NCBI GenBank assembly: GCA_047975285.1 | Contig: JBKEDG010000011.1 | Coordinates: 6,777 to 70,776, forward strand | From: Bacilli bacterium | GTDB lineage: Bacteria; Bacillota_I; Bacilli_A; JBKEDG01 | Length of the DNA: 64,000 nucleotides | Reading direction: 5' to 3' | Made by a program: the position numbers and the translations under genes | Shown here: positions 1 through 64,000 of the stretch, one piece after another | Numbering within the stretch: the stretch's first letter is position 1 | Layout: every line of letters begins with the position of its first letter | The notes under the pieces: generated by a model | The model's database searches: none | What the model saw: the letters and a program-made list of their open reading frames with translations, nothing else | Told to the model about the DNA's origin: nothing

Positions 1-3000
1 GCGGAGTATACAACCAATAAGAATTCAACTCCAGTTGATTTTGCAGATAAAATAGCTGGTAATGGTGCTTATATGCAAGTGAATACCTCTTCATTAAATC
101 TAGCAGATGGAGAAATATTGACTTCTATTAAGGTTCATCTATCTGATATTGTTTCTGGATTTACTATTGTTGATAGTTTAAATAGAGCATCAGTACATTT
201 TAGAATATTAAATGGGGTATCAAATGCATCGATGACATCATCAATATATGATAAAAATGATAAAGAAAATACTATTCAAACAAGCAATGTAACAGTTAAG
301 GATGTAGCTAGCAGCAAAGAAACTAGTAGTAATAGTTCTGTAAAAATTACTAATAATGCAACAGTCGTTAGTAGTATAATAGCAGGAGATAGTCTTGATT
401 TTGAAGGAACTATTAAACTGCATCGTAACTTTTATGGAAATACTTTAGCGATGAATGCTCCTGAGATTTACCTTCGTGAAATGGAAGGGTTTACTCTTGG
501 GATTGATGATTTAAAGTTAAAAGATCAAAATGGAAATGATGTAGAGTATGAAGTAAAAGAACATACTGGAACTGACGGAAGTAAAATATATAAAATCATA
601 ACTACAAAAGATACCTCAATTGGTTTTTGGTTTAATGGGAGAGAAAAATATTTAAAAATATCATTGCCTATCTCAACAGATATCAAATTGACAGGAAGTT
701 ACAATAATAGAGATTTTATTGCTTTTGGAGCTAAAGGATTCAACTTTGCCCATGATTCAATAAATCAAAAGAGTTTAGTGGATTATATTGATTTTGATGG
801 AGACAAAAATACAAATGAGCGAATTAATAGTGTTATGTCCAGTGGTTTTGTAGTGTTGGAAAACAAGAATGTACTAGTAGAAACATTTTTAGCATTAGAA
901 GGAGAAGAACCAAAGGGATCATATGTAGAAGGTAATGATGAAACAGTTGCATACTTCACACCAGGAACCGACGCAAGTTATAGTGTAAATATAACAAATA
1001 ATGGAGATAGTGCAGCAAGTAAATTCAGTGCCTATGTACCAATACCAGATACTGGAGATAGTTTTGGGAAAGCCTTTCAAAGTGAACCATTTAAGTGGGA
1101 TTTAACACTAACAGATGGACTTAGTGATGTAGATGGTTTTGAAATATATTATGGAGTGGGGCTAAATGAATCAACATTCCAAGGAACAAGTAATTACTAT
1201 ACTTTATTAGACCTAATGTTAGCAGGACATACATTAGAAGATGTAAATATGGTCAAAATCGTTGGAACGGAGCCATTTGCACCAGGAGCAAGTGTAAAAA
1301 TCAAAGTACCATTAGTAGTAGATGAAACATTTGAAACAGCAACAAGTGGAGATAAGATTGGGAAGCGAAATGTCTATAACCCAGTGTATGAAGTAGAGAG
1401 TGAAACATTTGCAGGGGTACTAAATGGAACAAAAGTAGGGACAGAACTAGTTATAGCAGAAATAGGTGGACTAGTATTTATCGATAAAGATGGAGATGGA
1501 CTATATAATAGTGCTCTAGGAGATAATGTAGTAGCAGATCACGAAGTAGAGTTATATGGATTAAATGAGACAAGTGGGAAGTATGAGCCAGTCTTAGATA
1601 GTGAAGGTAAACAGTATAAGGTAAAGACAGATAAAAATGGTGTTTACTTGTTTGACTATACAACAGGACTAGGATATGGTAAGTATGGAGTAAGATTTGT
1701 AGAAACTGGAGGAGAGTATCAGTATACAGCAAATGTAAATAAGGTAGGTAGTGAAAGTATCAATAGTGATGCAATCGTAGCAAATGACATACCAAATGCA
1801 GGAGATAAGTATAGAGGATGGGTACTAGGAATAGATGCAACAAGAGAAGAAGCAAAGACAATAGGAGTCGGATTCTTAAAGTATAATCCACCAGTAGATT
1901 TAAAAGTAAACTTAACAGATGATGTTGTAAGTGTAAAAGCAGGAGAAAGTATAGTTGTAAAACCAACAATTGAGCCCGATTTCTTTGAAACAATCAAAGC
2001 AACAGATGGATATAAGTGGGAATTGGTAAATGCAAGTGATAGTACGTATGTAAGTCTATCAAACGCAACAAGTAAAAATGTAATTGTAGTTGGACAAACA
2101 ATGACTGCAAAGGATAAAATAGTAGAAGTAAAACTTACAATCAAAGATATCTATGGAACAGAGAAAAGTGATATAGTAAAAGTAAAAGTAACGCCAAATA
2201 CACCAGCAGCAGTAAGTGGAGAAGAGATTGTAACATATGTAGAAGATGCAACGAGTATTGATTACAAGGATGGGGTAAGTGCAAAAGATGCGTATGGAGA
2301 TGATATTACATTAACAGTAAGTAATATGAAGATAGATACGAGTAAGGTAGATACAAAAGAAGCAGGGACATATGAAGCAGTGTATAGTATTACAGATGCA
2401 TATGGAAATATAGCAAAGTATAGTAGAAAAGTAAAGATAAATGGAGATGTAAAACTAGTAAGTGCTAATCAAAAGTATGAGTTAGAGAATAATGATGTGC
2501 TAAGTTTAGTAAAGACAAATGCAACAGCAAGTTACTTAAAAGCAAGTGATACAGTAGGAAGTAGTGCAGAAAAAGTAAACTTAGATGTAGAAACGAATGT
2601 AAAGAGTTCAAATACAGGAGTACTAGATTTAACTAAAGCGGGAGCATATAAAGTAGAGTATAGTGCAACAAATAGCGATGGTAAGAGTGCAAGTAATGAA
2701 GTAGTAGTAAATGTAATTGATAACTATACAAGTCAAAGTGTTAACTATGCACTAAGAGCAAGATCATATAGTATAAAGTTAAGTGAAGTAGATAAGTTTA
2801 CAAAGTCAGAAGCAAAAAGTCTAGGAGAAGTGTTAGCATGGGATATGCAAACAGGAGATGACTTAACAACAGAAGTAGAACAGACAAGTTATGATAAGAT
2901 ATCGTCAGCAACAGAGTCAGGAGTCTATAAGTTAACATATAAGGTAATAAATGGGACAGAAGCATTAGAAAAAGAAGTAGTAGTACACGTATTAGGGGAA

Positions 3001-4701
3001 GATGATGTAGTGTCATCAGATAAGACAGTAGTGCTATATGCAAAAGACTATGTAATGAATTTAAAAGATGCAAGTGGATACACAAGTAGTAAGGCCATAG
3101 TAGCAAGTAAGACAAAAGCAGTAGAGTTTGAAAGTGGAAAAGACTTAGGAAGTGATAAGTTAAGCGCTGATGTAAGTAAAATAGTAAGTGCAGAAAGCGT
3201 AGGAAGTGTAGACACAAAAGTAAACTATGAAGGTAAAGTAGAAACAACAGTAAATACAAGCATAATAGATGAGAGTTATGTAGTAGGAACAAAGGATGTA
3301 ATTGGAGCAAGAAATATCGTAGTAAGTAAGTCAGACCTAGCAAGTATAAGTGATAGCGAAATTATAAAGCGGAGTGGAGTAAAAGCATGGAGAATAAATG
3401 ATGGAAGCGATGTAACTTATAGTGTAGATAAAAGTAAGGTAGGAAGTGAAGTAGGAAACTACGAAATAGAGTTTAAAACAGAAAATGGGACAAAGAAACA
3501 AATTACAGTAATAGTGTTAGATAACCCAGTATGTAATATTAGTTGTGAAAGTGTAGGAGTAAGCGAGGTACTAAGTGCAGTAAATGTCGCAGTGGAGTTA
3601 AGTGATTTAGTAAATTATGACTATGAGAGCGGGGCAAAACTAAAGGCATATAACGTAAATAATGTAGAAGAAATGAATGTAAATTATGATGCAAGTGCAG
3701 TAGAGAATAAAGCAGGAAGTTATGATTTAGTATCAAGTTCAAGAACAATAGTAACAACAACAAGAGTAACAACAGGAGATAATTTAGTAGTACAAGATGG
3801 AGTAGCAATAGCAGCATCAAATACGGAGTTTAGTTTATTTGAAGTACTAAGTTTAAAAGATAGTGATGAATTAGATAAAGAATTAAAAGAGAAGAGTAAA
3901 CCAAGAGTATGGAAAATAGCGACAAATGAAGAATTGGGAGAAGTAGAAATAGATTCATCAGTAATAGAAGTAAAAGATGTAGAAGCAGGAAGTTATGACA
4001 TAGTATATACATATGAAAGTAGTCTAAGAAGTAGTAAGAAGATAGAGACAAAATCAAAGATGAATATAGCAAGTGTAGTAGGAGAAGAGGATGCGATTTA
4101 TGCAAGAGACATAGCGCTAACAGCAGAAGAAGTAGAAAGCATCGATAAAGAGGAAGTAATAAGCCAAGCAAATATCAGAGCGTGGGAGATAGCAAATAAT
4201 AGTGATGTAGAGTATGAACTAGACATCAGCGAGTTAAAAGCAAAGCAAGGATATTATGAGATAAAGATAGAGACAGAATTAGGGACAAAACATAGTATTT
4301 ATGCATATGTAGGGAAGACAAACAGACCAGTTATGCACGTGATAGAAAATATTGTAATCTATGCAAATGATTATAGTGTAGAAGCGAAAGAATTAAAAGG
4401 GATGAGTGTCAGTGACCACGTAAAGAAATCAGAAGCATCTGTAATAACAAAGGGGACACACGAACCAGTAGAGATGTCATATGTAGATGTAGAAGGAATC
4501 AAGGCAAGTGCAGGAAAATACAATGCAGGATTTGGAGTAAAACCACAAATAAGTAGTGAGGATAAAATCTATTCAAGAGTAGTAGTAACAGTAAATGAAG
4601 AAACGGGAGAGTTATCAAAAACAGGAATAGAAACAAGCTATATAATGAGTGGATTAATCATAATTGGATTATTACTAATAAGAAAGACGGTAAGAAAATA
4701 G
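1..4701 (+). CDS. Giant cell-wall-anchored repeat surface protein (adhesin-like); 5' end lies outside the window
   Basis: Frame 1 is open from nt 1, before the first ATG at 73. It has a Cna-B/SdrD-like segment (GGLVFIDKDGDGLYN...TDKNGVYLFD). More than 10 degenerate ~85-95 aa Ig-like modules follow (e.g. VKAWRINDGSDVTYSV / IRAWEIANNSDVEYEL). The C-terminus carries LSKTG + hydrophobic helix + RKTVRK, a sortase-type sorting signal. Confidence 0.8.
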   Translation, partial: AEYTTNKNSTPVDFADKIAGNGAYMQVNTSSLNLADGEILTSIKVHLSDIVSGFTIVDSLNRASVHFRILNGVSNASMTSSIYDKNDKENTIQTSNVTVKDVASSKETSSNSSVKITNNATVVSSIIAGDSLDFEGTIKLHRNFYGNTLAMNAPEIYLREMEGFTLGIDDLKLKDQNGNDVEYEVKEHTGTDGSKIYKIITTKDTSIGFWFNGREKYLKISLPISTDIKLTGSYNNRDFIAFGAKGFNFAHDSINQKSLVDYIDFDGDKNTNERINSVMSSGFVVLENKNVLVETFLALEGEEPKGSYVEGNDETVAYFTPGTDASYSVNITNNGDSAASKFSAYVPIPDTGDSFGKAFQSEPFKWDLTLTDGLSDVDGFEIYYGVGLNESTFQGTSNYYTLLDLMLAGHTLEDVNMVKIVGTEPFAPGASVKIKVPLVVDETFETATSGDKIGKRNVYNPVYEVESETFAGVLNGTKVGTELVIAEIGGLVFIDKDGDGLYNSALGDNVVADHEVELYGLNETSGKYEPVLDSEGKQYKVKTDKNGVYLFDYTTGLGYGKYGVRFVETGGEYQYTANVNKVGSESINSDAIVANDIPNAGDKYRGWVLGIDATREEAKTIGVGFLKYNPPVDLKVNLTDDVVSVKAGESIVVKPTIEPDFFETIKATDGYKWELVNASDSTYVSLSNATSKNVIVVGQTMTAKDKIVEVKLTIKDIYGTEKSDIVKVKVTPNTPAAVSGEEIVTYVEDATSIDYKDGVSAKDAYGDDITLTVSNMKIDTSKVDTKEAGTYEAVYSITDAYGNIAKYSRKVKINGDVKLVSANQKYELENNDVLSLVKTNATASYLKASDTVGSSAEKVNLDVETNVKSSNTGVLDLTKAGAYKVEYSATNSDGKSASNEVVVNVIDNYTSQSVNYALRARSYSIKLSEVDKFTKSEAKSLGEVLAWDMQTGDDLTTEVEQTSYDKISSATESGVYKLTYKVINGTEALEKEVVVHVLGEDDVVSSDKTVVLYAKDYVMNLKDASGYTSSKAIVASKTKAVEFESGKDLGSDKLSADVSKIVSAESVGSVDTKVNYEGKVETTVNTSIIDESYVVGTKDVIGARNIVVSKSDLASISDSEIIKRSGVKAWRINDGSDVTYSVDKSKVGSEVGNYEIEFKTENGTKKQITVIVLDNPVCNISCESVGVSEVLSAVNVAVELSDLVNYDYESGAKLKAYNVNNVEEMNVNYDASAVENKAGSYDLVSSSRTIVTTTRVTTGDNLVVQDGVAIAASNTEFSLFEVLSLKDSDELDKELKEKSKPRVWKIATNEELGEVEIDSSVIEVKDVEAGSYDIVYTYESSLRSSKKIETKSKMNIASVVGEEDAIYARDIALTAEEVESIDKEEVISQANIRAWEIANNSDVEYELDISELKAKQGYYEIKIETELGTKHSIYAYVGKTNRPVMHVIENIVIYANDYSVEAKELKGMSVSDHVKKSEASVITKGTHEPVEMSYVDVEGIKASAGKYNAGFGVKPQISSEDKIYSRVVVTVNEETGELSKTGIETSYIMSGLIIIGLLLIRKTVRK

Positions 4702-4707
4702 GTAAAT

Positions 4708-4733
4708 AAGCACTGCTAATGCAGTGCTTTTTT
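4708..4733 (+). terminator. Rho-independent terminator of the adhesin gene
   Basis: Perfect 9-bp stem aagcactgc/gcagtgctt with loop taat, followed by a T run, 7 nt after the stop codon. Confidence 0.8.
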
Positions 4734-5136
4734 ATATAAAAATTTTGGATTATATTATCAACATCGTTATGAACTTTCGTACTCATTTTTATTTTATTTG
4801 TTTGATATAGGTTGTATATTCTAAAAAGTTTTTCATATTCCTTACCTTAGTTGTGGACTTACGAAAGCGTGGGTAAGTTTTGTTTTGTTAGATATAGTAA
4901 AATTAATCAATTATCACACTTTATTTTGGACAGTATACGTAATTGTATACTTGGTTATCATCAATGATAGTACAAAATCTTCTCATAAATATTTATTAGA
5001 TATAATAAACTTTATTATACTGTAAACACTTTATACACTGAATCTCAAATGATTCTATTGTAGCATTACACAATTTATGATATAATTTCAATGTACGTAT
5101 ATATTATGAGAGTATGTATTGCAAAGGGGAAATGTT

Positions 5137-6552
5137 ATGAAAAAAAATATAGTGGGATTATTAAGTATACTGTTGATGGTAGTAGTTTTATTACCTAAGA
5201 GTGCAGTAAATGCAAGTGGGGTAAAAAATGGTATAGGTAATACGATTTTTGAACAGTTTCCTGATCCCAATATGGCAAGTGCTGTTGCTGATGTGATTGC
5301 AAATGGTGATGTGAATGCAGTTATTGATCAGGAATTAGTTGATAACACACAGGATTTAATACTACGTGATAGTTCTATTACAGATATAACGGGGATTAGT
5401 GTATTTTCCGAACTAGATATTTTGGATTTAAGTAATAATGATTTAAAGACCTTACCAGAATCAGTTGGAGAGTTAAAGGAATTACAACTATTAACATTGT
5501 TTAATAATAATAGTTTAGCAACTTTACCAGAATCAATTGGGGAGTTGACAGAATTAAAAACTTTAAAAATAATGGGTGGAGATTTAGTAAGTGTACCAGA
5601 ATCAATTGGGAATTTAAGTGAACTAGAGGATTTACAACTGGCTAAAAACAATTTGGTGAGTATACCAGAATCAATTGGAGAGTTGAAAAAATTAAAAAAT
5701 TTACAGTTGTATGATAATAATTTGACAAGTTTACCAAGTTCAATCCTTGAGTTACCACAATTATTTAATTTGACAATATGTGGTAATTTGCTTCCAGAAA
5801 GTGCAGGGGCTCAAATAGAAGAGCAACAGAATGATTTAAATGTTAATCAAAGTTTTAATAAAAAATTAATGATTAGTAATAGTTCAGTTAAAGTTGAAGT
5901 TGGAAGTAAATCAGATTTTGAGACAATTGATTATGCTTCCATTTTAAAAATTGAGGAACAAAAAAAACAAAATGAGACAATTGAAGATTACAGTAAAGCG
6001 CTAAATAATTATGAGTATACGCTTGAATCGATTACTGATGAAGATGGAAATATTGTTGAGATAGATAGTTATTTTGATACTAGTGGTAGTGTGATTAAAG
6101 AAGGAACTGTTTTTGCTAAAGTTCGTGCAAATGGAACGGGTTTATTTGAAAATTCAAGTGAGAACGCTATAACAACTGATAAGGTAAAAATGCAATTTTC
6201 TAAACAAGTAAATAAGTATAATCTATTTTTAAATGTTATATATGATGATATTAATTATACTCATGCTTTTCCATTAGTTGCGGGAGAGTTGATAAAAAAA
6301 CCTAACGATGTAAAAAGAGACGGATATAAATTTATTGGTTGGAATACTAGTGTAGATGGTAGTGGAGTTATTTGGGATTTTGATAGTGATCTAATGCCAG
6401 CTAATGATTTGAATTTATATGCACAGTGGGAAAAAGTAGACTCTAATATAGAAACTCTTCCTAAAACTGGGTTGGGTATTAATTCTAGTATGATTTTGAT
6501 GTTTGGAGCTACTGTGTTATTAAGAAAAATGGTAAAGAAAAATAATAAGTAA
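5137..6552 (+). CDS. Leucine-rich-repeat (internalin-like) surface protein with LPKTG anchor
   Basis: ATG at 5137 is preceded by aaagggga. Signal peptide MKKNIVGLLSILLMVVVLLPKSAVNA. Seven or more 22-23 aa LRRs (L..LP.SIGEL..L..L.L..N.L). A Listeria/Bacteroides-type repeat (GYKFIGWNT..DGSG..WDFD...YAQW). C-terminal LPKTG + TM + basic tail. Confidence 0.8.
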   Translation: MKKNIVGLLSILLMVVVLLPKSAVNASGVKNGIGNTIFEQFPDPNMASAVADVIANGDVNAVIDQELVDNTQDLILRDSSITDITGISVFSELDILDLSNNDLKTLPESVGELKELQLLTLFNNNSLATLPESIGELTELKTLKIMGGDLVSVPESIGNLSELEDLQLAKNNLVSIPESIGELKKLKNLQLYDNNLTSLPSSILELPQLFNLTICGNLLPESAGAQIEEQQNDLNVNQSFNKKLMISNSSVKVEVGSKSDFETIDYASILKIEEQKKQNETIEDYSKALNNYEYTLESITDEDGNIVEIDSYFDTSGSVIKEGTVFAKVRANGTGLFENSSENAITTDKVKMQFSKQVNKYNLFLNVIYDDINYTHAFPLVAGELIKKPNDVKRDGYKFIGWNTSVDGSGVIWDFDSDLMPANDLNLYAQWEKVDSNIETLPKTGLGINSSMILMFGATVLLRKMVKKNNK

Positions 6553-6575
6553 AATTTTAAAGATGTATATGATAT

Positions 6576-6605
6576 AAAACACTTCAAATGGAGTGTTTTA
6601 TTATT
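6576..6605 (+). terminator. Rho-independent terminator after the LRR protein gene
   Basis: Stem aaaacact/agtgtttt with an 8-nt loop and a T-rich tail. Confidence 0.6.
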
Positions 6606-6642
6606 TATAAGTGTATAAAAGGTATTAAAAACAATTAAAATA

Positions 6643-6651
6643 TGGTACAAT
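6643..6651 (+). promoter_or_regulatory. Extended -10 promoter element (TGgTACAAT) upstream of nusB
   Basis: TGnTAxAAT motif 27 nt upstream of the SD-preceded ATG at 6678. The same tATGGTAxAAT box recurs before apbE (20051-20059), holA (28443-28451) and lepA (29860-29868). Confidence 0.4.
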
Positions 6652-6677
6652 ATATAATAAATAGTAGGGGTGAATTT

Positions 6678-7085
6678 ATGCGTAAAAATGAAGAAAGTTC
6701 AGAAGATATTTTAGCTAAAATTGAAGCAAGAAGATATGCTATAGGGTATGTTTATCAAATGATAGTTACTAATGATAGTGCTGAAAATGTGCTTTTGCAA
6801 CATCAGGAAGGTATGCATAAGTTTACTAGTATAGTTTGTAATGGCGTTAATGATAATCTGGCTGTAATTACTAAAGAGATTGAATCAAAACTTAATAATA
6901 AGTGGCCGTTAAATCGCTTAAATTTTATAGATAGAGCAATACTTTTTGTTGCTACTTATGAACTTATGTTTACAGATTTAAGTAGAATAATTATTATAAG
7001 TGCTGCTGTTGATTTAGCAAAGACATATTGTGATGATGATCGTTATAAGTTTATAAATGGAGTGCTTGATAATGTCGGAAAGTAA
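6678..7085 (+). CDS. nusB: Transcription antitermination factor NusB
   Basis: ATG at 6678 follows aggggtg. The C-terminal half (WPLNRLNFIDRAILFVATYELMF...DLAKTYCDD...KFINGVLD) is NusB-like. The nusB-xseA-xseB order is conserved. Confidence 0.8.
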   Translation: MRKNEESSEDILAKIEARRYAIGYVYQMIVTNDSAENVLLQHQEGMHKFTSIVCNGVNDNLAVITKEIESKLNNKWPLNRLNFIDRAILFVATYELMFTDLSRIIIISAAVDLAKTYCDDDRYKFINGVLDNVGK

Positions 7086-8409
7086 GAATCTTACGGTATC
7101 TGCCGTAAATAAATATATTCAATATATATTAAAAAATGATAAGTACTTGAAAAGTATTGAAGTCACTGGTGAAGTATCTAATTATAAGCCTCATCATACA
7201 AAACATATGTATTTTAGTTTGAAAGATGATGATGCTAGGATTGATTGTGTAATGTTTTCAAGTAGTGCTAAGAATGTTGATTTTTCTATGAAGAATGGTG
7301 ATAAGGTTATTATTAGTGGATATGTTGATGTTTATCCTGCAACTGGTAAGTATCAACTATATGCAAATAAGATAAAACTAGATGGAATAGGAGAGTTAAG
7401 TGTTAAGTTTGAAATGATTAAACAAAAATTAATGAAGGAGGGATTATTTGATCTTTTAAAACGAGATATACCTAGATTCCCTCAAAAAATTGGAGTTATT
7501 ACAGCGACTTCAGGAGCGGCAATTAAAGATATTTTAAAGACTATTGAGAGTCGTTATACTTTAGCAGAAGTAACTGTTTTTAGAACAATTGTGCAAGGTG
7601 AAAATGGAGCAAGTTCAATTATTAACTCCTTAAAATTAGCAAATAATTATGATTTAGATGTTTTAATAATTGGTCGTGGTGGAGGAAGCATTGAAGACTT
7701 ATGGAATTTTAATGAAGAAAGTGTGATAAGAGAAATTGTCAAATGTAAGTGCCCAATTATTTCTGGTGTTGGGCATGAAACAGATTTTACGCTAAGTGAT
7801 TTTACTTGTGATAGACGTGCTGCAACACCCACTGCTGCTGCTGTAATTGCAACACCAAATGCTAGGGATGAAATTATGAAATTTGATAATTTAGATGTGG
7901 TGCTAAGGTCTAAAGTTAAGTCGATTTATGAAAAGCAACAATTAATTTTAGAAAAGTATTCTATTGGGTATTTGTTTAAACTATTAAATAATGTATTTAT
8001 TAATGGTCAAATGGTTCATGCTAATGAGACGAAACGATTAGAAGATTTAATTGTTAAGAAAATTAGTAGTAGTTATTATCAACTTAATTTATTAAATTCT
8101 AGTAATCTGGGAAAACTTTTAGATAGAAAGTTATATAAGAATCAAGTAAAGTTAGAACATTATTTTAATAAATTGAAAACTAATATATCTAGATACTATG
8201 ACAAGAGTGAGCGAGAGTTTGAAAAATATGTAACTATTCTAGAACAAGTTAGCCCGCTTAAAATTTTATCTAGGGGATATAGTGTTAGTTATAGCAACAA
8301 TAAGGTGGTTAAATCTGTTGATGACGTGGGTGAAGATCTTAAATTATTGTTAGTGGATGGTCAAGTGAAGATGAGAGTAGAGATAAAAGAGGTGTTAAAA
8401 AATGGGTAA
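7072..8409 (+). CDS. xseA: Exodeoxyribonuclease VII large subunit
   Basis: N-terminal OB fold (VSAVNKYI...IEVTGEVSNYK) and catalytic core GRGGGSIEDLWNFNEE. Start is 7057 or 7072; GGAG lies 9 nt before 7072. Confidence 0.85.
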   Translation: MSESKNLTVSAVNKYIQYILKNDKYLKSIEVTGEVSNYKPHHTKHMYFSLKDDDARIDCVMFSSSAKNVDFSMKNGDKVIISGYVDVYPATGKYQLYANKIKLDGIGELSVKFEMIKQKLMKEGLFDLLKRDIPRFPQKIGVITATSGAAIKDILKTIESRYTLAEVTVFRTIVQGENGASSIINSLKLANNYDLDVLIIGRGGGSIEDLWNFNEESVIREIVKCKCPIISGVGHETDFTLSDFTCDRRAATPTAAAVIATPNARDEIMKFDNLDVVLRSKVKSIYEKQQLILEKYSIGYLFKLLNNVFINGQMVHANETKRLEDLIVKKISSSYYQLNLLNSSNLGKLLDRKLYKNQVKLEHYFNKLKTNISRYYDKSEREFEKYVTILEQVSPLKILSRGYSVSYSNNKVVKSVDDVGEDLKLLLVDGQVKMRVEIKEVLKNG

Positions 8410-8620
8410 AACAAAATTTGAAGAACAAATTGAAAAGTTAAAAGAATTAATAGTAAAGTTAGAAAGTGAAGAGATTACCCTTGATGAAGCGGTAGAACTA
8501 TATCAAAAAGGAATTAGAATTTCTAAAGACTGTAAGGATAAATTGAATCAAGCTAATGAAGTAATTAAGACTGTCGTTGATGAAAATGGCAACGAGGAAG
8601 AATTTAGTGAAGAAAAGTAA
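8402..8620 (+). CDS. xseB: Exodeoxyribonuclease VII small subunit
   Basis: 72 aa, with FEEQIEKLKELIVKLESEEITLDEAVELYQKG, and overlaps the xseA stop. Confidence 0.85.
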   Translation: MGKTKFEEQIEKLKELIVKLESEEITLDEAVELYQKGIRISKDCKDKLNQANEVIKTVVDENGNEEEFSEEK

Positions 8621-9437
8621 TTTTGAAGAAAAAATTAGTCTAGTTTTTGCCAATAAGTTAGGGTATAAGTTGTATGACGCTATGAATTATTCCTTAGTTT
8701 CTAGTGGAAAGCGATTTAGACCAAATTTAATATTCACTGTTGCAGATGTGCTTGGAATTGATAGTGAAGTTATGGAAGAGGTTGCTATTGCAATTGAACT
8801 CATTCATACTTATTCACTAATTCATGATGATTTGCCATGTCTAGATGATGACAGTTTAAGAAGAGGAGTAGCAACTAATCATGTGGTTTACGGAGAAGAT
8901 TATGCGCTTCTTGCAGGAGATAATTTGCAAAGTGTTGCTTTTGAATATATTTATAAAGCACTTGATAATGGGTTTGATATTAAATTATTAAAATTTTTTG
9001 CTAGAGCGTGTTCTAGAATGGTTGAAGGACAGTCGCTAGATATTGATGAAAACTTTAAAACTAATGTTAGTAAATTAGAACAAGTTCACAGATTAAAGAC
9101 AGGAGCATTAATCGAGTTTTGTATGGTTGCTCCCCTTTTTTACATAAAAGATTATTCTAAATTTGATCAGTTATTAAATGTTGGGGAAAACATTGGGCTT
9201 GCTTTTCAAATCAGAGATGATATTTTAGATGTTTTATATGATAGTGAACAGTTGGGAAAGTCTAGTAGTGATATTGACAATAACAAGATTACTTATCCTT
9301 CATTTTTAGGAGTAGACGCTAGTTGTGAAAAATTAGAACAAATATTAGATGATACGATAAAGATACTAATGAGTATTGAATGTTATAGTGAAGATTTTGA
9401 AAATTTGATAAAATACTGTAGAAATCGTAATAGGTAG
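8577..9437 (+). CDS. ispA: Polyprenyl (farnesyl/geranylgeranyl) diphosphate synthase
   Basis: FARM motif LIHDDLPCLDDDSLRRG and SARM motif FQIRDDILD. The true start is probably ATG 8586 or GTG 8607, which follows gaggaag. Confidence 0.85.
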   Translation: MMKMATRKNLVKKSNFEEKISLVFANKLGYKLYDAMNYSLVSSGKRFRPNLIFTVADVLGIDSEVMEEVAIAIELIHTYSLIHDDLPCLDDDSLRRGVATNHVVYGEDYALLAGDNLQSVAFEYIYKALDNGFDIKLLKFFARACSRMVEGQSLDIDENFKTNVSKLEQVHRLKTGALIEFCMVAPLFYIKDYSKFDQLLNVGENIGLAFQIRDDILDVLYDSEQLGKSSSDIDNNKITYPSFLGVDASCEKLEQILDDTIKILMSIECYSEDFENLIKYCRNRNR

Positions 9438-9445
9438 GTGATGTT

Positions 9446-11311
9446 ATGAAAATTGAAGATATTAAAAGTCCTCATATTTTAAAAGATATGAATATAGATG
9501 AATTAAATAAACTTAATTCAAATATCCGAGAGTTTTTGATTGAAAATGTTTCAAAAACAGGGGGACACTTATCTTCTAATTTGGGTGTTGTAGAACTCAC
9601 TACAATTTTACATAAAGTATTTGATAGTCCAAATGATCAAATATTTTTTGATGTGGGTCACCAAAGTTATGTACATAAAATTTTAACTGGAAGAGCAAAA
9701 GATTTTCACAGTTTAAGGCAGTTTCAAGGATTAAGTGGTTTTATCAAAAATAGCGAAAGCCTTCATGATGTTTGGGAAAGTGGACATGCTTCAACTAGTT
9801 TAAGTGGATTACTTGGCTATAGTCAAGCAAATAAAATACTAGGTGTTGATAATAAGACAATTGCTGTTATTGGCGATGGTAGTATTGGTGGAGGTATGTC
9901 ATTTGAAGCTTTAAATCATATTGGAGAAATTGGAGAAAATGTGATTGTTGTTTTAAATGATAATGGAATGAGTATTACCAAACCTGTAGGCGGATTGTAT
10001 GCTTCTTTATCAAAAATTAGGCTATCACAAAACTATATTGGGTTTAAGAAAAAGCTTAAACGAATAGTTAGAAAAGTACATGGTGGACATAGAATTCTAA
10101 GTTATTTTAAGAATGTGAGAACTAATTTAAAAAAGAAATTCTTTGAAGAAGGCTACTTCTTTGAAGAACTAGGACTGAAGTACTATGGACCAATAGATGG
10201 ACATGATAGTGAACAATTAATTGAAATTTTTGAATTTGTAAAAAATTTAAAGAAGCCGATTTTAGTTCATGTTAAAACAATTAAAGGAAAAGGGTATAGT
10301 TTTGCAGAAAATGATACTAGTGGTGCATGGCACGGGGTTTCAAAGTTTGATGTAAAGACAGGTGAAATTCTTAAAAATAAGAAGTTCGGTTATGAAAATT
10401 GGAGTAATATAATTATATGGACAATTGAAGAACTTGCTAAAACTAATGAGGATATTGTTGTTTTAACTCCTGCTATGGAAAATGGTAGTATGTTAGAAAA
10501 CTTTAAGAAAAAGTTTCCTGACCGTTATTTTGATGTTGGAATTGCAGAAGAACATGCAACAACAATGTGTGCAGGGCTTGCGCTTGGAGGGCTTCATCCA
10601 GTCTTATCAATTTATTCAACATTTTTACAACGTGGATACGATCAGTTAATTCATGATATTTGTAGAATGAACACAAGAGTAGTTATCAGCGTTGATCGTA
10701 GTGGAATTGTTGGAGCTGATGGTGAAACACATCATGGTATTTATGATATTGCATTTTTAAAAACTATTCCAAATTTAGTTATTTGTATGCCAAGAAATGC
10801 AGAGGAGGCTCAGCACTTGTTAAGCACATGTATTAAGTATAATGGTCCTATTGCAATCAGATATCCAAGAGGTAGTGCAGAATTTAATCAAGTAAATGCG
10901 TATAAAGAATTTGATATTGGTGTATGGGAAGAGGTTACTTATGGAAACGATGCAGTTATCATTTCATATGGGCCACATGTTGATGAACTGTGTATGTATA
11001 TTAATAAACATAATTATGATATTGGGGTAATTAATGCCCGATTTATATCTCCTATTGATTATGGCATGTTGCAAAAAATATTTAAAAATTATAAAAATGT
11101 CTATGTTTACGAAGAGGTGGTTGCAAGTAATAATTTATATTCAGAAATTGTAAAAGTTGCTTTTGAAGGTAATTATGATGTGAATATTGAGTCTTTTTGT
11201 CTACCTAATAGTTTTATTGAGCATGGTGATGTTAAAGATATTTTAGCTAAATATGAACTAGATTATAAAACAGTTTTTACAAAGATTATTGAGGTGAGTA
11301 ATGTTAAATAA
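9446..11311 (+). CDS. dxs: 1-deoxy-D-xylulose-5-phosphate synthase
   Basis: 621 aa, with GGHLSSNLGVVELT, GHQSYVHKILTGR and the ThDP motif GDGSIGGGMSFEALN. Confidence 0.9.
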   Translation: MKIEDIKSPHILKDMNIDELNKLNSNIREFLIENVSKTGGHLSSNLGVVELTTILHKVFDSPNDQIFFDVGHQSYVHKILTGRAKDFHSLRQFQGLSGFIKNSESLHDVWESGHASTSLSGLLGYSQANKILGVDNKTIAVIGDGSIGGGMSFEALNHIGEIGENVIVVLNDNGMSITKPVGGLYASLSKIRLSQNYIGFKKKLKRIVRKVHGGHRILSYFKNVRTNLKKKFFEEGYFFEELGLKYYGPIDGHDSEQLIEIFEFVKNLKKPILVHVKTIKGKGYSFAENDTSGAWHGVSKFDVKTGEILKNKKFGYENWSNIIIWTIEELAKTNEDIVVLTPAMENGSMLENFKKKFPDRYFDVGIAEEHATTMCAGLALGGLHPVLSIYSTFLQRGYDQLIHDICRMNTRVVISVDRSGIVGADGETHHGIYDIAFLKTIPNLVICMPRNAEEAQHLLSTCIKYNGPIAIRYPRGSAEFNQVNAYKEFDIGVWEEVTYGNDAVIISYGPHVDELCMYINKHNYDIGVINARFISPIDYGMLQKIFKNYKNVYVYEEVVASNNLYSEIVKVAFEGNYDVNIESFCLPNSFIEHGDVKDILAKYELDYKTVFTKIIEVSNVK

Positions 11312-12920
11312 TTTAAAAATTAAAAACTTTGCTATTATTGATGATATGGATATAAGTTTTGATGATGGGTTTAGCGTAATTATTGGTGAAACAGGAACAG
11401 GTAAGTCAATTATTATAGAAGCGATAAATTTAATTTTAGGTTCAAGGTCAAACAAGTCGATGATTAGAGATGGTTGTGAAAAATCATTTTTACAAGCAAA
11501 TTTTAAATTAAGTAAGCTAATAAAAACTTATTTAGATAGTGAAGATATAGTTTGTGATGAAGAATTAGAGATAATTAGAATTTTAAATGCTAACGGGAAA
11601 AGCAGTTATAAGATTAATGGTACTCTGGTAACACTTGCTACTATTAATAAAATCAGAGAGTTAATTATTGATATTAAAAGACAAAGTGATAATGAAATTT
11701 CAAATGATGAATATTTTGCAATCAAACTCATTGATCAGTATGCAAGGCTAGATGAAGATAGAGAGTATTTTGAATATAAAGAATTATATAAAGATTATTT
11801 GATTCTAATGGAAAAGATTAAAACTACCAAAAGTAGCGCAAGTGATATTGATGTTGAGTATGTTAAAATGCAACTTGATCGTATTGATAAACTCGGATCA
11901 TATGAAGGAGAATATGAAGAATTAAAATTAAAAGCTAAGAGAGCTAGTAATGTGTATGAATATAATAATGTTGGTAAACAATTAAGTGAAGTTTTAGATA
12001 AGTTCTATGATTTAAATGTTGAAATATCTATGTTGTATAAAAAGTTTGTAAAACTTGGGGGAGAGATTAATAGTTTTGATAGTATAGGGCTTGAGGTTGA
12101 AGACTATGTAAACAGTTTTAGTTACAGCAGTGATATTATTGATGAAGCAGATATTGCAGAGATTGAAAGTCGAATTTTTGAAGTTAAACGGATTTATGAT
12201 TTATACGGCGGTAGTTATCAACTGGTTAATACTGCTTACGAAGAATTAAATGAGCAGTTATATATTTATGAAAATAGTGAGCATTTATTAGCAAAGTTTG
12301 ATATTGAATTAGAAACGTTATTGAATAAAATTAATACAGTTTGTACTAATATAAATAAAAAGCGTCAAAAAGTAATGACTAAGATTTGTGATGATGTAGC
12401 AAATTTATTAAATGAAATGTATATGGAAGATGCAAAAATTAAATTTAATTTGAGATATGAGGATTACAATGTTTATGGGAATTGTAATATAGATATTTTA
12501 ATTGCAACTAACGGGAATAAATTTTTACCCTTAGATGAGATTGCGAGTGGTGGAGAAAAGGCAAGAGTTATATTATCGTTGAAAAAAGTAATTGCGGATA
12601 AGTCAGATGTTTCAACAATAATTTTTGATGAGATTGATACTGGTGTAAGTGGCCGTGTTGCTAAGGCCATGGGACTAATTATGAAACAGATTTCTCTTAG
12701 GTCTCAGGTGATTGCAATTACACATTTGCCGCAGGTGGCTGCAATTTCAACTAATTGTCTGGTCGTAAATAAGTCAAAAGCAAATGAAGGGATAGTTAGT
12801 CAAATTGAAAGTGTAGATGGAGAAAGGAAAGTTAGAGCAATTGCTCAAATATTAAGTGGAGAAACTGTTACAAAGGAAGCAATGCAAAATGCTAAAAGTT
12901 TAATTGATGAGGGATGTTAA
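11301..12920 (+). CDS. recN: DNA repair protein RecN
   Basis: N-terminal LKIKNFAIID...IIGETGTGKSIIIEAI, a long coiled-coil middle region, and C-terminal ASGGEKARV...IFDEIDTGVSG. Confidence 0.9.
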   Translation: MLNNLKIKNFAIIDDMDISFDDGFSVIIGETGTGKSIIIEAINLILGSRSNKSMIRDGCEKSFLQANFKLSKLIKTYLDSEDIVCDEELEIIRILNANGKSSYKINGTLVTLATINKIRELIIDIKRQSDNEISNDEYFAIKLIDQYARLDEDREYFEYKELYKDYLILMEKIKTTKSSASDIDVEYVKMQLDRIDKLGSYEGEYEELKLKAKRASNVYEYNNVGKQLSEVLDKFYDLNVEISMLYKKFVKLGGEINSFDSIGLEVEDYVNSFSYSSDIIDEADIAEIESRIFEVKRIYDLYGGSYQLVNTAYEELNEQLYIYENSEHLLAKFDIELETLLNKINTVCTNINKKRQKVMTKICDDVANLLNEMYMEDAKIKFNLRYEDYNVYGNCNIDILIATNGNKFLPLDEIASGGEKARVILSLKKVIADKSDVSTIIFDEIDTGVSGRVAKAMGLIMKQISLRSQVIAITHLPQVAAISTNCLVVNKSKANEGIVSQIESVDGERKVRAIAQILSGETVTKEAMQNAKSLIDEGC

Positions 12921-12942
12921 TGGTTGTTTAGGAGGTTTTAAA

Positions 12943-13476
12943 ATGCTTGAAGAAAAAACGGTTAAAAGTAACTTAATCTTCAAAGGTAGAGTCTGTAATT
13001 TAATTGTAGAGGATGTAGTTCTTCCTAGTGGAGAGTTTTCTAAACGTGAGATTGTTGAGATTAAGGATAGCGTTGGAATTATTGCTTATACTGTTGATAA
13101 AAAGGTGCTTTTAATTAAGCAATTTAGGAAACCAGTGAATGAAGTATTATATGAAATTCCAGCAGGGTGTATTGATTATGGCGAAGATAAATTGACTGCT
13201 GCAAAGCGTGAGTTATTAGAAGAAACAGGATATGGAGAAGGGGAGTTTACATTAATAAATAATTTTTTTCCAAGCCCAGGAACAAACAGACAAACACATT
13301 CAATATATTTAGCAAAAAATGTTATAAAACTTAGCGAAAGTCTTAACCTAGATAGTGACGAATTTTTAGAATTAGTGGAAGTTTCTTTTGAAGAGTTTGA
13401 GCAGTTATATAAAAGTGGTAAACTTACTGATTTGAAAACTTCTTACGCCTTTTTAACTTTAAAGAGTATATTATGA
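12943..13476 (+). CDS. nudF: NUDIX hydrolase (ADP-ribose pyrophosphatase type)
   Basis: ATG follows taggagg. Nudix box: G.IDYGEDKLTAAKRELLEETGY. Confidence 0.75.
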   Translation: MLEEKTVKSNLIFKGRVCNLIVEDVVLPSGEFSKREIVEIKDSVGIIAYTVDKKVLLIKQFRKPVNEVLYEIPAGCIDYGEDKLTAAKRELLEETGYGEGEFTLINNFFPSPGTNRQTHSIYLAKNVIKLSESLNLDSDEFLELVEVSFEEFEQLYKSGKLTDLKTSYAFLTLKSIL

Positions 13477-14366
13477 TCAACAGTTATAAAATGTATTTGG
13501 AGTTGGAAAGAAAGTTGTCAAAAGAAACCGTAGAATCATATGGGATTGATATCGCCCTTTTTATAAAATTCCTAGAAAAGATAGAGATTGAGTTAGCAGA
13601 AATTGATTATAGAGTTGTAGAAAAATATCTTACTTTTTTATCTACACTTAACTTAAGTGCAAAGAGCTTAAATAGAAAATATTCTAGCCTCAGAAATTTT
13701 AATAAATTTTTAATTAGAGAAAAGGTTGTTAAAAGTGACTTTACCTCACAAATTAAATTTCCAAAACTTAGCGAAACACTACCCAATTATTTAACTGTGG
13801 AAGAGATAGATTTACTATTGAATTTTGAAACTAAAACAAAGAATGATTATCGAAATAAGGCAATGGTTGAGTTAATGTATTCGGCTGGACTTAGAGTTAG
13901 TGAGTTAATTAGGATTAAATTAAATGATATTAGTCTAGAGCATTTATCAATTAAAATTTCTGGTAAGGGTAATAAAGATAGGTTTGCTGTTTATGGAGAG
14001 TATGCAAGAGATTGTATTGAGGATTATTTACTTAATTATCGAGACAAATTTTTAAAAACTAGTAGCAGTGAGTATTTGTTTGTCAATATTCATTCTAAGC
14101 CTATTTCTCGTCAATCTTTTTGGAAGATAATTAAAGTGATAGCTAGAAAGCAAAGTATTAATGAAAAAGGAGTATCTCCACATACACTTAGACATTCATT
14201 TGCTACACATATGATCGAAAATGGTGCTAAGATAAGAGTTTTGCAGGAAATGTTAGGTCATAGTGATGTTAGTACAACACAGAAGTATACACATCTGAAT
14301 GTTAAATATTTAGAAGACAAGTATAATGAGATATTTGAAGCAGTTATATTAGAAGGAGATGATTAA
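13473..14366 (+). CDS. xerD: Chromosome-dimer-resolution tyrosine recombinase XerD/XerC type
   Basis: SAM-like N-domain. Catalytic residues are present (AGLRVSEL, HTLRHSFATHM, LGHSDVSTTQKYTH). It sits in the conserved recN-nudF-xerD-deoB context. Confidence 0.8.
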   Translation: MINSYKMYLELERKLSKETVESYGIDIALFIKFLEKIEIELAEIDYRVVEKYLTFLSTLNLSAKSLNRKYSSLRNFNKFLIREKVVKSDFTSQIKFPKLSETLPNYLTVEEIDLLLNFETKTKNDYRNKAMVELMYSAGLRVSELIRIKLNDISLEHLSIKISGKGNKDRFAVYGEYARDCIEDYLLNYRDKFLKTSSSEYLFVNIHSKPISRQSFWKIIKVIARKQSINEKGVSPHTLRHSFATHMIENGAKIRVLQEMLGHSDVSTTQKYTHLNVKYLEDKYNEIFEAVILEGDD

Positions 14367-14367
14367 T

Positions 14368-15543
14368 ATGTACAAGCGAGTAATCATGATTGTGCTAGAT
14401 TCAATGGGAATTGGGAATGCAATAGATGCTAAAGACTATGGAGATGAAGGAGCTAATACTTTACTTAATGCTTCTACATTTGATGGATTTAAAGTACAAA
14501 ATTTGGAAAAACTAGGGTTAGGGAAACTAGGGTATTTCCCTAATATTAAACCTATGCAAGAGATGGGATATGCTAGTAAGTGCAATGAATATAGTAAGGG
14601 TAAAGATACAACTGTTGGACACTTTGAATTTATGGGAGTAGAGACAAAAGTACCATTTCCAGTGTTTACTAAGACTGGTTTTCCAAAGGAATTAATTTCT
14701 GAACTAGAAAGTAAAACAGGTCATAAATTTATAGGTAACTATGCTAGTAGTGGAACAGTCATTTTAGATAAACTTGGTCAGGAACACTTAGATACTGGTG
14801 CATTAATAATATATACTTCTAATGATTCTGTATTGCAAATAGCTGCTCATGAAGAAAAAATTGGGCTTGAAGAACTATATCGCGTATGTAAAATTGCAAG
14901 AGAGATAACATTAAAGGATGAATGGAAAGTTGCACGAATTATTGCAAGGCCATTTATAGGGAGTGAAAATGCATGGAAAAGAACTAGTAACCGTCACGAT
15001 TATTCATTAAACCCTCCCCATAAAACAGTTTTAAATTATTTGGAAGATAACGGATTTGATGTTATTGGTGTTGGAAAAATTCCAGATATTTTTAATAATT
15101 ATGGTATCACTAAAAAGGTAGTATCTAAATCAAACATGGACGGAGTAGATAAAACAATTCAAGAATTAAAGCAAGATTTTACAGGATTATTATTTACAAA
15201 TTTAGTTGAATTTGATTCTGAATATGGACATCGAAGAGATTGTGAAGGTTATGGAAGGGCGATAATGGAATTTGATAATAGGTTACCAGAAATATTTAGT
15301 AATTTAAAGACAGATGATTTACTTATATTAACTGCAGATCACGGGAATGACCCAGGGTTTGAAGGGACTGATCATACAAGAGAACAGATTCCGTTACTTG
15401 TTTATTCAAAACAGTTTAAGAAATATGGGTTACTAGAAGAAAGAATGACATTTGCAGACATTGGAAGCACGATAGCTGATAATTTTAAAGTAAGGAAGCC
15501 TAAAATTGGTAAAAGTTTTTTGGAGGAATTAAGTGAAGAATAA
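14368..15543 (+). CDS. deoB: Phosphopentomutase
   Basis: RVIMIVLDSMGIG near the N-terminus, and TADHGNDP...GTDHTRE metal-binding motifs. Confidence 0.9.
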   Translation: MYKRVIMIVLDSMGIGNAIDAKDYGDEGANTLLNASTFDGFKVQNLEKLGLGKLGYFPNIKPMQEMGYASKCNEYSKGKDTTVGHFEFMGVETKVPFPVFTKTGFPKELISELESKTGHKFIGNYASSGTVILDKLGQEHLDTGALIIYTSNDSVLQIAAHEEKIGLEELYRVCKIAREITLKDEWKVARIIARPFIGSENAWKRTSNRHDYSLNPPHKTVLNYLEDNGFDVIGVGKIPDIFNNYGITKKVVSKSNMDGVDKTIQELKQDFTGLLFTNLVEFDSEYGHRRDCEGYGRAIMEFDNRLPEIFSNLKTDDLLILTADHGNDPGFEGTDHTREQIPLLVYSKQFKKYGLLEERMTFADIGSTIADNFKVRKPKIGKSFLEELSEE

Positions 15544-16555
15544 ATTAAAATATATAATAATTACGATTGTTGCTATAGTTTTAGTATTATTCTTTGTTAC
15601 TAGATTTACTTCTAAAAAAGAAGAGAAAACAGTCAACAAAGGTATCTATACGACACTACAAGATAATGATTTGACTTTTTATCCCTATAGTAAAACGGAA
15701 AGCTCCCTATTTTTTATTGTAGAAACTAATAAAACTGATATTTCAAAATATGATATTGAATTAACTTTTGATAAAGAAGTTTCTTATGATGTAATTTATG
15801 AAAAAGCTGATACAAGAACTTCGCTACCAATCGAATATTACTTAGCAAAAGAGACAAATTTTGACTTTGCCAATATAGATGATTTTAATCAATATCTTTC
15901 AGATAGAACGATGTTAGATGAATACGATGTAAATGATGAATATGAAAAGTATTTAGAAGATTATAAAAATAATGAAGACTATAAAAAATATTTTAAGGGC
16001 AAAAATTGCTATGTTTTTGAAATTAAAGTATTTAATGGAATTGATAATACTAAATTAACAAACGTTAAATTCGTTGAGCATACTGTGGTAAATGATGAGA
16101 AAGTTTCAAATGTTGTTTATGAAATAGATACTGATATTACCTATAAGAATTCTTATGTTTCATCAAGTGATTTATATGATATTGACGTCCCTAAATATGT
16201 AAATGCTAAATATTATGATAATAAGATAAAATATAATTACAAAATGAAATGTAATCAAGACTTGAGTTTAAGTAACTTTAATGCGAGTGGATTACATAGT
16301 ATAGTAATTAATGGAATAAATCTTAATGATAGTTATAGTTGTAGTACTAATGATTTGTTGAATATTGAGTTGGAATTTGATGTTAAAAATAACAAAGTTT
16401 TTAGCAATGCTATTAAAGTTGACTTTGATATTAATGATAATACTAACACTATTTATACTCCACATTTATTTGGAATTGAAAATTTGATGTTAATAAGAGA
16501 AGAAAATTTGGATGAATATGACAAATATTTTGAATATAAATATTATAGGAATTAA
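15533..16555 (+). CDS. Hypothetical membrane-anchored, Asp/Asn/Tyr-rich protein
   Basis: GTG start overlaps the deoB stop. One N-terminal TM helix (YIIITIVAIVLVLFFV). I recognise no other motif. Confidence 0.5.
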   Translation: MKNKLKYIIITIVAIVLVLFFVTRFTSKKEEKTVNKGIYTTLQDNDLTFYPYSKTESSLFFIVETNKTDISKYDIELTFDKEVSYDVIYEKADTRTSLPIEYYLAKETNFDFANIDDFNQYLSDRTMLDEYDVNDEYEKYLEDYKNNEDYKKYFKGKNCYVFEIKVFNGIDNTKLTNVKFVEHTVVNDEKVSNVVYEIDTDITYKNSYVSSSDLYDIDVPKYVNAKYYDNKIKYNYKMKCNQDLSLSNFNASGLHSIVINGINLNDSYSCSTNDLLNIELEFDVKNNKVFSNAIKVDFDINDNTNTIYTPHLFGIENLMLIREENLDEYDKYFEYKYYRN

Positions 16556-16680
16556 TTTAAATGGTAGCTATTATGATTGGTTGGGAGATAATTGATACTA
16601 TTGCTATCTCAAGTTACCACATAGGATTATAAATGATGCAAAATAAATTATTAAAAAAATTAAATAGAGTGATTTATTAT

Positions 16681-16712
16681 GATTGAAGCAAATTATTCTT
16701 CAATCTTTTTTT
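16681..16712 (+). terminator. Rho-independent terminator in the 360-nt gap after 15533..16555
   Basis: Stem gattgaag/cttcaatc with a 9-nt loop, followed by T7. Confidence 0.6.
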
Positions 16713-16914
16713 CAATTTTCTATACAAATCAAGCGAGTGACTTGTATGTTATTACTTAGTTTTAAGTTGAGTAAAAAATGAGTACAATTATTTTATATAG
16801 TTCTAGGAGGTTTAGTTTTATTACTATTTAATAATTCAGTTTTACACTAACATAATAAAAACTTACAATAGTGGATTTAATATTACACAAATGTAAGATA
16901 TTTTTAATAGACTT

Positions 16915-17559
16915 TTATAGTTCAATTATTTTATCAAATAGCCCTGCGATTTTTTTTGAGTGCGTTACAACAATTAAAGTTTTTCCTAACTCATTTAGTC
17001 TAAGAAGTTTGTTCAATATTAATTGTTCATTTTCAGAGTCTAAGTTTGCAGTGGGCTCATCTGCAAGAATGACACTACATTCTTTTAGCATTATTCTTGC
17101 TAGTGCTATTCTTTGTTGTTCACCTCCACTAAGAGTATAAATTTTTTTATTTATTTTGGATTCCAAATCAAACTCTTTAAGCACTTCGTATATTTTTTTA
17201 TGCTTCTCTTTCTTTGATAGTTTATTATATTCTAGTGCAATTAATAAATTATCTAATACAGATTGAGAATCATTTAGTGCAAAATTTTGAAATAGGTATC
17301 CGATTCCACTTCTTCTTACATACATTGCAGATTTTGAATTTGGAAGTACACATTTGTCATCGTAATATACTTTGCCTATACTTGGTCTTGTAATAAGTCC
17401 GATAATGTTTAAAAGTGTTGTTTTTCCACTACCGCTTTTACCAATAATGCATATACTTTCCCCTTGTGAAATCTGAATGGAAAAGTTATCTAATTTTAAT
17501 TTTTTGCCATCATAAACATGTGTAATATTCTTAAGTTTAATATTCATTTTAACCTCCAT
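16915..17559 (-). CDS. Lactococcin-972-group bacteriocin ABC transporter ATP-binding protein
   Basis: 214 aa. Intact Walker A (GKSGSGKTTLLN), signature (LSGGEQQR) and Walker B (ILADEP). It is the last gene of the bacteriocin/7-10TM/ATPase triad. Confidence 0.8.
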   Translation of the reverse strand: MEVKMNIKLKNITHVYDGKKLKLDNFSIQISQGESICIIGKSGSGKTTLLNIIGLITRPSIGKVYYDDKCVLPNSKSAMYVRRSGIGYLFQNFALNDSQSVLDNLLIALEYNKLSKKEKHKKIYEVLKEFDLESKINKKIYTLSGGEQQRIALARIMLKECSVILADEPTANLDSENEQLILNKLLRLNELGKTLIVVTHSKKIAGLFDKIIEL

Positions 17560-19513
17560 TGATTGAATCTGAAATATTTTGACGCATTTTTTTAATACCT
17601 ATTATATATAACAACAATGTATCTATGATAAAAGTAATAGCAACAATTAAAATGATACTTGTATTATAATTTAACATAATTCCAAGGGGAATATTAAGTA
17701 AAATAAGTGTATTTAATATAGCATGATTTTTAAATATTTTTAAGTAACTATATCCAAACAATAATTTGATTGCGTGCGATTTTTTATTTGCAGTCAAGTA
17801 AAAGTATATTGTGTTTAACGCTAAAGCAATAAATAGAAGGCTCATAATAATTATTGCTGTAGTATTCCACATTAATATTACTTTGTTTTCATTAATCATA
17901 TTTTTATATGGTGCAAGTTTATTAGCTGGAACTAAAATGTCGGATAATCCTGAGGAATGAAATAAACTATAAAAGTCATCAAAATTATTAAATCTGTAAA
18001 AATATTTATCAGCATTGATTATTGGTGATGTAATTAAATTAGAGTTAATAACAAAAATTGTATCCCTGTTTATTTTACCTACTTCACTTGTATTAAATTT
18101 ATTGGTTTGTGAAATGATATTACCATCATAGTACTTAACTTCTTTAATTGTAGCTTGCTGGTCAATACTAACTTTATAATAATCTTCATAAAACTGTTTC
18201 GTATCTTTTAGAGTAGTTTCGTACGTACTAGTGATCTCATCAGTATTTGCTTTATATTTCATAGGAACTAATAGTACTATATCAGTAGCTTTAAAGTCTT
18301 TCAAATTACTGTAAGTTATAAAGTCATTTGCAAAATTTGAATTTACTTCAACATAATTTTTATTATAATCATCTTCTATTTCATTTAATTGCTCTTTTAC
18401 ATCTCCATCAAATTGTACAAAGTCATAGTAAGTATATGATATGTAATATGCATTAGTTATGTTCTTAGCATTATATTTATCAAAATCACTATTATTTTCG
18501 CTAAAATATTTGTTATTTGAGTCTAATTTAAAATAATTACTCGTATACCCATCAAATCCATAATAATCATTCAAAAATTCATACTGCTTTAGCATCTTCA
18601 AATTTTCATTATTTTGTTTATTAATTTTAAATACTTGATTAAGTGCAAATAATAAAATAAAGCTTACTACAATTTTTAATACAAATAGCATATTTGTCCC
18701 ATTTTTAAGTCCATTAAAATTTTTTAAATAGAGTACTGCTTTTTGAATTTTATACTTGTTATAAGACAGAAAAAATAGGATAATAAATACTATTGATGAT
18801 AATAGTAAAAATGTTGTATAATGTATTATAAATTTCAAATTAAAAACACTATTATAAAATAAGTAGCATGACATAATTAATGATTAAGCAACTATTGAAA
18901 AAAGAATTAACTTTAAGATTAACTTTATAGACCGTTTTAATACTTTTTGCTCAGAAAATCCCATAATAATCATTATTGACTGTTCTTTCCTATTGTATGA
19001 ACATAACAGATAATTAACAATTAATGTTGTAATAATTAAAGCAGTAATAATCCCTATATTTAAATACATAAAGCCTTTATAATCTATAATCATATTAGAC
19101 TCTTTCACTTGATTTTCACCAAATATTGTATTTAATTCATCTATAGTAAGTGTTGTTCCAAATATTCCGTTTGAATTTAAAAATTGGGTGTTAGAATCCA
19201 TTTTTATAAAATCAAATTCCATTAAATTATTAGTTGCTTTATATAAGCTACCTTCATAATTAGTGTTGTAATATATTTTATAAATATATTTATTTTTATG
19301 GGTATAATTAGAATAAGTAACTAATGGATAACTTTCATTCACTTTTTCATATACATCATTAGAACTTATTGCGGAGTTTTCTGTTAGAGTATATCAATTT
19401 AAGTCACTTGTTCCTAAGTTTTTCATTTCATTTATTCTATTTATTCCAGAATAATAAAAAAGAGTTAGTACAAAAAATAGCATAATTACATACACAGAAA
19501 ATAGTTTTTTCAT
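17549..19513 (-). pseudogene. Bacteriocin-associated integral membrane protein (DUF1430 / FtsX-like), interrupted by in-frame TGA and TAA
   Basis: ATG at 19513 follows gaaagga. One reading frame of 654 codons joins the two track ORFs (18884..19342 and 17549..18874) and a 57-codon N-terminal piece. In-frame TGA lies at 19396..19394 and TAA at 18886..18884. The architecture parallels the paralogue at 56779..58694. Confidence 0.75.
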
Positions 19514-19579
19514 ATTAAATATTTCCTTTCAAAATGTTTTAATAAAATAATATGTTTAAGATTGTTTTAAATGAAATTC

Positions 19580-19891
19580 TTATCGTTTATAATAATCGTA
19601 ATAAGAAGATTCGTTCGCCCACCAAACTCTATTTGCAGACTTATATGCTTTATCATTTTTCCAACCAGTACCATGGTAATTTCCATTATATACAGTTGCT
19701 TTTACAGCGTATTTATATTTATCTTTTATATTTTGATCATTTATTGAAGAATAAACTTTTGTATTATCTTGATATCCACTAAAATATAATTTCCTTACTT
19801 CTAAACTATATCCGGCGTAAATATTTACAGTGCTAATAAAAAGTACTACAGTTGAGCAAAATAGTAAAAATTTTTTTATTTTTCTCTCCAT
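19580..19891 (-). CDS. Secreted small protein, divergent lactococcin-972-like bacteriocin precursor candidate
   Basis: 103 aa with signal peptide (...VNIYA/GY). Mature part is Tyr/Asn/Lys-rich with a C-terminal SSYYDYYKR, comparable to the YYNW tail of the 56406 paralogue. It lies directly upstream of the DUF1430 + ABC pair and carries the shared promoter motif. Confidence 0.55.
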   Translation of the reverse strand: MERKIKKFLLFCSTVVLFISTVNIYAGYSLEVRKLYFSGYQDNTKVYSSINDQNIKDKYKYAVKATVYNGNYHGTGWKNDKAYKSANRVWWANESSYYDYYKR

Positions 19892-19892
19892 A

Positions 19893-19917
19893 CTTTTTAA
19901 AGAAGTATAACTTATAG
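19893..19917 (-). promoter_or_regulatory. Shared bacteriocin promoter-proximal motif, copy 1
   Basis: The minus strand reads ctataagttatacttctttaaaaag immediately before the ATG. TTGACA lies at 19946..19941. Compare copies at 56371-56401 and 61070-61101. Confidence 0.6.
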
Positions 19918-20068
19918 TATGTATAATATAACATTGTATTTGTCAACTGATTTTTTAAAAAAAACATTGACATAGTTTTACAATGATTCACATGGATATT
20001 TGTTACCAATAAATTAAGATATTAGCTATGTAGAAATAACCCTTGTAATATGGTATAATACTTTGTAG

Positions 20069-21082
20069 GTGATGATCGTGAAAAATAGGAAAAGTATTTT
20101 AATATTAGCAATAGTTATATTAGTTTTGGCAGGGCTATTATTTAAAATTGAGAGAAATTATAAAATAACTAAATTATCGTACTTTGAATATTTTGATACA
20201 TTTATAGAAGTATCCATATATGATGAAGTGAAAGATAAAAAGGCAATTGATAAACTTGTTGATGAGAAAATCAAATCAATTAATGACAATACGGACGCCT
20301 TTTTACAACATTTGGATAATGATTTGTATAGTTTGAATAGAGATGGTGTAGTTAAGAATCAGGAGCTAGCTTGGTTAATTCAGTATGGCACTAATTCTTA
20401 TAATACCTATTCTAATCAATATAATCTTGCACTTGGGCCTGTAATTGATATTTGGAAAACAGCACTCAGTGAATGCAATGATAATAATAATTGTCAAGTT
20501 CCTGATCTTAGTGGGATAGATACAACTAGATTAGATCCCAATTTGATTGATATTAACGAGGATAAAATTACGATAGAAAATGGTATGAAGATTGATCTTG
20601 GTGGAATTGTTAAGGGATACTGTACTGATGAGATAGCAGACCTACTTAAAGATGAGGGATATAATCACTTTTTAATTAATGCAGGTGGAAACATCTATGG
20701 AAGTACTAAGCCCAATGATGAATCATATATAATTAGTGTGGTTAATCCAATCAATAATCAGGAAAGTTTTATTAAATTTAGTGTAAGTAATAAGTCAGTT
20801 GTAACTAGTGGAGATTATGAACGCTATTTCGAAGTTGATAATAAAAGATACAGTCATTTAATAAACTCAGATACGTTATACCCATCAACATACTATCATA
20901 GTGTTACGGTTATTAGTGATAAAAGCATTGATGGAGATATTCTATCAACAATGTTATTTGGTTTAGAATATAAAAAAGGGCTTCAAATTGTGGAAGAATT
21001 AGATGGAGTTGAAGCTGTTTGGTTTGATAAATCAGGAGAGATTTTAAAGTCAAGTGGGATTAGTGATTATGAAAAAAAATGA
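20069..21082 (+). CDS. apbE: FAD:protein FMN transferase (ApbE family), membrane anchored
   Basis: N-terminal TM helix and ApbE core motifs (LALGPVIDIWK, DLGGIVKGY, INAGGNI, TSGDYERYF). An extended -10 box (TGGTATAAT) at 20051-20059 lies only ~10 nt upstream. Confidence 0.8.
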   Translation: MMIVKNRKSILILAIVILVLAGLLFKIERNYKITKLSYFEYFDTFIEVSIYDEVKDKKAIDKLVDEKIKSINDNTDAFLQHLDNDLYSLNRDGVVKNQELAWLIQYGTNSYNTYSNQYNLALGPVIDIWKTALSECNDNNNCQVPDLSGIDTTRLDPNLIDINEDKITIENGMKIDLGGIVKGYCTDEIADLLKDEGYNHFLINAGGNIYGSTKPNDESYIISVVNPINNQESFIKFSVSNKSVVTSGDYERYFEVDNKRYSHLINSDTLYPSTYYHSVTVISDKSIDGDILSTMLFGLEYKKGLQIVEELDGVEAVWFDKSGEILKSSGISDYEKK

Positions 21083-21416
21083 TGTTGGATTAATAATTGT
21101 TTTACTAATTTTAAATACAGTTTGGTTAGTTACTATAATTAAACCAAGTAGTAATGTTGCAAATGTGTATTATAATCAGCAACTCATTATGAAATTAGAT
21201 TTAAATAAGGATGCTAAATACGACTTAGATGGTGCAAATGGAGAAGTAGAATTAACTGTAAGTAATGGAAAAGTCGCTGTTACTAAAGAAACTTCACCTC
21301 TTAATATTTGTGCTAAACAAGGGTATGTTGATGTTGCTAAAATACCATTAATATGCTTACCAAATAAGGTTGTGGTTGAAGGTGCAACTTCAGAAGTTGA
21401 TGGGGTGGCAAGATGA
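21069..21416 (+). CDS. NusG domain II-containing membrane-anchored protein
   Basis: 115 aa with one TM helix. It contains ...ELTVSNGKVAVTKETSPLNICAKQGYV...LICLPNKVVVEG. The ApbE / NusG_II / Gx-transporter triad is a recurrent arrangement in Firmicutes. Confidence 0.6.
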   Translation: MKKNDVGLIIVLLILNTVWLVTIIKPSSNVANVYYNQQLIMKLDLNKDAKYDLDGANGEVELTVSNGKVAVTKETSPLNICAKQGYVDVAKIPLICLPNKVVVEGATSEVDGVAR

Positions 21417-21922
21417 GAAAAAACATTACAATTAGTATATATATATTATTGGCAGTAGGATTGAGTGCAGTTGAGACTGTAATTTTGCCAACTAGCATTA
21501 TTCCGGGTGTTAAACTTGGGATTGCAAATTTAGTTGTTATAGTTAGTTTGTATCAGTTTGGAATACGAATTAGTGGATTTATTTCATTAGTTAGAGTTAT
21601 CGTGATAAGTTTAGTACTAGGAACATTTTTAACGCCATCGTTTCTAATAAGTTTATCTGGAATGACTATATCATTCATAGGACTGGTTGTAGCGTATAAA
21701 AGTAAAGTATTTAGTGCAATTGGAGTTAGTGTTGTAGCGGCAGTTTTTCATATAATTGGACAAGTTATTGCAGTGATAGTACTTACTAATTTAAATGCAG
21801 TACTAGTTATTGCCCCATTTTTAATTTATGTCGCAATTGTTACAGGATTTATTATTGGGTATGTTGCAAGAAAAATTTTGGCAGTAAGCTTATTTAAAAT
21901 GGGGGTATATGATGAATTTTAA
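21413..21922 (+). CDS. Gx transporter family (heptaprenyl diphosphate synthase component I-like) membrane protein
   Basis: 169 aa with 5 TM helices. Start overlaps the preceding stop (ATGA). Confidence 0.6.
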   Translation: MRKNITISIYILLAVGLSAVETVILPTSIIPGVKLGIANLVVIVSLYQFGIRISGFISLVRVIVISLVLGTFLTPSFLISLSGMTISFIGLVVAYKSKVFSAIGVSVVAAVFHIIGQVIAVIVLTNLNAVLVIAPFLIYVAIVTGFIIGYVARKILAVSLFKMGVYDEF

Positions 21923-22433
21923 ACCAACAATGTATATGAAGAGTATTTATCACGTTGATTTCAAGCGTGTATATCGGATGGGATATCGAGTATTATTAAT
22001 TGATTTAGATAATACGCTTGTGCCACATGATGTTGCTAATCCTACTAAAGATAGTAAAATTTTAATTGAGGACTTAAAAAAAATTGGATTTGAAATAATT
22101 ATTCTTTCTAATAATAATGAAAAGCGTGTTTCAATTTTTGCTAAGCCACTAGATGTAGAATATATGTATAGTACAAGAAAGCCGCTTAAATTTAAATATT
22201 TACGTTTATTTAATAAAAATGGTTATAAAAAGCAGGAAGTGTTGTGTATTGGCGATCAGATTATGACTGATGTTTATGGAGCAAATCGTCTAGGATGTGA
22301 TAATATGTTAGTAGAACCCCTTGCAAAAAAAGATATTCTATGGACTAAACCCAATAGACTGTTAGAGAAATTTGTTTATTACAATCTTGCAAGAAGAAAA
22401 GAACTTAAGCGAGGGGATTATTATTATGAATAA
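21909..22433 (+). CDS. yqeG: YqeG-family HAD phosphatase
   Basis: HAD motif I (LLIDLDNTLV) and motif III/IV (IGDQIMTDVYGANRLG). It precedes yqeH as in Bacillus. Confidence 0.8.
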   Translation: MMNFKPTMYMKSIYHVDFKRVYRMGYRVLLIDLDNTLVPHDVANPTKDSKILIEDLKKIGFEIIILSNNNEKRVSIFAKPLDVEYMYSTRKPLKFKYLRLFNKNGYKKQEVLCIGDQIMTDVYGANRLGCDNMLVEPLAKKDILWTKPNRLLEKFVYYNLARRKELKRGDYYYE

Positions 22434-23490
22434 ATGTGACGGTTGCGGAGTGATTCTGCAAACAGTTGATAAGGAAAAACTTGGATATATTAGTGATGGA
22501 GCACTTTTAAAAGATTCTAGATTGTGTATGCGTTGCTTTAATATAAAAAACTATAGTAAAAATATTAATAAAGATTATACAGATAAGCAGTTTATTGATA
22601 TTTTAAAAAACATTGATAAGAAAAACTTGATTGTAATGATTGTAGATATATTTGATTTAAATTCTACGCTACTAACTAGTATTATCGATGTAATAAAAAA
22701 TCAGGACATTTTACTTTTTGTAAATAAGATTGATATACTACCTGATACTATTAATGTTGAAAGGTTACTTAGCAATGTAGTTAGAATGTATCAAGATTTA
22801 GATTTGAATATTGTTAATGGAGCATTGGTTAGTGCGAAGTGTAATTTTAATATTGAGTATGCAAAAGAATTAATTGATATGTATAGTAATAATCGGGACA
22901 CATATATTGTAGGTGTTAGCAATGTTGGGAAAAGTATGTTTTTAAAATCGTTTTTAAAATCTTGTGATATAGAAAACAAATATATTACAGTAAGTCATTT
23001 CCCAGCAACAACAATAAATACTCTAAAATTTAAGTATAATAATAACTATATTTATGATACACCAGGTGTAATAAATAGAAGTCAAATTATTCATTACATA
23101 AAAGAAGATGACATTAAGTATTTATATCCTAAAAAGTTGTTACAAACAGTATTGCAATTAAGAGATAGTAGTGTATTTTTTGTATCCGGATTTTTAAAAG
23201 TAGAAGTTAATAGTAAGGATGTAGTTGGTGTTACACTATTTTGTAGTAGTGAGTTAAATGTTCATCGTCGCAAAAGTGATGGTAGTGAAGGGTTTTATAA
23301 GGAAAAGAAAGATCATTTGCTTGTTCATACTTACATTAAAGATGACTTAAAAATGGAGAGATTAACATTGAAAAAGGATGAAGAAGTTGCAATAACTGGT
23401 TTGTGTTGGTTTAAAGTAAATACTACGTGTAATATAGTTATAACATTGCATAAAAATGTTGGATTTAGTGTTAGAAACAAGTTGATTTAG
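22426..23490 (+). CDS. yqeH: Ribosome biogenesis GTPase YqeH
   Basis: N-terminal zinc finger (CDGCGV...CMRCF) and a circularly permuted GTPase (NKID...GVSNVGKS...DTPG). Confidence 0.85.
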   Translation: MNKCDGCGVILQTVDKEKLGYISDGALLKDSRLCMRCFNIKNYSKNINKDYTDKQFIDILKNIDKKNLIVMIVDIFDLNSTLLTSIIDVIKNQDILLFVNKIDILPDTINVERLLSNVVRMYQDLDLNIVNGALVSAKCNFNIEYAKELIDMYSNNRDTYIVGVSNVGKSMFLKSFLKSCDIENKYITVSHFPATTINTLKFKYNNNYIYDTPGVINRSQIIHYIKEDDIKYLYPKKLLQTVLQLRDSSVFFVSGFLKVEVNSKDVVGVTLFCSSELNVHRRKSDGSEGFYKEKKDHLLVHTYIKDDLKMERLTLKKDEEVAITGLCWFKVNTTCNIVITLHKNVGFSVRNKLI

Positions 23491-23499
23491 GAGGTTTAT

Positions 23500-24039
23500 A
23501 TGAAAACAAGTAGAGTGTATCTTAGGAATTTTGTTAGTAGTGATTTAAATGATTTTTATGAGTATGCAAAAGTTGAAGATGTTGGAATAAACGCAGGGTG
23601 GAGTGCCCATAAGAATATTGAAGAATCAAAAAAAATTTTAGAAGAGTTTTTTATTCCAAATAGTAATGAATATGCAATTGTTGAAAAAGAAAGCGAGAAG
23701 GTAATAGGAAGTTTTGCGATTAAAAATCCTCCAGAAGACTTTAAAACACTGTTTCCAAGCGATAAATGTGTAGAGTTTGGATACGTACTTTCAAAAGATT
23801 ATTGGGGAAAAGGAATAATGACTGAAGTTGCGAAGGAAGTAATTAGACATTTATTTGATAATACTGACATCACGTTGATAGCTATTGATCATTTTGTTAC
23901 TAATGATAGATCTAGGCGAGTTATAGAAAAATGTGGAGGAGTATATTATCGAGAGGATACTTTTAATTCTATTTCATTAAACAAAATTTTCAAAACTAAA
24001 AAATATTTAATAAGAAAGCAGGATTATGATGTTAAATAG
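23500..24039 (+). CDS. GNAT family N-acetyltransferase (RimJ/RimL-like)
   Basis: ATG follows taggagg. It has an LRNF...DL..F N-terminus and a GYVLSKDYWGKGIMTE acetyl-CoA-binding segment. Confidence 0.7.
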   Translation: MKTSRVYLRNFVSSDLNDFYEYAKVEDVGINAGWSAHKNIEESKKILEEFFIPNSNEYAIVEKESEKVIGSFAIKNPPEDFKTLFPSDKCVEFGYVLSKDYWGKGIMTEVAKEVIRHLFDNTDITLIAIDHFVTNDRSRRVIEKCGGVYYREDTFNSISLNKIFKTKKYLIRKQDYDVK

Positions 24040-24325
24040 AAATCAAATTAAGTATTTAAGAAAATACGTACATAAATTTAAAGTAGTTTTTCAAATTGGT
24101 AAAGATGGAGAAAGTCAAGATCAACTTGAGTCAATTGATCAGTATTTATCTGTGCATGAAATTGTCAAAATATCAATTTTAAATAATGCTCCAGAAGATA
24201 AAAATTATTATGTAGACGTTCTTGGTGAAGCAGGTTTTGAAATTGTCAATGTGATTGGGAAGACTATTACAGTGTATAAAAAAAGTAATCGAGAAGACAA
24301 GAAAAGTAAAATAATTTTACCATGA
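24026..24325 (+). CDS. yhbY: YhbY/CRS1-type RNA-binding protein
   Basis: 99 aa, with LNRNQIKYLRKYVHKFKVVFQIGKDG...HEIVKI. Confidence 0.8.
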   Translation: MMLNRNQIKYLRKYVHKFKVVFQIGKDGESQDQLESIDQYLSVHEIVKISILNNAPEDKNYYVDVLGEAGFEIVNVIGKTITVYKKSNREDKKSKIILP

Positions 24326-25323
24326 TGAAAAATGTGGTCTTGTATGGAGGCAGTTTTGATCCTGTGCATTCTAAACATGTGGAAATTGTAGAAGATTTGT
24401 TACTAAGTTATGATGAAGTCTGGGTAATTGTTGCTGCTGCGTCTCCATTTAAATTAAAGCATTGTGCTTCTTTTGAAAATAGAATTGAAATGTGTAAATT
24501 AGTTTTTACAAGTGATAGAGTAAAAATTTTAGACGTGGAACAAAAATATAATCTTAAATATACTTACGATGTTGTCTATTTTCTAAAACAAAAATATAAT
24601 TACAAATTTTACTTTGCAATTGGAGGAGATAATGTAAGAGAACTTTACAAATGGTATGAGATTGAGAAATTAAAAAAGTTAGTAAAGTTTGTTATATATA
24701 AAAGAACATTGATTTCGTCAACACTAGTTAGAATTAAAAAGTCAAGTGGTGTTGATGAAATTGATAATTATATTAAAAATAATAACTTATATATTAACAA
24801 TTATGAGGATGATTTTAAAAAAGTGAGTGAAGTGTTAAGTGAACATCGTTTTAATCATACAATATATGTTTATACGCTTATAAAAGAACTAGCAATCATT
24901 CATAATTTAGATGTTAATAAATGTATTTTAGCTGCGATTTATCACGATTATTATAAAGAATTTGATATGAAATTTTACGAAAGTTTTCTTGAAAAGTTTC
25001 CTAAATATAAAAGTTTTCCTAAGAATATTTTACATGGTATTATGGCAGGGGAGTTACTAGATTTAAATAATGAAGTGCTTAATGCTATAAAGTATCATAC
25101 TTGTGGTCACAATAATCCTAGTAAAGTTTTAAAGGCGTTATACCTTAGTGACTATTTAGAAAAGAGTAGGGAAATACATTGTGAAGTTAAATATATTCTT
25201 GAAGAAGCGTATAAAGATTTAGACAAAGCATATGGAATTGCTTTTAGAAGAAGAAAGTTGTATGAAAAAGAGCGTTACGGTATAAATAAAGTGATAGAAG
25301 CGTTTATAAACGAGGAGGGTTAG
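24322..25323 (+). CDS. nadD: Fused nicotinate-nucleotide adenylyltransferase (NadD) / HD-domain YqeK protein
   Basis: N-terminal GGSFDPVHSKH and ISSTLVR (NadD). C-terminal RFNHTIYV...HDYYKE...HG (YqeK HD phosphohydrolase). Both lie in one uninterrupted 333-codon ORF. Confidence 0.75.
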   Translation: MMKNVVLYGGSFDPVHSKHVEIVEDLLLSYDEVWVIVAAASPFKLKHCASFENRIEMCKLVFTSDRVKILDVEQKYNLKYTYDVVYFLKQKYNYKFYFAIGGDNVRELYKWYEIEKLKKLVKFVIYKRTLISSTLVRIKKSSGVDEIDNYIKNNNLYINNYEDDFKKVSEVLSEHRFNHTIYVYTLIKELAIIHNLDVNKCILAAIYHDYYKEFDMKFYESFLEKFPKYKSFPKNILHGIMAGELLDLNNEVLNAIKYHTCGHNNPSKVLKALYLSDYLEKSREIHCEVKYILEEAYKDLDKAYGIAFRRRKLYEKERYGINKVIEAFINEEG

Positions 25324-25325
25324 AG

Positions 25326-25703
25326 ATGAAAAATGAAAATGATAGCAAAGAAGAAATGAGTGAATTAAAAATTGTATTAGAGACATTAGTTGATAAACTT
25401 GCACTTGATCTTGTTGCAATAAATATTAAGAATGTAAATCCGTTGTGTGACTATTTTGTAATTTGTTCTAGCAAGAATGAAAGGCACTCAGCATCACTAG
25501 CAAGTAGCCTTAGAGAATGTGCGATGCTACATAACCTTGACTTTAAAAAGATTGAAGGTAAAGTAGGAAGTGAATGGATCCTTGCTGATCTTGGTAATAT
25601 AGTTGTGCATATTTTTACTGATGAGGGAAGAAGTAATTATGATTTAGAAGGTTTATGGGGTGATGTAGAAATGGTCGATATTGATAAGATTATTGCTAAG
25701 TAA
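25326..25703 (+). CDS. rsfS: Ribosome silencing factor RsfS
   Basis: 125 aa, with DYFVICSSKNERH......WILADLGNIVVHIF. Confidence 0.85.
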   Translation: MKNENDSKEEMSELKIVLETLVDKLALDLVAINIKNVNPLCDYFVICSSKNERHSASLASSLRECAMLHNLDFKKIEGKVGSEWILADLGNIVVHIFTDEGRSNYDLEGLWGDVEMVDIDKIIAK

Positions 25704-25762
25704 AACAGAACTGCACACTTTAAGTGAAATTAATTCATATGTAAACTAGATTAGGTTTTAAG

Positions 25763-25796
25763 GGGATTATGCTAAATTTAAGCATAATTCCTTTTT
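25763..25796 (+). terminator. Rho-independent terminator after rsfS
   Basis: 11-bp stem gggattatgct/agcataattcc (one G-U pair) with a 7-nt loop, followed by T5. Confidence 0.75.
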
Positions 25797-25875
25797 AAAA
25801 TGATTAAATAGCTAATTCACAATATTGATAGGAAAATATACTTATATATAGAAAATATATATAGGAGGTTTTAAT

Positions 25876-26520
25876 ATGAAAAAGAAATATCTATCAATAA
25901 TTATCGGGTGTTTAGTATGTGCAATGTTAGTTGTAAGCGTTGTAATACAAAATAAAACACAAGTTACTGCTGATAGTAAAGCGAAGGTGGAAAAAGTTGA
26001 AAAATCAGTAGAAATATTTATAGAAGTTAAAGGAGCAGTCTTAAATCCTGGTGTATATGCAAGTAGTGAGGATGCCAGAGTTATAGATGTTATTGAAATA
26101 GCAGGAGGATTAACAACTGATGCTAATACTGATTATATTAATCAGGCTCAATTAGTGAAGGATCAAATGTTAATTAGAATTATGACAAATAAAGAAATTG
26201 ATGACGCAATACAAAAGGAAGAACTTGCGATTTTAAAGGCAAGTGAAGTCAAAGTTGCAAATGAACAAAATGAAATAATTGGTTATGATGATTGTTATAG
26301 GAGCAGTAAAAATAGTGGGGGTGATTCTTCGTTAATATCACTTAATGATGCAAGTATGGAACAACTTATGACATTGAGTGGAATTGGTGAAAAGAAAGCG
26401 AGTGATATAATTAATTATCGTAATAATAATGGAGGTTTTAATTCAATTGAGGAATTAATGGAAGTTAATGGAATTGGCGAAAGTACTTTTAATAAAATTA
26501 AAGATAGTATTACGCTATAG
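25876..26520 (+). CDS. comEA: Competence protein ComEA (DNA receptor, helix-hairpin-helix)
   Basis: ATG follows taggagg. One TM helix, a SLBB-like domain (VKGAVLNPGVY) and a tandem HhH (LSGIGEKKASDII...VNGIGESTFNKI). Confidence 0.85.
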   Translation: MKKKYLSIIIGCLVCAMLVVSVVIQNKTQVTADSKAKVEKVEKSVEIFIEVKGAVLNPGVYASSEDARVIDVIEIAGGLTTDANTDYINQAQLVKDQMLIRIMTNKEIDDAIQKEELAILKASEVKVANEQNEIIGYDDCYRSSKNSGGDSSLISLNDASMEQLMTLSGIGEKKASDIINYRNNNGGFNSIEELMEVNGIGESTFNKIKDSITL

Positions 26521-28417
26521 ATGGTTACTAATATTAACTGTTTTTCACACGATTATTTGTGTTTTATCAATAAATATAATTAATGTAGAATATCATAGTA
26601 ATACTGAATATATTTCAAACATGAATTACAAAAATGAGCAATATGTGTATTGGACTAGAAGTAGTATTATATATACCAATGAGCTATTTGAAGTTGGAGA
26701 ACTAATTAAGTATAAGGGTAAATGTATAGATAATGAACAAACTAATTTTATTGATTTTGATTATAATAAATATTTAATTTCTAATAATATTATGTGCACT
26801 CTTTATCAGCCAGATATAGATAAAAAATCGTCATTAAATCTTTTCTATAAGTACAAATATAAAATAAAGCAAATGTTTTTAAAAAACGATGCTAGGGGAT
26901 TTAAGAATGCTGTTGTTTTTGGTGATAAAGCGCATATAAACAAAAAAGACTACGATATATTTATTAATATGGGACTATCTCATGTTTTAGCATTAAGTGG
27001 TTTACACATAGCTACAATTATAGCACTAGTCGGATTTTTCATAAATAAATTCTTCAAAATAAAAGAGTATAGGAATATTGCAATAGTTACTATAGTTAGC
27101 ATATATTTTTTAATAATTAACTATTCATATTCTGTAGTTAGAACTTTTGCTGTTTATTATTGTTCAATAATTCTAGATAAATTTGGAATAAAATTAAATA
27201 GATTTACACTTTTACTAATTATCTCTAATGTAATTTTGCTATTTAATAAATATGCAATTTATTCTTACTCCTTCATATTTTCTTTTATATGTTATGCTAT
27301 AATTATATTAGTTAGGGACAAAATAGATTTTATTAAAATATACATTATTTTGCAACTAATAGTTTTGCCTATAACAATTAACTTAAATAATCAGATTAAT
27401 ATTTTTGGATTTATGCTAGTTCCATTTTTAACGCTATTATTTGAACTTATCTATTTGCCTTATCTACTAATCTGCGTATTTTTTAAAGTCAGTGATTATT
27501 TTACACCGTTTTTTATAAAATTAATTAACTTACTTTATATAGATAGTTTAAATATAATTATTAAAGATTTAAATATATTTACTACTCTTATCTATTACTA
27601 TTTAGTTTATACAATAATTATCAAAAAAATGCATAGTAAGATTTTAAGAATAATTTTTGCTGTAATTATAGTACTGTTTCCTATAGCAATAAAAAAGCCT
27701 AGTATTAAAATTGTATTTTTTGATGTGGGACAAGGTGATGCAACTTTAATTATGCTAGATAATGGAGTTGATATTTTAATAGATGGTGGAGGGAATATAT
27801 ATGATAAAGATAGGAGTGCTGATATTGCTAGATACATAATAATTCCCTATTTGAAAGAGCAAGGTATAGCTAAATTAGATTACATTATAGCTTCTCATGG
27901 AGATATTGATCACATTGGATCATTTGAATATTTAACTAAAAATTTTAAGTATGACTATCTATATACTAATTGTGATAAACTCAGTGAACTAGAAACAAAA
28001 ATAGAAGCTAAGCCGCTTACATATTTAGAATTAACAAGTAAAAACTATAATATTGAATTTAGTTGTGTGCCAAGAGATAATGAAAATGATTCTAGTGTCG
28101 TAACTAGAGCATTATTGATGAATAAAAGTTTCTTATCAATGGGAGATATGAGTTTAGAATATGAAAAACTTTATAATGAGAATATTGATATTTTAAAGGT
28201 TAGTCACCATGGTTCTAAAACATCTACATCAAAAGAGTTTATAGAAAATATTAGACCAAGGTATGCTATTATAAGCGTTGGAGAAAACAATCAATATAAT
28301 CATCCTAGTAGGGACGTATTAAATAACCTTCTAAATAGTAAAGTTTATCGTACGGATAAAGATGGAGCAGTAGAGATAGTTATTGGTGAGGATGTTATAA
28401 TTACCAAGAAAAAATGA
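26468..28417 (+). CDS. comEC: DNA internalisation competence protein ComEC/Rec2
   Basis: Polytopic membrane domain (GLSHVLALSGLHI) plus a C-terminal metallo-beta-lactamase domain (FFDVGQGDA, ASHGDIDHIG, KVSHHGSKTS). The start is uncertain and overlaps comEA. Confidence 0.85.
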   Translation: MELAKVLLIKLKIVLRYRWLLILTVFHTIICVLSINIINVEYHSNTEYISNMNYKNEQYVYWTRSSIIYTNELFEVGELIKYKGKCIDNEQTNFIDFDYNKYLISNNIMCTLYQPDIDKKSSLNLFYKYKYKIKQMFLKNDARGFKNAVVFGDKAHINKKDYDIFINMGLSHVLALSGLHIATIIALVGFFINKFFKIKEYRNIAIVTIVSIYFLIINYSYSVVRTFAVYYCSIILDKFGIKLNRFTLLLIISNVILLFNKYAIYSYSFIFSFICYAIIILVRDKIDFIKIYIILQLIVLPITINLNNQINIFGFMLVPFLTLLFELIYLPYLLICVFFKVSDYFTPFFIKLINLLYIDSLNIIIKDLNIFTTLIYYYLVYTIIIKKMHSKILRIIFAVIIVLFPIAIKKPSIKIVFFDVGQGDATLIMLDNGVDILIDGGGNIYDKDRSADIARYIIIPYLKEQGIAKLDYIIASHGDIDHIGSFEYLTKNFKYDYLYTNCDKLSELETKIEAKPLTYLELTSKNYNIEFSCVPRDNENDSSVVTRALLMNKSFLSMGDMSLEYEKLYNENIDILKVSHHGSKTSTSKEFIENIRPRYAIISVGENNQYNHPSRDVLNNLLNSKVYRTDKDGAVEIVIGEDVIITKKK

Positions 28418-28474
28418 TTTTGATGATATAATAGTTAAAATATGGTAAAATAGAACAAATGAGAGGTGAGTTCT

Positions 28475-29434
28475 ATGAATTTTATTATCAAGTCTAACGT
28501 ATCAAATTTAATCGACAAACAGGTAAAATTGTTGAAGAATAAACTTGAAGAAACAAGAGAAGTTGAAGTTATAAAATATGATATGGAAATATCTTCTTTA
28601 GAAGAAATTTTAGAAGAAGCAAATAGTTATTCAATGTGGTCTAAGTTTAAACTAATTGTTTGTACTAACGCTAATTTTTTAACTGCTAAGGGTATTGATA
28701 ATTCAGATATTAAAAATGATTATGATTTATTAGATGAGTATATTAAAATAGATTCTATGATTAGTTCGGTTGTTTTTATTGTAAATGGGGAGTTTGATAA
28801 ACGAAAAAAAATTTATAAAAGCTTAATAAAAAAGTGTAAACTATTTGAATTAGATAATTTTGATAATAATAAGATTATTAATCTAGTTAAAAATCGTATT
28901 GATAAAGCATTAAAAACAATCAGTGATGAGGATGCGAAATATGTTTGTGAGAGGTTAAGTTATAATTTGTCACTTATTTTTGTGGAGCTTGATAAACTGT
29001 GTCTTATTGAAGAAGATGTTATTACGAGAGGTGTGATAGATATACTTATTACTAGAAGTGTAGATGATACAATATTTGAACTCACGTCTGCTATAATAGC
29101 TTGTGATATAAAAAAGGCATACGATATCTATAACTATTTAATTATGAATAAGGAGGAGCCAATTGCAATGATTGCAATGACTGCTAACCAGTTTAGGTTA
29201 CTATTACAAGTTAAAGGTTATGCAAATCAAGGGCTTGGTGAAAAAGAGATTGCTTCTAAGTTAAAAGTTCATCCTTATCGTGTAAAATTAGCTTTAAAAA
29301 ATAAGGGGTTTAATCGAAATATGATCCTTAGATATTTAGATAAATTGTGTGATATCGATTATAATATAAAGACTGGTAAAGAAGATAAGTTTGAAGGGTT
29401 TAGAATGTTCATTTTAACTTTAAAAAGCGTATAA
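28475..29434 (+). CDS. holA: DNA polymerase III delta subunit
   Basis: ATG at 28475 follows gagaggtgag. About 320 aa. The comEC-holA-rpsT(convergent) context is conserved. Confidence 0.7.
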   Translation: MNFIIKSNVSNLIDKQVKLLKNKLEETREVEVIKYDMEISSLEEILEEANSYSMWSKFKLIVCTNANFLTAKGIDNSDIKNDYDLLDEYIKIDSMISSVVFIVNGEFDKRKKIYKSLIKKCKLFELDNFDNNKIINLVKNRIDKALKTISDEDAKYVCERLSYNLSLIFVELDKLCLIEEDVITRGVIDILITRSVDDTIFELTSAIIACDIKKAYDIYNYLIMNKEEPIAMIAMTANQFRLLLQVKGYANQGLGEKEIASKLKVHPYRVKLALKNKGFNRNMILRYLDKLCDIDYNIKTGKEDKFEGFRMFILTLKSV

Positions 29435-29435
29435 T

Positions 29436-29464
29436 AAAAAGCACCCACTGTGAGTGCTTTTTAT
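29436..29464. terminator. Bidirectional terminator between holA and rpsT
   Basis: aaaaagcacccac-tg-tgagtgcttttt: a 9-bp stem with one mismatch, flanked by an A run and a T run. Confidence 0.75.
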
Positions 29465-29724
29465 TATAAACTATTAACTTTTTTTGCTAGTCTTGCTTTT
29501 TGATTCGCAGCAAAGTTCTTGTGGACAATACCTTTACTTATTGCTTTATCAAGTTTCTTGTACGCAACTTTTAAATTAGTTTCTGCAGCAGCTTTATCAT
29601 TTGAAGTTATTGCAGCTTCAACGTTTTTCACTGCTGTTCTCATACTAGATTTATATGCTGAAGTGTATGCTCTTCTCTTATTATTAGTTTTAACTCTTTT
29701 TGCTTTACTTTTTATGTTTGGCAT
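29464..29724 (-). CDS. rpsT: 30S ribosomal protein S20
   Basis: MPNIKSKAKRVKTNNKRR... The ATG at 29724 is preceded by aggaggtg. The track start at 29733 lies inside that SD. Confidence 0.9.
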   Translation of the reverse strand: MPNIKSKAKRVKTNNKRRAYTSAYKSSMRTAVKNVEAAITSNDKAAAETNLKVAYKKLDKAISKGIVHKNFAANQKARLAKKVNSL

Positions 29725-29901
29725 TTGTTTCACCTCCTATTATATATACATTTGCATTATATATTGTAACAAATAACTAAAAAAAAAGCAATAAATAACG
29801 ATAATAATAAATAAAAAAGTTAATTTAAATGCTTAGATATTTAATATCAGCTCATTTTATGGTAAAATATACTAGTATTTAGAAAGAAATGGTGAAACTA
29901 G

Positions 29902-31701
29902 ATGAATCAAGAAAATATAAGAAATTTCTCAATAATAGCCCATATCGACCATGGGAAAAGTACTCTTGCTGATCGAATCCTAGAATTTACAGGAAGTGTT
30001 TCTTCACGTGAGTCTAAGGCACAAATCTTGGATTCAATGGATATTGAACGTGAGCGGGGAATAACAATAAAATTGAATGCAGTACAACTAGAATATGTTG
30101 CTAAGAATGGTGAAAAATATTTATTACATTTAATTGATACTCCAGGTCACGTTGACTTTACATATGAAGTTAGTAGAAGTTTAGCCGCTTGTGAGGGTTG
30201 TATACTTGTTGTAGATGCGGCACAAGGAATTGAAGCTCAGACACTTGCTAATGTGTATTTGGCATACGACAATAACTTAGAAATAGTTCCAGTAATTAAT
30301 AAGATTGATTTACCAGCCGCAGAACCAGAACGAGTTAAAGAAGAGATTGAAAATGTTTTAGCAATTGAAGCAGAAGATGCCGTGCTTGCTAGCGCAAAGG
30401 CTGGGATTGGAATTGAAGATATTTTAGAGCAAATTGTTACTAAAATTCCAGCGCCAACTGGAAGTGTGGACGAACCATTACAAGCACTTATTTTTGATAA
30501 TTACTTTGACCCATATCGTGGAGTTATTGCAAGTGTAAGAATAAGAAATGGTAGCGTAAAAAAAGGGGACAAAATTAAAATGATGGCAACTGGTGCTGAG
30601 TATGAAGTTGTTAGTGTTGGAGTATATACACCGTTTGAAAAAGAAAAATCTGAACTTGTTTGTGGCGAAGTAGGATTTATTACTGCAAGTATTAAATCTA
30701 TTGATACTACAAGAGTTGGAGATACAATCACTCATGTAAATAATCAGGCAAAAATGCCATTAGAAGGGTATCGGAAAATGAATCCGATGGTTTTTTCTGG
30801 TTTATATCCTATTGATTCATCTCAATATGTTGACTTAAGAGAAGCCTTAGAAAAATTAAACTTAAATGACGCTGCATTAGAGTTTGAACCAGAAAGTTCA
30901 CAAGCACTTGGATTTGGATTTAGATGTGGATTTTTGGGACTTTTGCACATGGAAATTATTCAAGAACGAATTGAACGAGAATTTAATATCCCAATTATTA
31001 CTACTGCACCATCGGTTGTATATCATGTTCACACTACAGATGGGAATATGCTTGAGGTTGCAAACCCATCAATGATGCCGGAGGTGCAAAGAATAGATCG
31101 TGTTGAAGAACCGACAGTTAATGCTACAATCATTGTTCCTAACGATTATGTAGGTAGTGTTATGGAGCTCTGTCAACAAAAACGTGGGGAATTTAAAAAT
31201 TTATCTTATATTGACAAGACTCGTGTAGAAATTTTATACAATATGCCACTTGGAGAAATTGTTTTTGACTTCTTTGATAAATTGAAATCAAGTACGAGGG
31301 GATATGCTTCGTTTGATTATTCACTAAATAAATATAAACAATCAAAGTTAAGTAAGATGGAAATTTTATTAAATGGAGAAAGTGTTGATGCGCTAAGTTT
31401 GATTGTTCATAAAGACTTTGCTTATACAAGAGGAAAAGCAATTACTGAAAAGTTATAAGAAATTATTCCAAGGCAACAATTTGAAGTTCCAATTCAAGCA
31501 ACAATTGGTAATAAAGTTATTGCAAGAAGCACTATCAAAGCGCTTAGAAAAAATGTTATTGCTAAGTGTTACGGTGGGGATGTTTCTAGAAAGAAAAAGT
31601 TATTACAAAAGCAAAAAGAAGGAAAAAAACGTATGAAAGCTGTAGGAAGTGTTGAAGTTCCACAAGAAGCGTTTTTAGCTGTACTAAGTGTCGACGAATA
31701 G
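29902..31701 (+). pseudogene. lepA: Elongation factor 4 (LepA), full length (600 codons) but with one in-frame TAA at 31456-31458
   Basis: G1-G4 motifs are present ([18 protein letters not shown]). After EKL-TAA the same frame continues [76 protein letters not shown], which is the canonical LepA C-terminus. It ends at TAG 31699-31701, overlapped by the hemW start. Confidence 0.85.
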
Positions 31702-32770
31702 TGTCTATGTTCACATCCCTTTTTGTGATAAATTATGTAATTATTGTGATTTTACTAAAGTATTAAACTACAGTAAATTTGTAGATAAGTATTTAGATGC
31801 TCTTGAAAATGAAATGAAATCAGTCTATCTTGGTGAAAAAATTAGGACTATTTATATTGGCGGAGGTACACCTTCATGTTTAACCATCACTGAGTTAGAA
31901 CGTTTATTTAAAATATTAAACTTACTAAATATTGAGGATGATTATGAATTTACTTTTGAAATGAATATAGAAAGTACAACATTAGAAAAATTACAATTTT
32001 TAAAAGATCAAGGAGTTAATAGATTATCATTGGGGGTGCAGACCTTTAATGATAAGTTGTTAAAAATCATTAATCGTTCTCATCATCAATTGGAAGTGGG
32101 AAGAGTTATTGCAAGCGCAAAGCAAGTAGGGTTTTCTAATATTAGTATTGATTTAATGTTCAACTTACCTAGTCAAACTGAAAGTGATTTAGAAAGTGAT
32201 TTAAACTATTTTTTGGACTTAGAGCTAAGTCATATTTCAATCTATTCATTAATATTGGAAGAAAAAACAATTTTTTATAAAAATAGTGTAGCGGTAGATT
32301 ATGACATGTTTGAACTTTGGTACTATAAAATTAAAACATGCTTAGAAAATCATAATTATATTCATTACGAAACAAGTAGTTTTTGTAAAAAAGGGTTTGA
32401 ATCAAAACACAACTTAGTGTACTGGGAATGTGAAAATTATTATGGGTTTGGACTTGGGAGTAGTAGTTATATTGATAATATCAGAAGTCAAAACACGACT
32501 TCAATTACGCTATATAACAGAATGAATTATGATAGAGAAAGTGATGTATTGACAAAACTTGATCAAATGCAAGAATATATGTTTTTAGGGTTGAGAAAAA
32601 CAAAAGGAGTATGTTTTAGTAAGTTTTATGATAGGTTTAATGAAGAAATAAGTTCGGTGTTTGATTTAGAAAAGATTGACAGTAATTTGATAGAAATAAC
32701 TAGTGACTACATTAAACTTTCCAATGGTGGACTGGTAGTTGCAAACGACGTGCTAATAAACTTTGTGTAA
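31688..32770 (+). CDS. hemW: Radical SAM heme chaperone HemW (HemN-like)
   Basis: [17 protein letters not shown] radical-SAM cluster motif and the GGGTPS motif. It follows lepA as in most Firmicutes. Confidence 0.85.
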
Positions 32771-32785
32771 ATGGTAGGTGAGATT

Positions 32786-33268
32786 ATGAAAAAAACTAAA
32801 GCAAGAAAACTATGTTTTATAGAACTTTCAAATATTACAAATAAGGGGATGAGAGATTTAGTAATAAGTGAAAAGCTAAATAAGGAATTATCAAAATATA
32901 AAAATATTGGTGTGTATATGCCAATAAGAAATGAATGTGTATTAAATTTGGATAGTAACTTTACACTTTGTTATCCAAGAGTTATTGGAAAGGAAATGAA
33001 ATATTTTGATGATAGTATGGGGTTTGAAACCAGTAAATTTGGAATCAAAGAGCCCATTAGTGATGATGAAATTATTCCAGATATTATTATTGCACCATGT
33101 GTTGGGTTCTTTGAAAACTATCGTTTGGGATATGGTGGGGGATTTTATGACCGTTACTTATCTAAACATCAAATAAAGACGATTGGAATAGCATATAAAG
33201 AAACAAAATTAAATAGCCTTGAATTTAATGATTATGATATTTGTTTAAGTGAAATAATAGAAATATAG
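32786..33268 (+). CDS. 5-formyltetrahydrofolate cyclo-ligase
   Basis: 160 aa, with C-terminal GYGGGFYDRYL. Confidence 0.75.
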   Translation: MKKTKARKLCFIELSNITNKGMRDLVISEKLNKELSKYKNIGVYMPIRNECVLNLDSNFTLCYPRVIGKEMKYFDDSMGFETSKFGIKEPISDDEIIPDIIIAPCVGFFENYRLGYGGGFYDRYLSKHQIKTIGIAYKETKLNSLEFNDYDICLSEIIEI

Positions 33269-33275
33269 GTGTAGA

Positions 33276-33734
33276 ATGGAAGAGATTATTATTGAATATT
33301 ATGTACTTAGTTGTGGTATTATTGGACTAGTGTTAGCTCAACTGTTAAAACCATTGTTTGGTATTGTTAAATTCAGAAAGTTTCAAATAAGTTTGATTGG
33401 AGCTAGTGGATGCTTTCCAAGTTCGCATACATCATTTATAATTGCTACTACTTTAGCAATTGGGATTAAAGATGGTTTTACATCATCAGCATTTGCTCTT
33501 GGAGTTGTAATTAGTTTAGTTATAATGTATGATGCCATGAATGTTAGATACTATGCTGGAAAAAACATTGAACTAACTAAGCAAATAATTAGAGATTTAA
33601 AAAAACAGGAGTTTAAATTAGATAATCCGATCTATATCAATAATTTAAAAGAGATTTTAGGTCATGAAAGATTAGAGGTATTAGGGGGATTTATTTTAGG
33701 AATTATCATCCCCTATTTTATATTAAAGATGTAA
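33276..33734 (+). CDS. Divergent PAP2 (DUF212, YuiD-like) membrane protein
   Basis: 152 aa with 4 TM helices and the FPSSHTSF motif. Confidence 0.7.
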   Translation: MEEIIIEYYVLSCGIIGLVLAQLLKPLFGIVKFRKFQISLIGASGCFPSSHTSFIIATTLAIGIKDGFTSSAFALGVVISLVIMYDAMNVRYYAGKNIELTKQIIRDLKKQEFKLDNPIYINNLKEILGHERLEVLGGFILGIIIPYFILKM

Positions 33735-33744
33735 GGAGACAATT

Positions 33745-34281
33745 ATGGCAAGAATTAAAATAATGCAAGATCATGAAGTGGATAGTGACACGTTAGAAAT
33801 ATTAGAATCATATAAAAATAAGACTGGAATAAATCATACAGTATATCGAGTAATGGCTAATAAACCAGAATTACTAAAAGCGTTTATGAATTATACTTCT
33901 ACAATTAGAATTACTTCTACATTAGAAAATGGACTAGAAGAACTATTGATGTATTTTGTTGCCAATATCAATAAATGTGATTACTGAGCAAAGGCAAGAA
34001 TTGTTTCGGGTAAACAAAAAAATATGGATATAGATAAATTTACATATATATATGACTATAAAAACCAATCTGATATTTATACAAAATCAGAAATGGCTGT
34101 TTTGAATTTTGTGTCAAAAGCGGTTGAAAATTCAATGAGTGTTAATGATTGTGATGTAGTAGAACTAAAAGAATATTATAGTGATGCACAAATAATTGAG
34201 ATATTATTTTTTATTAGTTATATGCTAACAACAAATACTATAATTAATAGTTTGAACATTGAGACTCCTAAGGAACTATAA
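33745..34281 (+). pseudogene. Carboxymuconolactone decarboxylase / AhpD-like protein with in-frame TGA at the second Cys of its CxxC motif (pseudogene or selenoprotein candidate)
   Basis: The two track ORFs (33745..33987 and 34024..34281) are in the same frame, separated only by TGA 33985-33987. The sequence reads ...LLMYFVANINKCDY-TGA-AKAR... where the CMD family has C-x-Y-C. Confidence 0.7.
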
Positions 34282-34311
34282 AACAATTTAATGAAATATT
34301 AATGTATTACA

Positions 34312-34340
34312 CAAAATCACTTGACATAGTGATTTTTTTG
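34312..34340 (+). terminator. Rho-independent terminator after the CMD gene, overlapping a TTGACA/TACAAT promoter for the hsd locus
   Basis: Stem aaaatcact/agtgatttt with loop tgacat, followed by T7. TTGACA (34321-34326), a 17-nt spacer, then TACAAT. Confidence 0.65.
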
Positions 34341-34389
34341 CTATACAATGGACTTGCCTTAAGATGAATGAATAGAAAGGATAATAGAA

Positions 34390-34947
34390 ATGAAAAAGAA
34401 AATTAGAGAAATTGCAAAACTTTCAAGAGGTGTAAATACAACACGTTTTAGAAGTAATAATGAGGATGGAGTTGAACTATATGATCAACAATCATTCAAC
34501 TATGATAGTGAATTTTATGAAGAACATAATGTAGTATCTAACAAACAAATTGAAGATGATAAATATTTAAATAAAGGTGATATAGTAATAAGTAATTTAA
34601 CTCAAAAAGCAGTAATAGTTAGTTCAACAAACCAAGGAAAAATTATTACTGCTAACTTTACTAAGGTTGAATTAAAAATTAATCTGAATAAAGGATATTT
34701 TATCTATTTGTACAATAACAGTAGTAATGTCCAAAAACAGAAGCAACAAAATACTCTAGATTCAGGAGTTATTCAAATATTAAATAATAAGTCTATGGAA
34801 AATATAGAAATAGATATTGTAGATGAAGAGTTACAAGAACAAATAGGAGTTGCTTATTTAACAACTAGAAAATTAATGACTAATTTAAATAAATCGGCAG
34901 AATTAGTAGAAAAATTAACAAATACTATTATAGAAAATAAAATTTGA
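34390..34947 (+). CDS. Half-size Type I restriction specificity subunit (single TRD + one helical conserved region)
   Basis: 185 aa. TRD-like layout (IREIAKLSRG...GDIVISNLTQKAVIVS...ITANFTKVEL...GYFIYLYNNS), then a helical tail (EELQEQIGVAYLTTRKLMTNLNKSAELVEKL). It lies immediately upstream of hsdR. Confidence 0.55.
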   Translation: MKKKIREIAKLSRGVNTTRFRSNNEDGVELYDQQSFNYDSEFYEEHNVVSNKQIEDDKYLNKGDIVISNLTQKAVIVSSTNQGKIITANFTKVELKINLNKGYFIYLYNNSSNVQKQKQQNTLDSGVIQILNNKSMENIEIDIVDEELQEQIGVAYLTTRKLMTNLNKSAELVEKLTNTIIENKI

Positions 34948-34973
34948 GGATATTAAACAAATATTAGAGGGGA

Positions 34974-37900
34974 GTGGAGTATATGAAGCCGAGAAAAAGT
35001 GAGTTAAAATTTGAAAAAGAATTAATTGCTTATTTAGAAAACTTAGGAGGAGTAAAGCAATGGGAATATTTACCTAATGTTAAAACTACAAATGGGTTAT
35101 GGAGGAATTTTAAGAAGATATTAGAAAGTAATAACAAACACACTTTGGATAAAGAACTTTCAGTCACAGAATTTAATCAAGTTATAAAAAGGGTTACAGA
35201 CTTAAAAACACCATTTGAAGCGGGGCAATTTCTTTATGGAGTTAACGGTGTATCTGAAATTGAAATTGATTTAGATAATGGTAAGCATATTTTTCTTAAA
35301 GTTTTTAATCAAGCAAATATAGGTGCTGGCTCTACAGTGTATCAAATAGTTAATCAAATAGAGCGAAAGAAAATAATTGATGGCAAACCTAATCGTCGTT
35401 TTGATGTTACGTTATTAATTAATGGTTTACCGATTATTCAAATTGAATTAAAAACTGTAGGTCATAGTGTTAATGAGTCGTTTAATCAGATGAAGCAATA
35501 CATTTCAGAGAAGCAGTTTGATGACATTTATTCTACCTTACAGATATTGGTTGGTATGACGCCTAATGAGATTAAATATATGGCTAATGCAAAACTAAAT
35601 GATTTTAGTAGAGATTTTGCATTTGATTGGCAGTCTGAACATAAAATAGTTAATTCTTGGAGAAAATTCTCTGATGAAGTATTATCAATTCCCATGGCAC
35701 ATAATTTAGCAACTAGATATATGGTATTAGATGGGACAAAGAATAAAGAGAGTATTAAGGTGATGAGACCTTATCAAGTTAGGGCAACCAAAAATGCATT
35801 GGATAAAATAAACAAACATGATTTTAAACATGATGGTAAATTAGGATATATTTGGCATACAACTGGTAGTGGGAAAACTATCACCAGCTTTAAAACAGCT
35901 TGGTTAGCAAGTAAGATGTCGCATGTTGATAAAGTAGTCTTTCTAGTTGATAGAATAGCTTTAACTAATCAGACTAGTGATGCTTATAGGGCCTATGATC
36001 CAATTATTAGTAATAATGGAGTAGTGGTAGATACTGCAAATGTTTCGGATCTAATTGATAAATTAAAAAGTAAAAGTGATAAGAATATTATTGTAACAAG
36101 CATTCAAAAAATGTCTCGTTGTGTTGACAGAATGGATTGTGATAGTTTAAAAAAGAATATTTTATTTATCGTTGATGAAGCCCATAGATCAACTAGTGGA
36201 GAAAAAGAAACAGAAGGAATGTTTGCCCGTATTAGAAATAAAATTCCTACATCAGCTTGGGTTGGATATACTGGAACACCTAATTTTAAAAAGAACAAAA
36301 TTACAACAGAAGCTATTTTTGGTGAATTACTACATGCATATACGATAAAAGAGGCAATAGTAGATAATAATGTCTTAGGATTTAATGTTGAATTTAAGGA
36401 AACTATTAAAGCTCCTAAAGATCCAAGTGCAGAAGATATTGATGATAACATGAAAGCAAGTGTTTATGATAATCATCCTGATCATGTCAATTTGGTAGTA
36501 AAAGATATTTTTAAAAATTGGCAGACTCGATCAAGCAATTATAAGTACAATGCTCTATTAACAGTGCATGTAGGAGGGGGGAAAGCCTCTACTCCAAGAG
36601 CAATGGAATATTATTATAAAATGTTAGAAGAAAATCAAAAATATCCAGATGATAAACAAATCAAAGTAGCTGTCAGTTTCTCTATGGATACATCCAATAG
36701 AGATAATCAGCTGTCTACAAACAAGAATTTAGAAAAGGCTATCAAGCAATATAATCAACAATTTAATACCAATTATGATTTAACTACGACTAAGGAGTAT
36801 AAAGAAGACTTGGTTAGACGCTTAAATAAAACAAGTGATGATCAAAACTATTTAGACTTAGTTATCGTGGTTGATCAATTGTTAACTGGTTTTGATGCTC
36901 CACAGTTGAACACCTTATATGTTGATAGAACTCTAAAGGGTGGTAACTTAATTCAAGCATATTCTCGAACTAATAGAATCCATAATAATATTTACAAACC
37001 ACATGGTAATATTATTAACTATCGCTGGCCAACTCAAAATGAAGAAGAAATGAATGATTCATTAGCGATTTATTCAGATATTAGCTCCGCTGACAAACAA
37101 TTATCATTAATAGAAAGTGGTATATTGATTAAAAATTTCAAAGAAGTAAAAGAAAATGCTAAAGAAATTGTCGAAAATCTATCTAAATTAACAGATGAAT
37201 TTACAAAAGTTCCAGATAGTGAAAGAGAGCAAAAAGAAGTATACGAGCAACTTAAAAAATACAATGCAATAATCAATAAGTTAAAACAATATAGTGAAGA
37301 TGAACATGGTGAACCAATATCTGCTTATGATGATCGTGAAGGTTTCTATAAGATTATTGGGATAGGTGAGGAAGAAGAAATTTATTTAACTACAGTAATC
37401 GCAAATAGAATTAAAGAAAAAATTTCAGAAGATGAAGATATAGATATTTCTCAAGTAGATCTGCAAATGGAACACATTAGTGAAGTAAGAATTAACTATG
37501 ATTATTTAAGTGAGTTAATTAAGAAAATGGCCAATAGTATCCATGACAACAAAACAAAAGAAGTAGAAACAATTAAAAAAGAAATTGAAAAAGAAATTGA
37601 AAAATCTGATAACTTTAATTTGAAGACAAAAATATCTAATTTCATTGAAAAAATAATAAGTGGTAAATATACATTTGAGTCATATCCAGTAAATGAAGCT
37701 AAAGAAAATATCTATCAAACAATTTATCAAGAACACACTAATGATAATATGAAACAAATCGAAAAATTTATTAAACAATGGGATTTAGCTATAAATGTTG
37801 ATTTATTATATAAACTTATTAGTAAACATCGCTATGGCAATAGAGAAGATCTAAATAAGCAAGATGAATTAAATGAGCTAATCAATCACTCAAAAAACAA

Positions 37901-38012
37901 TTTTCAAAGTTCAACAGGTGAAAACCTTAAGAAATTAACTTGGATTCAATATCGAATTAAAGTTAGAGAATCAATGTATGAACTTGCTGATAAAATTAAA
38001 AAAGAAGAGTAA
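34974..38012 (+). CDS. hsdR: Type I restriction enzyme R subunit
   Basis: About 1010 aa. N-terminal PD-(D/E)xK nuclease (RFDVTLLINGLPIIQIELK). SF2 motor (HTTGSGKT, FIVDEAHRS, GYTGTP, LLTGFDAP, QAYSRTNR). Helical C-terminal domain. The likely start is ATG 34983. Confidence 0.9.
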   Translation: MEYMKPRKSELKFEKELIAYLENLGGVKQWEYLPNVKTTNGLWRNFKKILESNNKHTLDKELSVTEFNQVIKRVTDLKTPFEAGQFLYGVNGVSEIEIDLDNGKHIFLKVFNQANIGAGSTVYQIVNQIERKKIIDGKPNRRFDVTLLINGLPIIQIELKTVGHSVNESFNQMKQYISEKQFDDIYSTLQILVGMTPNEIKYMANAKLNDFSRDFAFDWQSEHKIVNSWRKFSDEVLSIPMAHNLATRYMVLDGTKNKESIKVMRPYQVRATKNALDKINKHDFKHDGKLGYIWHTTGSGKTITSFKTAWLASKMSHVDKVVFLVDRIALTNQTSDAYRAYDPIISNNGVVVDTANVSDLIDKLKSKSDKNIIVTSIQKMSRCVDRMDCDSLKKNILFIVDEAHRSTSGEKETEGMFARIRNKIPTSAWVGYTGTPNFKKNKITTEAIFGELLHAYTIKEAIVDNNVLGFNVEFKETIKAPKDPSAEDIDDNMKASVYDNHPDHVNLVVKDIFKNWQTRSSNYKYNALLTVHVGGGKASTPRAMEYYYKMLEENQKYPDDKQIKVAVSFSMDTSNRDNQLSTNKNLEKAIKQYNQQFNTNYDLTTTKEYKEDLVRRLNKTSDDQNYLDLVIVVDQLLTGFDAPQLNTLYVDRTLKGGNLIQAYSRTNRIHNNIYKPHGNIINYRWPTQNEEEMNDSLAIYSDISSADKQLSLIESGILIKNFKEVKENAKEIVENLSKLTDEFTKVPDSEREQKEVYEQLKKYNAIINKLKQYSEDEHGEPISAYDDREGFYKIIGIGEEEEIYLTTVIANRIKEKISEDEDIDISQVDLQMEHISEVRINYDYLSELIKKMANSIHDNKTKEVETIKKEIEKEIEKSDNFNLKTKISNFIEKIISGKYTFESYPVNEAKENIYQTIYQEHTNDNMKQIEKFIKQWDLAINVDLLYKLISKHRYGNREDLNKQDELNELINHSKNNFQSSTGENLKKLTWIQYRIKVRESMYELADKIKKEE

Positions 38013-38073
38013 ATATGCAAGAGTGTAAAACAACTATTATTAAATTAGATAATTAAAAGGGGGGACAATTAAA

Positions 38074-39306
38074 ATGGAGGGAAATAACAACAAAAAACCA
38101 AAAATAAGATTCAAAGGATTTACTGACGCTTGGGAACAGTGTAGGTTGGAGGAAGTATTTATCAAGGGTGGATCTGGTGGTACTCCTAAATCTACGAACA
38201 AAGCATATTATGATGGAAAGATCCCGTTTTTAGGAATATCAGATATTTCAAAATCAAATGGATATATTTATAAAACTGAGAAATACATCACAGAAGAAGG
38301 TCTGAATAACTCATCTACTTGGATTGTTCCAACTGGTTCTATAAGTCTAGCTATGTATGCGTCTGTTGGTAAATTAGCTATATTAAATACTGATGTTACA
38401 ACATCACAAGCGTTTTATAATATGGTTTTTGATAATAATAATTTACGTGATTTTATTTATCATCGTTTAAGTAAATCGTACGACTCAGAAGAATGGAGAA
38501 AATTAGTTTCTACAGGTACGCAACCTAATTTAAATGCTGAAAAAGTTAAGAAATTTAAAATTTCTATCCCAACTAATAAAGTAGAAATTGCTATGATTTC
38601 GAACTTTTTTATGAAAACGGACAACCTTATCACCCTTCATCAGCGTAAGTGTGATAAACTTAAAGAATTGAAGAAAACTTTACTTTCAGAAATTTTTCCG
38701 AGAAATGGTGAAAACACACCTAATTTAAGATTTGGAGGATTTACTGACGCTTGGGAACAGCGGAGGCTGAGGGATATCCTAATAGAATTTAGTGAAAAAT
38801 CAAAAAAAGAAAATGAATATAAAGTTTTATCAAGTACAAATATAGGGATGGAACTTCGAGACGGCAGAGTATCTGGGCAATCTAATGTTGGATATAAAAT
38901 TATTGACAATGGTGATTTAGTGCTTTCTCCACAAAACTTATGGTTGGGTAACATAAACATAAACAACATCGGAAAAGGACTGGTTTCACCTAGTTACAAG
39001 ACTTTTAAGTTTAAAGACATAGATTCAAATTTCATTAAACCACAATTAAGAACCTCAAAAATGATGGAGAGTTATAAGAACGCGTCTACTCAAGGGGCGA
39101 GTGTTGTTAGAAGAAATCTTGACATTGATTTATTTCAACAGATAATTATTTTAATACCAACTCAACTTGAACAGCGTCGAATCGGAACCTTTTTCTGGGA
39201 TTTAGACAATCTCATCACCCTTCATCAGCGTATGCATCTTTTAAATTATATTAGTCTTGATAGAGATCTTATTATTAAATCAGTATCTTGGTTTTCTAGT
39301 TCATGA
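38074..39306 (+). CDS. hsdS: Type I restriction specificity subunit, expressed copy of an invertible shufflon
   Basis: Two TRDs, each preceded by GFTDAWEQ and followed by NLITLHQR. A 22-codon tail runs antisense into the recombinase gene. Confidence 0.9.
   Translation: MEGNNNKKPKIRFKGFTDAWEQCRLEEVFIKGGSGGTPKSTNKAYYDGKIPFLGISDISKSNGYIYKTEKYITEEGLNNSSTWIVPTGSISLAMYASVGKLAILNTDVTTSQAFYNMVFDNNNLRDFIYHRLSKSYDSEEWRKLVSTGTQPNLNAEKVKKFKISIPTNKVEIAMISNFFMKTDNLITLHQRKCDKLKELKKTLLSEIFPRNGENTPNLRFGGFTDAWEQRRLRDILIEFSEKSKKENEYKVLSSTNIGMELRDGRVSGQSNVGYKIIDNGDLVLSPQNLWLGNININNIGKGLVSPSYKTFKFKDIDSNFIKPQLRTSKMMESYKNASTQGASVVRRNLDIDLFQQIIILIPTQLEQRRIGTFFWDLDNLITLHQRMHLLNYISLDRDLIIKSVSWFSSS
38116..38139 (+). 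repeat. 24-nt direct repeat (GFTDAWEQ box), copy 1. An identical copy is at 38737-38760, and an inverted 16-nt copy at 40684-40699
   Basis: ggatttactgacgcttgggaacag occurs twice in hsdS. cgcttgggaacagtgt (38127-38142) is the exact reverse complement of 40684-40699. Confidence 0.9.
39205..39237 (+). repeat. 33-nt inverted repeat (LITLHQRMH box), left arm; the partner is at 40192-40224
   Basis: gacaatctcatcacccttcatcagcgtatgcat compared with the reverse complement of 40192-40224 gives 32 of 33 identical. A shorter copy is at ~38628-38647. Confidence 0.9.
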
Positions 39307-40172
39307 ATTACATGAAGGTAGGTTTTTTGTGTTGTTGTCATACTTGAATGACCTAATCTTCTAGCAACACTAGCAATTGTTACTCCTGCATATAAGAGTA
39401 ACGATGCGTGTGTATGTCTCAATCCGTGAATCGAAATTTCGGGTATATCTGCACTTCTACAAATTTTAAATAATCTATTATTAGGTGTTGAGTTAAAAAC
39501 TCTCCCTTGTACAAATATAGGCTTATCTTTTTCTTTGCCACTTACAAGTCTAGCAAACTGACTTACTGTCTGCCAATCAATTTGAATTTTTCTAATGGAT
39601 GACCTATTTTTTGTGGGTAAAAATCCTCCGTGTCCTTTATAATTCCAAGTTTTGCTAACAGATACAGTTTGGTGAGTAAAATCAAAATCATCGGGTGTTA
39701 ATGCTAATGCTTCTGAGAATCTCATGCCAGTTTTTGCTATAATTAGAATTAACCAATCCCAATTTATTTCATCTGTTAGATTTAGATTTTTAACTAGTGA
39801 ATGTAACTCAAATTGGTTTAAATATTTCTGTTTTTTCTTTTTTGGAGGTCTGCCTTTTATAATCGCTTTTCTTGTTGGATCTCTTTCAATTAATCCGTCG
39901 TCTACAGCATCTAAAATACATGCTTTAAGATGATGATGAAAATCCATTGTGGTTTGTTTTTCGTGGAATTCGGCATATTTATTTATTATGTGTTGATAGG
40001 TTGTTCTATTAATTTCAAACAATTTCATATTAGGTACTATCTTATTTATCCATATTTCAGTCATTCTATATTTAGATAATGTTACATCTCTCACTGCTCC
40101 TATTTTAAATATTTTTACCCATTGGTGGAAATATTTTGAAAAAGTATCTTTTTTTGTTATTAATTTTAACAT
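39246..40172 (-). CDS. Tyrosine site-specific recombinase (hsdS shufflon invertase)
   Basis: 308 aa. Catalytic R (TGMRFSEAL), HGLRHTHASLL and GHSSMTTTQKTYLH. It lies between the inverted hsdS repeats. Confidence 0.85.
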   Translation of the reverse strand: MLKLITKKDTFSKYFHQWVKIFKIGAVRDVTLSKYRMTEIWINKIVPNMKLFEINRTTYQHIINKYAEFHEKQTTMDFHHHLKACILDAVDDGLIERDPTRKAIIKGRPPKKKKQKYLNQFELHSLVKNLNLTDEINWDWLILIIAKTGMRFSEALALTPDDFDFTHQTVSVSKTWNYKGHGGFLPTKNRSSIRKIQIDWQTVSQFARLVSGKEKDKPIFVQGRVFNSTPNNRLFKICRSADIPEISIHGLRHTHASLLLYAGVTIASVARRLGHSSMTTTQKTYLHVIHELENQDTDLIIRSLSRLI

Positions 40173-40185
40173 TTTTTTCTCCTTC

Positions 40186-40710
40186 TTATAAATGCATACG
40201 CTGATGAAGGGTAATGAGATTGTCCAAGGTGTCGAATATCTGAATAATTTCTTTTTGTTCTTTCTCTGTCGGAATTAAAATCTTAATTTCTAAAAAATCA
40301 GATTCATGTATTCTCCATTGTCCATAAATGACACCTTGTCGATATCGTATCATCTTAGCAATAAAATCTTTACGAGTTGATAAAATTCCGATATATCTAC
40401 TCTCTAACTTACTCTTTGAGAAAAATATACTATATACTGGTGAAATCACAGCTTTTCCAGTCTTATTGAACCCTATTGATCCTGTTTCGAGATTATTTGA
40501 GCTATAGATAAAATCTCCATATTCCGTGACTTTGTATTTTTTCTGACTGCTTGTAACTAAGAAACTCCGATCATATCTGTCACCTTTGGGCGTAACCCCT
40601 AATCCCTGAACAAATGACATTAGTGGATATTCTTCATTCTCTGGGACTTGAGTATTTCTCTCTACCAATAAATCCCCCAACTCACACTGTTCCCAAGCGA
40701 AAGTATAGTA
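40186..40710 (-). other. Silent hsdS' half cassette (one TRD, no start codon or promoter)
   Basis: The minus-strand frame is open from just after a TGA (40713..40711). It reads ..FAWEQCELGDLLVERN...TRD...LDNLITLHQRMHL-stop and is bounded by both inverted repeats. Confidence 0.85.
40192..40224 (-). repeat. 33-nt inverted repeat, right arm
   Basis: Reverse complement of 39205-39237 with one mismatch. Confidence 0.9.
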
Positions 40711-40824
40711 TCAGTCAATAACATAAAATTGTTTTAAATTATTTGAAGAACATAAAAAGTTGAACTGTAATCTTTAAATTATAAGTGTCCGTATGTATTA
40801 CACACGGTTATTTTAAATCAGTAA

Positions 40825-40853
40825 TTGACATTTTGTTGTCAATGTACTATACT
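40825..40853 (+). promoter_or_regulatory. Sigma-A type promoter for the AbgT-family transporter gene, with a palindrome over the -35
   Basis: TTGACA, a 17-nt spacer, then TATACT. TTGACA-ttttgt-TGTCAA is a perfect 6-bp inverted repeat. Confidence 0.55.
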
Positions 40854-40897
40854 GTTTTTAGTGTGCTGTAGCACAAATATAAGGAGGAATTAGTTTG

Positions 40898-42400
40898 ATG
40901 GAGAAAACTAAGAAAATAGGTATTATTGAAAGAGTAGGCAGGTTCTTACCAGAATCTAACCTATTGTTCTTAATACTAATCGGGATTTTAATTGTAGTAA
41001 GTTATTTTTTGAGTGGAACTTACAACAAGGTTGGTAGTGATGAAACGTACGTAGTAGAGAATTTAATTTCTTTAGATGGGTTTAGATGGATACTTTACAA
41101 TATTATTAATAACTTTAGAGCATATCCACCACTTGGAATCGTAATTGTTGGTGTAATTGGTTTTGGGTTTGCTGAGAAAGTGGGTTTACTTGGAACTTTG
41201 ATTAAAAAAGTTGGGCATTCTACACCTGAGTCATTCATTTTACCAGTTATTGTATTTATTGGTATCAACTCATCAGTGGCTAGTGATGCGGGGTATATTG
41301 TATTAATTCCACTTGCTGGAGCACTTTATGCTGGACTTGGAAGAAATCCTTTAGTTGGTATTGCTGCGGCCTTTGCAGCGGTTTCTGCTGGATTTGGAGC
41401 GGCACTTATTCCAACACCAGGAGATGGATTACTTGGAGAAATTACGGTTAGAGTTGCTGAAGGTGCAGGGATTCCTGTTAAATATGGTGAAGTTACAATG
41501 AACTATATCTTTATGATTGCTTCCACATTCTTCTTAACTGCTTTAATTACAATTATTACTAAAGTATTCATAGAAAAACGTGCTTCTCACCATGAGATTA
41601 TTTTACCAGATGAAGATAAGATTGAAATTGGGGAACTAAATAATGAAGAAAAGAAAGGGCTTAAAAATGCTTTTATTGCTTTATTAATTGTTGTTGCTAC
41701 AATATTAGTTTTATACTTTACTGGACCACTTAAAAACTATACTGTTGAATTAGAAACTGGTGGAGAAAAGTTAATGAAGCCAATTTTAGATAATATTATA
41801 ATTATAATGATTGCTTTATTTTTATTCCCATCTATTGCTTATGGTAGAAGTGTTAAGAAAATTACTAATGGTAAAGAGTATATTCAAGTTACAACTACTG
41901 CAATGAAAGATATGGCATACATTATGGTATTTGCAATTTTTGCTGGAAACTTTTTATCAATATTTAATCATTCAGGTTTAGCTCAATATATTGCAAATCA
42001 CGGAGCTCAACTTTTAATTGATTTAAATATACAAAATGATATTCTATTACTAATTGCGTTTATTGCAATCTGTGCTGTTGTAAACTTATTTATGGGAAGT
42101 GCTAGTGCTAAATGGACATTGCTTGCCCCAATTTTCGTTGTTATGTTAAATACTACTTCTAAGTCACTTAGTCCTGAAATTGTGCAAGCTGCTTATCGTG
42201 TGGCTGATTCTTCTACAAATATTATTTCACCATTGATGACATATATGGGAGTAATTTTAATTACTGCAAAGAAGTTTGCTCCTAAGTTTGAGGTTGGAGA
42301 TTTAATGGCAATGATGATGCCTTATTCAATGGCTATATTTATAGGATGGTCACTGTTCTTTGCAATTTGGATGGCTCTTGGAATTCCATTTGGAGTATAA
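40898..42400 (+). CDS. AbgT family (p-aminobenzoyl-glutamate type) transporter
   Basis: ATG follows aaggagga. About 500 aa with ~12 TM helices and an N-terminal IERVGRFLPESNLLF typical of AbgT. Confidence 0.75.
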   Translation: MEKTKKIGIIERVGRFLPESNLLFLILIGILIVVSYFLSGTYNKVGSDETYVVENLISLDGFRWILYNIINNFRAYPPLGIVIVGVIGFGFAEKVGLLGTLIKKVGHSTPESFILPVIVFIGINSSVASDAGYIVLIPLAGALYAGLGRNPLVGIAAAFAAVSAGFGAALIPTPGDGLLGEITVRVAEGAGIPVKYGEVTMNYIFMIASTFFLTALITIITKVFIEKRASHHEIILPDEDKIEIGELNNEEKKGLKNAFIALLIVVATILVLYFTGPLKNYTVELETGGEKLMKPILDNIIIIMIALFLFPSIAYGRSVKKITNGKEYIQVTTTAMKDMAYIMVFAIFAGNFLSIFNHSGLAQYIANHGAQLLIDLNIQNDILLLIAFIAICAVVNLFMGSASAKWTLLAPIFVVMLNTTSKSLSPEIVQAAYRVADSSTNIISPLMTYMGVILITAKKFAPKFEVGDLMAMMMPYSMAIFIGWSLFFAIWMALGIPFGV

Positions 42401-42433
42401 ATGAATAATTTCAATGTTTTATTATATAAATTA

Positions 42434-42462
42434 TTGACACGTTGATGTAAATACAGTATAAT
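42434..42462 (+). promoter_or_regulatory. Consensus sigma-A promoter of rplM-rpsI
   Basis: TTGACA, a 17-nt spacer, then TATAAT. Confidence 0.75.
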
Positions 42463-42537
42463 ATACTATGTGGAAAATTCCTTTTTCAAAACAATGGCCC
42501 CGGAAACCATGTTTAGGATTAAATTAGGAGAAGAATT
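42463..42537 (+). promoter_or_regulatory. Possible ribosomal protein L13 leader (autoregulatory 5' UTR)
   Basis: 75-nt leader containing an unusually GC-rich ggccccggaaacc segment. Its position matches the Firmicutes L13 leader. The structure was not verified. Confidence 0.35.
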
Positions 42538-42966
42538 ATGAAGACATATATGGCTAAGCCAAGCGAAATTGAAAGAAAATGGTATATAGTTGATGCTAAG
42601 GATAAAACCTTAGGTAGAATATCAACTGAGATTGCAATGATATTAATGGGTAAAAATAAGCCTACGTATACACCGCATATTGATACTGGTGATAATGTTA
42701 TTGTTGTTAATTGTGAACAAGTAGTGCTAACTAAAGATAAATGGGAAAAGAAAAAGTATTATCGTCACAGTGGATTTGCTGGTGGGTTAAAGGTTAGAAC
42801 TGCAAGTGAAATGAGAGATAAGTTCCCTGAGAGAATTATTGAGGAATCAGTTAAGGGAATGTTACCTAAAGGTAAATTAGGTAGAGCAATGTATAAGAAA
42901 TTATTTGTGTACGCTGGAAGTGAGCATCCTCATGCTGCTCAAAAGCCAGAAGTGCTAGAGTTTTAG
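42538..42966 (+). CDS. rplM: 50S ribosomal protein L13
   Basis: [27 protein letters not shown]... Confidence 0.95.
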
Positions 42967-42977
42967 GAGGTGTAGAT

Positions 42978-43364
42978 ATGTCAGTTATTCAAGCTACAGG
43001 AAGACGTAAGCAATCAGTTGCACGTGTTAGAATGACAGGTGGAAGTGGTAAAGTTATAGTTAATGGTGTGGATATTAAAGATTATTTACCGTTTGAAACT
43101 TTAGTTATGGATGTCATGCAACCGTTTACAATTACAGAAACAGTGGGTAAATTTGATATCACTGTTAATGTAAAAGGCGGAGGATTTACTGGACAAGCTG
43201 GTGCAATTCGTTTGGGAATAGCACGTGCTTTAATTATTGAAGATCCAGATCTTAGAAGTTCTCTTAAGTCATCAGGAATGTTAACAAGAGATGCAAGAGT
43301 TAAAGAACGTAAGAAATATGGACTTAAAAAAGCGAGAAGAGCTCCACAGTTTTCAAAACGTTAA
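42978..43364 (+). CDS. rpsI: 30S ribosomal protein S9
   Basis: ...[14 protein letters not shown]...[19 protein letters not shown]...[18 protein letters not shown]. Confidence 0.95.
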
Positions 43365-43376
43365 GATTTATCAATG

Positions 43377-43399
43377 GGAAGGTATTTACCTTCCTTTTT
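43377..43399 (+). terminator. Rho-independent terminator after rpsI
   Basis: Stem ggaaggt/accttcc with loop attt, followed by T5. Confidence 0.75.
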
Positions 43400-43420
43400 G
43401 TTATATGGATAGGAGGAAGT

Positions 43421-45286
43421 ATGGACTTAAGTATGTTAAAAGGCGTTGGGGTGAAGAAAAAAGAGAGCCTTGCATTAATTGGAATAACTAGTGTTGAGCA
43501 ATTACTCCATTACTATCCATATAAAGTTAATTTTTATGATTATACTAATCTTTATGAAAAAAAAGTGATTATTAAGGTTAAAGTTGTAAATAAGTCTAAT
43601 GTTAGGTATATTAGAAATAACTTAAAGATGTTTAGTTTTAGTGGGTTGTATCAAGGCAGTGAATTGAAATTTACTGTGTTTAATCAAATTTTTTTACATA
43701 AGTATATAATAGTAGGTACAGAAGTTAGTGTTATTTGTAGTATGTTTAAAAATAATTTTACTGTTGAAAGAATTATTTTTGATAATAAAATTCCGTTTGT
43801 TGATGTTAAATATCGTAGTAAAAAAGGAATAAAAAGTGATGAAGTTAAAAGACTAATTATGCAATCCCTAATTGATTATCACTATTTGCTGGATAATTTA
43901 TTGGATAATAAATTAATGAATAAGTATAAATTATTAGATATAAAAGAAGCGGTGTATTTGATACATAAACCACTTACTGTAACAGACTACAATAATGCAG
44001 TTAGAACTTTAAAGTATTATGAAGCATATAATTTTATGTCGTTTTTAAAAGAAAATCGTACAAGTAATTTAGAATATGATTTTAGTTACGTTGAACTTGA
44101 AAATAATCGAAAGTTTGTTGATAATTTACCATACGAATTGACTATTTCTCAACAAGAAGTTGTTAATGATATCTACGATGATATCAACAGATCATTAAGG
44201 ATTAGAAGACTAATTCATGGAGATGTTGGTTGTGGTAAGACAATTATAAGTATTATTTGTGCACAAATGTTTACAGCACAATCAAGACAAGTTGCAATTT
44301 TATGTCCGACTCAAATTTTGGCTAAACAAATGTTTGAAAATTATGCTAAATATTTGGGTGGAGGATTACTATTTGATAATGGATTAAAAAAACAGGAGCG
44401 TGAATCAGCTTTGCAACAGATTGCAAATAACGAAGTTAGTTTCGTTGTTGGTACACACTCAATTTTAAATGATAATATTAAATTTTACAATTTAGCATTG
44501 ATTGTAATTGACGAACAGCATAAGTTTGGTGTTGAGCAAAGAGAAAAGCTTATAAGGAAACAGGAGGATACAAATGTAATTTTAATGAGTGCTACTCCAA
44601 TACCAAGAACAATGGGATTGGTACTATTTGACAATTTGAATTTAAGTCCGATTAAAACTTTACCAAGAAATAGAAAATCAGTGGAAACTATCTACGATGA
44701 TAAATTAACAAGTGAAATTATAACAGATATTAGAAATGAAATAATTAAAGGTAATCTTGTATATGCAGTTGCACCTATGATAGATGAAAGTGAAAATAGT
44801 AATTATAGTGTAGAAAAGATTTATGCAGAGTATACAAAATTGTTTGGTAAAAAAGATATTGGAGTGTTACATGGTAAGTTAAGTTCAGATGAACAAGAAA
44901 ATATTATTAAAGAATTTAAAGGAGGAAAAAAGAAAATATTGATTTGTACAACTATTATAGAAGTTGGTGTTGATATCCCAAATGCAAGTAGAATTTTAAT
45001 TCATGGAGCTTCTAGATTTGGACTTGCGACACTTCACCAATTACGTGGAAGAGTAGGTAGAAGTGAAATTAATGCTAAATGTTATATTATTGATAACACT
45101 TTAACAGAAAGGTTAGAAATAATTGTGAAAAGTAGGGATGGATTTGAAATTAGTGAAGCAGATTTTCAACTTCGCGGACCAGGTAATTTAGCAGGGAACG
45201 TCCAAAGTGGATACGATGGGTTTAAACTAATTGACGTTTTTTCAGATATAAATATCCTTAAAGCAGCTAAAGATGATGTTATGTAA
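43421..45286 (+). CDS. recG: ATP-dependent DNA helicase RecG
   Basis: ATG follows taggaggaag. Wedge domain plus SF2 motifs (GDVGCGKT, VIDEQHKFGV, MSATPIPRT, TTIIEVGVDIPNAS, QLRGRVGR). Confidence 0.9.
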   Translation: MDLSMLKGVGVKKKESLALIGITSVEQLLHYYPYKVNFYDYTNLYEKKVIIKVKVVNKSNVRYIRNNLKMFSFSGLYQGSELKFTVFNQIFLHKYIIVGTEVSVICSMFKNNFTVERIIFDNKIPFVDVKYRSKKGIKSDEVKRLIMQSLIDYHYLLDNLLDNKLMNKYKLLDIKEAVYLIHKPLTVTDYNNAVRTLKYYEAYNFMSFLKENRTSNLEYDFSYVELENNRKFVDNLPYELTISQQEVVNDIYDDINRSLRIRRLIHGDVGCGKTIISIICAQMFTAQSRQVAILCPTQILAKQMFENYAKYLGGGLLFDNGLKKQERESALQQIANNEVSFVVGTHSILNDNIKFYNLALIVIDEQHKFGVEQREKLIRKQEDTNVILMSATPIPRTMGLVLFDNLNLSPIKTLPRNRKSVETIYDDKLTSEIITDIRNEIIKGNLVYAVAPMIDESENSNYSVEKIYAEYTKLFGKKDIGVLHGKLSSDEQENIIKEFKGGKKKILICTTIIEVGVDIPNASRILIHGASRFGLATLHQLRGRVGRSEINAKCYIIDNTLTERLEIIVKSRDGFEISEADFQLRGPGNLAGNVQSGYDGFKLIDVFSDINILKAAKDDVM

Positions 45287-45319
45287 TATCGGGGGAATAG
45301 ATGTTTTATCCTGCTTTAG

Positions 45320-45348
45320 TTGACAGTACAATCTATCTATGATAATAT
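45320..45348 (+). promoter_or_regulatory. Promoter of the cobalamin operon
   Basis: TTGACA, a 17-nt spacer, then TAATAT. Confidence 0.6.
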
Positions 45349-45359
45349 ATAAAATATAA

Positions 45360-45580
45360 TTGAAGAATATATATAATTAAGCACACTAAGTGTAGGAAAT
45401 TGGGTTAGATTCCCATACAGAGCCGCTACTGTAATGCAAGCAATTGTTAGTCAGACACGTTTTATATATTTTGTTGATTAGATCTTCGAGCATAAGATTT
45501 ACAACTTTTATCACATATACTGTTACTATACTTTATAGAATAAAACTGTAAATCACTTGTAGATTTGCAGTTTTATTTAT
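45360..45580 (+). promoter_or_regulatory. Cobalamin (B12) riboswitch with terminator expression platform
   Basis: Core aggaaattgggttagattcccatacagagccgctactgtaatgc matches the GGAA..GGT.A.ATTCC..ACAG.GCC.C.ACTGTAA pattern. A terminator hairpin ctgtaaatc/gatttgcag + T run lies at 45546-45578. It is immediately upstream of cbiK. Confidence 0.75.
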
Positions 45581-45595
45581 TTAGAAAGGTGTGAT

Positions 45596-46369
45596 TTGGT
45601 GAGTGATAAAGCAATACTTGTTGTTAGTTTTGGAAGTACCTACAAAACTACGAGAGAGAAAACAATTGATTTAATTGAAAAAAAGATTAAGGAAGAGTTT
45701 GTTGATTATGCGGTTTATGGTGCATATACTAGTAAGGTCATCATTGATATTTTGAAAAAAAGGGACCAACTAGAAATTATGACCGTTAATGAAGCATTAG
45801 AGAAATTGTTAAATGATGGGATTAGAGATGTTATAGTTTTGCCTACACTAATGTTAAATGGAATAGAATTTGATAAAATTCAAAAAGAAGTTAATAAGTT
45901 TAAGCATCTATTTAATAAGTTAGTGCTTAAGCAAGCCCTCCTTTCTTCTACTGATGATTGCAAAAATGTTACTACTAGTATAATAGAAAATAATAAAGTG
46001 GATAATGATGAAGCAGTTGTGTTTATGGGACATGGTAGTTATCACCACACTAATAGTACTTATGCTTTGATTGATTATATGTTAAAGGAGCAAAAATATG
46101 ATAATTACTATATGGCTACAGTTGAAGCTTATCCCAATATTACTAACATTATTGAAACTTTAAAGTTTAAAAAATATAAAAAAATCGTGTTAGTACCCTT
46201 TATGATTGTTTGTGGGGACCATGCGATAAATGATATGGCATCAAGTAGTAATGAATCGTGGAAAAGTATTTTAGAAAAATCAGGTTTTTTGGTTGAATGT
46301 GTAATGAAAGGGCTTGGGGAAAGTGACGAGATAAGACAAATTTTTATCGACCGTATTAAAAATGATTAA
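45596..46369 (+). CDS. cbiK: Sirohydrochlorin cobaltochelatase CbiK
   Basis: 257 aa, with ILVVSFGSTY, VFMGHGSYHH and VPFMIVCGDHA. Confidence 0.8.
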   Translation: MVSDKAILVVSFGSTYKTTREKTIDLIEKKIKEEFVDYAVYGAYTSKVIIDILKKRDQLEIMTVNEALEKLLNDGIRDVIVLPTLMLNGIEFDKIQKEVNKFKHLFNKLVLKQALLSSTDDCKNVTTSIIENNKVDNDEAVVFMGHGSYHHTNSTYALIDYMLKEQKYDNYYMATVEAYPNITNIIETLKFKKYKKIVLVPFMIVCGDHAINDMASSSNESWKSILEKSGFLVECVMKGLGESDEIRQIFIDRIKND

Positions 46370-47333
46370 CGGAAATATTGTAATCAATTATTTTATGATT
46401 ATTCTAGCATTAATAATTGACTGTATAATAGGAGACCCGCAATTTGTTTTCCATCCTATTAGATTAATTGGTAAATTAGTACAGATATTTTTAAAGATTT
46501 ATGATAAATTTAAGATAAAAAGTTATGTAGGTAAGTTTGTATATGGAGTTTTAATGACAATAATTGTTATAGTAGTTTCATTTGTTTTTACAAATTTACT
46601 AGTCAGATACGCTTATAAAATTAGTGATAACTTAGGGTTTTTAGTTCAAGTTATATTATCCTACTTTATTATTGCACCTAAATCACTTTACAGTGAAAGT
46701 ATGAAAGTTTATCAGAGCCTTCGCTCAAATGATCTTAGTAGGGCAAGAATAAATCTTTCGTATATAGTTGGAAGAGATACAAGCAATCTTAGTGATAAAG
46801 GTATTATTGCTGCTTGTGTTGAAACTATCTCAGAGAATTTATCAGATGGAGTAATCGCACCACTTTTATTTATTTTAATTGGAGGAGTTCCGCTAGGAAT
46901 GGCTTATAAAGCGGTTAATACACTTGATTCTATGGTAGGTTATAGAAATGATCGGTTTGAGTATTTAGGTAAGTTTGCTGCTAGAGTTGATGATGTTGTA
47001 AATTTTATACCAAGTAGAATGTCAGCAGTTATTATGATATTTGCCTCGGTTTTTATGAGACTTAATTATACTAATGCTATTAAAGTTTTTTTAAGGGATC
47101 GATTTAATCATAATAGTATAAATTCAGCTCAAACTGAATCTGTTTGTGCTGGGGCGCTTGGACTAGTTCTTGGGGGAACTAGTTATTACAATGGTATTAA
47201 AGTTATAAAACCGACGATTGGAAATGAAATTAATAAGCCTAATGTTAAGCACATTATTTTAGCAAACAAACTAATGTATGCTTGCGTGTTAATTTTTATT
47301 ATAGTTTTAACCTTAATATATACTTTAAAGTAG
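46362..47333 (+). CDS. cbiB: Adenosylcobinamide-phosphate synthase CbiB
   Basis: Membrane protein with HPIRLIGK, YIVGRDTSNL and GYRNDRF..LGKFAARVDD. Confidence 0.8.
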   Translation: MINGNIVINYFMIILALIIDCIIGDPQFVFHPIRLIGKLVQIFLKIYDKFKIKSYVGKFVYGVLMTIIVIVVSFVFTNLLVRYAYKISDNLGFLVQVILSYFIIAPKSLYSESMKVYQSLRSNDLSRARINLSYIVGRDTSNLSDKGIIAACVETISENLSDGVIAPLLFILIGGVPLGMAYKAVNTLDSMVGYRNDRFEYLGKFAARVDDVVNFIPSRMSAVIMIFASVFMRLNYTNAIKVFLRDRFNHNSINSAQTESVCAGALGLVLGGTSYYNGIKVIKPTIGNEINKPNVKHIILANKLMYACVLIFIIVLTLIYTLK

Positions 47334-47346
47334 AGGTGAATTTTAA

Positions 47347-48408
47347 ATGTTTAAACTTAGAACAGGGATTACGACGGGTGCCTGTGCGACTGCAGCTGCT
47401 AAAGCCGGTGCGATGATGTTACTTGGTGGAGATGAAATTCCTACAGTTAAGATAAATGTTAAAGGTGGAGAATTGTTCATAGATATTGAAACATTTACAA
47501 AAAGAGCAGAAACAGTAGAAACTGCTGTTAGGAAATATGCAGGGGATGACCCTGATGTAACTGATCAAATTTTAATTGTAGCTAGTGTAAGAAAGTGTGA
47601 AAATGGAATTAAAGTCCGTGGTGGTAATGGAGTAGGAGTTGTTACTAAAAAAGGATTAAAAGTAGATGTTGGAAAGAGTGCGATTAATCCAGTTCCAATG
47701 GAAATGATTTTAAGTGAAGTGGATAAAGTTACTAAAAGCTTTCAATATAATGGTGGATTAGATATTATTATTAATGTACCAGATGGAGAGACTATTGCAA
47801 AAAAAACTTTGAATAGTCGTCTTGGAATTATTGGTGGGATATCAATTATTGGAACAACTGGGATTGTAAATCCAATGAGTAAGCAAGCATTAATTGATAC
47901 AATTAAAATGGAAATTGATGTTCTAATTGCTAATGGGTGCAGTGAAATATTAATAAATCCAGGTAATTATGGGTATTATTTTGCAAAAGATGTTTTAAAT
48001 GTAAGTGTTGATAATGCTGTAAAATGTTCTAATTATATTGGTAAAACTCTTGATTATGCCTATTATATGGGAGTAGAAAGAATTTTAGTTGTTGCTCATG
48101 CGGGTAAATTAATTAAATTAGCTGGTGGGATTATGAATACACATTCAAATGTTGCAGATTGTAGGATGGAAATAATTGCAGCCCACTGTGCAATTAATGG
48201 AATGAGTAGCTTGGTTATTAAGGAAATTATGCAATGTGTTACTGTTGATGAGGCTATTGAAATAATTAAACAATCGGATTTAGAGAAATTAATATGGAGT
48301 AGTATTGGAGACAAAATTAGTTACTACCTAAATCATAGAGTTCGAAACGATGTTGAAATAGAGTTTGTAATGTTCACTCATGAGCATGGCATCTTAGTTA
48401 GGAGATAA
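47347..48408 (+). CDS. cbiD: Cobalt-precorrin-5B (C1)-methyltransferase CbiD
   Basis: LRTGITTGACATAAAKAG N-terminus and GIIGGISIIGTTGIV. Confidence 0.85.
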   Translation: MFKLRTGITTGACATAAAKAGAMMLLGGDEIPTVKINVKGGELFIDIETFTKRAETVETAVRKYAGDDPDVTDQILIVASVRKCENGIKVRGGNGVGVVTKKGLKVDVGKSAINPVPMEMILSEVDKVTKSFQYNGGLDIIINVPDGETIAKKTLNSRLGIIGGISIIGTTGIVNPMSKQALIDTIKMEIDVLIANGCSEILINPGNYGYYFAKDVLNVSVDNAVKCSNYIGKTLDYAYYMGVERILVVAHAGKLIKLAGGIMNTHSNVADCRMEIIAAHCAINGMSSLVIKEIMQCVTVDEAIEIIKQSDLEKLIWSSIGDKISYYLNHRVRNDVEIEFVMFTHEHGILVRR

Positions 48409-48409
48409 T

Positions 48410-49096
48410 ATGAAAGGAAAATTATTTGGGATTGGCGTAGGGGCAGGAGAAGCAGATTTGTTAACAATTAGGGCTGTAAATACAATAAAAAAATGTGATG
48501 TGATTGCCGTGGTAGCAAATGGAGAAAGCAAATATGCATTCAATATTGTAAAAGAGTATTTAACAAATAAAGTTGTTCAAGAGTGTGAGTTTTCAATGAG
48601 TCCTAATTTGGATACAAGAATGGAAAGTCGCAAAAAAGTTTTTAAACAAATTCGTAAGCTATTAGATAATGGAAATGATGTCGGGTTTTTAACAATTGGC
48701 GATCCAACAATATATTCAACTTACATGTATGTACATAAAATGATTAATGATGTTGGATATGAGACTGAGATTATTAGTGGGATTCCTTCATTTATTGCAG
48801 CAGCAGGAAAGTTAAACATTTCTTTATGTGAAGGAGAAGAACAATTACATATTATTCCAGCATCAAAGATGAGTAGTGAACAGATAAAAACTATGATGGA
48901 ATTATCAGGGAATAAAGTCATTATGAAATCAGCACGAAATTTAGGAAACGTCGTGGAGAATTTGAAAGCAAGTGAAGATAATATATATGTTGTTAAAAAT
49001 TGCTGTTTAGAAGGTGAAGAGATTTATCAAAACTTGGGAACTATTGAAGATTTAGAAAAACTAGGGTACTTAACTATTGTATTAGTAAAGGAGTAG
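48410..49096 (+). CDS. cbiL: Cobalt-precorrin-2 C20-methyltransferase CbiL
   Basis: Tetrapyrrole methylase fold (KLFGIGVGAGEADLLTIRA, LTIGDPTIYSTY). The call also relies on its position in the operon. Confidence 0.7.
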   Translation: MKGKLFGIGVGAGEADLLTIRAVNTIKKCDVIAVVANGESKYAFNIVKEYLTNKVVQECEFSMSPNLDTRMESRKKVFKQIRKLLDNGNDVGFLTIGDPTIYSTYMYVHKMINDVGYETEIISGIPSFIAAAGKLNISLCEGEEQLHIIPASKMSSEQIKTMMELSGNKVIMKSARNLGNVVENLKASEDNIYVVKNCCLEGEEIYQNLGTIEDLEKLGYLTIVLVKE

Positions 49097-49098
49097 AT

Positions 49099-49857
49099 AT
49101 GATTAAATTTGTTGGTGCAGGTCCAGGAGATAAAGAATTAATAACAGTTAAGGGAATGAATGCTCTTAAGAGTGCAGGATGTATAATTTATGCAGGGTCA
49201 CTTGTGAATGATGAATTACTTGATTATGCAAGTGAAGATTGTGACTGCTTTAATAGTGCTTTTATGACACTTGAAGAAGTAGTAGTAATGATGAAAAAAT
49301 ATTATCTACAAGGGAAAAGTGTGGTTAGGTTGCATACTGGTGATCCTAGTATTTATGGTGCGATTAGAGAACAAATTGATTTGTTGATTGAAGATAAAAT
49401 CAATTATGAAGTGATACCAGGTGTCAGTTCGTTTTTGGGAGCAGCTGCAAGTATTGGAGCAGAATATACCCTTCCTGGTGTAACTCAGACAGTTATCCTA
49501 ACAAGAATGGAAGGAAGAACAAAAGTTCCTAAAAAAGAGAAAATATCTTCTTTAGCTAATATTGGTGCTTCAATGGCAATATTTTTAAGTGCAAAATTAT
49601 TAAAAGAACTTGTAGAAGAGTTATTACTTGGTGGATATAGTGATGATACAAAGGCGTGTATAATTTATAAAGCAACTTGGAAAGATGAGAAGATTATTCA
49701 TACTACTGTAAACTCTTTATATGAAGATGCTAAAAAGGCGAATATCACTAAGACAGCATTAATATTAGTCGGCGATTTCTTGGGAAATAGGTATGAAAGA
49801 TCAAAGTTATATGATTCAAAATTTTCACATGAATTTAGAAGTGGTAGTGATGAATAA
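49099..49857 (+). CDS. cbiF: Cobalt-precorrin-4 C11-methyltransferase CbiF
   Basis: IKFVGAGPGDKELITVKG, RLHTGDPSIYGAI and IPGVSSF. Confidence 0.8.
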   Translation: MIKFVGAGPGDKELITVKGMNALKSAGCIIYAGSLVNDELLDYASEDCDCFNSAFMTLEEVVVMMKKYYLQGKSVVRLHTGDPSIYGAIREQIDLLIEDKINYEVIPGVSSFLGAAASIGAEYTLPGVTQTVILTRMEGRTKVPKKEKISSLANIGASMAIFLSAKLLKELVEELLLGGYSDDTKACIIYKATWKDEKIIHTTVNSLYEDAKKANITKTALILVGDFLGNRYERSKLYDSKFSHEFRSGSDE

Positions 49858-50833
49858 AATATATATTTTATCATTTACTAAAAAAGGGTATGAATTAAGT
49901 AGGCGACTAATGCAATTTGATGATTACGAGATTGCTTGTATAAGAGTTAATAATTTAAAAGAGTCAATCAAAAAAATTTATCGGCCAGGAATTACGATAA
50001 TATTTATTGGTGCAGTTGGAATTGCTGTTAGGGGAATTGCAAAATACATTAATCATAAATCTACAGATCCCGCAGTAATTGTTATAGATGAGAAAGGTAA
50101 CTATGTTATTCCAATTTTATCAGGGCACATTGGTGGTGCTAATGAGATGAGTGAGAAAATAGCAAAGTGTATAAATGCTATTTCAGTAATTACGACTGCT
50201 ACAGATATAAATAATGTATTTAGTATTGATTTATATGCAAAAAAGCATAATTATATGATAAAAAACTTTGATGGAATTAAAAGAGTATCTGCAAAATTAT
50301 TAGCAGATCAAACAGTATATCTAAGTAGTGAATTTGAAATAAATGGAGCATTACCAAACAACATAAAATTTTCTGCATCAGTAGGTGATGTTCATATTGG
50401 AGTAGGTTTAAATGAAAATAGTCAGGCACTTATATTACAACCTAAAGTGTATCATCTTGGTGTTGGATGTAAGAAAGAAACAAGTAGAATTGAGTTTGAA
50501 AAATTTTTACTAAACAAACTTAAAGAATTTAGTATTAGTATTGATTTAGTAGCAACGATTTCTTCAATAGATTTAAAGCAGTCAGAACAAGCTATAATTG
50601 AGTTTGCAAAAAAGTATAATATAGACTTCATTACATATACTGCTAAAGAATTATTGGAATATGAAGAAAAATTTTTTAAATCTGATTTTGTAAAAACTAT
50701 TACTGGTGTTAGTAATATTTGTGAAACATGTGGTTATAAGTCTTCTAATGAGGGGAAAACTGTTGTAAATAGAACAGCAAAAAATGGAATAACTTTAAGT
50801 GTATTTAAACAAGAATTTATTGTTGAATTTTAG
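49850..50833 (+). CDS. cbiG: Cobalt-precorrin-5A hydrolase CbiG
   Basis: ATG 49850 overlaps the cbiF end. It has GIAVRGIAKYI..K..DPAVIVIDEKG.YVIPILSGHIGGAN and a C-terminal CbiG domain. Confidence 0.8.
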   Translation: MNKIYILSFTKKGYELSRRLMQFDDYEIACIRVNNLKESIKKIYRPGITIIFIGAVGIAVRGIAKYINHKSTDPAVIVIDEKGNYVIPILSGHIGGANEMSEKIAKCINAISVITTATDINNVFSIDLYAKKHNYMIKNFDGIKRVSAKLLADQTVYLSSEFEINGALPNNIKFSASVGDVHIGVGLNENSQALILQPKVYHLGVGCKKETSRIEFEKFLLNKLKEFSISIDLVATISSIDLKQSEQAIIEFAKKYNIDFITYTAKELLEYEEKFFKSDFVKTITGVSNICETCGYKSSNEGKTVVNRTAKNGITLSVFKQEFIVEF

Positions 50834-50846
50834 AAAGGAATCGAAG

Positions 50847-51572
50847 ATGGAAATATATGCAGTAGGGATAGGACCTGGAAAAGTGGAGTATATGACATTA
50901 AACGCAATGAAGATTATAAAAGATAGTGAGGTTATAGTTGGTTTCAATACTTACATCAAGTTAATTGAAGATTTAATTAGCGATAAAGAAATTATTGCAA
51001 CAGGAATGACGAAGGAAGTTGTAAGGTGTAATGCAGCAATAGAACAAGCTTTAAAAGGGAAGAAAGTGTGTGTTATTTCAAGTGGTGATTCTGGTATCTA
51101 TGGTATGGCCTCATTACTTTATGAACTTGCAAAGCCTTATGAAAATATTGAGATCAAAGTTGAAGTTGGTGTGACTGCCTCAACAGCTACAGCAGCAATT
51201 TTAGGATCACCAATTACAAATGATTATGCAACGATTAGTTTAAGTGACTGTTTAACTCCGTGGGATATTATAATGAAACGCTTAGAACTTTTAGCACAAA
51301 CAGATATGGCAATTTGTATCTATAATCCACAAAGTAGAAATCGCCCCGATTATTTAAAACGTGCGGTCAAAGCTTTACTAAAATATCGGTCTGGTGATAT
51401 ATGGTGTGGATATGTTAAAAATGCTCTTAGAGATAATACTAGTAGTAGTGTGTGTAGGTTGGACGATTTATTAGAAATAGATGTAGATATGTTCACAACT
51501 GTTATAATTGGAAATTCTCAAACAGTTCTTATTGATAATAAACTCGTGACACCAAGAGGATATAAATTATGA
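50847..51572 (+). CDS. cbiH: Cobalt-precorrin-3B C17-methyltransferase CbiH
   Basis: MEIYAVGIGPG..EYMT and ISSGDSGIYGMASL. Confidence 0.8.
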   Translation: MEIYAVGIGPGKVEYMTLNAMKIIKDSEVIVGFNTYIKLIEDLISDKEIIATGMTKEVVRCNAAIEQALKGKKVCVISSGDSGIYGMASLLYELAKPYENIEIKVEVGVTASTATAAILGSPITNDYATISLSDCLTPWDIIMKRLELLAQTDMAICIYNPQSRNRPDYLKRAVKALLKYRSGDIWCGYVKNALRDNTSSSVCRLDDLLEIDVDMFTTVIIGNSQTVLIDNKLVTPRGYKL

Positions 51573-52297
51573 AAATCTTAATGTTTGGGGGAACAAAAGA
51601 TGCTAAAAAATTAGCAAGTAACTTAGTTGTTAAACATGATGTTACAATGATTGTTGCTACAGATTATGGAAAGAAAATTTTGGAAAGTTATAGTAATATC
51701 AATATTATTGCTAAAAGATTAAACCAAATTGAAATGGAAAATTTAGTTTCAAATAATAACTACGAACTTGTTATTGATGCAACACACCCATTTGCAACAG
51801 CAGTGACAGCCAATGTTGAAAATGTTTGTAGGAATGCAAGTGTAAAGTATATGAGATTACTTAGAGATTTTAAAAAAGAGAATAAAGTCAAGTATTTTAG
51901 CAATTTTGTAGGCGTTGCAAATTATCTTAAAGATGTAAAAGGTAATATATTGTTTACAATTGGTTCTAATAATTTAGATGAATTTAAAAATCTTAATAAT
52001 GAAAAAATTTTTATTAGAATTATTCCAATGCTTGCATCACTAGAGAAAGTAGTAAATTTAGGATTTAAACAAAGCAATATAATTTGTATGCAAGGCCCAT
52101 TTTCCTATGCGATGAATAAACTATTGATTGAAGAATTAAATATTAAGTGCTTAGTAACAAAAGAATCGGGTAAAGTTAGTGGGTTTGATGAAAAAGTTCA
52201 AGCAGCAACTACACTTGGAATTGAAGTGTTAGTTATTAAAAGGCCAAATGAAACAGGTTACAAATATAGTGAAATAATAAGTGAACTGGAGGTGTAA
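51569..52297 (+). CDS. cbiJ: Cobalt-precorrin-6A reductase CbiJ
   Basis: KILMFGGTKDAKKLA, DATHPFA and VTKESG. Confidence 0.75.
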   Translation: MKILMFGGTKDAKKLASNLVVKHDVTMIVATDYGKKILESYSNINIIAKRLNQIEMENLVSNNNYELVIDATHPFATAVTANVENVCRNASVKYMRLLRDFKKENKVKYFSNFVGVANYLKDVKGNILFTIGSNNLDEFKNLNNEKIFIRIIPMLASLEKVVNLGFKQSNIICMQGPFSYAMNKLLIEELNIKCLVTKESGKVSGFDEKVQAATTLGIEVLVIKRPNETGYKYSEIISELEV

Positions 52298-52301
52298 GAA
52301 G

Positions 52302-53483
52302 ATGAATAAATTATATATCATTGGCTATGGAATGGGTGATGATAAACTATTGTGTGATGATACAAAAGAAATTATTAATTTAGCAAACTGTGTGCTTACT
52401 ACTTCTAGAATCGGTAATAATGATAGTAAATTTGAAAAATTGAATCTTACGCAAATTTATGAACGGCTTAGTATGAATTTAAAAGGTACGACAGTTTTGT
52501 TAGTAAGTGGTGATGTAGGATTTTTTAGTGTAAGTAGGACGATATATGATAAATTTTCAAAAATGTATAAAATTCTGTTAATAAACGGTTTTAGTAGTTT
52601 ACAATATTTTAGTGCGAAATTAGGCTTTAACTATGATGATGCTAAAGTTATTAGTGTGCATGGAAGAGATATTAATATTATTGGAGCAGTAGTGTATAAT
52701 TTTAAAGTTTTTGTGCTTACTGGCGGGAAAAGTAGCGTTAATGAAGTGGCGAAAAAACTTTGTAAATACGGACTTGAGAACGTTATGATTTATGTTGGGG
52801 AAAACTTATCTTATAAAAATGAGTCAATTATAAATGGGACTGCCTTAGAATTAAGTAGAATGGAGTTTGATGATTTATCTGTAATGTATATTATAAATGA
52901 AAATTTCATTACTAATAATACAACGATGTTTGATAAGGAATTTATTAGATCCTCTATTCCAATGACTAAAGAAGAAATAAGATGGGTATGCATTCAAAAA
53001 TTGTGTTTAAATTCTCAAGATATTGTATTTGATATTGGAAGTGGAACAGGGTCTATTGCAATTGAAAGTGCAAGAAGAGTATATGATGGATTTGTTTATG
53101 CTATTGAAACAAATCAAGATGCGTGCAATTTAATTAAGGAAAATATTAGTAAACATCGAACATTTAATATTGAAGTAGTAAACAATATGGCTCCAGATAA
53201 TTTTGAAAAATTACAAATGCCAAATAAGGCAATTATTGGAGGTAGTAAGGGGAATATTAAAATGATTATTAATGCATTGTTAAGAATTAATCCTAAGATT
53301 AAGATTGTTGTTAATGCTATAACAATAGAGACACTAAGTACCACTATAGATTGTTTTAAAAGTAACAATTTATATTTCGATTGTATTTGCATGAATGTCT
53401 CAAAGTCTAAAGAATTAAGTAAGTATAATATGATGATTGCAAATAACCCGGTTTATATAATAACAGGTATTGCTAATGAATAG
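52302..53483 (+). CDS. cbiET: Fused cobalt-precorrin-7 C5-methyltransferase / cobalt-precorrin-6B C15-methyltransferase (decarboxylating) CbiE-CbiT
   Basis: N-terminal tetrapyrrole methylase half (LYIIGYGMGD...VSGDVGFFS) and C-terminal SAM-MTase half (MTKEEIR...DIGSGTGSIAIE). Confidence 0.75.
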   Translation: MNKLYIIGYGMGDDKLLCDDTKEIINLANCVLTTSRIGNNDSKFEKLNLTQIYERLSMNLKGTTVLLVSGDVGFFSVSRTIYDKFSKMYKILLINGFSSLQYFSAKLGFNYDDAKVISVHGRDINIIGAVVYNFKVFVLTGGKSSVNEVAKKLCKYGLENVMIYVGENLSYKNESIINGTALELSRMEFDDLSVMYIINENFITNNTTMFDKEFIRSSIPMTKEEIRWVCIQKLCLNSQDIVFDIGSGTGSIAIESARRVYDGFVYAIETNQDACNLIKENISKHRTFNIEVVNNMAPDNFEKLQMPNKAIIGGSKGNIKMIINALLRINPKIKIVVNAITIETLSTTIDCFKSNNLYFDCICMNVSKSKELSKYNMMIANNPVYIITGIANE

Positions 53484-54840
53484 GGTAATGTTGGTAGGAA
53501 CTAGCAGTGGAGTAGGAAAAACAACAGTAGTTTGTGGGATTCTTAATGCATTACAAAAACTAGGGAAAGAAGTTGTTTCATTTAAATGTGGTCCTGATTA
53601 TATTGATGGAATGTTTCATAAGAAGGTTAGTGGAATAAATTCTAGGAATTTAGATGAGTTTTTAATGACAAGAAATGGAATGTTAAACTCACTTATAAAT
53701 GGTAGTGAAAAAAAAGATATTGTAATAATTGAAGGAGCAATGGGAATGTATGATGGGATGGGCTTTAGTTGTAAATATAGTGCAAATGAAGTTGCGTTAA
53801 TTACAAAGACCCCTACAATCTTAATTGTTAATCCTAGTGGTAAAGGGATATCTATTTGTGCTCAAATAAAAGGGTTTTTAGAATTTAGAGATAATAATAT
53901 TAATGCTATAATACTAAATAATGTAAAAGTAGGAATGGTTGATTATTACAAGCGGATGATAAAAAAGGAACTTGATTTAGATGTAGTAGGATTTTTACCA
54001 AAACTTGATGAAGCTGAAATTGGGTCAAGGCATTTAGGGTTAATTAGCGCAAATGAAATTAAAGATATTCAAGATAGATTGGATTTAATAGGTGAAAATG
54101 TTTTAAAATATTTTGACTTAGAAAAAATTTTAGCAATAGCTAGTAGTAGTGAAGAACTTATTTGTAAGAAGCAAGAATTAATAAGTAATGTGGCTAATGT
54201 AACAATTGGGGTTGCATATGATGAAGCCTTTAATTTTATTTACGATGATAATTTAGAAATATTAAAAAATATGGGAGCAACAATTAAATTTTTCTCACCG
54301 TTAAATGATAGCAAATTACCTAGTGATTTAGATGGGATTTTACTATTTGGAGGCTATCCTGAAATTTTTGCTAAACAGTTAGAAAACAATATTAAAATGA
54401 GAGAGTCAATAATTAATTCTATAAAAATGGGAATGATTGTTTATGCTGAATGTGGAGGGTTTATGTACTTACATAATCAAATAGTGGATGGGAATAATAA
54501 TACTTATAAAATGCTTGGAATAATAGATGGGGAAATAACAGTGTGTTCTGTGCTACAAAATTTTGGTTACACTACATTAAAGAGTACAAAACCAAATAAT
54601 TTTATGAACGGAATAGTAAATGCTCATTCATTTCATTATTCTAAATCAAATGCAAGGCAAGATAGTTTTATTGCAACTAAGGTAAGCAATCAAAAAGAGT
54701 ATCCTGCTGTATATACGAGTGAAAATATTTTTGCAAGTTATTTGCACATACATTACAATAGTAATTTAGATTTACCTAAAAACATTATAATTAATTGTCA
54801 AAAATATAGGAGGATGTTAAATGAAACCAAGAGAAATTGA
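53476..54840 (+). CDS. cbiA: Cobyrinate a,c-diamide synthase CbiA
   Basis: GTSSGVGKTTV P-loop, FKCGPDYID, and a C-terminal GATase (YAECGGFMYL). Confidence 0.85.
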   Translation: MNRVMLVGTSSGVGKTTVVCGILNALQKLGKEVVSFKCGPDYIDGMFHKKVSGINSRNLDEFLMTRNGMLNSLINGSEKKDIVIIEGAMGMYDGMGFSCKYSANEVALITKTPTILIVNPSGKGISICAQIKGFLEFRDNNINAIILNNVKVGMVDYYKRMIKKELDLDVVGFLPKLDEAEIGSRHLGLISANEIKDIQDRLDLIGENVLKYFDLEKILAIASSSEELICKKQELISNVANVTIGVAYDEAFNFIYDDNLEILKNMGATIKFFSPLNDSKLPSDLDGILLFGGYPEIFAKQLENNIKMRESIINSIKMGMIVYAECGGFMYLHNQIVDGNNNTYKMLGIIDGEITVCSVLQNFGYTTLKSTKPNNFMNGIVNAHSFHYSKSNARQDSFIATKVSNQKEYPAVYTSENIFASYLHIHYNSNLDLPKNIIINCQKYRRMLNETKRN

Positions 54841-55450
54841 AGATAGAAGTTTTGAAATCATATCAAATACAATTAAAGGATTAGAATATGATGATAATAG
54901 TATAAATATTTTAAAAAGAGTTATTCATACTACAGCAGATTTCGATTATGTTGAAAACTTAACTATATCAGAAGATGCTGTAAGTACGTTTAAAAAATTA
55001 GTTCAAAATGATGTTACAATTGTTACTGATACGAAAATGAGTTTGGCAGGTATAAACAAGGGAGCAATCTCAAAAACTAAGGTAAAACTAGTTACGTTTA
55101 TAAGCAATGAGCAAGTTGCAAAAAACGCTAAGAAAAACCAGACTACAAGATCTAAAGAGGCAGTAAAATTTGCACTAGAGAATATTGAGACACCAATTAT
55201 ATTTGTTGTTGGTAATGCTCCTACAGCATTAATGGAAATCTGTGAGCTGATTGATAGAAATGAATATAAAGATGGGTTAGTAATTGCGGTTCCAGTTGGG
55301 TTTGTAAATGTAATTGAGTCTAAGGAAATGATTATGAAAAAATCAATACCATATATTGTATCAAAGGGAAGAAAAGGTGGTAGTAATGTTGCTGCTGCAA
55401 TCATAAATGCTTTATTGTATGACTATGTAGGTAGAGAAAATGAAAAATAG
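54821..55450 (+). CDS. cbiC: Cobalt-precorrin-8 methylmutase CbiC
   Basis: About 209 aa, with EDRSFEII, RVIHTTADFD and VGNAPTAL. Confidence 0.8.
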   Translation: MKPREIEDRSFEIISNTIKGLEYDDNSINILKRVIHTTADFDYVENLTISEDAVSTFKKLVQNDVTIVTDTKMSLAGINKGAISKTKVKLVTFISNEQVAKNAKKNQTTRSKEAVKFALENIETPIIFVVGNAPTALMEICELIDRNEYKDGLVIAVPVGFVNVIESKEMIMKKSIPYIVSKGRKGGSNVAAAIINALLYDYVGRENEK

Positions 55451-55682
55451 TCATAAATTCTTTAAGAATAGTGAATGCAAATATTTCCCTTGTCACAAAA
55501 CTAATGATATAGATAGTTTTAATTGTATGTTTTGCTTTTGTCCATTGTATTGCTTAGGAGATAAATGTGGTGGAAAATTTGAATATACTGCTACAGGAGT
55601 TAAAAGTTGTATTGAATGTGAGTTACCTCATAGAATAGAATTTTATGATGAAGTAATTAAAAGGTTAAATGAAAAGGAATAG
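55440..55682 (+). CDS. Cysteine-rich small-domain protein (10 Cys in 80 aa) embedded in the B12 operon
   Basis: CKYFPCH...CMFCFCPLYC..DKCGG...C.EC. It overlaps both neighbouring genes. Confidence 0.6.
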   Translation: MKNSHKFFKNSECKYFPCHKTNDIDSFNCMFCFCPLYCLGDKCGGKFEYTATGVKSCIECELPHRIEFYDEVIKRLNEKE

Positions 55683-56160
55683 CATATATTTATTAAGGCA
55701 TGGTGAAACTGATTGGAATAGAATTGGTAGAATTCAAGGGATAAAGGATATACCATTAAATAAAAATGGACTAAGGCAAGCAAAAAAAATGGGAAAGTAT
55801 TTAAGAAAATTGAGAATAGATCTTATTTACACTAGTCCATTAAAAAGAGCCAAAGAAACAGCAGAAATAATAAATGAGTTTTTAAATACCAAAATAGTTG
55901 TTTCTAAAAGTTTAATGGAAATGCCAGTAAATTATAATGGCTTAGAAAACACTTACCTTTTACAAAATGAGAATGAATTTAGAGTTTTTGAGCACTCAGT
56001 AATCGCTACACTTAATGAAATTAAAGAACTAAACAAAAATATATTAATTGTTGGGCATGGTACATGGATTAAAGTAATTATGTGTGAATATAACGGCAAG
56101 GATTTTTTTGATGAAAGTTCTAATATTGAAAACTGTGAATTAAATGAGTATGAGGTTTAA
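55669..56160 (+). CDS. cobC: Histidine phosphatase family protein (alpha-ribazole phosphatase CobC type)
   Basis: IYLLRHGETDWN catalytic motif and a second His in IVGHGTW. Confidence 0.7.
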   Translation: MKRNSIYLLRHGETDWNRIGRIQGIKDIPLNKNGLRQAKKMGKYLRKLRIDLIYTSPLKRAKETAEIINEFLNTKIVVSKSLMEMPVNYNGLENTYLLQNENEFRVFEHSVIATLNEIKELNKNILIVGHGTWIKVIMCEYNGKDFFDESSNIENCELNEYEV

Positions 56161-56370
56161 ATATAATATTATCAAGTGTAAGATAATATATTGGTAATGT
56201 ATTTTTTTCAATAATTACTGTAAAAAAATGATAAAATTTACTTTCTTAGTTATTAAAATGAGATAAGATTTTATTGTTACAATAAATGTAAAACTCCAAA
56301 CAAAAATGTACTTTAAATTGTTTAAATATCATTGATAAATATAGTTTTGTAGTTTAATATATATATATAT

Positions 56371-56401
56371 TATAAGTTAGCCTTCTTAAAAAGGTAGGAG
56401 A
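56371..56401 (+). promoter_or_regulatory. Shared bacteriocin promoter-proximal motif, copy 2 (includes the SD)
   Basis: tataagttagccttcttaaaaaggtaggaga, preceded by an (AT)7 tract at 56357-56370 and TTGATA at 56332-56337. Confidence 0.6.
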
Positions 56402-56405
56402 TAAT

Positions 56406-56708
56406 ATGAAAAAATTAGTTATGGGTTTGATTTTGCTATTTGGAATATTAAGTTTAAATGTTGATGTGTCTAACGCAGGTATTTCAAGAGGTGACTACGA
56501 TGGAGGATACTGGGTAAGAGGAGTTTCTGGAAGTTCATTACAATCAAAATATACAACTTATCGCTCTGGAAAACAAGGGGTTGCATCAACAACAGATGGA
56601 CGTGGTCAGTATGTGTCAGGTGGATGGAAAGCAAGATATAAGCAATCTAATGGTAGTCAATATACCTCTATTTGGTATGGTAACAAAATGTATTATAATT
56701 GGAAATAA
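56406..56708 (+). CDS. Lactococcin 972 family bacteriocin precursor
   Basis: 100 aa with Sec signal peptide (...VDVSNA/G). The mature part GGYWVRGVSGSSLQSKYTTYRSGKQGVASTTDGRG...GNKMYYNWK follows the Lcn972 pattern (GG.W..G...S.Y......H/Q..A.....; C-terminal YYN.W). Confidence 0.8.
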   Translation: MKKLVMGLILLFGILSLNVDVSNAGISRGDYDGGYWVRGVSGSSLQSKYTTYRSGKQGVASTTDGRGQYVSGGWKARYKQSNGSQYTSIWYGNKMYYNWK

Positions 56709-56725
56709 AATTTTACTTAATAAAT

Positions 56726-56754
56726 AAGAATCACATTTTCTGTGATTCTTATTT
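56726..56754 (+). terminator. Hairpin (attenuating terminator) directly after the bacteriocin structural gene
   Basis: Perfect 10-bp stem aagaatcaca/tgtgattctt with loop ttttc and an ATTT tail. Confidence 0.65.
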
Positions 56755-56778
56755 ACGGTATAGAGCAGGAGTTTAATC

Positions 56779-58694
56779 ATGAAAAAACTTTTGAATGTAA
56801 CATATCTTTTTTTAATGGTTGTAGTTGTAATTTCATTTTCATATATAGTTGTAGTAGCCCAAAATCAACAAAAATTACTTGCTGATCGGGAATCTGTATC
56901 CGTTGTCTTAAGCCAAAAGACAAGTGCAGATGATTTTGTTGAAGTCTTAGTTGATTATGCAGCAAAAGAAGATATTACAATTTTGAAAACATTTTACAGT
57001 AGTGATTCAACAATTATTTATTCCACAAATGATATTGAAATTAACGATTCGATTTTTAAGCGTGGTAATAAAAGCAAAGTTTTTGATATTAAAGAGGTAA
57101 ATAATGCTGGATATGATGGAGAATATTATTTATCAAGCAATTCAATTGGATTTTGTGAAAAGATCATTGAAAATAATTTTGGGACATGTGATGTAAACTC
57201 AAGAGGAGAAACTAATAATTTTGTAATATTTCTGTCGGTATTATTAATCTTACCATTGTTATTAACAACTTACATTATTTTTAATTTTATTGTTTTAATG
57301 AATAATAAAAAATATATTTTACAGCACATTGATGGAATGAGTACACATAAGATTATATGTAGATTTTATGGTGAATTATTAAAACCAATAGTAAGTCTAT
57401 TCCTTATAATCAATTTATTGATAATACTGTTTATAAATGAGTATGTGGTTTGGAAAGTTATTTTCTTTGTATTAATTATAAATATAACTTTATTTATATT
57501 TTCATATATACTTTTACACTTTAATATTCAAAAATTATATAAAACAAATTTAAATAGTGTCATCAAAAATAAAAGTGGTAAATCAGTTTTTAGCTACGTA
57601 ATAATAAAAGTAATTCTAGTTATTGTAACAGCAATTACATTAAATGTTATACTTGTTATTGCTCAAAGTAGTTATGAGAAATATTCAAAATTAGATACTT
57701 ATGAAAAACTTGATAAATATTATGGATTTGAATCTAAATATATTGGACAAGAAAGTATGAGTGAAGAAGAGCGTATTAGTTACGATAAGAATAATGCTTA
57801 TTTTTACAAGTCCCTTGATCACACTAAGACCTATGTACTTACAACAAATGACTATGATGATAGTGTAGTAGATACACCTGAGGGAAAAATGTACAATAAT
57901 ACTATCTTTGCAAATGAAAAGTACTTAAAAAACATTATGAAGATAAATACTGTCCTGTTGTAGCAAATGAATTAACAATTTATCTACCACCAAATTTGAT
58001 GTCTGAAATTGAAGATATTAAAAAAAGTATTATTTATAGTACAAAAGACGTCTTAGTTAATAAAGATATTAAATATAATTTCATTGAATATTCAGGCGGA
58101 ACTTTGCTTAGGTTAAATCCATAATTAATTGAAAAAGAAGTTAAAAATCCAATAATAATTCAAGACAATTTATTGTTTGACGATAGTTTTTACAGTACAA
58201 TTATGACAAATCAAGCAATTTATACAAAGATTATTGATGAAAAACCCTACGCTTTGCTATTACCAAGTTTACAAAAATACAACTTAGATAAACAAATAGT
58301 TGAAGTGTTTACTCCACATAATCAAGCTATAAAGACGCTAAAAACACTAAAAAATACGATATGTATTGCACTAATTGTTTTAACTATTTTAGTAATTACA
58401 TTCATATTAACAATATTAAATATAAAAAGAATAATGTTTATAAAAAAAGGGAAAGAGTATACGGTAAAATATATTTTAGGAATTTCTCCCAAAAGTATAT
58501 TTAAAAAATATTTTGTTGAAGATACTGTTTTCTTACTCATATACCTAGTAGTAGCACTTTTTACTCCTGTACCATACATTGTATCATTTATAGCGCTATT
58601 AATTCTATTAGGCATTGATATAACTATAAAAATATACGGTATAAATGCAAATTTGAAAACTAATATAAACAGTTTAATTAAGGGGGAAATATGA
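56779..58694 (+). pseudogene. Bacteriocin-associated integral membrane protein (DUF1430 / FtsX-like), disrupted by a frameshift in an A6 run and an in-frame TAA
   Basis: Frame 1 (56779..57963) must shift -1 at A_AAA_AAC (57927-57933) to continue as ...KKHYEDKYCPVVANELTIYLPP.... That frame has TAA at 58122-58124, then continues into track ORF 58173..58694. It is colinear with 17549..19513. Confidence 0.75.
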
Positions 58695-59290
58695 TAGAAG
58701 TTCAAAACATTAATAAAAGTTATGGAAGTATAAAAGTACTTGAAAATTTTTCTTTGATATTTGAAAAAACGGGGGGGGGGGTATATTTTATAAAGGTTCC
58801 AAGTGTAAAAGTTAAAACAACGTTATTAAATATTATTGGAGCAATAGAAAATGCAGATAGTGGAAAGATATTGTATGGTGGAAAGAAATATAAGAGGATG
58901 GAAGATTTTAAAAATACATCATTTGTTTTTCAAAACTTTGGTTTATTAGAGAATGAAACTGTGCTTTATAATTTTACAAAATTTAATATCCCTAATAACT
59001 ATTCAAGAATATTAGCGGCATTAAAAGATGTTGGACTTGGTAACATATTAAACAAAAAAATTTATAGTTTAAGTGGTGGCGAACAACAAAGAGTTGCGAT
59101 TGCTAAAGCTCTACTTAAGGATTCAAATATTATTCTTGCAGATGAGCCGACTGGTAATTTAGATAAAAAAAATTCAATGAATATAATTGATATTTTACGC
59201 AGTAGTTCTAGAGATAGACTAGTTATTATTGTTACTCATGACCTAGAATTAATTGATGAGTCAAAGGGAGATAAATGTATAGTTTTATAA
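58691..59290 (+). CDS. Lactococcin-972-group ABC ATP-binding protein with degenerate Walker A and an internal G11 tract
   Basis: Signature LSGGEQQR and Walker B ILADEP are intact. Walker A reads VPSVKVKTT where the paralogue has GKSGSGKTT. G11 lies at 58771-58781. Confidence 0.7.
58771..58781 (+). repeat. Homopolymeric G11 tract inside the ABC ATPase gene
   Basis: Direct count gives c-ggggggggggg-t. It is the only long G/C run noticed on reading this ~30 % GC window. Confidence 0.95.
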
Positions 59291-59724
59291 ATAAAAAAAT
59301 TATGCATATAGCAATTATAATTGTTCTTATCTTAGCGATTATATTTAGTGTGAAATATCAGATATATTACATAATTGGATCAAGTATGGAGCCAACTATA
59401 CATAAAAATAGTTTTATAATAGTAAAAGAAAATCAGCAACCTAAATATGGAGACATAATTGTTATTGATTTTGGAGATAACATGGAAAAAGAGGCGAAGA
59501 GAATTGTTGGTATTCCAGGGGACAAGATTATCTTAAGTGATTATGTTTATGTAAATGGTGTAAAATATATAAATAGTCGTTGTGATGTTGACACGTGTGT
59601 AGAACAAGAATATCAGTTGAATATAGATGAGTATTTTGTGGTCGGAGATAACTATTTAAGAAGTATCGATAGTAGAATTTTTGGTGCAATAAAATCTAAA
59701 CAGATCTTAGGAGTACATAATTAA
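59275..59724 (+). CDS. Signal peptidase I (S26 family)
   Basis: 149 aa. N-terminal TM helix, catalytic Ser box GSSMEPTI and Lys box AKRIVGIPGDKI. The start overlaps the ABC ATPase stop by 16 nt. Confidence 0.8.
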   Translation: MYSFINKKIMHIAIIIVLILAIIFSVKYQIYYIIGSSMEPTIHKNSFIIVKENQQPKYGDIIVIDFGDNMEKEAKRIVGIPGDKIILSDYVYVNGVKYINSRCDVDTCVEQEYQLNIDEYFVVGDNYLRSIDSRIFGAIKSKQILGVHN

Positions 59725-59752
59725 AAAAATATAATAAAATACCTAGTTTGGG

Positions 59753-59785
59753 GGACTTCTAACACAAAAGAAGGTCCTTTTTTAT
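59753..59785 (+). terminator. Rho-independent terminator after the signal peptidase gene
   Basis: Stem ggacttct/agaag(g)tcc with one bulge, followed by T6. Confidence 0.65.
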
Positions 59786-59896
59786 AAGATAAATTAATTT
59801 AAATCAATAATATTAATCTTTTTAGATCTGACTACATTTAGTATAAATGTTGAGATTTGATTAATAATTATGTATAATATATGAAGAGGTGATACA

Positions 59897-60553
59897 ATGA
59901 AAAAATTATTAATATTAATCTTTGTTATAAGTGTCTTATCAGGTTGTAATCAAAATGAAAAAAATGAAAGTGTTGATATTAAATACGAGGATAATAACGA
60001 AGTTACGTATAAAATTGAAAGTGATAAAGAAAATCCAGTCGCACTAATTACTTTGTCTGATGGGGAAGAGATTGCTCTTGAATTGTATCCAGAGTATGCT
60101 CCCAATACTGTTACTAATTTCATATATTTAGCTAATGAGAAGAATTATTATGATGGTTTGATATTTCACAGAGTAATTGAGGATTTTATGGTTCAAGGAG
60201 GATGTCCGTATGGTACTGGCGTAGGAAATCCTGGATATAGTATTTTAGGAGAATTTACATCCAATGGGTTTAGTCAAAATAATTTACTAAACAAAAAGGG
60301 AACTATTGCAATGGCTAGGTCTCAAGAACCAGATTCAGCAGGAGGGCAATTCTTTATAAATGTTGAAGATAATGACTATCTTGATGGAGAGTATGCTGTA
60401 TTTGGAATAGTTGTATCAGGATATGATGTTGTCTTGGATATTAGTAAAACAAAAACAAATGAAAATGACAGACCACTCAAAGAGGTAAAAATCTCAAAAA
60501 TTCGTGTAGACACTAAAGGTGTAGAGTATGGTGAGCCAGAGGTGATTAAGTAA
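59897..60553 (+). CDS. Cyclophilin-type peptidyl-prolyl isomerase lipoprotein
   Basis: Lipobox VLSGC. Motifs FHRVIEDFMVQGG, GTIAMAR and GQFFIN. Confidence 0.85.
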   Translation: MKKLLILIFVISVLSGCNQNEKNESVDIKYEDNNEVTYKIESDKENPVALITLSDGEEIALELYPEYAPNTVTNFIYLANEKNYYDGLIFHRVIEDFMVQGGCPYGTGVGNPGYSILGEFTSNGFSQNNLLNKKGTIAMARSQEPDSAGGQFFINVEDNDYLDGEYAVFGIVVSGYDVVLDISKTKTNENDRPLKEVKISKIRVDTKGVEYGEPEVIK

Positions 60554-60966
60554 TGGATGCAAGAGAAGTAATAGAGAATTTTCAAGATAAAAATAAATAT
60601 GACTTGTGTTGCAGTGAAAGCATTTTTTATGCAAGTTCTAAATACTACAATTTAAATTTTGATAATAATACATATAAACTTGCTGCAGCATTTTGTGGAG
60701 GAAACTTAACAGAAGATACTTGTGGATTATTGACAACATCAATTGCAATAATAGCTGTTATGTTTTGTGAGAGTAATTCTCATAATAGCCCACTAATGAA
60801 ATCTTATATTAAAGAATATATAGAAATATTTAACCAAAAATATACATCATCTAACTGTGGTAGATTAAAAGAGTTGTATCGTAAAGATAATGTAAGGTGT
60901 AAAAATTTTATAATAGATAGTTTTGTCACTCTAACAAACTATATAGATTCAAAACTGATTGCATAA
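60553..60966 (+). CDS. C_GCAxxG_C_C family (putative redox-active) protein
   Basis: 137 aa with Cys pattern DLCCSESI...AAAFCGGN...TCGLL...NCGRL...RCKNF. Confidence 0.55.
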   Translation: MDAREVIENFQDKNKYDLCCSESIFYASSKYYNLNFDNNTYKLAAAFCGGNLTEDTCGLLTTSIAIIAVMFCESNSHNSPLMKSYIKEYIEIFNQKYTSSNCGRLKELYRKDNVRCKNFIIDSFVTLTNYIDSKLIA

Positions 60967-60984
60967 TGTATATTATGCATTTTT
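60961..60984 (+). terminator. Rho-independent terminator
   Basis: Stem gcataat/attatgc with loop gtat, followed by aTTTTT. It overlaps the stop codon. Confidence 0.6.
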
Positions 60985-61069
60985 ACATTGAACTTTTGCA
61001 AAAATAGTATTAATAAGGTACTGTCATTTTTTAAATAATATTGACAATTTTATTAATATATATATATAC

Positions 61070-61101
61070 TATAAGTTAAACTTCTTTAAAAAGTTAGGAG
61101 A
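61070..61101 (+). promoter_or_regulatory. Shared bacteriocin promoter-proximal motif, copy 3 (includes the SD)
   Basis: tataagttaaacttctttaaaaagttaggaga contains the perfect palindrome AAGTT-A-AACTT. It is preceded by an (AT)6 tract at 61056-61068 and TTGACA at 61041-61046. Confidence 0.6.
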
Positions 61102-61106
61102 TTAAG

Positions 61107-61361
61107 ATGAGGAAAATATTTATAATACCAATTTTTGCATTGCTTTTTGTAATTGCAGTTTATGGATTTCCATTTGTTTCTAGTATGCTAGGTGTAAGTA
61201 CATATGCTGCAAAAAAAATTGTAGATGCTATTTTTATTGGCGCTGGATTTTGGACAATAGTGGGATTAATTGCTGCTGGAGGAGGAGTGGCTGCGATTGG
61301 AATGGGGTTTTTACGATATATGACAAAAAGACTTGGAAGAAAAGCGACAATTGCATGGTAA
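61107..61361 (+). CDS. Circular bacteriocin precursor, circularin A/uberolysin family
   Basis: 84 aa. The C-terminal ~58 aa (LGVSTYAAKKIVDAIFIGAGFWTIVGLIAAGGGVAAIGMGFLRYMTKRLGRKATIAW) resembles uberolysin as I recall it: an AKK(I/V)VDAI helix, a Gly/Ala-rich hydrophobic core and a basic tail ending A-I-(A/I)-W. Typical maturation genes follow. Confidence 0.75.
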   Translation: MRKIFIIPIFALLFVIAVYGFPFVSSMLGVSTYAAKKIVDAIFIGAGFWTIVGLIAAGGGVAAIGMGFLRYMTKRLGRKATIAW

Positions 61362-61381
61362 TAAATTTCTTAACTAAAATT

Positions 61382-61404
61382 ATACTCAAATTGAGTATGC
61401 TTTT
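61382..61404 (+). terminator. Hairpin (leaky terminator) after the circular bacteriocin gene
   Basis: Stem atactca/tgagtat with loop aat and tail gcTTTTa. Confidence 0.5.
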
Positions 61405-61431
61405 ATACTGCTATCATTTATAGGGACAAAG

Positions 61432-62592
61432 ATGTTTTATTTAATATATATACTTAATATTACAATTATATTAGCTATTGTTGAAAAACATATTCTAGAA
61501 CAAAACAATTCATTTTTTAAAATGATAAGTTTTCTTCCTAGCAAGATGTTGATAATTGGACTTAGTAAAATTGTTATGTTTAAAGAAAAATATTATATTT
61601 TATTAATTTTTATTATTAATATAATTCTTATTTTTTATGATAGGAGTTATAGTATAAATATTCTATTAATAGTAATTATTTTATTATTTCATGCTTATTG
61701 TATAACACGCTATAAATTGTGTGATAAATTAATACTTTATAGTATTTTAATAATATATCCTGCTGCATTACACTTTTGGGGATTTAAAATAATTATTACA
61801 ATCATTTTTTTTGGTATGATAATTATAGAATATTTGTATATTGTAATAAATAGAAAATTTTCACTAATTCAATACGAACAAAATTATTATGCATACAATA
61901 ACAGTTACTCCAATAGTAGTATTATATTGTTGTTTGTTGTACTAATATTGGGTGTGGTTCAAAATAAGTTAAGGATAGAGTACTTAAATCTAGAATTGTT
62001 TTTGGGTTATTACGTAATATATAAAATATTTCAGATTGAATTACAATTTTTGGAAAGTAGTCAAAAAATTATAAAAAAACTTAGGCAAAGAGTGAATTTA
62101 TCATTATTATATAAAAAAAGGGTTTCATATAAAGTTTTTTATTTTTCAAGTCTTAAAGATATATTTCATGAGATAGTTATAATATTCTTAGTATTTGTAT
62201 TTTTTGGTATAGTTAACAATAATATATTAGGATACATTACAACAATTTTAATGTTGATAATGTACATAACATTTATTTTTGATGTTATTATTAGGCATAA
62301 TATTTTGGGAAATTCAATTGTATATGCTAATTCAGTTGTTAAAAAATTTATTGAGATAACTTTTAGTTTTATCGCTTTTATAACTATATTAACTATAGTT
62401 ATAAATAATGGAATCAAAAACATTGATACTACAATACTTAATGATCAAGCAAGAAATGGAATAAATGAATTACTAAAATACGAGCAATATTTTTATCTTT
62501 TAATCAGTTCTATGGCAATTTGTTTTAGTTTGTTATTCCTTAGTAGACTAAAGGTTAAAGATAGTGGGGTAAAATATGATAAAAATTATTAA
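61432..62592 (+). CDS. Polytopic membrane protein, candidate circular-bacteriocin maturation/export component
   Basis: 386 aa with about 10 TM helices. I recognise no soluble domain. The position is equivalent to cirB/ublB-type genes. Confidence 0.5.
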   Translation: MFYLIYILNITIILAIVEKHILEQNNSFFKMISFLPSKMLIIGLSKIVMFKEKYYILLIFIINIILIFYDRSYSINILLIVIILLFHAYCITRYKLCDKLILYSILIIYPAALHFWGFKIIITIIFFGMIIIEYLYIVINRKFSLIQYEQNYYAYNNSYSNSSIILLFVVLILGVVQNKLRIEYLNLELFLGYYVIYKIFQIELQFLESSQKIIKKLRQRVNLSLLYKKRVSYKVFYFSSLKDIFHEIVIIFLVFVFFGIVNNNILGYITTILMLIMYITFIFDVIIRHNILGNSIVYANSVVKKFIEITFSFIAFITILTIVINNGIKNIDTTILNDQARNGINELLKYEQYFYLLISSMAICFSLLFLSRLKVKDSGVKYDKNY

Positions 62593-63187
62593 TGGTAGTT
62601 TAAAAATAAAGAATAATATAATGTTAGAAGCAGTAAATGTTACTATAGAGAGTGGGAACACATATCAAGTGACTGGTAAAAACGGATCTGGGAAAACATT
62701 ATTTTTAAATTCTTTACTGGGTATAGAGAGTAAATTTAAAGGTGAAATACGAAGAAATATAAAATTATCTGATATTGTATATATTACTGATTCTCAATTT
62801 TTTTTAGACGATGAAAAAGTGAAAGATGTGTTAAAATATATAACATGGTTATATGGAGAAAGTAACATAGAAATAGATAAAATTTTAAGACTCCTTGAAT
62901 TTAATGAAAGTAAGGATAAAAAAATTAATAAACTCTCTCATGGTACAATTAGAAAACTTTGTATTATTCCTTTATTTTTTGAAAAAAAACTTTATGTGCT
63001 TGATGAAATGTTTTCAGGAATTGATAGTGATGTCCGAAAAATTATATACAATAGATTAAGAGCGATAAAATCTAATAATGCTACAATTATTTTTGTGGAA
63101 CATTCAAAGGAAATAATTACAAAAATTAGGGAAATAACAGATGTAAAGGAGATATTATGTCAAGACAAAATTATAAGAAATTCTTGA
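62576..63187 (+). CDS. ABC transporter ATP-binding protein of the circular bacteriocin cluster
   Basis: 203 aa. Walker A GKNGSGKT, signature variant LSHGTIRK and Walker B LYVLDEMFSG. Confidence 0.75.
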   Translation: MIKIINGSLKIKNNIMLEAVNVTIESGNTYQVTGKNGSGKTLFLNSLLGIESKFKGEIRRNIKLSDIVYITDSQFFLDDEKVKDVLKYITWLYGESNIEIDKILRLLEFNESKDKKINKLSHGTIRKLCIIPLFFEKKLYVLDEMFSGIDSDVRKIIYNRLRAIKSNNATIIFVEHSKEIITKIREITDVKEILCQDKIIRNS

Positions 63188-63672
63188 TAATAGGACTATT
63201 TTTGCTACTGGTTTGGGTTTCGTATATAAAAGCATCTATGTTGCTAAATTTCTATCTAGAAATATTTAAGGGTAACAAAATATTAGAATATATAAATATA
63301 GATTATTTTATTATCCTGGGATTATTTGTAACTCTTATAATTGAAATAGTTGTTATAGTAAATATAGAATCAGTATTGTTTGATATTTTTGAAATGGATT
63401 ATAAGAAAGATGTACTATATATAGCATACATAATAACAAATATCGTGTTTGTTACTATTTCAACACTATATATTTATATTAATAATGTTTCTAATTTGTT
63501 TTTTGAGTCAATATTTAAAATGATAATTATTATAATAAATCTTTTAATAATTTATAAATACTGCTTTTACAAAGAGGCTGATAGTAAAGGTAAATTAAAA
63601 GTACTAATATGTATATGTGTTCTAATGATTATAAATGCATTAATATCCGTTGGGATTTTATATGCTGTTTAA
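63157..63672 (+). CDS. Small polytopic membrane protein (ABC permease or immunity candidate)
   Basis: 171 aa with 5 predicted TM helices. It overlaps both neighbouring genes. Confidence 0.45.
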   Translation: MSRQNYKKFLIIGLFLLLVWVSYIKASMLLNFYLEIFKGNKILEYINIDYFIILGLFVTLIIEIVVIVNIESVLFDIFEMDYKKDVLYIAYIITNIVFVTISTLYIYINNVSNLFFESIFKMIIIIINLLIIYKYCFYKEADSKGKLKVLICICVLMIINALISVGILYAV

Positions 63673-64000
63673 TAGAAATAGTTTTAAAAGAGATATGTAT
63701 AATATTTTACTCACATGGATAATAAGTTTATGCATATTCAGTTTGATTTTATTATTTTTTGATAAACTACTTGTAAAAAATATATTTTTAAAAACTTCAG
63801 AAATATAGTTATCAACTATGGATATTTTTAGTAATAATTTTAAGTTTATATTTATTTATTCAATACCTTATTTAGGTGTGGCCTATTATTTTGTAACTTT
63901 CTGTTATTCTGGAATTTTATTTAACCTATATTTTGATAATAATGGATTTGAAATTGCTAAACTTGTTCATGTTCCATTTGAAATATTTGCGTTTTCAATA
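63662..64000 (+). pseudogene. SpoIIM/DUF95-like membrane protein, in-frame TAG at 63806-63808, 3' end outside the window
   Basis: ATG 63662 overlaps the preceding stop. The frame reads MLFNRN...TM1...KTSEI-TAG-LSTMDIFSNNFKFIFIYSIPYLGVAYYF.... The F..NN.....F motif after TM1 is DUF95-like. DUF95 genes are hallmarks of circular bacteriocin loci. Confidence 0.5.

What the first reader, a model, noticed from the sequence alone, without database searches (positions are those of the whole stretch)
61041..64000. Uberolysin/circularin-type circular bacteriocin locus with a long, signal-peptide-like leader
The 84-aa product of 61107..61361 ends in a ~58-aa segment with the features of head-to-tail cyclised bacteriocins of the circularin A/uberolysin family. 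These are an N-terminal amphipathic AAKKIVDAI helix, a Gly/Ala-rich hydrophobic core and a basic tail ending in Trp (RKATIAW).

The usual gene set follows it: a large polytopic membrane protein, an ABC ATPase, a small membrane protein and a SpoIIM/DUF95-like protein.

Three points are unusual:
- The ~26-aa leader (MRKIFIIPIFALLFVIAVYGFPFVSS) looks like a Sec signal or TM helix rather than the short leaders typical of this family.
- The predicted mature peptide is at the small end for the family.
- The DUF95-like gene carries an in-frame TAG.

The cluster is cut by the window end.
Basis: partly seen in the sequence, partly recalled or inferred. Interest (0 to 1): 0.72.

Follow-up and report, generated by a model that had tools for sequence, protein, structure and literature searches.

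The report
Circular bacteriocin cluster, broken maturation gene
This is a new but ordinary member of a known class of ring-shaped antibacterial peptides (closest to enterocin NKR-5-3B), and a stop codon inside the gene thought to close the ring means it may no longer be made.

Summary
ORF 61107..61361 (84 aa) scores above the curated cut-offs of both circular-bacteriocin models (PF09221 29.5/23.6 bits; TIGR03651 35.7/30.7). Its best solved relative is enterocin NKR-5-3B.

The four downstream genes are homologous or syntenic to those of five metagenomic sister clusters: a 386-aa polytopic membrane protein, an ABC ATPase, a 171-aa membrane protein and a SpoIIM/DUF95-like protein. A Logan contig identical to the window shows the cluster ends at about 64108.

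The three "unusual" points mostly dissolve:
- **Leader.** The hydrophobic leader is typical of this subfamily. NKR-5-3B has a 23-aa one, and most close relatives have 22-24 aa.
- **Size.** Alignment to the NKR-5-3B mature N-terminus puts cleavage at F23|V24, after a Pro at -2 conserved in 16 of 18 sequences. That gives a 61-aa core, the length seen in 15 of the 18 aligned sequences, so it is not small.
- **In-frame TAG.** It is real (63806..63808) and interrupts a gene that is contiguous in all six orthologues. TAG is a normal stop here, ending 11 of 40 long ORFs.

Verdict: a new member of a known kind, with function possibly lost. Interest is low to moderate.

The parts
61041..61070 (+). Promoter-like site TTGACA-18 nt-TATACT upstream of the precursor gene
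   Evidence: It matches 11 of 12 consensus positions. Such sites are not enriched over shuffles in this AT-rich DNA, so function is inferred from position only.
61107..61361 (+). Precursor gene (84 aa) of a circular bacteriocin of the circularin A/uberolysin family, enterocin NKR-5-3B subfamily
   Evidence: PF09221 29.5 bits (cut-off 23.6) and TIGR03651 35.7 bits (cut-off 30.7). Best PDB match is NKR-5-3B 2mp8, E=3.9e-6. There are 16 relatives among 1.84 billion representative proteins.
61107..61175 (+). Predicted 23-aa leader MRKIFIIPIFALLFVIAVYGFPF: hydrophobic, predicted helical, with Pro at -2
   Evidence: Alignment to the 64-aa mature NKR-5-3B chain and its 87-aa precursor. Pro at -2 in 16 of 18 sequences. 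Kyte-Doolittle hydropathy (19-aa window, residues 4-22) 2.55. AF2 helix at residues 3-20.
61176..61358 (+). Predicted 61-aa core V24..W84. Cyclic monoisotopic mass 6313.46 Da, pI 10.6, net charge about +6.
   Evidence: masses; the 61-aa core is seen in 15 of 18 aligned sequences. The alternative start M27 gives 58 aa and a cyclic mass of 6040.33 Da.
61432..62592 (+). B-slot polytopic membrane protein (386 aa, about 11 hydrophobic segments), the presumed membrane partner of the ATPase
   Evidence: phmmer against the B-slot proteins of L010, L011, L013 and L014 gave E=3e-9 to 6e-4. No Pfam or NCBIfam hit. No detectable similarity to EnkB1. Its end overlaps the ATPase start by 17 nt.
62576..63187 (+). 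ABC ATPase (203 aa) with intact Walker A (GKNGSGKT) and Walker B (LYVLDE)
   Evidence: PF00005 59.4 bits. 35% identical to EnkB3, E=1.6e-25. phmmer E=1e-40 to 1e-35 against the ATPases of L010-L014 and 4.1e-26 against L002.
63157..63672 (+). E-slot membrane protein (171 aa, 5 hydrophobic segments), a candidate immunity or accessory protein
   Evidence: It occupies the same position as in the sister clusters and overlaps the ATPase gene by the same 31 nt. hhalign against the E-slot profile gave only E=0.0025, probability 12%. No phmmer hit.
63662..63808 (+). N-terminal fragment (48 codons, first transmembrane helix) of the SpoIIM/DUF95-like C-slot gene, ending at the in-frame TAG 63806..63808
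   Evidence: The read-through product aligns end to end with intact 139-163-aa orthologues. The TAG falls at a Tyr/Pro column. The same TAG is present in the independently assembled contig L001.
63818..64000 (+). C-terminal fragment of the C-slot gene: a 96-aa ORF running to window-equivalent 64108 in L001. It carries every invariant residue of the family (F..N, P..G, H.P.E, E).
   Evidence: There is no Shine-Dalgarno sequence before ATG 63818. Three of six orthologues match PF01944 SpoIIM over their full length at 13.8-17.8 bits, below the cut-off of 26.9.

Best explanation
The locus is a five-gene biosynthetic cluster for a head-to-tail cyclised (circular) bacteriocin of the circularin A/uberolysin family. 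It belongs to a mostly metagenomic branch whose nearest characterised member is enterocin NKR-5-3B.

Proposed mechanism:
1. The 84-aa precursor is made from its own promoter.
2. Its 23-aa hydrophobic leader holds it at the membrane (inferred).
3. The dedicated machinery removes the leader after Pro-Phe (F23|V24). That machinery is the SpoIIM/DUF95-like protein together with the ABC ATPase and its 386-aa membrane partner.
4. The machinery joins V24 to W84, giving a cationic 61-residue ring (6313.46 Da monoisotopic), which is exported.
5. The 171-aa membrane protein is the likely immunity or accessory factor.

Shown here: family membership of the precursor, homology of the ATPase, B-slot and C-slot proteins to sister clusters, and the gene set. 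Inferred: the cleavage site, the role of each membrane protein, and the mechanism.

In this genome the SpoIIM/DUF95-like gene is interrupted by a genuine TAG stop after codon 48. Production therefore depends on whether the 96-aa downstream fragment is translated and sufficient. That fragment keeps all invariant residues, and its ATG lies 9 nt after the stop. I put production at roughly even odds.
For: - **Precursor.** It scores above curated cut-offs in two independent models. Its best solved relative is NKR-5-3B.
- **Relatives.** There are 16 relatives; in the 18-sequence alignment the core is 61 aa in 15, Pro is at -2 in 16 and the C-terminal residue is aromatic in all.
- **Accessory genes.** The ATPase is 35% identical to EnkB3. 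The C-slot read-through product matches six intact orthologues at E=1e-17 to 9e-11, and the B-slot protein matches four at E=3e-9 to 6e-4.
- **Synteny.** Sister clusters carry the same five genes, and the 31-nt overlap between the ATPase and E-slot genes is conserved.
- **SpoIIM link.** Three of six C-slot orthologues give SpoIIM as their only Pfam hit, over their full length. EnkB2, in the slot that the literature assigns to the DUF95 protein, itself scores only 20.6 bits.
- **Literature.** It assigns these roles and reports that all of enkB-B4 are indispensable (PMC6131525). A recent model has the DUF95 protein performing both cleavage and ligation (PMC13463998).
Against: - The C-slot gene has an in-frame TAG. 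TAG ends 11 of 40 long ORFs here, so it is a normal stop. No Shine-Dalgarno sequence precedes the downstream ATG.
- The window's C-slot protein has no Pfam SpoIIM hit, and hhalign against EnkB2-type proteins is not significant (E=0.11).
- The B- and E-slot proteins cannot be linked to EnkB1 or EnkB4 by sequence.
- The AF2 model is of moderate confidence (pLDDT 70.7) and found no circular-bacteriocin fold in the PDB.
- No product has been observed.
- The adjacent bacteriocin-type locus is clearly decayed, which suggests relaxed selection in this region.
Confidence: 0.85

Rival explanations
1. The cluster is vestigial. The family assignment is the same, but the nonsense codon in the SpoIIM/DUF95-like gene abolishes leader removal or circularisation, so no mature circular peptide is made in this strain.
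For: - The TAG interrupts a gene that is contiguous in all six orthologues.
- TAG is a normal stop in this genome, and the restart ATG has no Shine-Dalgarno sequence.
- All five enk genes are reported as indispensable (PMC6131525).
- About a quarter of mined circular-bacteriocin clusters were judged incomplete or vestigial (PMC7132975).
- The neighbouring lactococcin-972-type locus carries a frameshift, an in-frame stop and a degenerate Walker A motif.
Against: - There is only one lesion. All other genes are intact, with preserved overlaps and ATPase motifs.
- Every invariant residue of the C-slot family lies downstream of the stop, in an open 96-aa frame whose ATG is 9 nt after the TAG. Termination-reinitiation could therefore give a functional core plus a separate first-helix peptide.
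Confidence: 0.45
2. The peptide is Sec-exported and linear. The leader is a true Sec signal peptide, cut by signal peptidase I after V-S-S (S26|M27). The 58-aa peptide is secreted without cyclisation, so the DUF95-like gene is not needed.
For: - The leader has a signal-peptide layout: a basic start (MRK), a hydrophobic stretch, then Pro at -5 and small residues at -1.
- Aliphatic residues at -3 and A/G/S at -1 relative to M27 occur in 18 of 18 aligned sequences.
- A signal peptidase I gene lies 1.4 kb upstream.
Against: - NKR-5-3B shows the same -3/-1 pattern (L-T-A|N), yet its mature chain starts three residues earlier, at L1.
- The closest homologue, P0002 (60% identical), and P0008 have 10- and 7-aa leaders with no hydrophobic stretch but keep the P-x|V motif. 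The short leader of P0002 is fixed by a stop 5 codons upstream of its start. Sec targeting therefore cannot be the family's route.
- The dedicated ATPase and membrane genes are retained.
Confidence: 0.07
3. It is not a bacteriocin. The 84-aa ORF is a small two-helix membrane protein that resembles the family by hydrophobic composition only, next to an unrelated ABC transporter.
For: The peptide is very hydrophobic, and the membrane partners have no family hits.
Against: - It scores above curated cut-offs in two models.
- It has specific conserved motifs (LGxSxYAAxKxxD, G77, a C-terminal aromatic residue) shared with NKR-5-3B.
- The same five-gene context recurs in at least five unrelated genomic neighbourhoods.
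- The ATPase is closest to those of circular-bacteriocin clusters.
Confidence: 0.03

Closest known systems
Enterocin NKR-5-3B (enkB-enkB1-B2-B3-B4; Enterococcus faecium/thailandicus; PDB 2MP8)
   Same: - It is the best solved-structure sequence match (E=3.9e-6; about 35-39% identity over the core).
- The precursor has a 23-aa hydrophobic leader with Pro at -2, an N-terminal LGxSxYAAKKxxD helix, and a basic C-terminal stretch ending A-W.
- The cluster has five translationally coupled genes.
- The ATPase is 35% identical.
   Different: - The core is 61 aa rather than 64 (no VV and I insertions).
- The gene order is A-B-ATPase-E-C rather than A-B-C-ATPase-E.
- The B, C and E membrane proteins show no significant pairwise or profile similarity to EnkB1, EnkB2 and EnkB4.
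- The C gene carries a stop codon.
Uncharacterised metagenomic sister clusters (P0002/L002-L005; P0007, P0009, P0011, P0012, P0013/L010-L015)
   Same: - Cores are 48-60% identical and 61 aa long, with Pro at -2.
- The same five gene families are present, and the ATPase, B and C proteins are demonstrably homologous.
- The 31-nt overlap between the ATPase and E genes is the same.
   Different: - Their gene order is A-ATPase-E-C-B; in the window B sits directly after A.
- Their C genes are intact (139-163 aa).
- P0002 has a 10-aa non-hydrophobic leader.
- None has been characterised experimentally as far as the searched literature shows (one search found no paper containing the window peptide's sequence).
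Enterocin AS-48
   Same: It shares the Pfam/TIGR family, a long hydrophobic leader and a C-terminal ...AVIAW versus ...ATIAW here. The register of the mature N-terminus is also the same, four residues before the F/L-G motif.
   Different: The sequence match is only marginal (E=1.6). The core is 70 aa with five helices, and the cluster is larger (as-48ABCC1DD1EFGH, from PMC6131525).
Circularin A / uberolysin (namesakes of TIGR03651 and PF09221)
   Same: The precursor scores above the cut-offs of the family models named after them.
   Different: They have short leaders (3 and 6 aa, from my own knowledge and PMC6131525) and 69-70-aa cores. They were not among the 16 representative-library matches with E<=0.001.

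Membership tests
Circular bacteriocin, circularin A/uberolysin family (TIGR03651 / PF09221) | Precursor scores above the curated cut-off of the family model | tested here: met
   TIGR03651 35.7 bits against 30.7; PF09221 29.5 bits against 23.6.
Circular bacteriocin, circularin A/uberolysin family (TIGR03651 / PF09221) | Aliphatic residue at core position +1 and an aromatic C-terminal residue at the ligation site, with nothing after it | tested here: met
   V24 aligns with L1 of NKR-5-3B, and W84 is directly followed by the stop codon. The +1 column is V/A/I/L and the last column W/F/Y in 18 of 18 sequences.
Circular bacteriocin, circularin A/uberolysin family (TIGR03651 / PF09221) | Mature product is head-to-tail cyclised | not testable with these tools
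   This needs mass spectrometry. The predicted cyclic monoisotopic mass is 6313.46 Da, with 6040.33 Da as the alternative.
Circular bacteriocin, circularin A/uberolysin family (TIGR03651 / PF09221) | Compact 4-5-helix saposin-like fold | tested here: inconclusive
   The AF2 model is all-helical but has pLDDT 70.7 and pTM 0.37. Foldseek against the PDB found nothing with E<=0.001.
Circular bacteriocin biosynthetic gene cluster (criteria of PMC6131525) | ABC ATPase plus membrane protein next to the precursor gene | tested here: met
   The ATPase (PF00005 59.4 bits) is 35% identical to EnkB3. The 386-aa polytopic protein overlaps its start and is homologous to the B-slot proteins of sister clusters.
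Circular bacteriocin biosynthetic gene cluster (criteria of PMC6131525) | An intact gene for a SpoIIM/DUF95 membrane protein | tested here: not met
   A C-slot gene is present, but TAG 63806..63808 interrupts it after codon 48. All six orthologues are contiguous.
Circular bacteriocin biosynthetic gene cluster (criteria of PMC6131525) | Small, cationic, hydrophobic immunity protein | tested here: inconclusive
   The only candidate is the 171-aa E-slot protein with 5 hydrophobic segments. It has no family hit and only weak profile similarity to the E-slot proteins of sister clusters.
SpoIIM / DUF95 (PF01944), for gene 63662..64108 | Score at or above the Pfam gathering threshold (26.9 bits) | tested here: not met
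   The window protein has no hit, with or without read-through. Orthologues score 17.8, 16.6 and 13.8 bits over their full length. EnkB2 scores 20.6 bits. hhalign against EnkB2-type proteins gave E=0.11, although the F..NN, H...E and C-terminal E motifs align in register.
Enterocin NKR-5-3B subfamily (Vezina et al. 2020, PMC7132975) | Closest characterised relative is NKR-5-3B, with a shared N-terminal and C-terminal core motif | tested here: met
   No phylogeny was built.
Enterocin NKR-5-3B subfamily (Vezina et al. 2020, PMC7132975) | 64-aa core and the enkB-B1-B2-B3-B4 gene order | tested here: not met
   The core is 61 aa and the order is A-B-ATPase-E-C.
Sec-type signal peptide (for the leader) | Basic start, hydrophobic stretch and cleavage region, with small residues at -3/-1 and cleavage by signal peptidase I | tested here: inconclusive
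   The layout and the -3/-1 rule are met relative to M27. However, NKR-5-3B has the same pattern and is cleaved three residues upstream, and close relatives lack the hydrophobic stretch. No signal-peptide predictor was available.

The most novel reading that the evidence does not exclude
The split SpoIIM/DUF95-like gene still works. Ribosomes terminating at TAG 63806 would reinitiate at ATG 63818, giving a 96-aa core that carries all the invariant residues (F..N, P..G, H.P.E, E), with the 48-aa first helix supplied as a separate peptide or not needed. This would be a natural minimal version of the enzyme suspected of both removing the leader and closing the ring.

Separately, the invariant 'Pro-x|aliphatic' junction shared by leaders of 7 to 46 residues would be the first conserved recognition motif described for circular-bacteriocin leaders. 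The literature describes those leaders as lacking any motif.
Probability: 0.25. Interest if true: 0.55.

Novelty: new member of a known kind. Interest (0 to 1): 0.3.

Why it matters
Circular bacteriocins are valued as very stable antimicrobials, and how their rings are closed is still unresolved.

This locus adds a new sequence: 60% identity to its nearest relative and under 40% to any characterised peptide. It comes from a poorly sampled low-GC organism whose checked proteins, the housekeeping RecG among them, have no 90%-identical relatives.

The comparison also defines a coherent, uncharacterised branch with a constant 61-aa core, a Pro at -2 of the predicted cleavage site and highly variable leaders. 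That could guide mutagenesis of the cleavage and ligation step.

The naturally split DUF95-like gene offers a cheap experiment on which part of that protein is needed. None of this changes the current picture of the class.

Tried and rejected
- **TAG recoding or read-through.** Rejected. TAG terminates 11 of 40 ORFs of at least 200 aa, including cobalamin-biosynthesis (cbi) genes.
- **TAG as an assembly error.** Unlikely. An independently assembled Logan contig is identical over 2920 bp, although it may derive from the same reads.
- **Direct Pfam or NCBIfam assignment of the B, E and C proteins.** No hits.
- **BLASTP and hhalign of B, E and C against EnkB1, EnkB4 and EnkB2.** Not significant.
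- **Homologue searches for the C protein in 5.8 billion sequences.** The single-sequence search returned only the window's own 96-aa ORF; the profile search returned only that ORF and sister-cluster members. Neither gave a bridge to annotated SpoIIM proteins.
- **Structure route.** The AF2 model had pLDDT 70.7, and Foldseek against the PDB gave only noise.
- **Attenuator hairpin after the precursor gene.** No better than shuffles, z=-0.17. No intrinsic terminator was found in the cluster.
- **Plasmid origin.** No plasmid record covers more than 2% of the region. The window carries recG and a cbi operon, so it is chromosomal.
- **Organism identification.** Failed. The GTDB-representative scan did not recover the locus, no tRNA or rRNA lies in the window, and the source names are masked.
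- **A second precursor copy in the window.** None found.
- **Prior publication of the peptide.** No paper in the library contains its sequence strings.


Full report
**1. What is in the sequence**

A strong Shine-Dalgarno sequence (AGGAG) precedes it. So does a TTGACA-18-TATACT site at 61041..61070, matching 11 of 12 consensus positions.

Five further ORFs follow on the same strand:
- 61432..62592: 386 aa, about 11 hydrophobic segments.
- 62576..63187: 203 aa.
- 63157..63672: 171 aa, 5 hydrophobic segments.
- 63662..63808: 48 aa, ending in TAG.
- An open frame from ATG 63818, in the same frame and 9 nt after that TAG, running off the window.

A 5643-bp Logan contig (L001) is 100% identical to window 61081..64000. 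It shows that the last frame ends at window-equivalent 64108 (96 aa). An SNF-family symporter follows, so the cluster has no further genes.

**2. Is the precursor a circular bacteriocin?**

It passes the curated cut-offs of both dedicated models. PF09221 gives 29.5 bits against 23.6, over residues 26-84. TIGR03651 gives 35.7 bits against 30.7, over residues 24-84.

Against all PDB sequences the best match is enterocin NKR-5-3B (2mp8, E=3.9e-6). AS-48 is a marginal second.

An exhaustive HMMER scan of 1.84 billion representative proteins with the core found only 16 relatives at E<=0.001. The word-indexed 5.8-billion-sequence database held one non-self relative, P0002, at 60% identity. The family assignment is therefore solid and the peptide is rare. 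No paper in the library contains its sequence.

**3. Leader and cleavage site**

The genome scan recovered the NKR-5-3B locus of Enterococcus thailandicus (L006) and a Sporolactobacillus relative (L007). The NKR-5-3B precursor is 87 aa and the solved mature chain is 64 aa. Its leader is therefore the 23-aa hydrophobic MKKNLLLVLPIVGIVGLFVGAPM, and the mature N-terminus is L of LTANLG.

In an 18-sequence alignment this site corresponds to F23|V24 in the window peptide. Several columns are well conserved:
- The -2 residue is Pro in 16 of 18 sequences.
- The -1 residue is variable and often polar or charged.
- The +1 residue is V, A, I or L in 18 of 18.
- The last residue is W, F or Y in 18 of 18.

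With this site the core is exactly 61 aa in 15 of the 18 sequences, while leaders range from 7 to 46 aa. Ten of the other 17 have the window's 22-24-aa M-K/R-K-hydrophobic design.

The review literature gives 2-48 aa as the leader range. It places AS-48, amylocyclicin, pumilarin and NKR-5-3B in a long-leader group (PMC6131525). The leader is therefore typical for this branch, not unusual. A 61-aa core lies inside the known 58-70-aa range.

The alternative site, S26|M27 (58 aa), fits the signal-peptidase -3/-1 rule in 18 of 18 sequences. NKR-5-3B fits it too, yet is cleaved three residues earlier. The closest homologues, P0002 and P0008, have leaders of 10 and 7 aa with no hydrophobic stretch. 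The P0002 start is fixed by a stop five codons upstream and a good Shine-Dalgarno sequence. I therefore favour F23|V24 at about 2:1.

Predicted cyclic monoisotopic masses are 6313.46 Da for the 61-mer and 6040.33 Da for the 58-mer.

**4. The accessory genes**

Six related clusters were examined:
- Five further loci (L010-L014) carry the order precursor, ABC ATPase (207-234 aa), E protein (174-184 aa), C protein (157-163 aa), B protein (367-393 aa).
- The P0002 locus, L002, has the same order but shorter E and C (151 and 139 aa), a longer B (522 aa) and an added ABC/FtsX pair.

Within this set the window's proteins compare as follows:
- **ATPase.** It matches theirs at E=1e-40 to 1e-26 and EnkB3 at 35% identity.
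- **386-aa protein.** It matches four B proteins at E=3e-9 to 6e-4.
- **TAG read-through product.** It matches six C proteins at E=1e-17 to 9e-11.
- **171-aa protein.** It has only weak profile similarity to the E proteins (hhalign E=0.0025). It does sit in the same place and overlaps the ATPase gene by the same 31 nt.

The gene set is therefore the expected one. The window differs in that B has moved to directly after the precursor.

None of B, C or E could be linked by sequence to EnkB1, EnkB2 or EnkB4. This is consistent with the low homology among such genes noted in PMC6131525.

**5. Is the last gene DUF95/SpoIIM?**

The window protein has no Pfam hit. Three of its six intact orthologues hit SpoIIM as their only family. 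The hits run end to end (profile positions 5-162 of 163) but score 13.8-17.8 bits, below the 26.9-bit threshold. EnkB2, which occupies the DUF95 slot of the characterised NKR-5-3B cluster, itself reaches only 20.6 bits.

The family's invariant residues are F56, N59, P69, G72, H103, P105, E107 and E144. They align in register with the IFxNN, HxxxE and C-terminal IEG motifs of the EnkB2-type proteins, but without statistical significance. Two database searches found no bridging homologues. I call it SpoIIM-like by position, size, motifs and sub-threshold hits. Membership is not proven.

**6. The TAG**

The TAG aligns with a Tyr/Pro column of orthologues that are all contiguous across it. TAG terminates 11 of 40 long ORFs in the window, so recoding is not credible.

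The downstream ATG lacks a Shine-Dalgarno sequence. It lies 9 nt after the stop, however, and all invariant residues are downstream of it. Termination-reinitiation could therefore yield a functional core; this is inference.

The literature reports all five enk genes as indispensable (PMC6131525). A 2026 model has the DUF95 protein doing both cleavage and ligation (PMC13463998). About a quarter of mined clusters look incomplete or vestigial (PMC7132975).

The neighbouring lactococcin-972-type locus is plainly decayed. I put production by the native strain at roughly even odds.

**7. Context**

The window is chromosomal, carrying recG and a cbi operon. It has 28.7% G+C and no plasmid relatives.

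The four window proteins found in the collection, including RecG and the prolyl isomerase, have no 90%-identical relatives among 15 billion proteins. The organism could not be named.

**8. Verdict**

The claimed oddities of leader and size are normal for the NKR-5-3B branch. The stop codon is real and is the one feature of consequence.

This is a new member of a known kind. Two modest extras are a conserved Pro-x|aliphatic junction with a fixed 61-aa core, and a naturally split DUF95-like gene that could be exploited experimentally.

Noticed in passing
window 56406..59290: A second, decayed bacteriocin-type locus of the lactococcin-972 kind.
- A 100-aa ORF (56406..56708) has a Sec-like signal peptide and a Gly/Tyr/Ser-rich body with a GGxW motif, ending YYNWK. 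It has no HMM hit.
- A gene resembling the 'bacteriocin-associated integral membrane protein' family is broken by a frameshift near 57960 and an in-frame TAA near 58122.
- An ABC ATPase (58691..59290; TIGR03608 177 bits, below the cut-off of 254.85) has a degenerate Walker A motif (VPSVKVKTT).
   Followed up: partly
window 59275..59724: A signal peptidase I gene overlaps the end of the lactococcin-972-type ABC ATPase gene by 16 nt. It lies 1.4 kb upstream of the circular-bacteriocin precursor. It probably belongs to the upstream locus rather than to the circular-bacteriocin cluster.
   Followed up: no
L012 5696..5950 and 6001..6255: A sister cluster from a JGI metagenome (687-kb contig) carries two tandem 84-aa precursor genes ahead of a single set of accessory genes.
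   Followed up: no
Alignment A9 (window 61107..61361 and 17 relatives): With the NKR-5-3B-type cleavage site the core is exactly 61 aa in 15 of the 18 sequences, while the leader varies from 7 to 46 aa. Pro occupies -2 in 16 of 18. This looks like a conserved leader-junction motif in a class said to lack leader motifs.
   Followed up: partly
window 43421..45286, 59897..60553 and the cluster genes: RecG, the lipoprotein prolyl isomerase and the cluster's ATPase and B protein are all singletons at 90% identity among about 15 billion proteins (sources NCBI and Logan only). The host is a very sparsely sampled low-GC lineage and could not be named.
   Followed up: partly
window 73..4701: A 1542-aa ORF has no NCBIfam match at E<=0.001.
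   Followed up: no
L008 4725..4796: A Methanomethylophilaceae archaeon MAG contig has a 24-residue stretch 63% identical to the core's central region. This could be chance or a fragment.
   Followed up: no
L002 5390..7061; L011, L013 and L014 upstream of the precursor: Several sister clusters are flanked by an extra ABC ATPase plus an FtsX/MacB-type permease, reminiscent of the accessory as-48EFGH immunity transporter. The window has no intact equivalent.
   Followed up: no

Follow-up and report, generated by a model that had tools for sequence, protein, structure and literature searches.

Bacteriocin Genes and Their Genomic Context

The window, i.e., the whole 64-kb stretch of DNA that was analyzed, contains three small secreted-peptide genes preceded by copies of one non-coding motif. 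Copy 1 stands before the gene of a 103-aa peptide (19580..19891, minus strand); copy 2, before that of a 100-aa peptide (56406..56708, plus strand); and copy 3, before that of an 84-aa circular bacteriocin precursor of the circularin A/uberolysin family (61107..61361, plus strand). The circular precursor scores above cutoff with both PF09221 (29.5 bits, cutoff 23.6) and TIGR03651 (35.7 bits, cutoff 30.7). The peptides of copies 1 and 2, both of about 100 aa, have signal-peptide-like N-termini and no Pfam or NCBIfam match, show no detectable similarity to each other (BLASTP, E = 0.23), and yield low-confidence structure models (pLDDT 53 and 59.5).

An earlier sequence-only reading of this stretch described the circular bacteriocin as not homologous to two Lcn972-like proteins. 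The circular identity and the unrelatedness hold; the Lcn972 label is not confirmed. It is a weak one, based on gene context: the neighboring membrane proteins score 52 and 18 bits with TIGR01654 ("bacteriocin-associated integral membrane protein"), below the cutoff of 189, and lie adjacent to ABC ATPases. At copy 1 the precursor gene is followed by fragments of the TIGR01654-type membrane protein gene and then by the ABC ATPase gene. Between loci, the precursors, the adjacent membrane proteins, and the ABC ATPases cannot be aligned beyond generic ABC motifs, which agrees with the earlier view that the shared non-coding module is not a by-product of gene duplication. Hairpins are seen on the plus strand 3′ of two of the precursor genes: one with a U-run after the copy 3 gene (61375..61405, 8-bp core at 61381-61399), and a strong one after the copy 2 gene (56714..56760, 15-bp core at 56721-56755; −19.8 kcal/mol for the 91-nt region folded, z −3.65).

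All three islands lie among housekeeping genes. The copy 1 island, which includes an unannotated 340-aa ORF, is located between xerC-like and metalloenzyme genes and apbE; the copy 2 island comes after cobalamin genes; and the copy 3 island, after genes of a PPIase and a C_GCAxxG protein. The bacteriocin operons are partly decayed. Two-component, HTH, and sigma factor genes are absent from the ORFs of the 64-kb window, and no transcription factor gene is found among them, as had been said of the window before. TGA terminates 12 of the 65 window genes; hence, the standard code applies, and genetic code 4 was rejected.

Specificity of the Motif

The three sequences quoted in the sequence-only reading are present where it had placed them, each before its bacteriocin-type gene. 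A scan of the 64 kb for the motif core TATAAGTTANNCTTCTTWAAAAAG, with up to three mismatches allowed, yields exactly three matches (19893-19916 on the minus strand, 56371-56394 and 61070-61093 on the plus strand), each directly 5′ of a small secreted-peptide gene, with none elsewhere in the window. The expectation from dinucleotide-preserving shuffles is 0.04 matches per 64 kb, and none of 100 shuffles reaches three. The nhmmer profile and the covariance model built from the three copies reveal no further or weaker copy in the 64 kb, and among the upstream regions of 65 window ORF starts the best other match agrees with the motif at 18 of 29 specified positions. Based on the shuffles, the profiles, and the upstream regions, the motif is specific within the window rather than a generic AT-rich promoter or Shine–Dalgarno (SD) composition; its occurrence at many unrelated AT-rich promoters, which would have spoken against a dedicated element, is not seen in the 64 kb. 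The motif occurs once per island and is absent from the islands' far ends; hence, the idea of a recombination site was rejected.

Extent of the Module and Its Promoter Elements

When 210 nt around each copy are aligned, the similarity extends over approximately 85 nt, from an A/T tract to the start codon. The motif of about 30 nt described earlier is real, but the shared stretch is wider. Outside it the three loci are not alignable, and the coding regions and downstream genes are unrelated. The order of elements is the A/T tract TTTTTTAAAWAAT, the −35 box, a TA-rich spacer, a −10-like hexamer, the motif, the SD sequence, and the start codon.

These elements are most regular in copy 3 (plus strand). 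Here, the A/T tract cattttttaaataat (61025..61039), UP-element-like and similar in all copies according to the alignments, is followed by the −35 box TTGACA (61041..61046, consensus scan) and, after an 18-nt spacer, by the −10 box TATACT (61065..61070); a sigma-70-like scan gives 11/12 agreement with the consensus. The start site predicted from the −10 box falls at about 61075-61078. The 5′ flank of the motif, aligned as CTATAAGTTA (61069..61078), shares 2 nt with the −10 box and includes the discriminator together with the predicted start site; the SD sequence AGGAGA (61096..61101) ends 5 nt before the ATG at 61107. The copy 3 motif therefore has its first bases within the −10 box and takes in the predicted start as well as the whole leader of about 30 nt, a location like that of an operator or a 5′-UTR element, as had been proposed.

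In copy 2 (plus strand) the consensus scan finds the −35 box TTGATA (56332..56337) and a sole −10-like hexamer 17 nt from it, TAATAT (56355..56360); the resulting call, TTGATA-17-TAATAT, has 9/12 agreement. TAATAT lies 11 nt upstream of TATATT (56366-56371), the hexamer that aligns with the −10 boxes of copies 1 and 3 and stands 28 nt from the −35 box because of an insertion of about 10 nt (about 56343-56353) between that box and the rest of the module. The motif flank is TTATAAGTTA (56370..56379), and the SD sequence AGGAGA (56396..56401) ends 4 nt before the ATG at 56406. In copy 1 (minus strand), with a −35 box TTGACA at 19941..19946, the hexamer aligned with the copy 3 −10 box is CATACT (19916..19921), 19 nt from the −35 box, and the consensus promoter scan called no promoter. 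Its motif flank is again CTATAAGTTA (19908..19917), and the segment aligned with the SD sequence is TGGAGAG (19884..19890). The triplet ATA (19879-19877) occupies the position of the ATG in the other copies, and the ATG of the ORF itself (19891-19889) falls within the motif.

By homology, then, the −10-like hexamers are TATACT in copy 3, CATACT in copy 1, and TATATT in copy 2, at 18, 19, and 28 nt from the −35 box, respectively. The flank yTATAAGTTA is invariant among the three copies save for its first base (C/T). The TTGACA/TTGATA box noted earlier is indeed present upstream of each copy; its distance to the motif is 22 nt in copy 3, 23 nt in copy 1, and 32 nt in copy 2, rather than 23–24 nt and about 31 nt.

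Distances of 18, 19, and 28 nt between the TTGACA-type box and the conserved block are odd for a single sigma-A promoter, whose two hexamers are expected 16–18 nt apart, and copy 1 contains GTTATA. One might therefore see in the block not a leader but a promoter of an alternative sigma factor, of the TcdR/UviA type that serves bacteriocin and toxin genes or of another type. Promoters of the TcdR family have TTTACA as the −35 and GTTATA as the −10 element (PMC4031146), whereas the −35 boxes here are TTGACA or TTGATA; GTTATA is restricted to copy 1, where it lies 29 nt from the −35 box; and no sigma factor gene is present in the window. Assignment to the TcdR/UviA/BotR group-5 promoters was accordingly rejected, and we regard an alternative-sigma promoter of any kind as extremely unlikely.

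The spacers of copies 1 and 3 are about 65% identical, which is close to the composition background, while their motifs agree at 30 of 33 positions (alignment count). Selection on the shared promoter–leader module is suggested by this difference, and we consider it likely. Copies 2 and 3, in turn, have spacers that are 88% identical over 42 nt, and copies 1 and 3 share the motif, so that the relationship is a mosaic one.

A Probable Conserved Hairpin in the Leader

The motif takes up 37 columns of the 45-column alignment. Eight columns vary, and four of these (15, 16, 30, and 31) pair with each other, forming the outer part of a 5-bp stem, nnCTT / CTT(T)AAA / AAGnn, in which the two outer pairs are variable and the CUU/AAG core is invariant. 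The hairpin is TACTT-CTTTAAA-AAGTA in copy 1 (19891..19907, minus strand), GCCTT-CTTAAA-AAGGT in copy 2 (56380..56395, plus strand), and AACTT-CTTTAAA-AAGTT, with a 5-bp stem and a 7-nt loop, in copy 3 (61079..61095, plus strand). The outer pairs are, respectively, T:A and A:T; G:U and C:G; and A:T and A:T, i.e., copy 2 has G:U and C:G in place of A:U pairs. Copies 1 and 3 have the loop CUUUAAA, whereas that of copy 2, CUUAAA, is shorter by 1 nt. The copy 1 hairpin can be extended to 8 bp by one A:U and two G:U pairs. The stem ends at the SD sequence, directly in copies 2 and 3 and, in copy 1, with one spacer base before GGAGAG.

The perfect palindrome AAGTT-A-AACTT, to which attention had been drawn in copy 3, is confirmed there and only there, and is lost in copy 2; the dyad common to all three copies is the adjoining nnCTT...AAGnn. 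The earlier reading as a whole is thus upheld for the shared non-coding module and its position, but not for the palindrome as the conserved feature.

All 15 of the 15 stem cells (five pairs in three copies) are standard pairs, and two of the five pairs are changed on both sides, one of them to G:U. When the 3′ partner is slid by 1–3 columns, pairing falls to 27–53% and covariation disappears. In a column-shuffle test that counted any fully conserved helix found anywhere, and not solely the observed stem, 0.25% of 20,000 trials yield one with 5 bp or more and two or more covarying pairs (p ~0.0025, for three sequences); the row-shuffle control gives 75/500, significance being unreachable with three sequences. 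Against an RNA element counts the weakness of the hairpin, −2.5 to −4.1 kcal/mol, which is not better than that of shuffled sequences (z −1.05 to −0.04).

An unlinked transcription factor might instead bind DNA here, at AACTTCTT-T-AAAAAGTT or at AAGTTA direct repeats across the start site, and repress all three operons. In favor of this are the reach of the motif, which extends from the −10 box to about +25, where repressors classically bind; the 7/8 symmetry of the 17-bp dyad in copies 1 and 3; the invariance of the loop and the 5′ flank, which base-specific contacts would lead one to expect; the unremarkable folding energy of the hairpin; and the HTH protein gene that follows the related island of another genome (see below). 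Copy 2, however, lacks the central base, which changes the spacing of the half-sites; its half-site position is changed symmetrically on both arms, and the outer pair, G:T, is a mismatch in a DNA dyad. The gene of such a regulator is absent from the 64 kb. We know of no convincing likeness of the motif, compared by eye, to CodY, LexA, cre, or ComX boxes; a ComX-box-like reading was also rejected given that the region upstream of comEA, a late-competence gene, has nothing in common with the motif. Due to the compensatory changes in the stem, including G:U, and the 1-nt loop deletion, the choice between a DNA operator and an RNA element leans, on three sequences, toward RNA: a G:U pair and a loop shortened by one base would fit RNA better than a dimeric DNA site. 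The DNA operator seems rather unlikely to us.

A further possibility is that the SD sequence itself is sequestered, CUUCU:AGGAG pairing competing with the small hairpin and temperature or a trans factor shifting the balance, as in a thermometer or riboregulator. All copies could form this pairing (92.9% of cells), which is the fold of minimum free energy for copy 3 and, at 25 °C, for copy 2. FourU RNA thermometers (RF01795) similarly have a U/C-rich stretch able to pair with the AGGA of the SD sequence and a weak helix, and a CUUCUUU tract precedes the SD sequence of a circular-bacteriocin homologue (E 3.7; contig L022, see below). Both arms, CUUCU and AGGAG, are invariant, so that covariation is lacking; in SD accessibility the three leaders take ranks 8, 14, and 15 among 36 window genes, which is unexceptional. 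With Rfam 15 the whole window has no match at the gathering threshold, the best local matches being TYMV_upPK (15.5 vs. 38 bits) and FourU; the latter, with 10.6 bits against a gathering threshold of 60, is at chance level and, as SD occlusion is not unusual either, the module is not a FourU member. A sequestering switch is, in our view, quite improbable.

The position of the hairpin relative to the predicted 5′ ends differs between the copies. In copy 3 it would begin 1–5 nt from the 5′ end, and in copy 2, about 13 nt from it if TAATAT is used. Because of the 19-nt spacer in copy 1 and the −10 box of copy 2 lying 11 nt further upstream, the hairpin is not equally 5′-terminal in all copies. 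RppH, which starts 5′-end-dependent decay, requires unpaired 5′ nucleotides (PMC3997798). A copy 3 start at A61074 would leave five of these, with G at +2, that is, a good RppH substrate and not a protected end.

Comparison With Other Genomes

Exact-pattern scans for the motif core in GTDB species genomes, JGI metagenomes, and IMG/VR give scattered matches in unrelated taxa, in numbers close to chance (the chance level being a rough estimate, and the GTDB species collection not including the source genome). These matches have no promoter or SD context, except for one in a phage-like contig (L014), where the gene downstream encodes an unrelated 259-aa protein. BLAST of the module against plasmids and phages yields only insignificant AT-rich matches. 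As no motif copy was found outside the source genome in the collections scanned, the element has no phylogenetic support. Logan contigs of run SRR30067258 encode the same proteins and agree with the window over copy 2 and over the 3′ part of copy 3; for copy 1, the Logan contig ends at the stop codon of the gene, and an exact-protein look-up gave no match.

The closest homologue of the copy 2 precursor (71% identical) is found in Mollicutes bacterium LVI A0039 (L007), where it heads the same island, composed of the precursor, a 638-aa membrane protein, an ABC ATPase, and an S26 signal peptidase (59% identical), and followed by an HTH protein gene. Its leader is non-homologous to the module, yet has the same layout, with a (TA)n tract, a 6-bp hairpin, and the SD sequence; the hairpin, UAAGGA-GAACA-UCCUUA, has −5.8 kcal/mol, which counts in favor of the RNA reading. 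The circular precursor has its closest homologue, 60% identical, in contig L022, with an unrelated upstream region; the CUUCUUU tract found there before the SD sequence is not a significant match. The covariance model scores E 0.18–4 at best in the upstream regions of the homologues. Since precursor homologues elsewhere have non-homologous upstream regions, the motif is tied to the source genome and not to the genes behind it. A search for close relatives with the adjacent PPIase as the query returned nothing above 48% identity; the nearest ApbE relatives are 59% identical, and in the contig of one relative (L106) the syntenic apbE site lacks the copy 1 island.

These comparisons also bear on an explanation without any regulatory function, in which a strong promoter and ribosome-binding site form an inert cassette copied by recombination or gene conversion, so that conservation would reflect recency and the symmetric stem changes would come from template-switch "correction" of a quasi-palindrome. 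In its favor, the similarity is sharply bounded and forms a patchwork, with the spacer common to copies 2 and 3 and the motif to copies 1 and 3; the islands have been inserted between housekeeping genes, and that of copy 1 is missing at the syntenic site of the relative; the operons are partly decayed; and the native Lcn972 promoter is simply a plain strong one, TTGACA/TAAAAT (PMC4055356). On the other hand, the spacers of copies 1 and 3 have diverged almost to the composition background without a matching divergence of the motif, chance would rarely produce two independent compensated pairs, and orthologous precursors elsewhere do without the cassette, which is thus a trait of the genome rather than of the genes. 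An inert cassette seems rather unlikely on this evidence. Judged from the sequences, the element is likely a lineage-specific promoter–leader module with a probable RNA hairpin.

Possible Mode of Action

We propose that one copy of an expression module of about 85 nt stands at the head of every one of the three bacteriocin operons. The module would comprise an A/T-rich tract, a −35 box at or near the consensus, a TA-rich spacer with the −10 box, and a conserved leader of about 30–40 nt. The motif would essentially be this leader: a 10-nt 5′ flank, the stem-loop nnCUU / CUU(U)AAA / AAGnn, and the SD sequence AGGAGA. The start sites, the formation of the hairpin in vivo, and its role are as we infer them. 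The element would then act in the mRNA, via the stability of the 5′ end or via translation initiation, and would give the three precursor mRNAs the same stability and translation settings, through which joint expression of the three precursors might be achieved. The shared module suggests, at the level of sequence, common control of expression of the three operons. That it combines a sigma-A-type promoter with a conserved 5′ leader acting at the RNA level is a tentative reading, to which we would assign somewhat less than even confidence.

Two modes of action of such a leader may be considered. A stem-loop near the 5′ end beside a strong SD sequence would correspond to the arrangement of Firmicute 5′ stabilizers. 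Alternatively, the stem-loop could be a plausible binding site for a factor occluding the SD sequence. The invariant loop and 5′ flank are superfluous for a pure stabilizer and count against it; they may suit a sequence-specific RNA-binding factor that occludes the SD sequence. There is a small chance that the hairpin is a translational or stability operator for an RNA-binding protein or a small RNA, defining a lineage-specific post-transcriptional "bacteriocin regulon." If so, bacteriocin production in this uncultured Bacilli/Mollicutes-related lineage would be coordinated in a way unlike the usual quorum-sensing transcriptional control.

With three copies from one uncultured low-GC genome and weak thermodynamics, the module at present is a lead and not a result. 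If true, it would be a compact, portable unit of expression and control, a handle for finding the whole bacteriocin regulon of the organism and its regulator, and a useful natural promoter–leader part for low-GC hosts.

Comparison With Known Regulatory Systems

The usual explanation for coordinated bacteriocin production is quorum sensing, with regulators that bind upstream of the promoters. The class II bacteriocin regulons (blp, pln, cbn, and spp) resemble the present case in that several non-homologous operons share an upstream module, which implies coordinate expression. In their promoters, however, the site of a LytTR response regulator, a set of paired direct repeats, lies upstream of the −10 box, and the genes of the kinase, the regulator, and the pheromone are adjacent, whereas none are nearby here. 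Direct repeats of the LytTR type (a pair of ~9-bp repeats about 12 bp apart upstream of the −10 box) are not seen upstream of the −35 box in the three copies, where only the A/T tract is found. In contrast to the blp/pln type, the part shared by the three unrelated operons here lies downstream of the −10 box and shows signs of a selected RNA hairpin beside the SD sequence.

The aprE leader of B. subtilis is stabilized by a 5′ stem-loop together with ribosome binding (reviewed in PMC3997798). With this leader and with the STAB-SD of B. thuringiensis cry3A the module has in common a short leader, a stem-loop near the predicted 5′ end with a strong SD sequence directly after it, and a position before a highly expressed secreted product. 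The strong ribosome-binding site near the stem-loop, characteristic of the aprE type, is present here as AGGAGA directly after the stem or, in copy 1, as GGAGAG after one base. The module differs in having a weak 5-bp stem and a sequence-conserved loop and flank, and shows no sequence homology to either. By the sequence criteria applied here, it belongs neither to these stabilizers nor to the class II regulon promoters.

P972 of pBL1, the promoter of a single locus, is not described as having a conserved leader hairpin in PMC4055356. It does share with the module the consensus −35 box TTGACA and the gene order, in which a small secreted bacteriocin gene comes before those of a large membrane protein and an ABC ATPase.

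Gene integrity in the bacteriocin islands

In the island behind copy 1 of the leader motif (the ~30-nt sequence preceding the Shine–Dalgarno (SD) sequence of three bacteriocin precursor genes), the minus strand at 18884–19513 carries a hydrophobic 39-aa ORF (19513–19394), then an in-frame TGA, and then a 152-aa ORF. The next, 441-aa ORF matches TIGR01654 in its C-terminal two thirds only. The immunity/transport gene of this island may be fragmented. TGA is an ordinary stop in the source genome, terminating 12 of the 65 genes. The copy 1 precursor itself (minus strand, 19877–19891) has ATA, 5 nt past the SD, in place of the ATG of copies 2 and 3, and its sole in-frame ATG lies 12 nt upstream of the ATA, within the 3' arm of the leader hairpin and with no SD of its own. 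Translation of this gene may be poor, or it may use an unusual start.

Behind copy 2, the gene for the island's membrane protein (56779–58694) is colinear with a single 638-aa protein of the orthologous island in Mollicutes bacterium LVI A0039 (CP136953.1). A frameshift near 57960 and an in-frame stop split the window gene; the identical split is called in a Logan contig (L006), and disruption of the gene is therefore probable.

Hairpins are found directly 3' of the copy 2 (56714–56760; 15-bp core, with z of −3.65 for the folded region) and copy 3 (61375–61405) precursor genes, each within an intergenic gap of exactly 70 nt. They look like partial terminators or stabilisers, elements that are common 3' of bacteriocin structural genes.

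Motif-like sequences in LVI A0039 and a phage-like contig

In LVI A0039 (coordinates of its CP136953.1 locus), the orthologous precursor has an apparent start at ATG 9963 and, past an A-run, a stop (ATGAAAAAAAACTTATAG; 9963–10003), which points to either a frameshift or a slippery A-tract. The orthologous island is followed by a gene for a 370-aa HTH_11/HTH_24 protein (13879–14991), a counterpart of which is absent from the 64-kb window.

The 15-mer TATATTATAAGTTAG in an intergenic region of the same locus (15192–15214) is an exact match to copy 2 across the −10-like hexamer and 5' flank, and is followed by neither a hairpin nor a gene start. With at most one mismatch, TAYTATAAGTTA occurs 6 times in this 20-kb locus vs 1.7 expected, and may be a −10/discriminator sequence typical of the lineage.

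A match to the motif plus an SD, probably fortuitous, is seen in the phage-like metagenome contig JAEIGA010042745.1. Immediately upstream of it, between two phage-like genes, lies a hammerhead-ribozyme-like sequence (5618–5668; ATCTGTC...CTGATGAG...CGAAACAGAT).

Other loci in the window

A type I restriction–modification locus comprises hsdR (34974–38012), hsdS (38074–39306), and, on the strand opposite to hsdS, a partial hsdS (40186–40680). Several inverted repeats (29–45 nt, 71–94% complementary) connect the two hsdS copies, and the region (38074–40705) resembles a phase-variable specificity-subunit shufflon; no adjacent recombinase was identified. The cobalamin biosynthesis operon (cbiK) is preceded by a 309-nt gap (45287–45595) in which Rfam gives no cobalamin-riboswitch match at the gathering threshold. 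In a 477-aa surface protein with LRR and Listeria–Bacteroides repeat domains, the leucine-rich repeats are encoded by tandem repeats of 69–72 nt (5428–5775); the gene for this protein adjoins that of a 1542-aa Ig-like surface protein.
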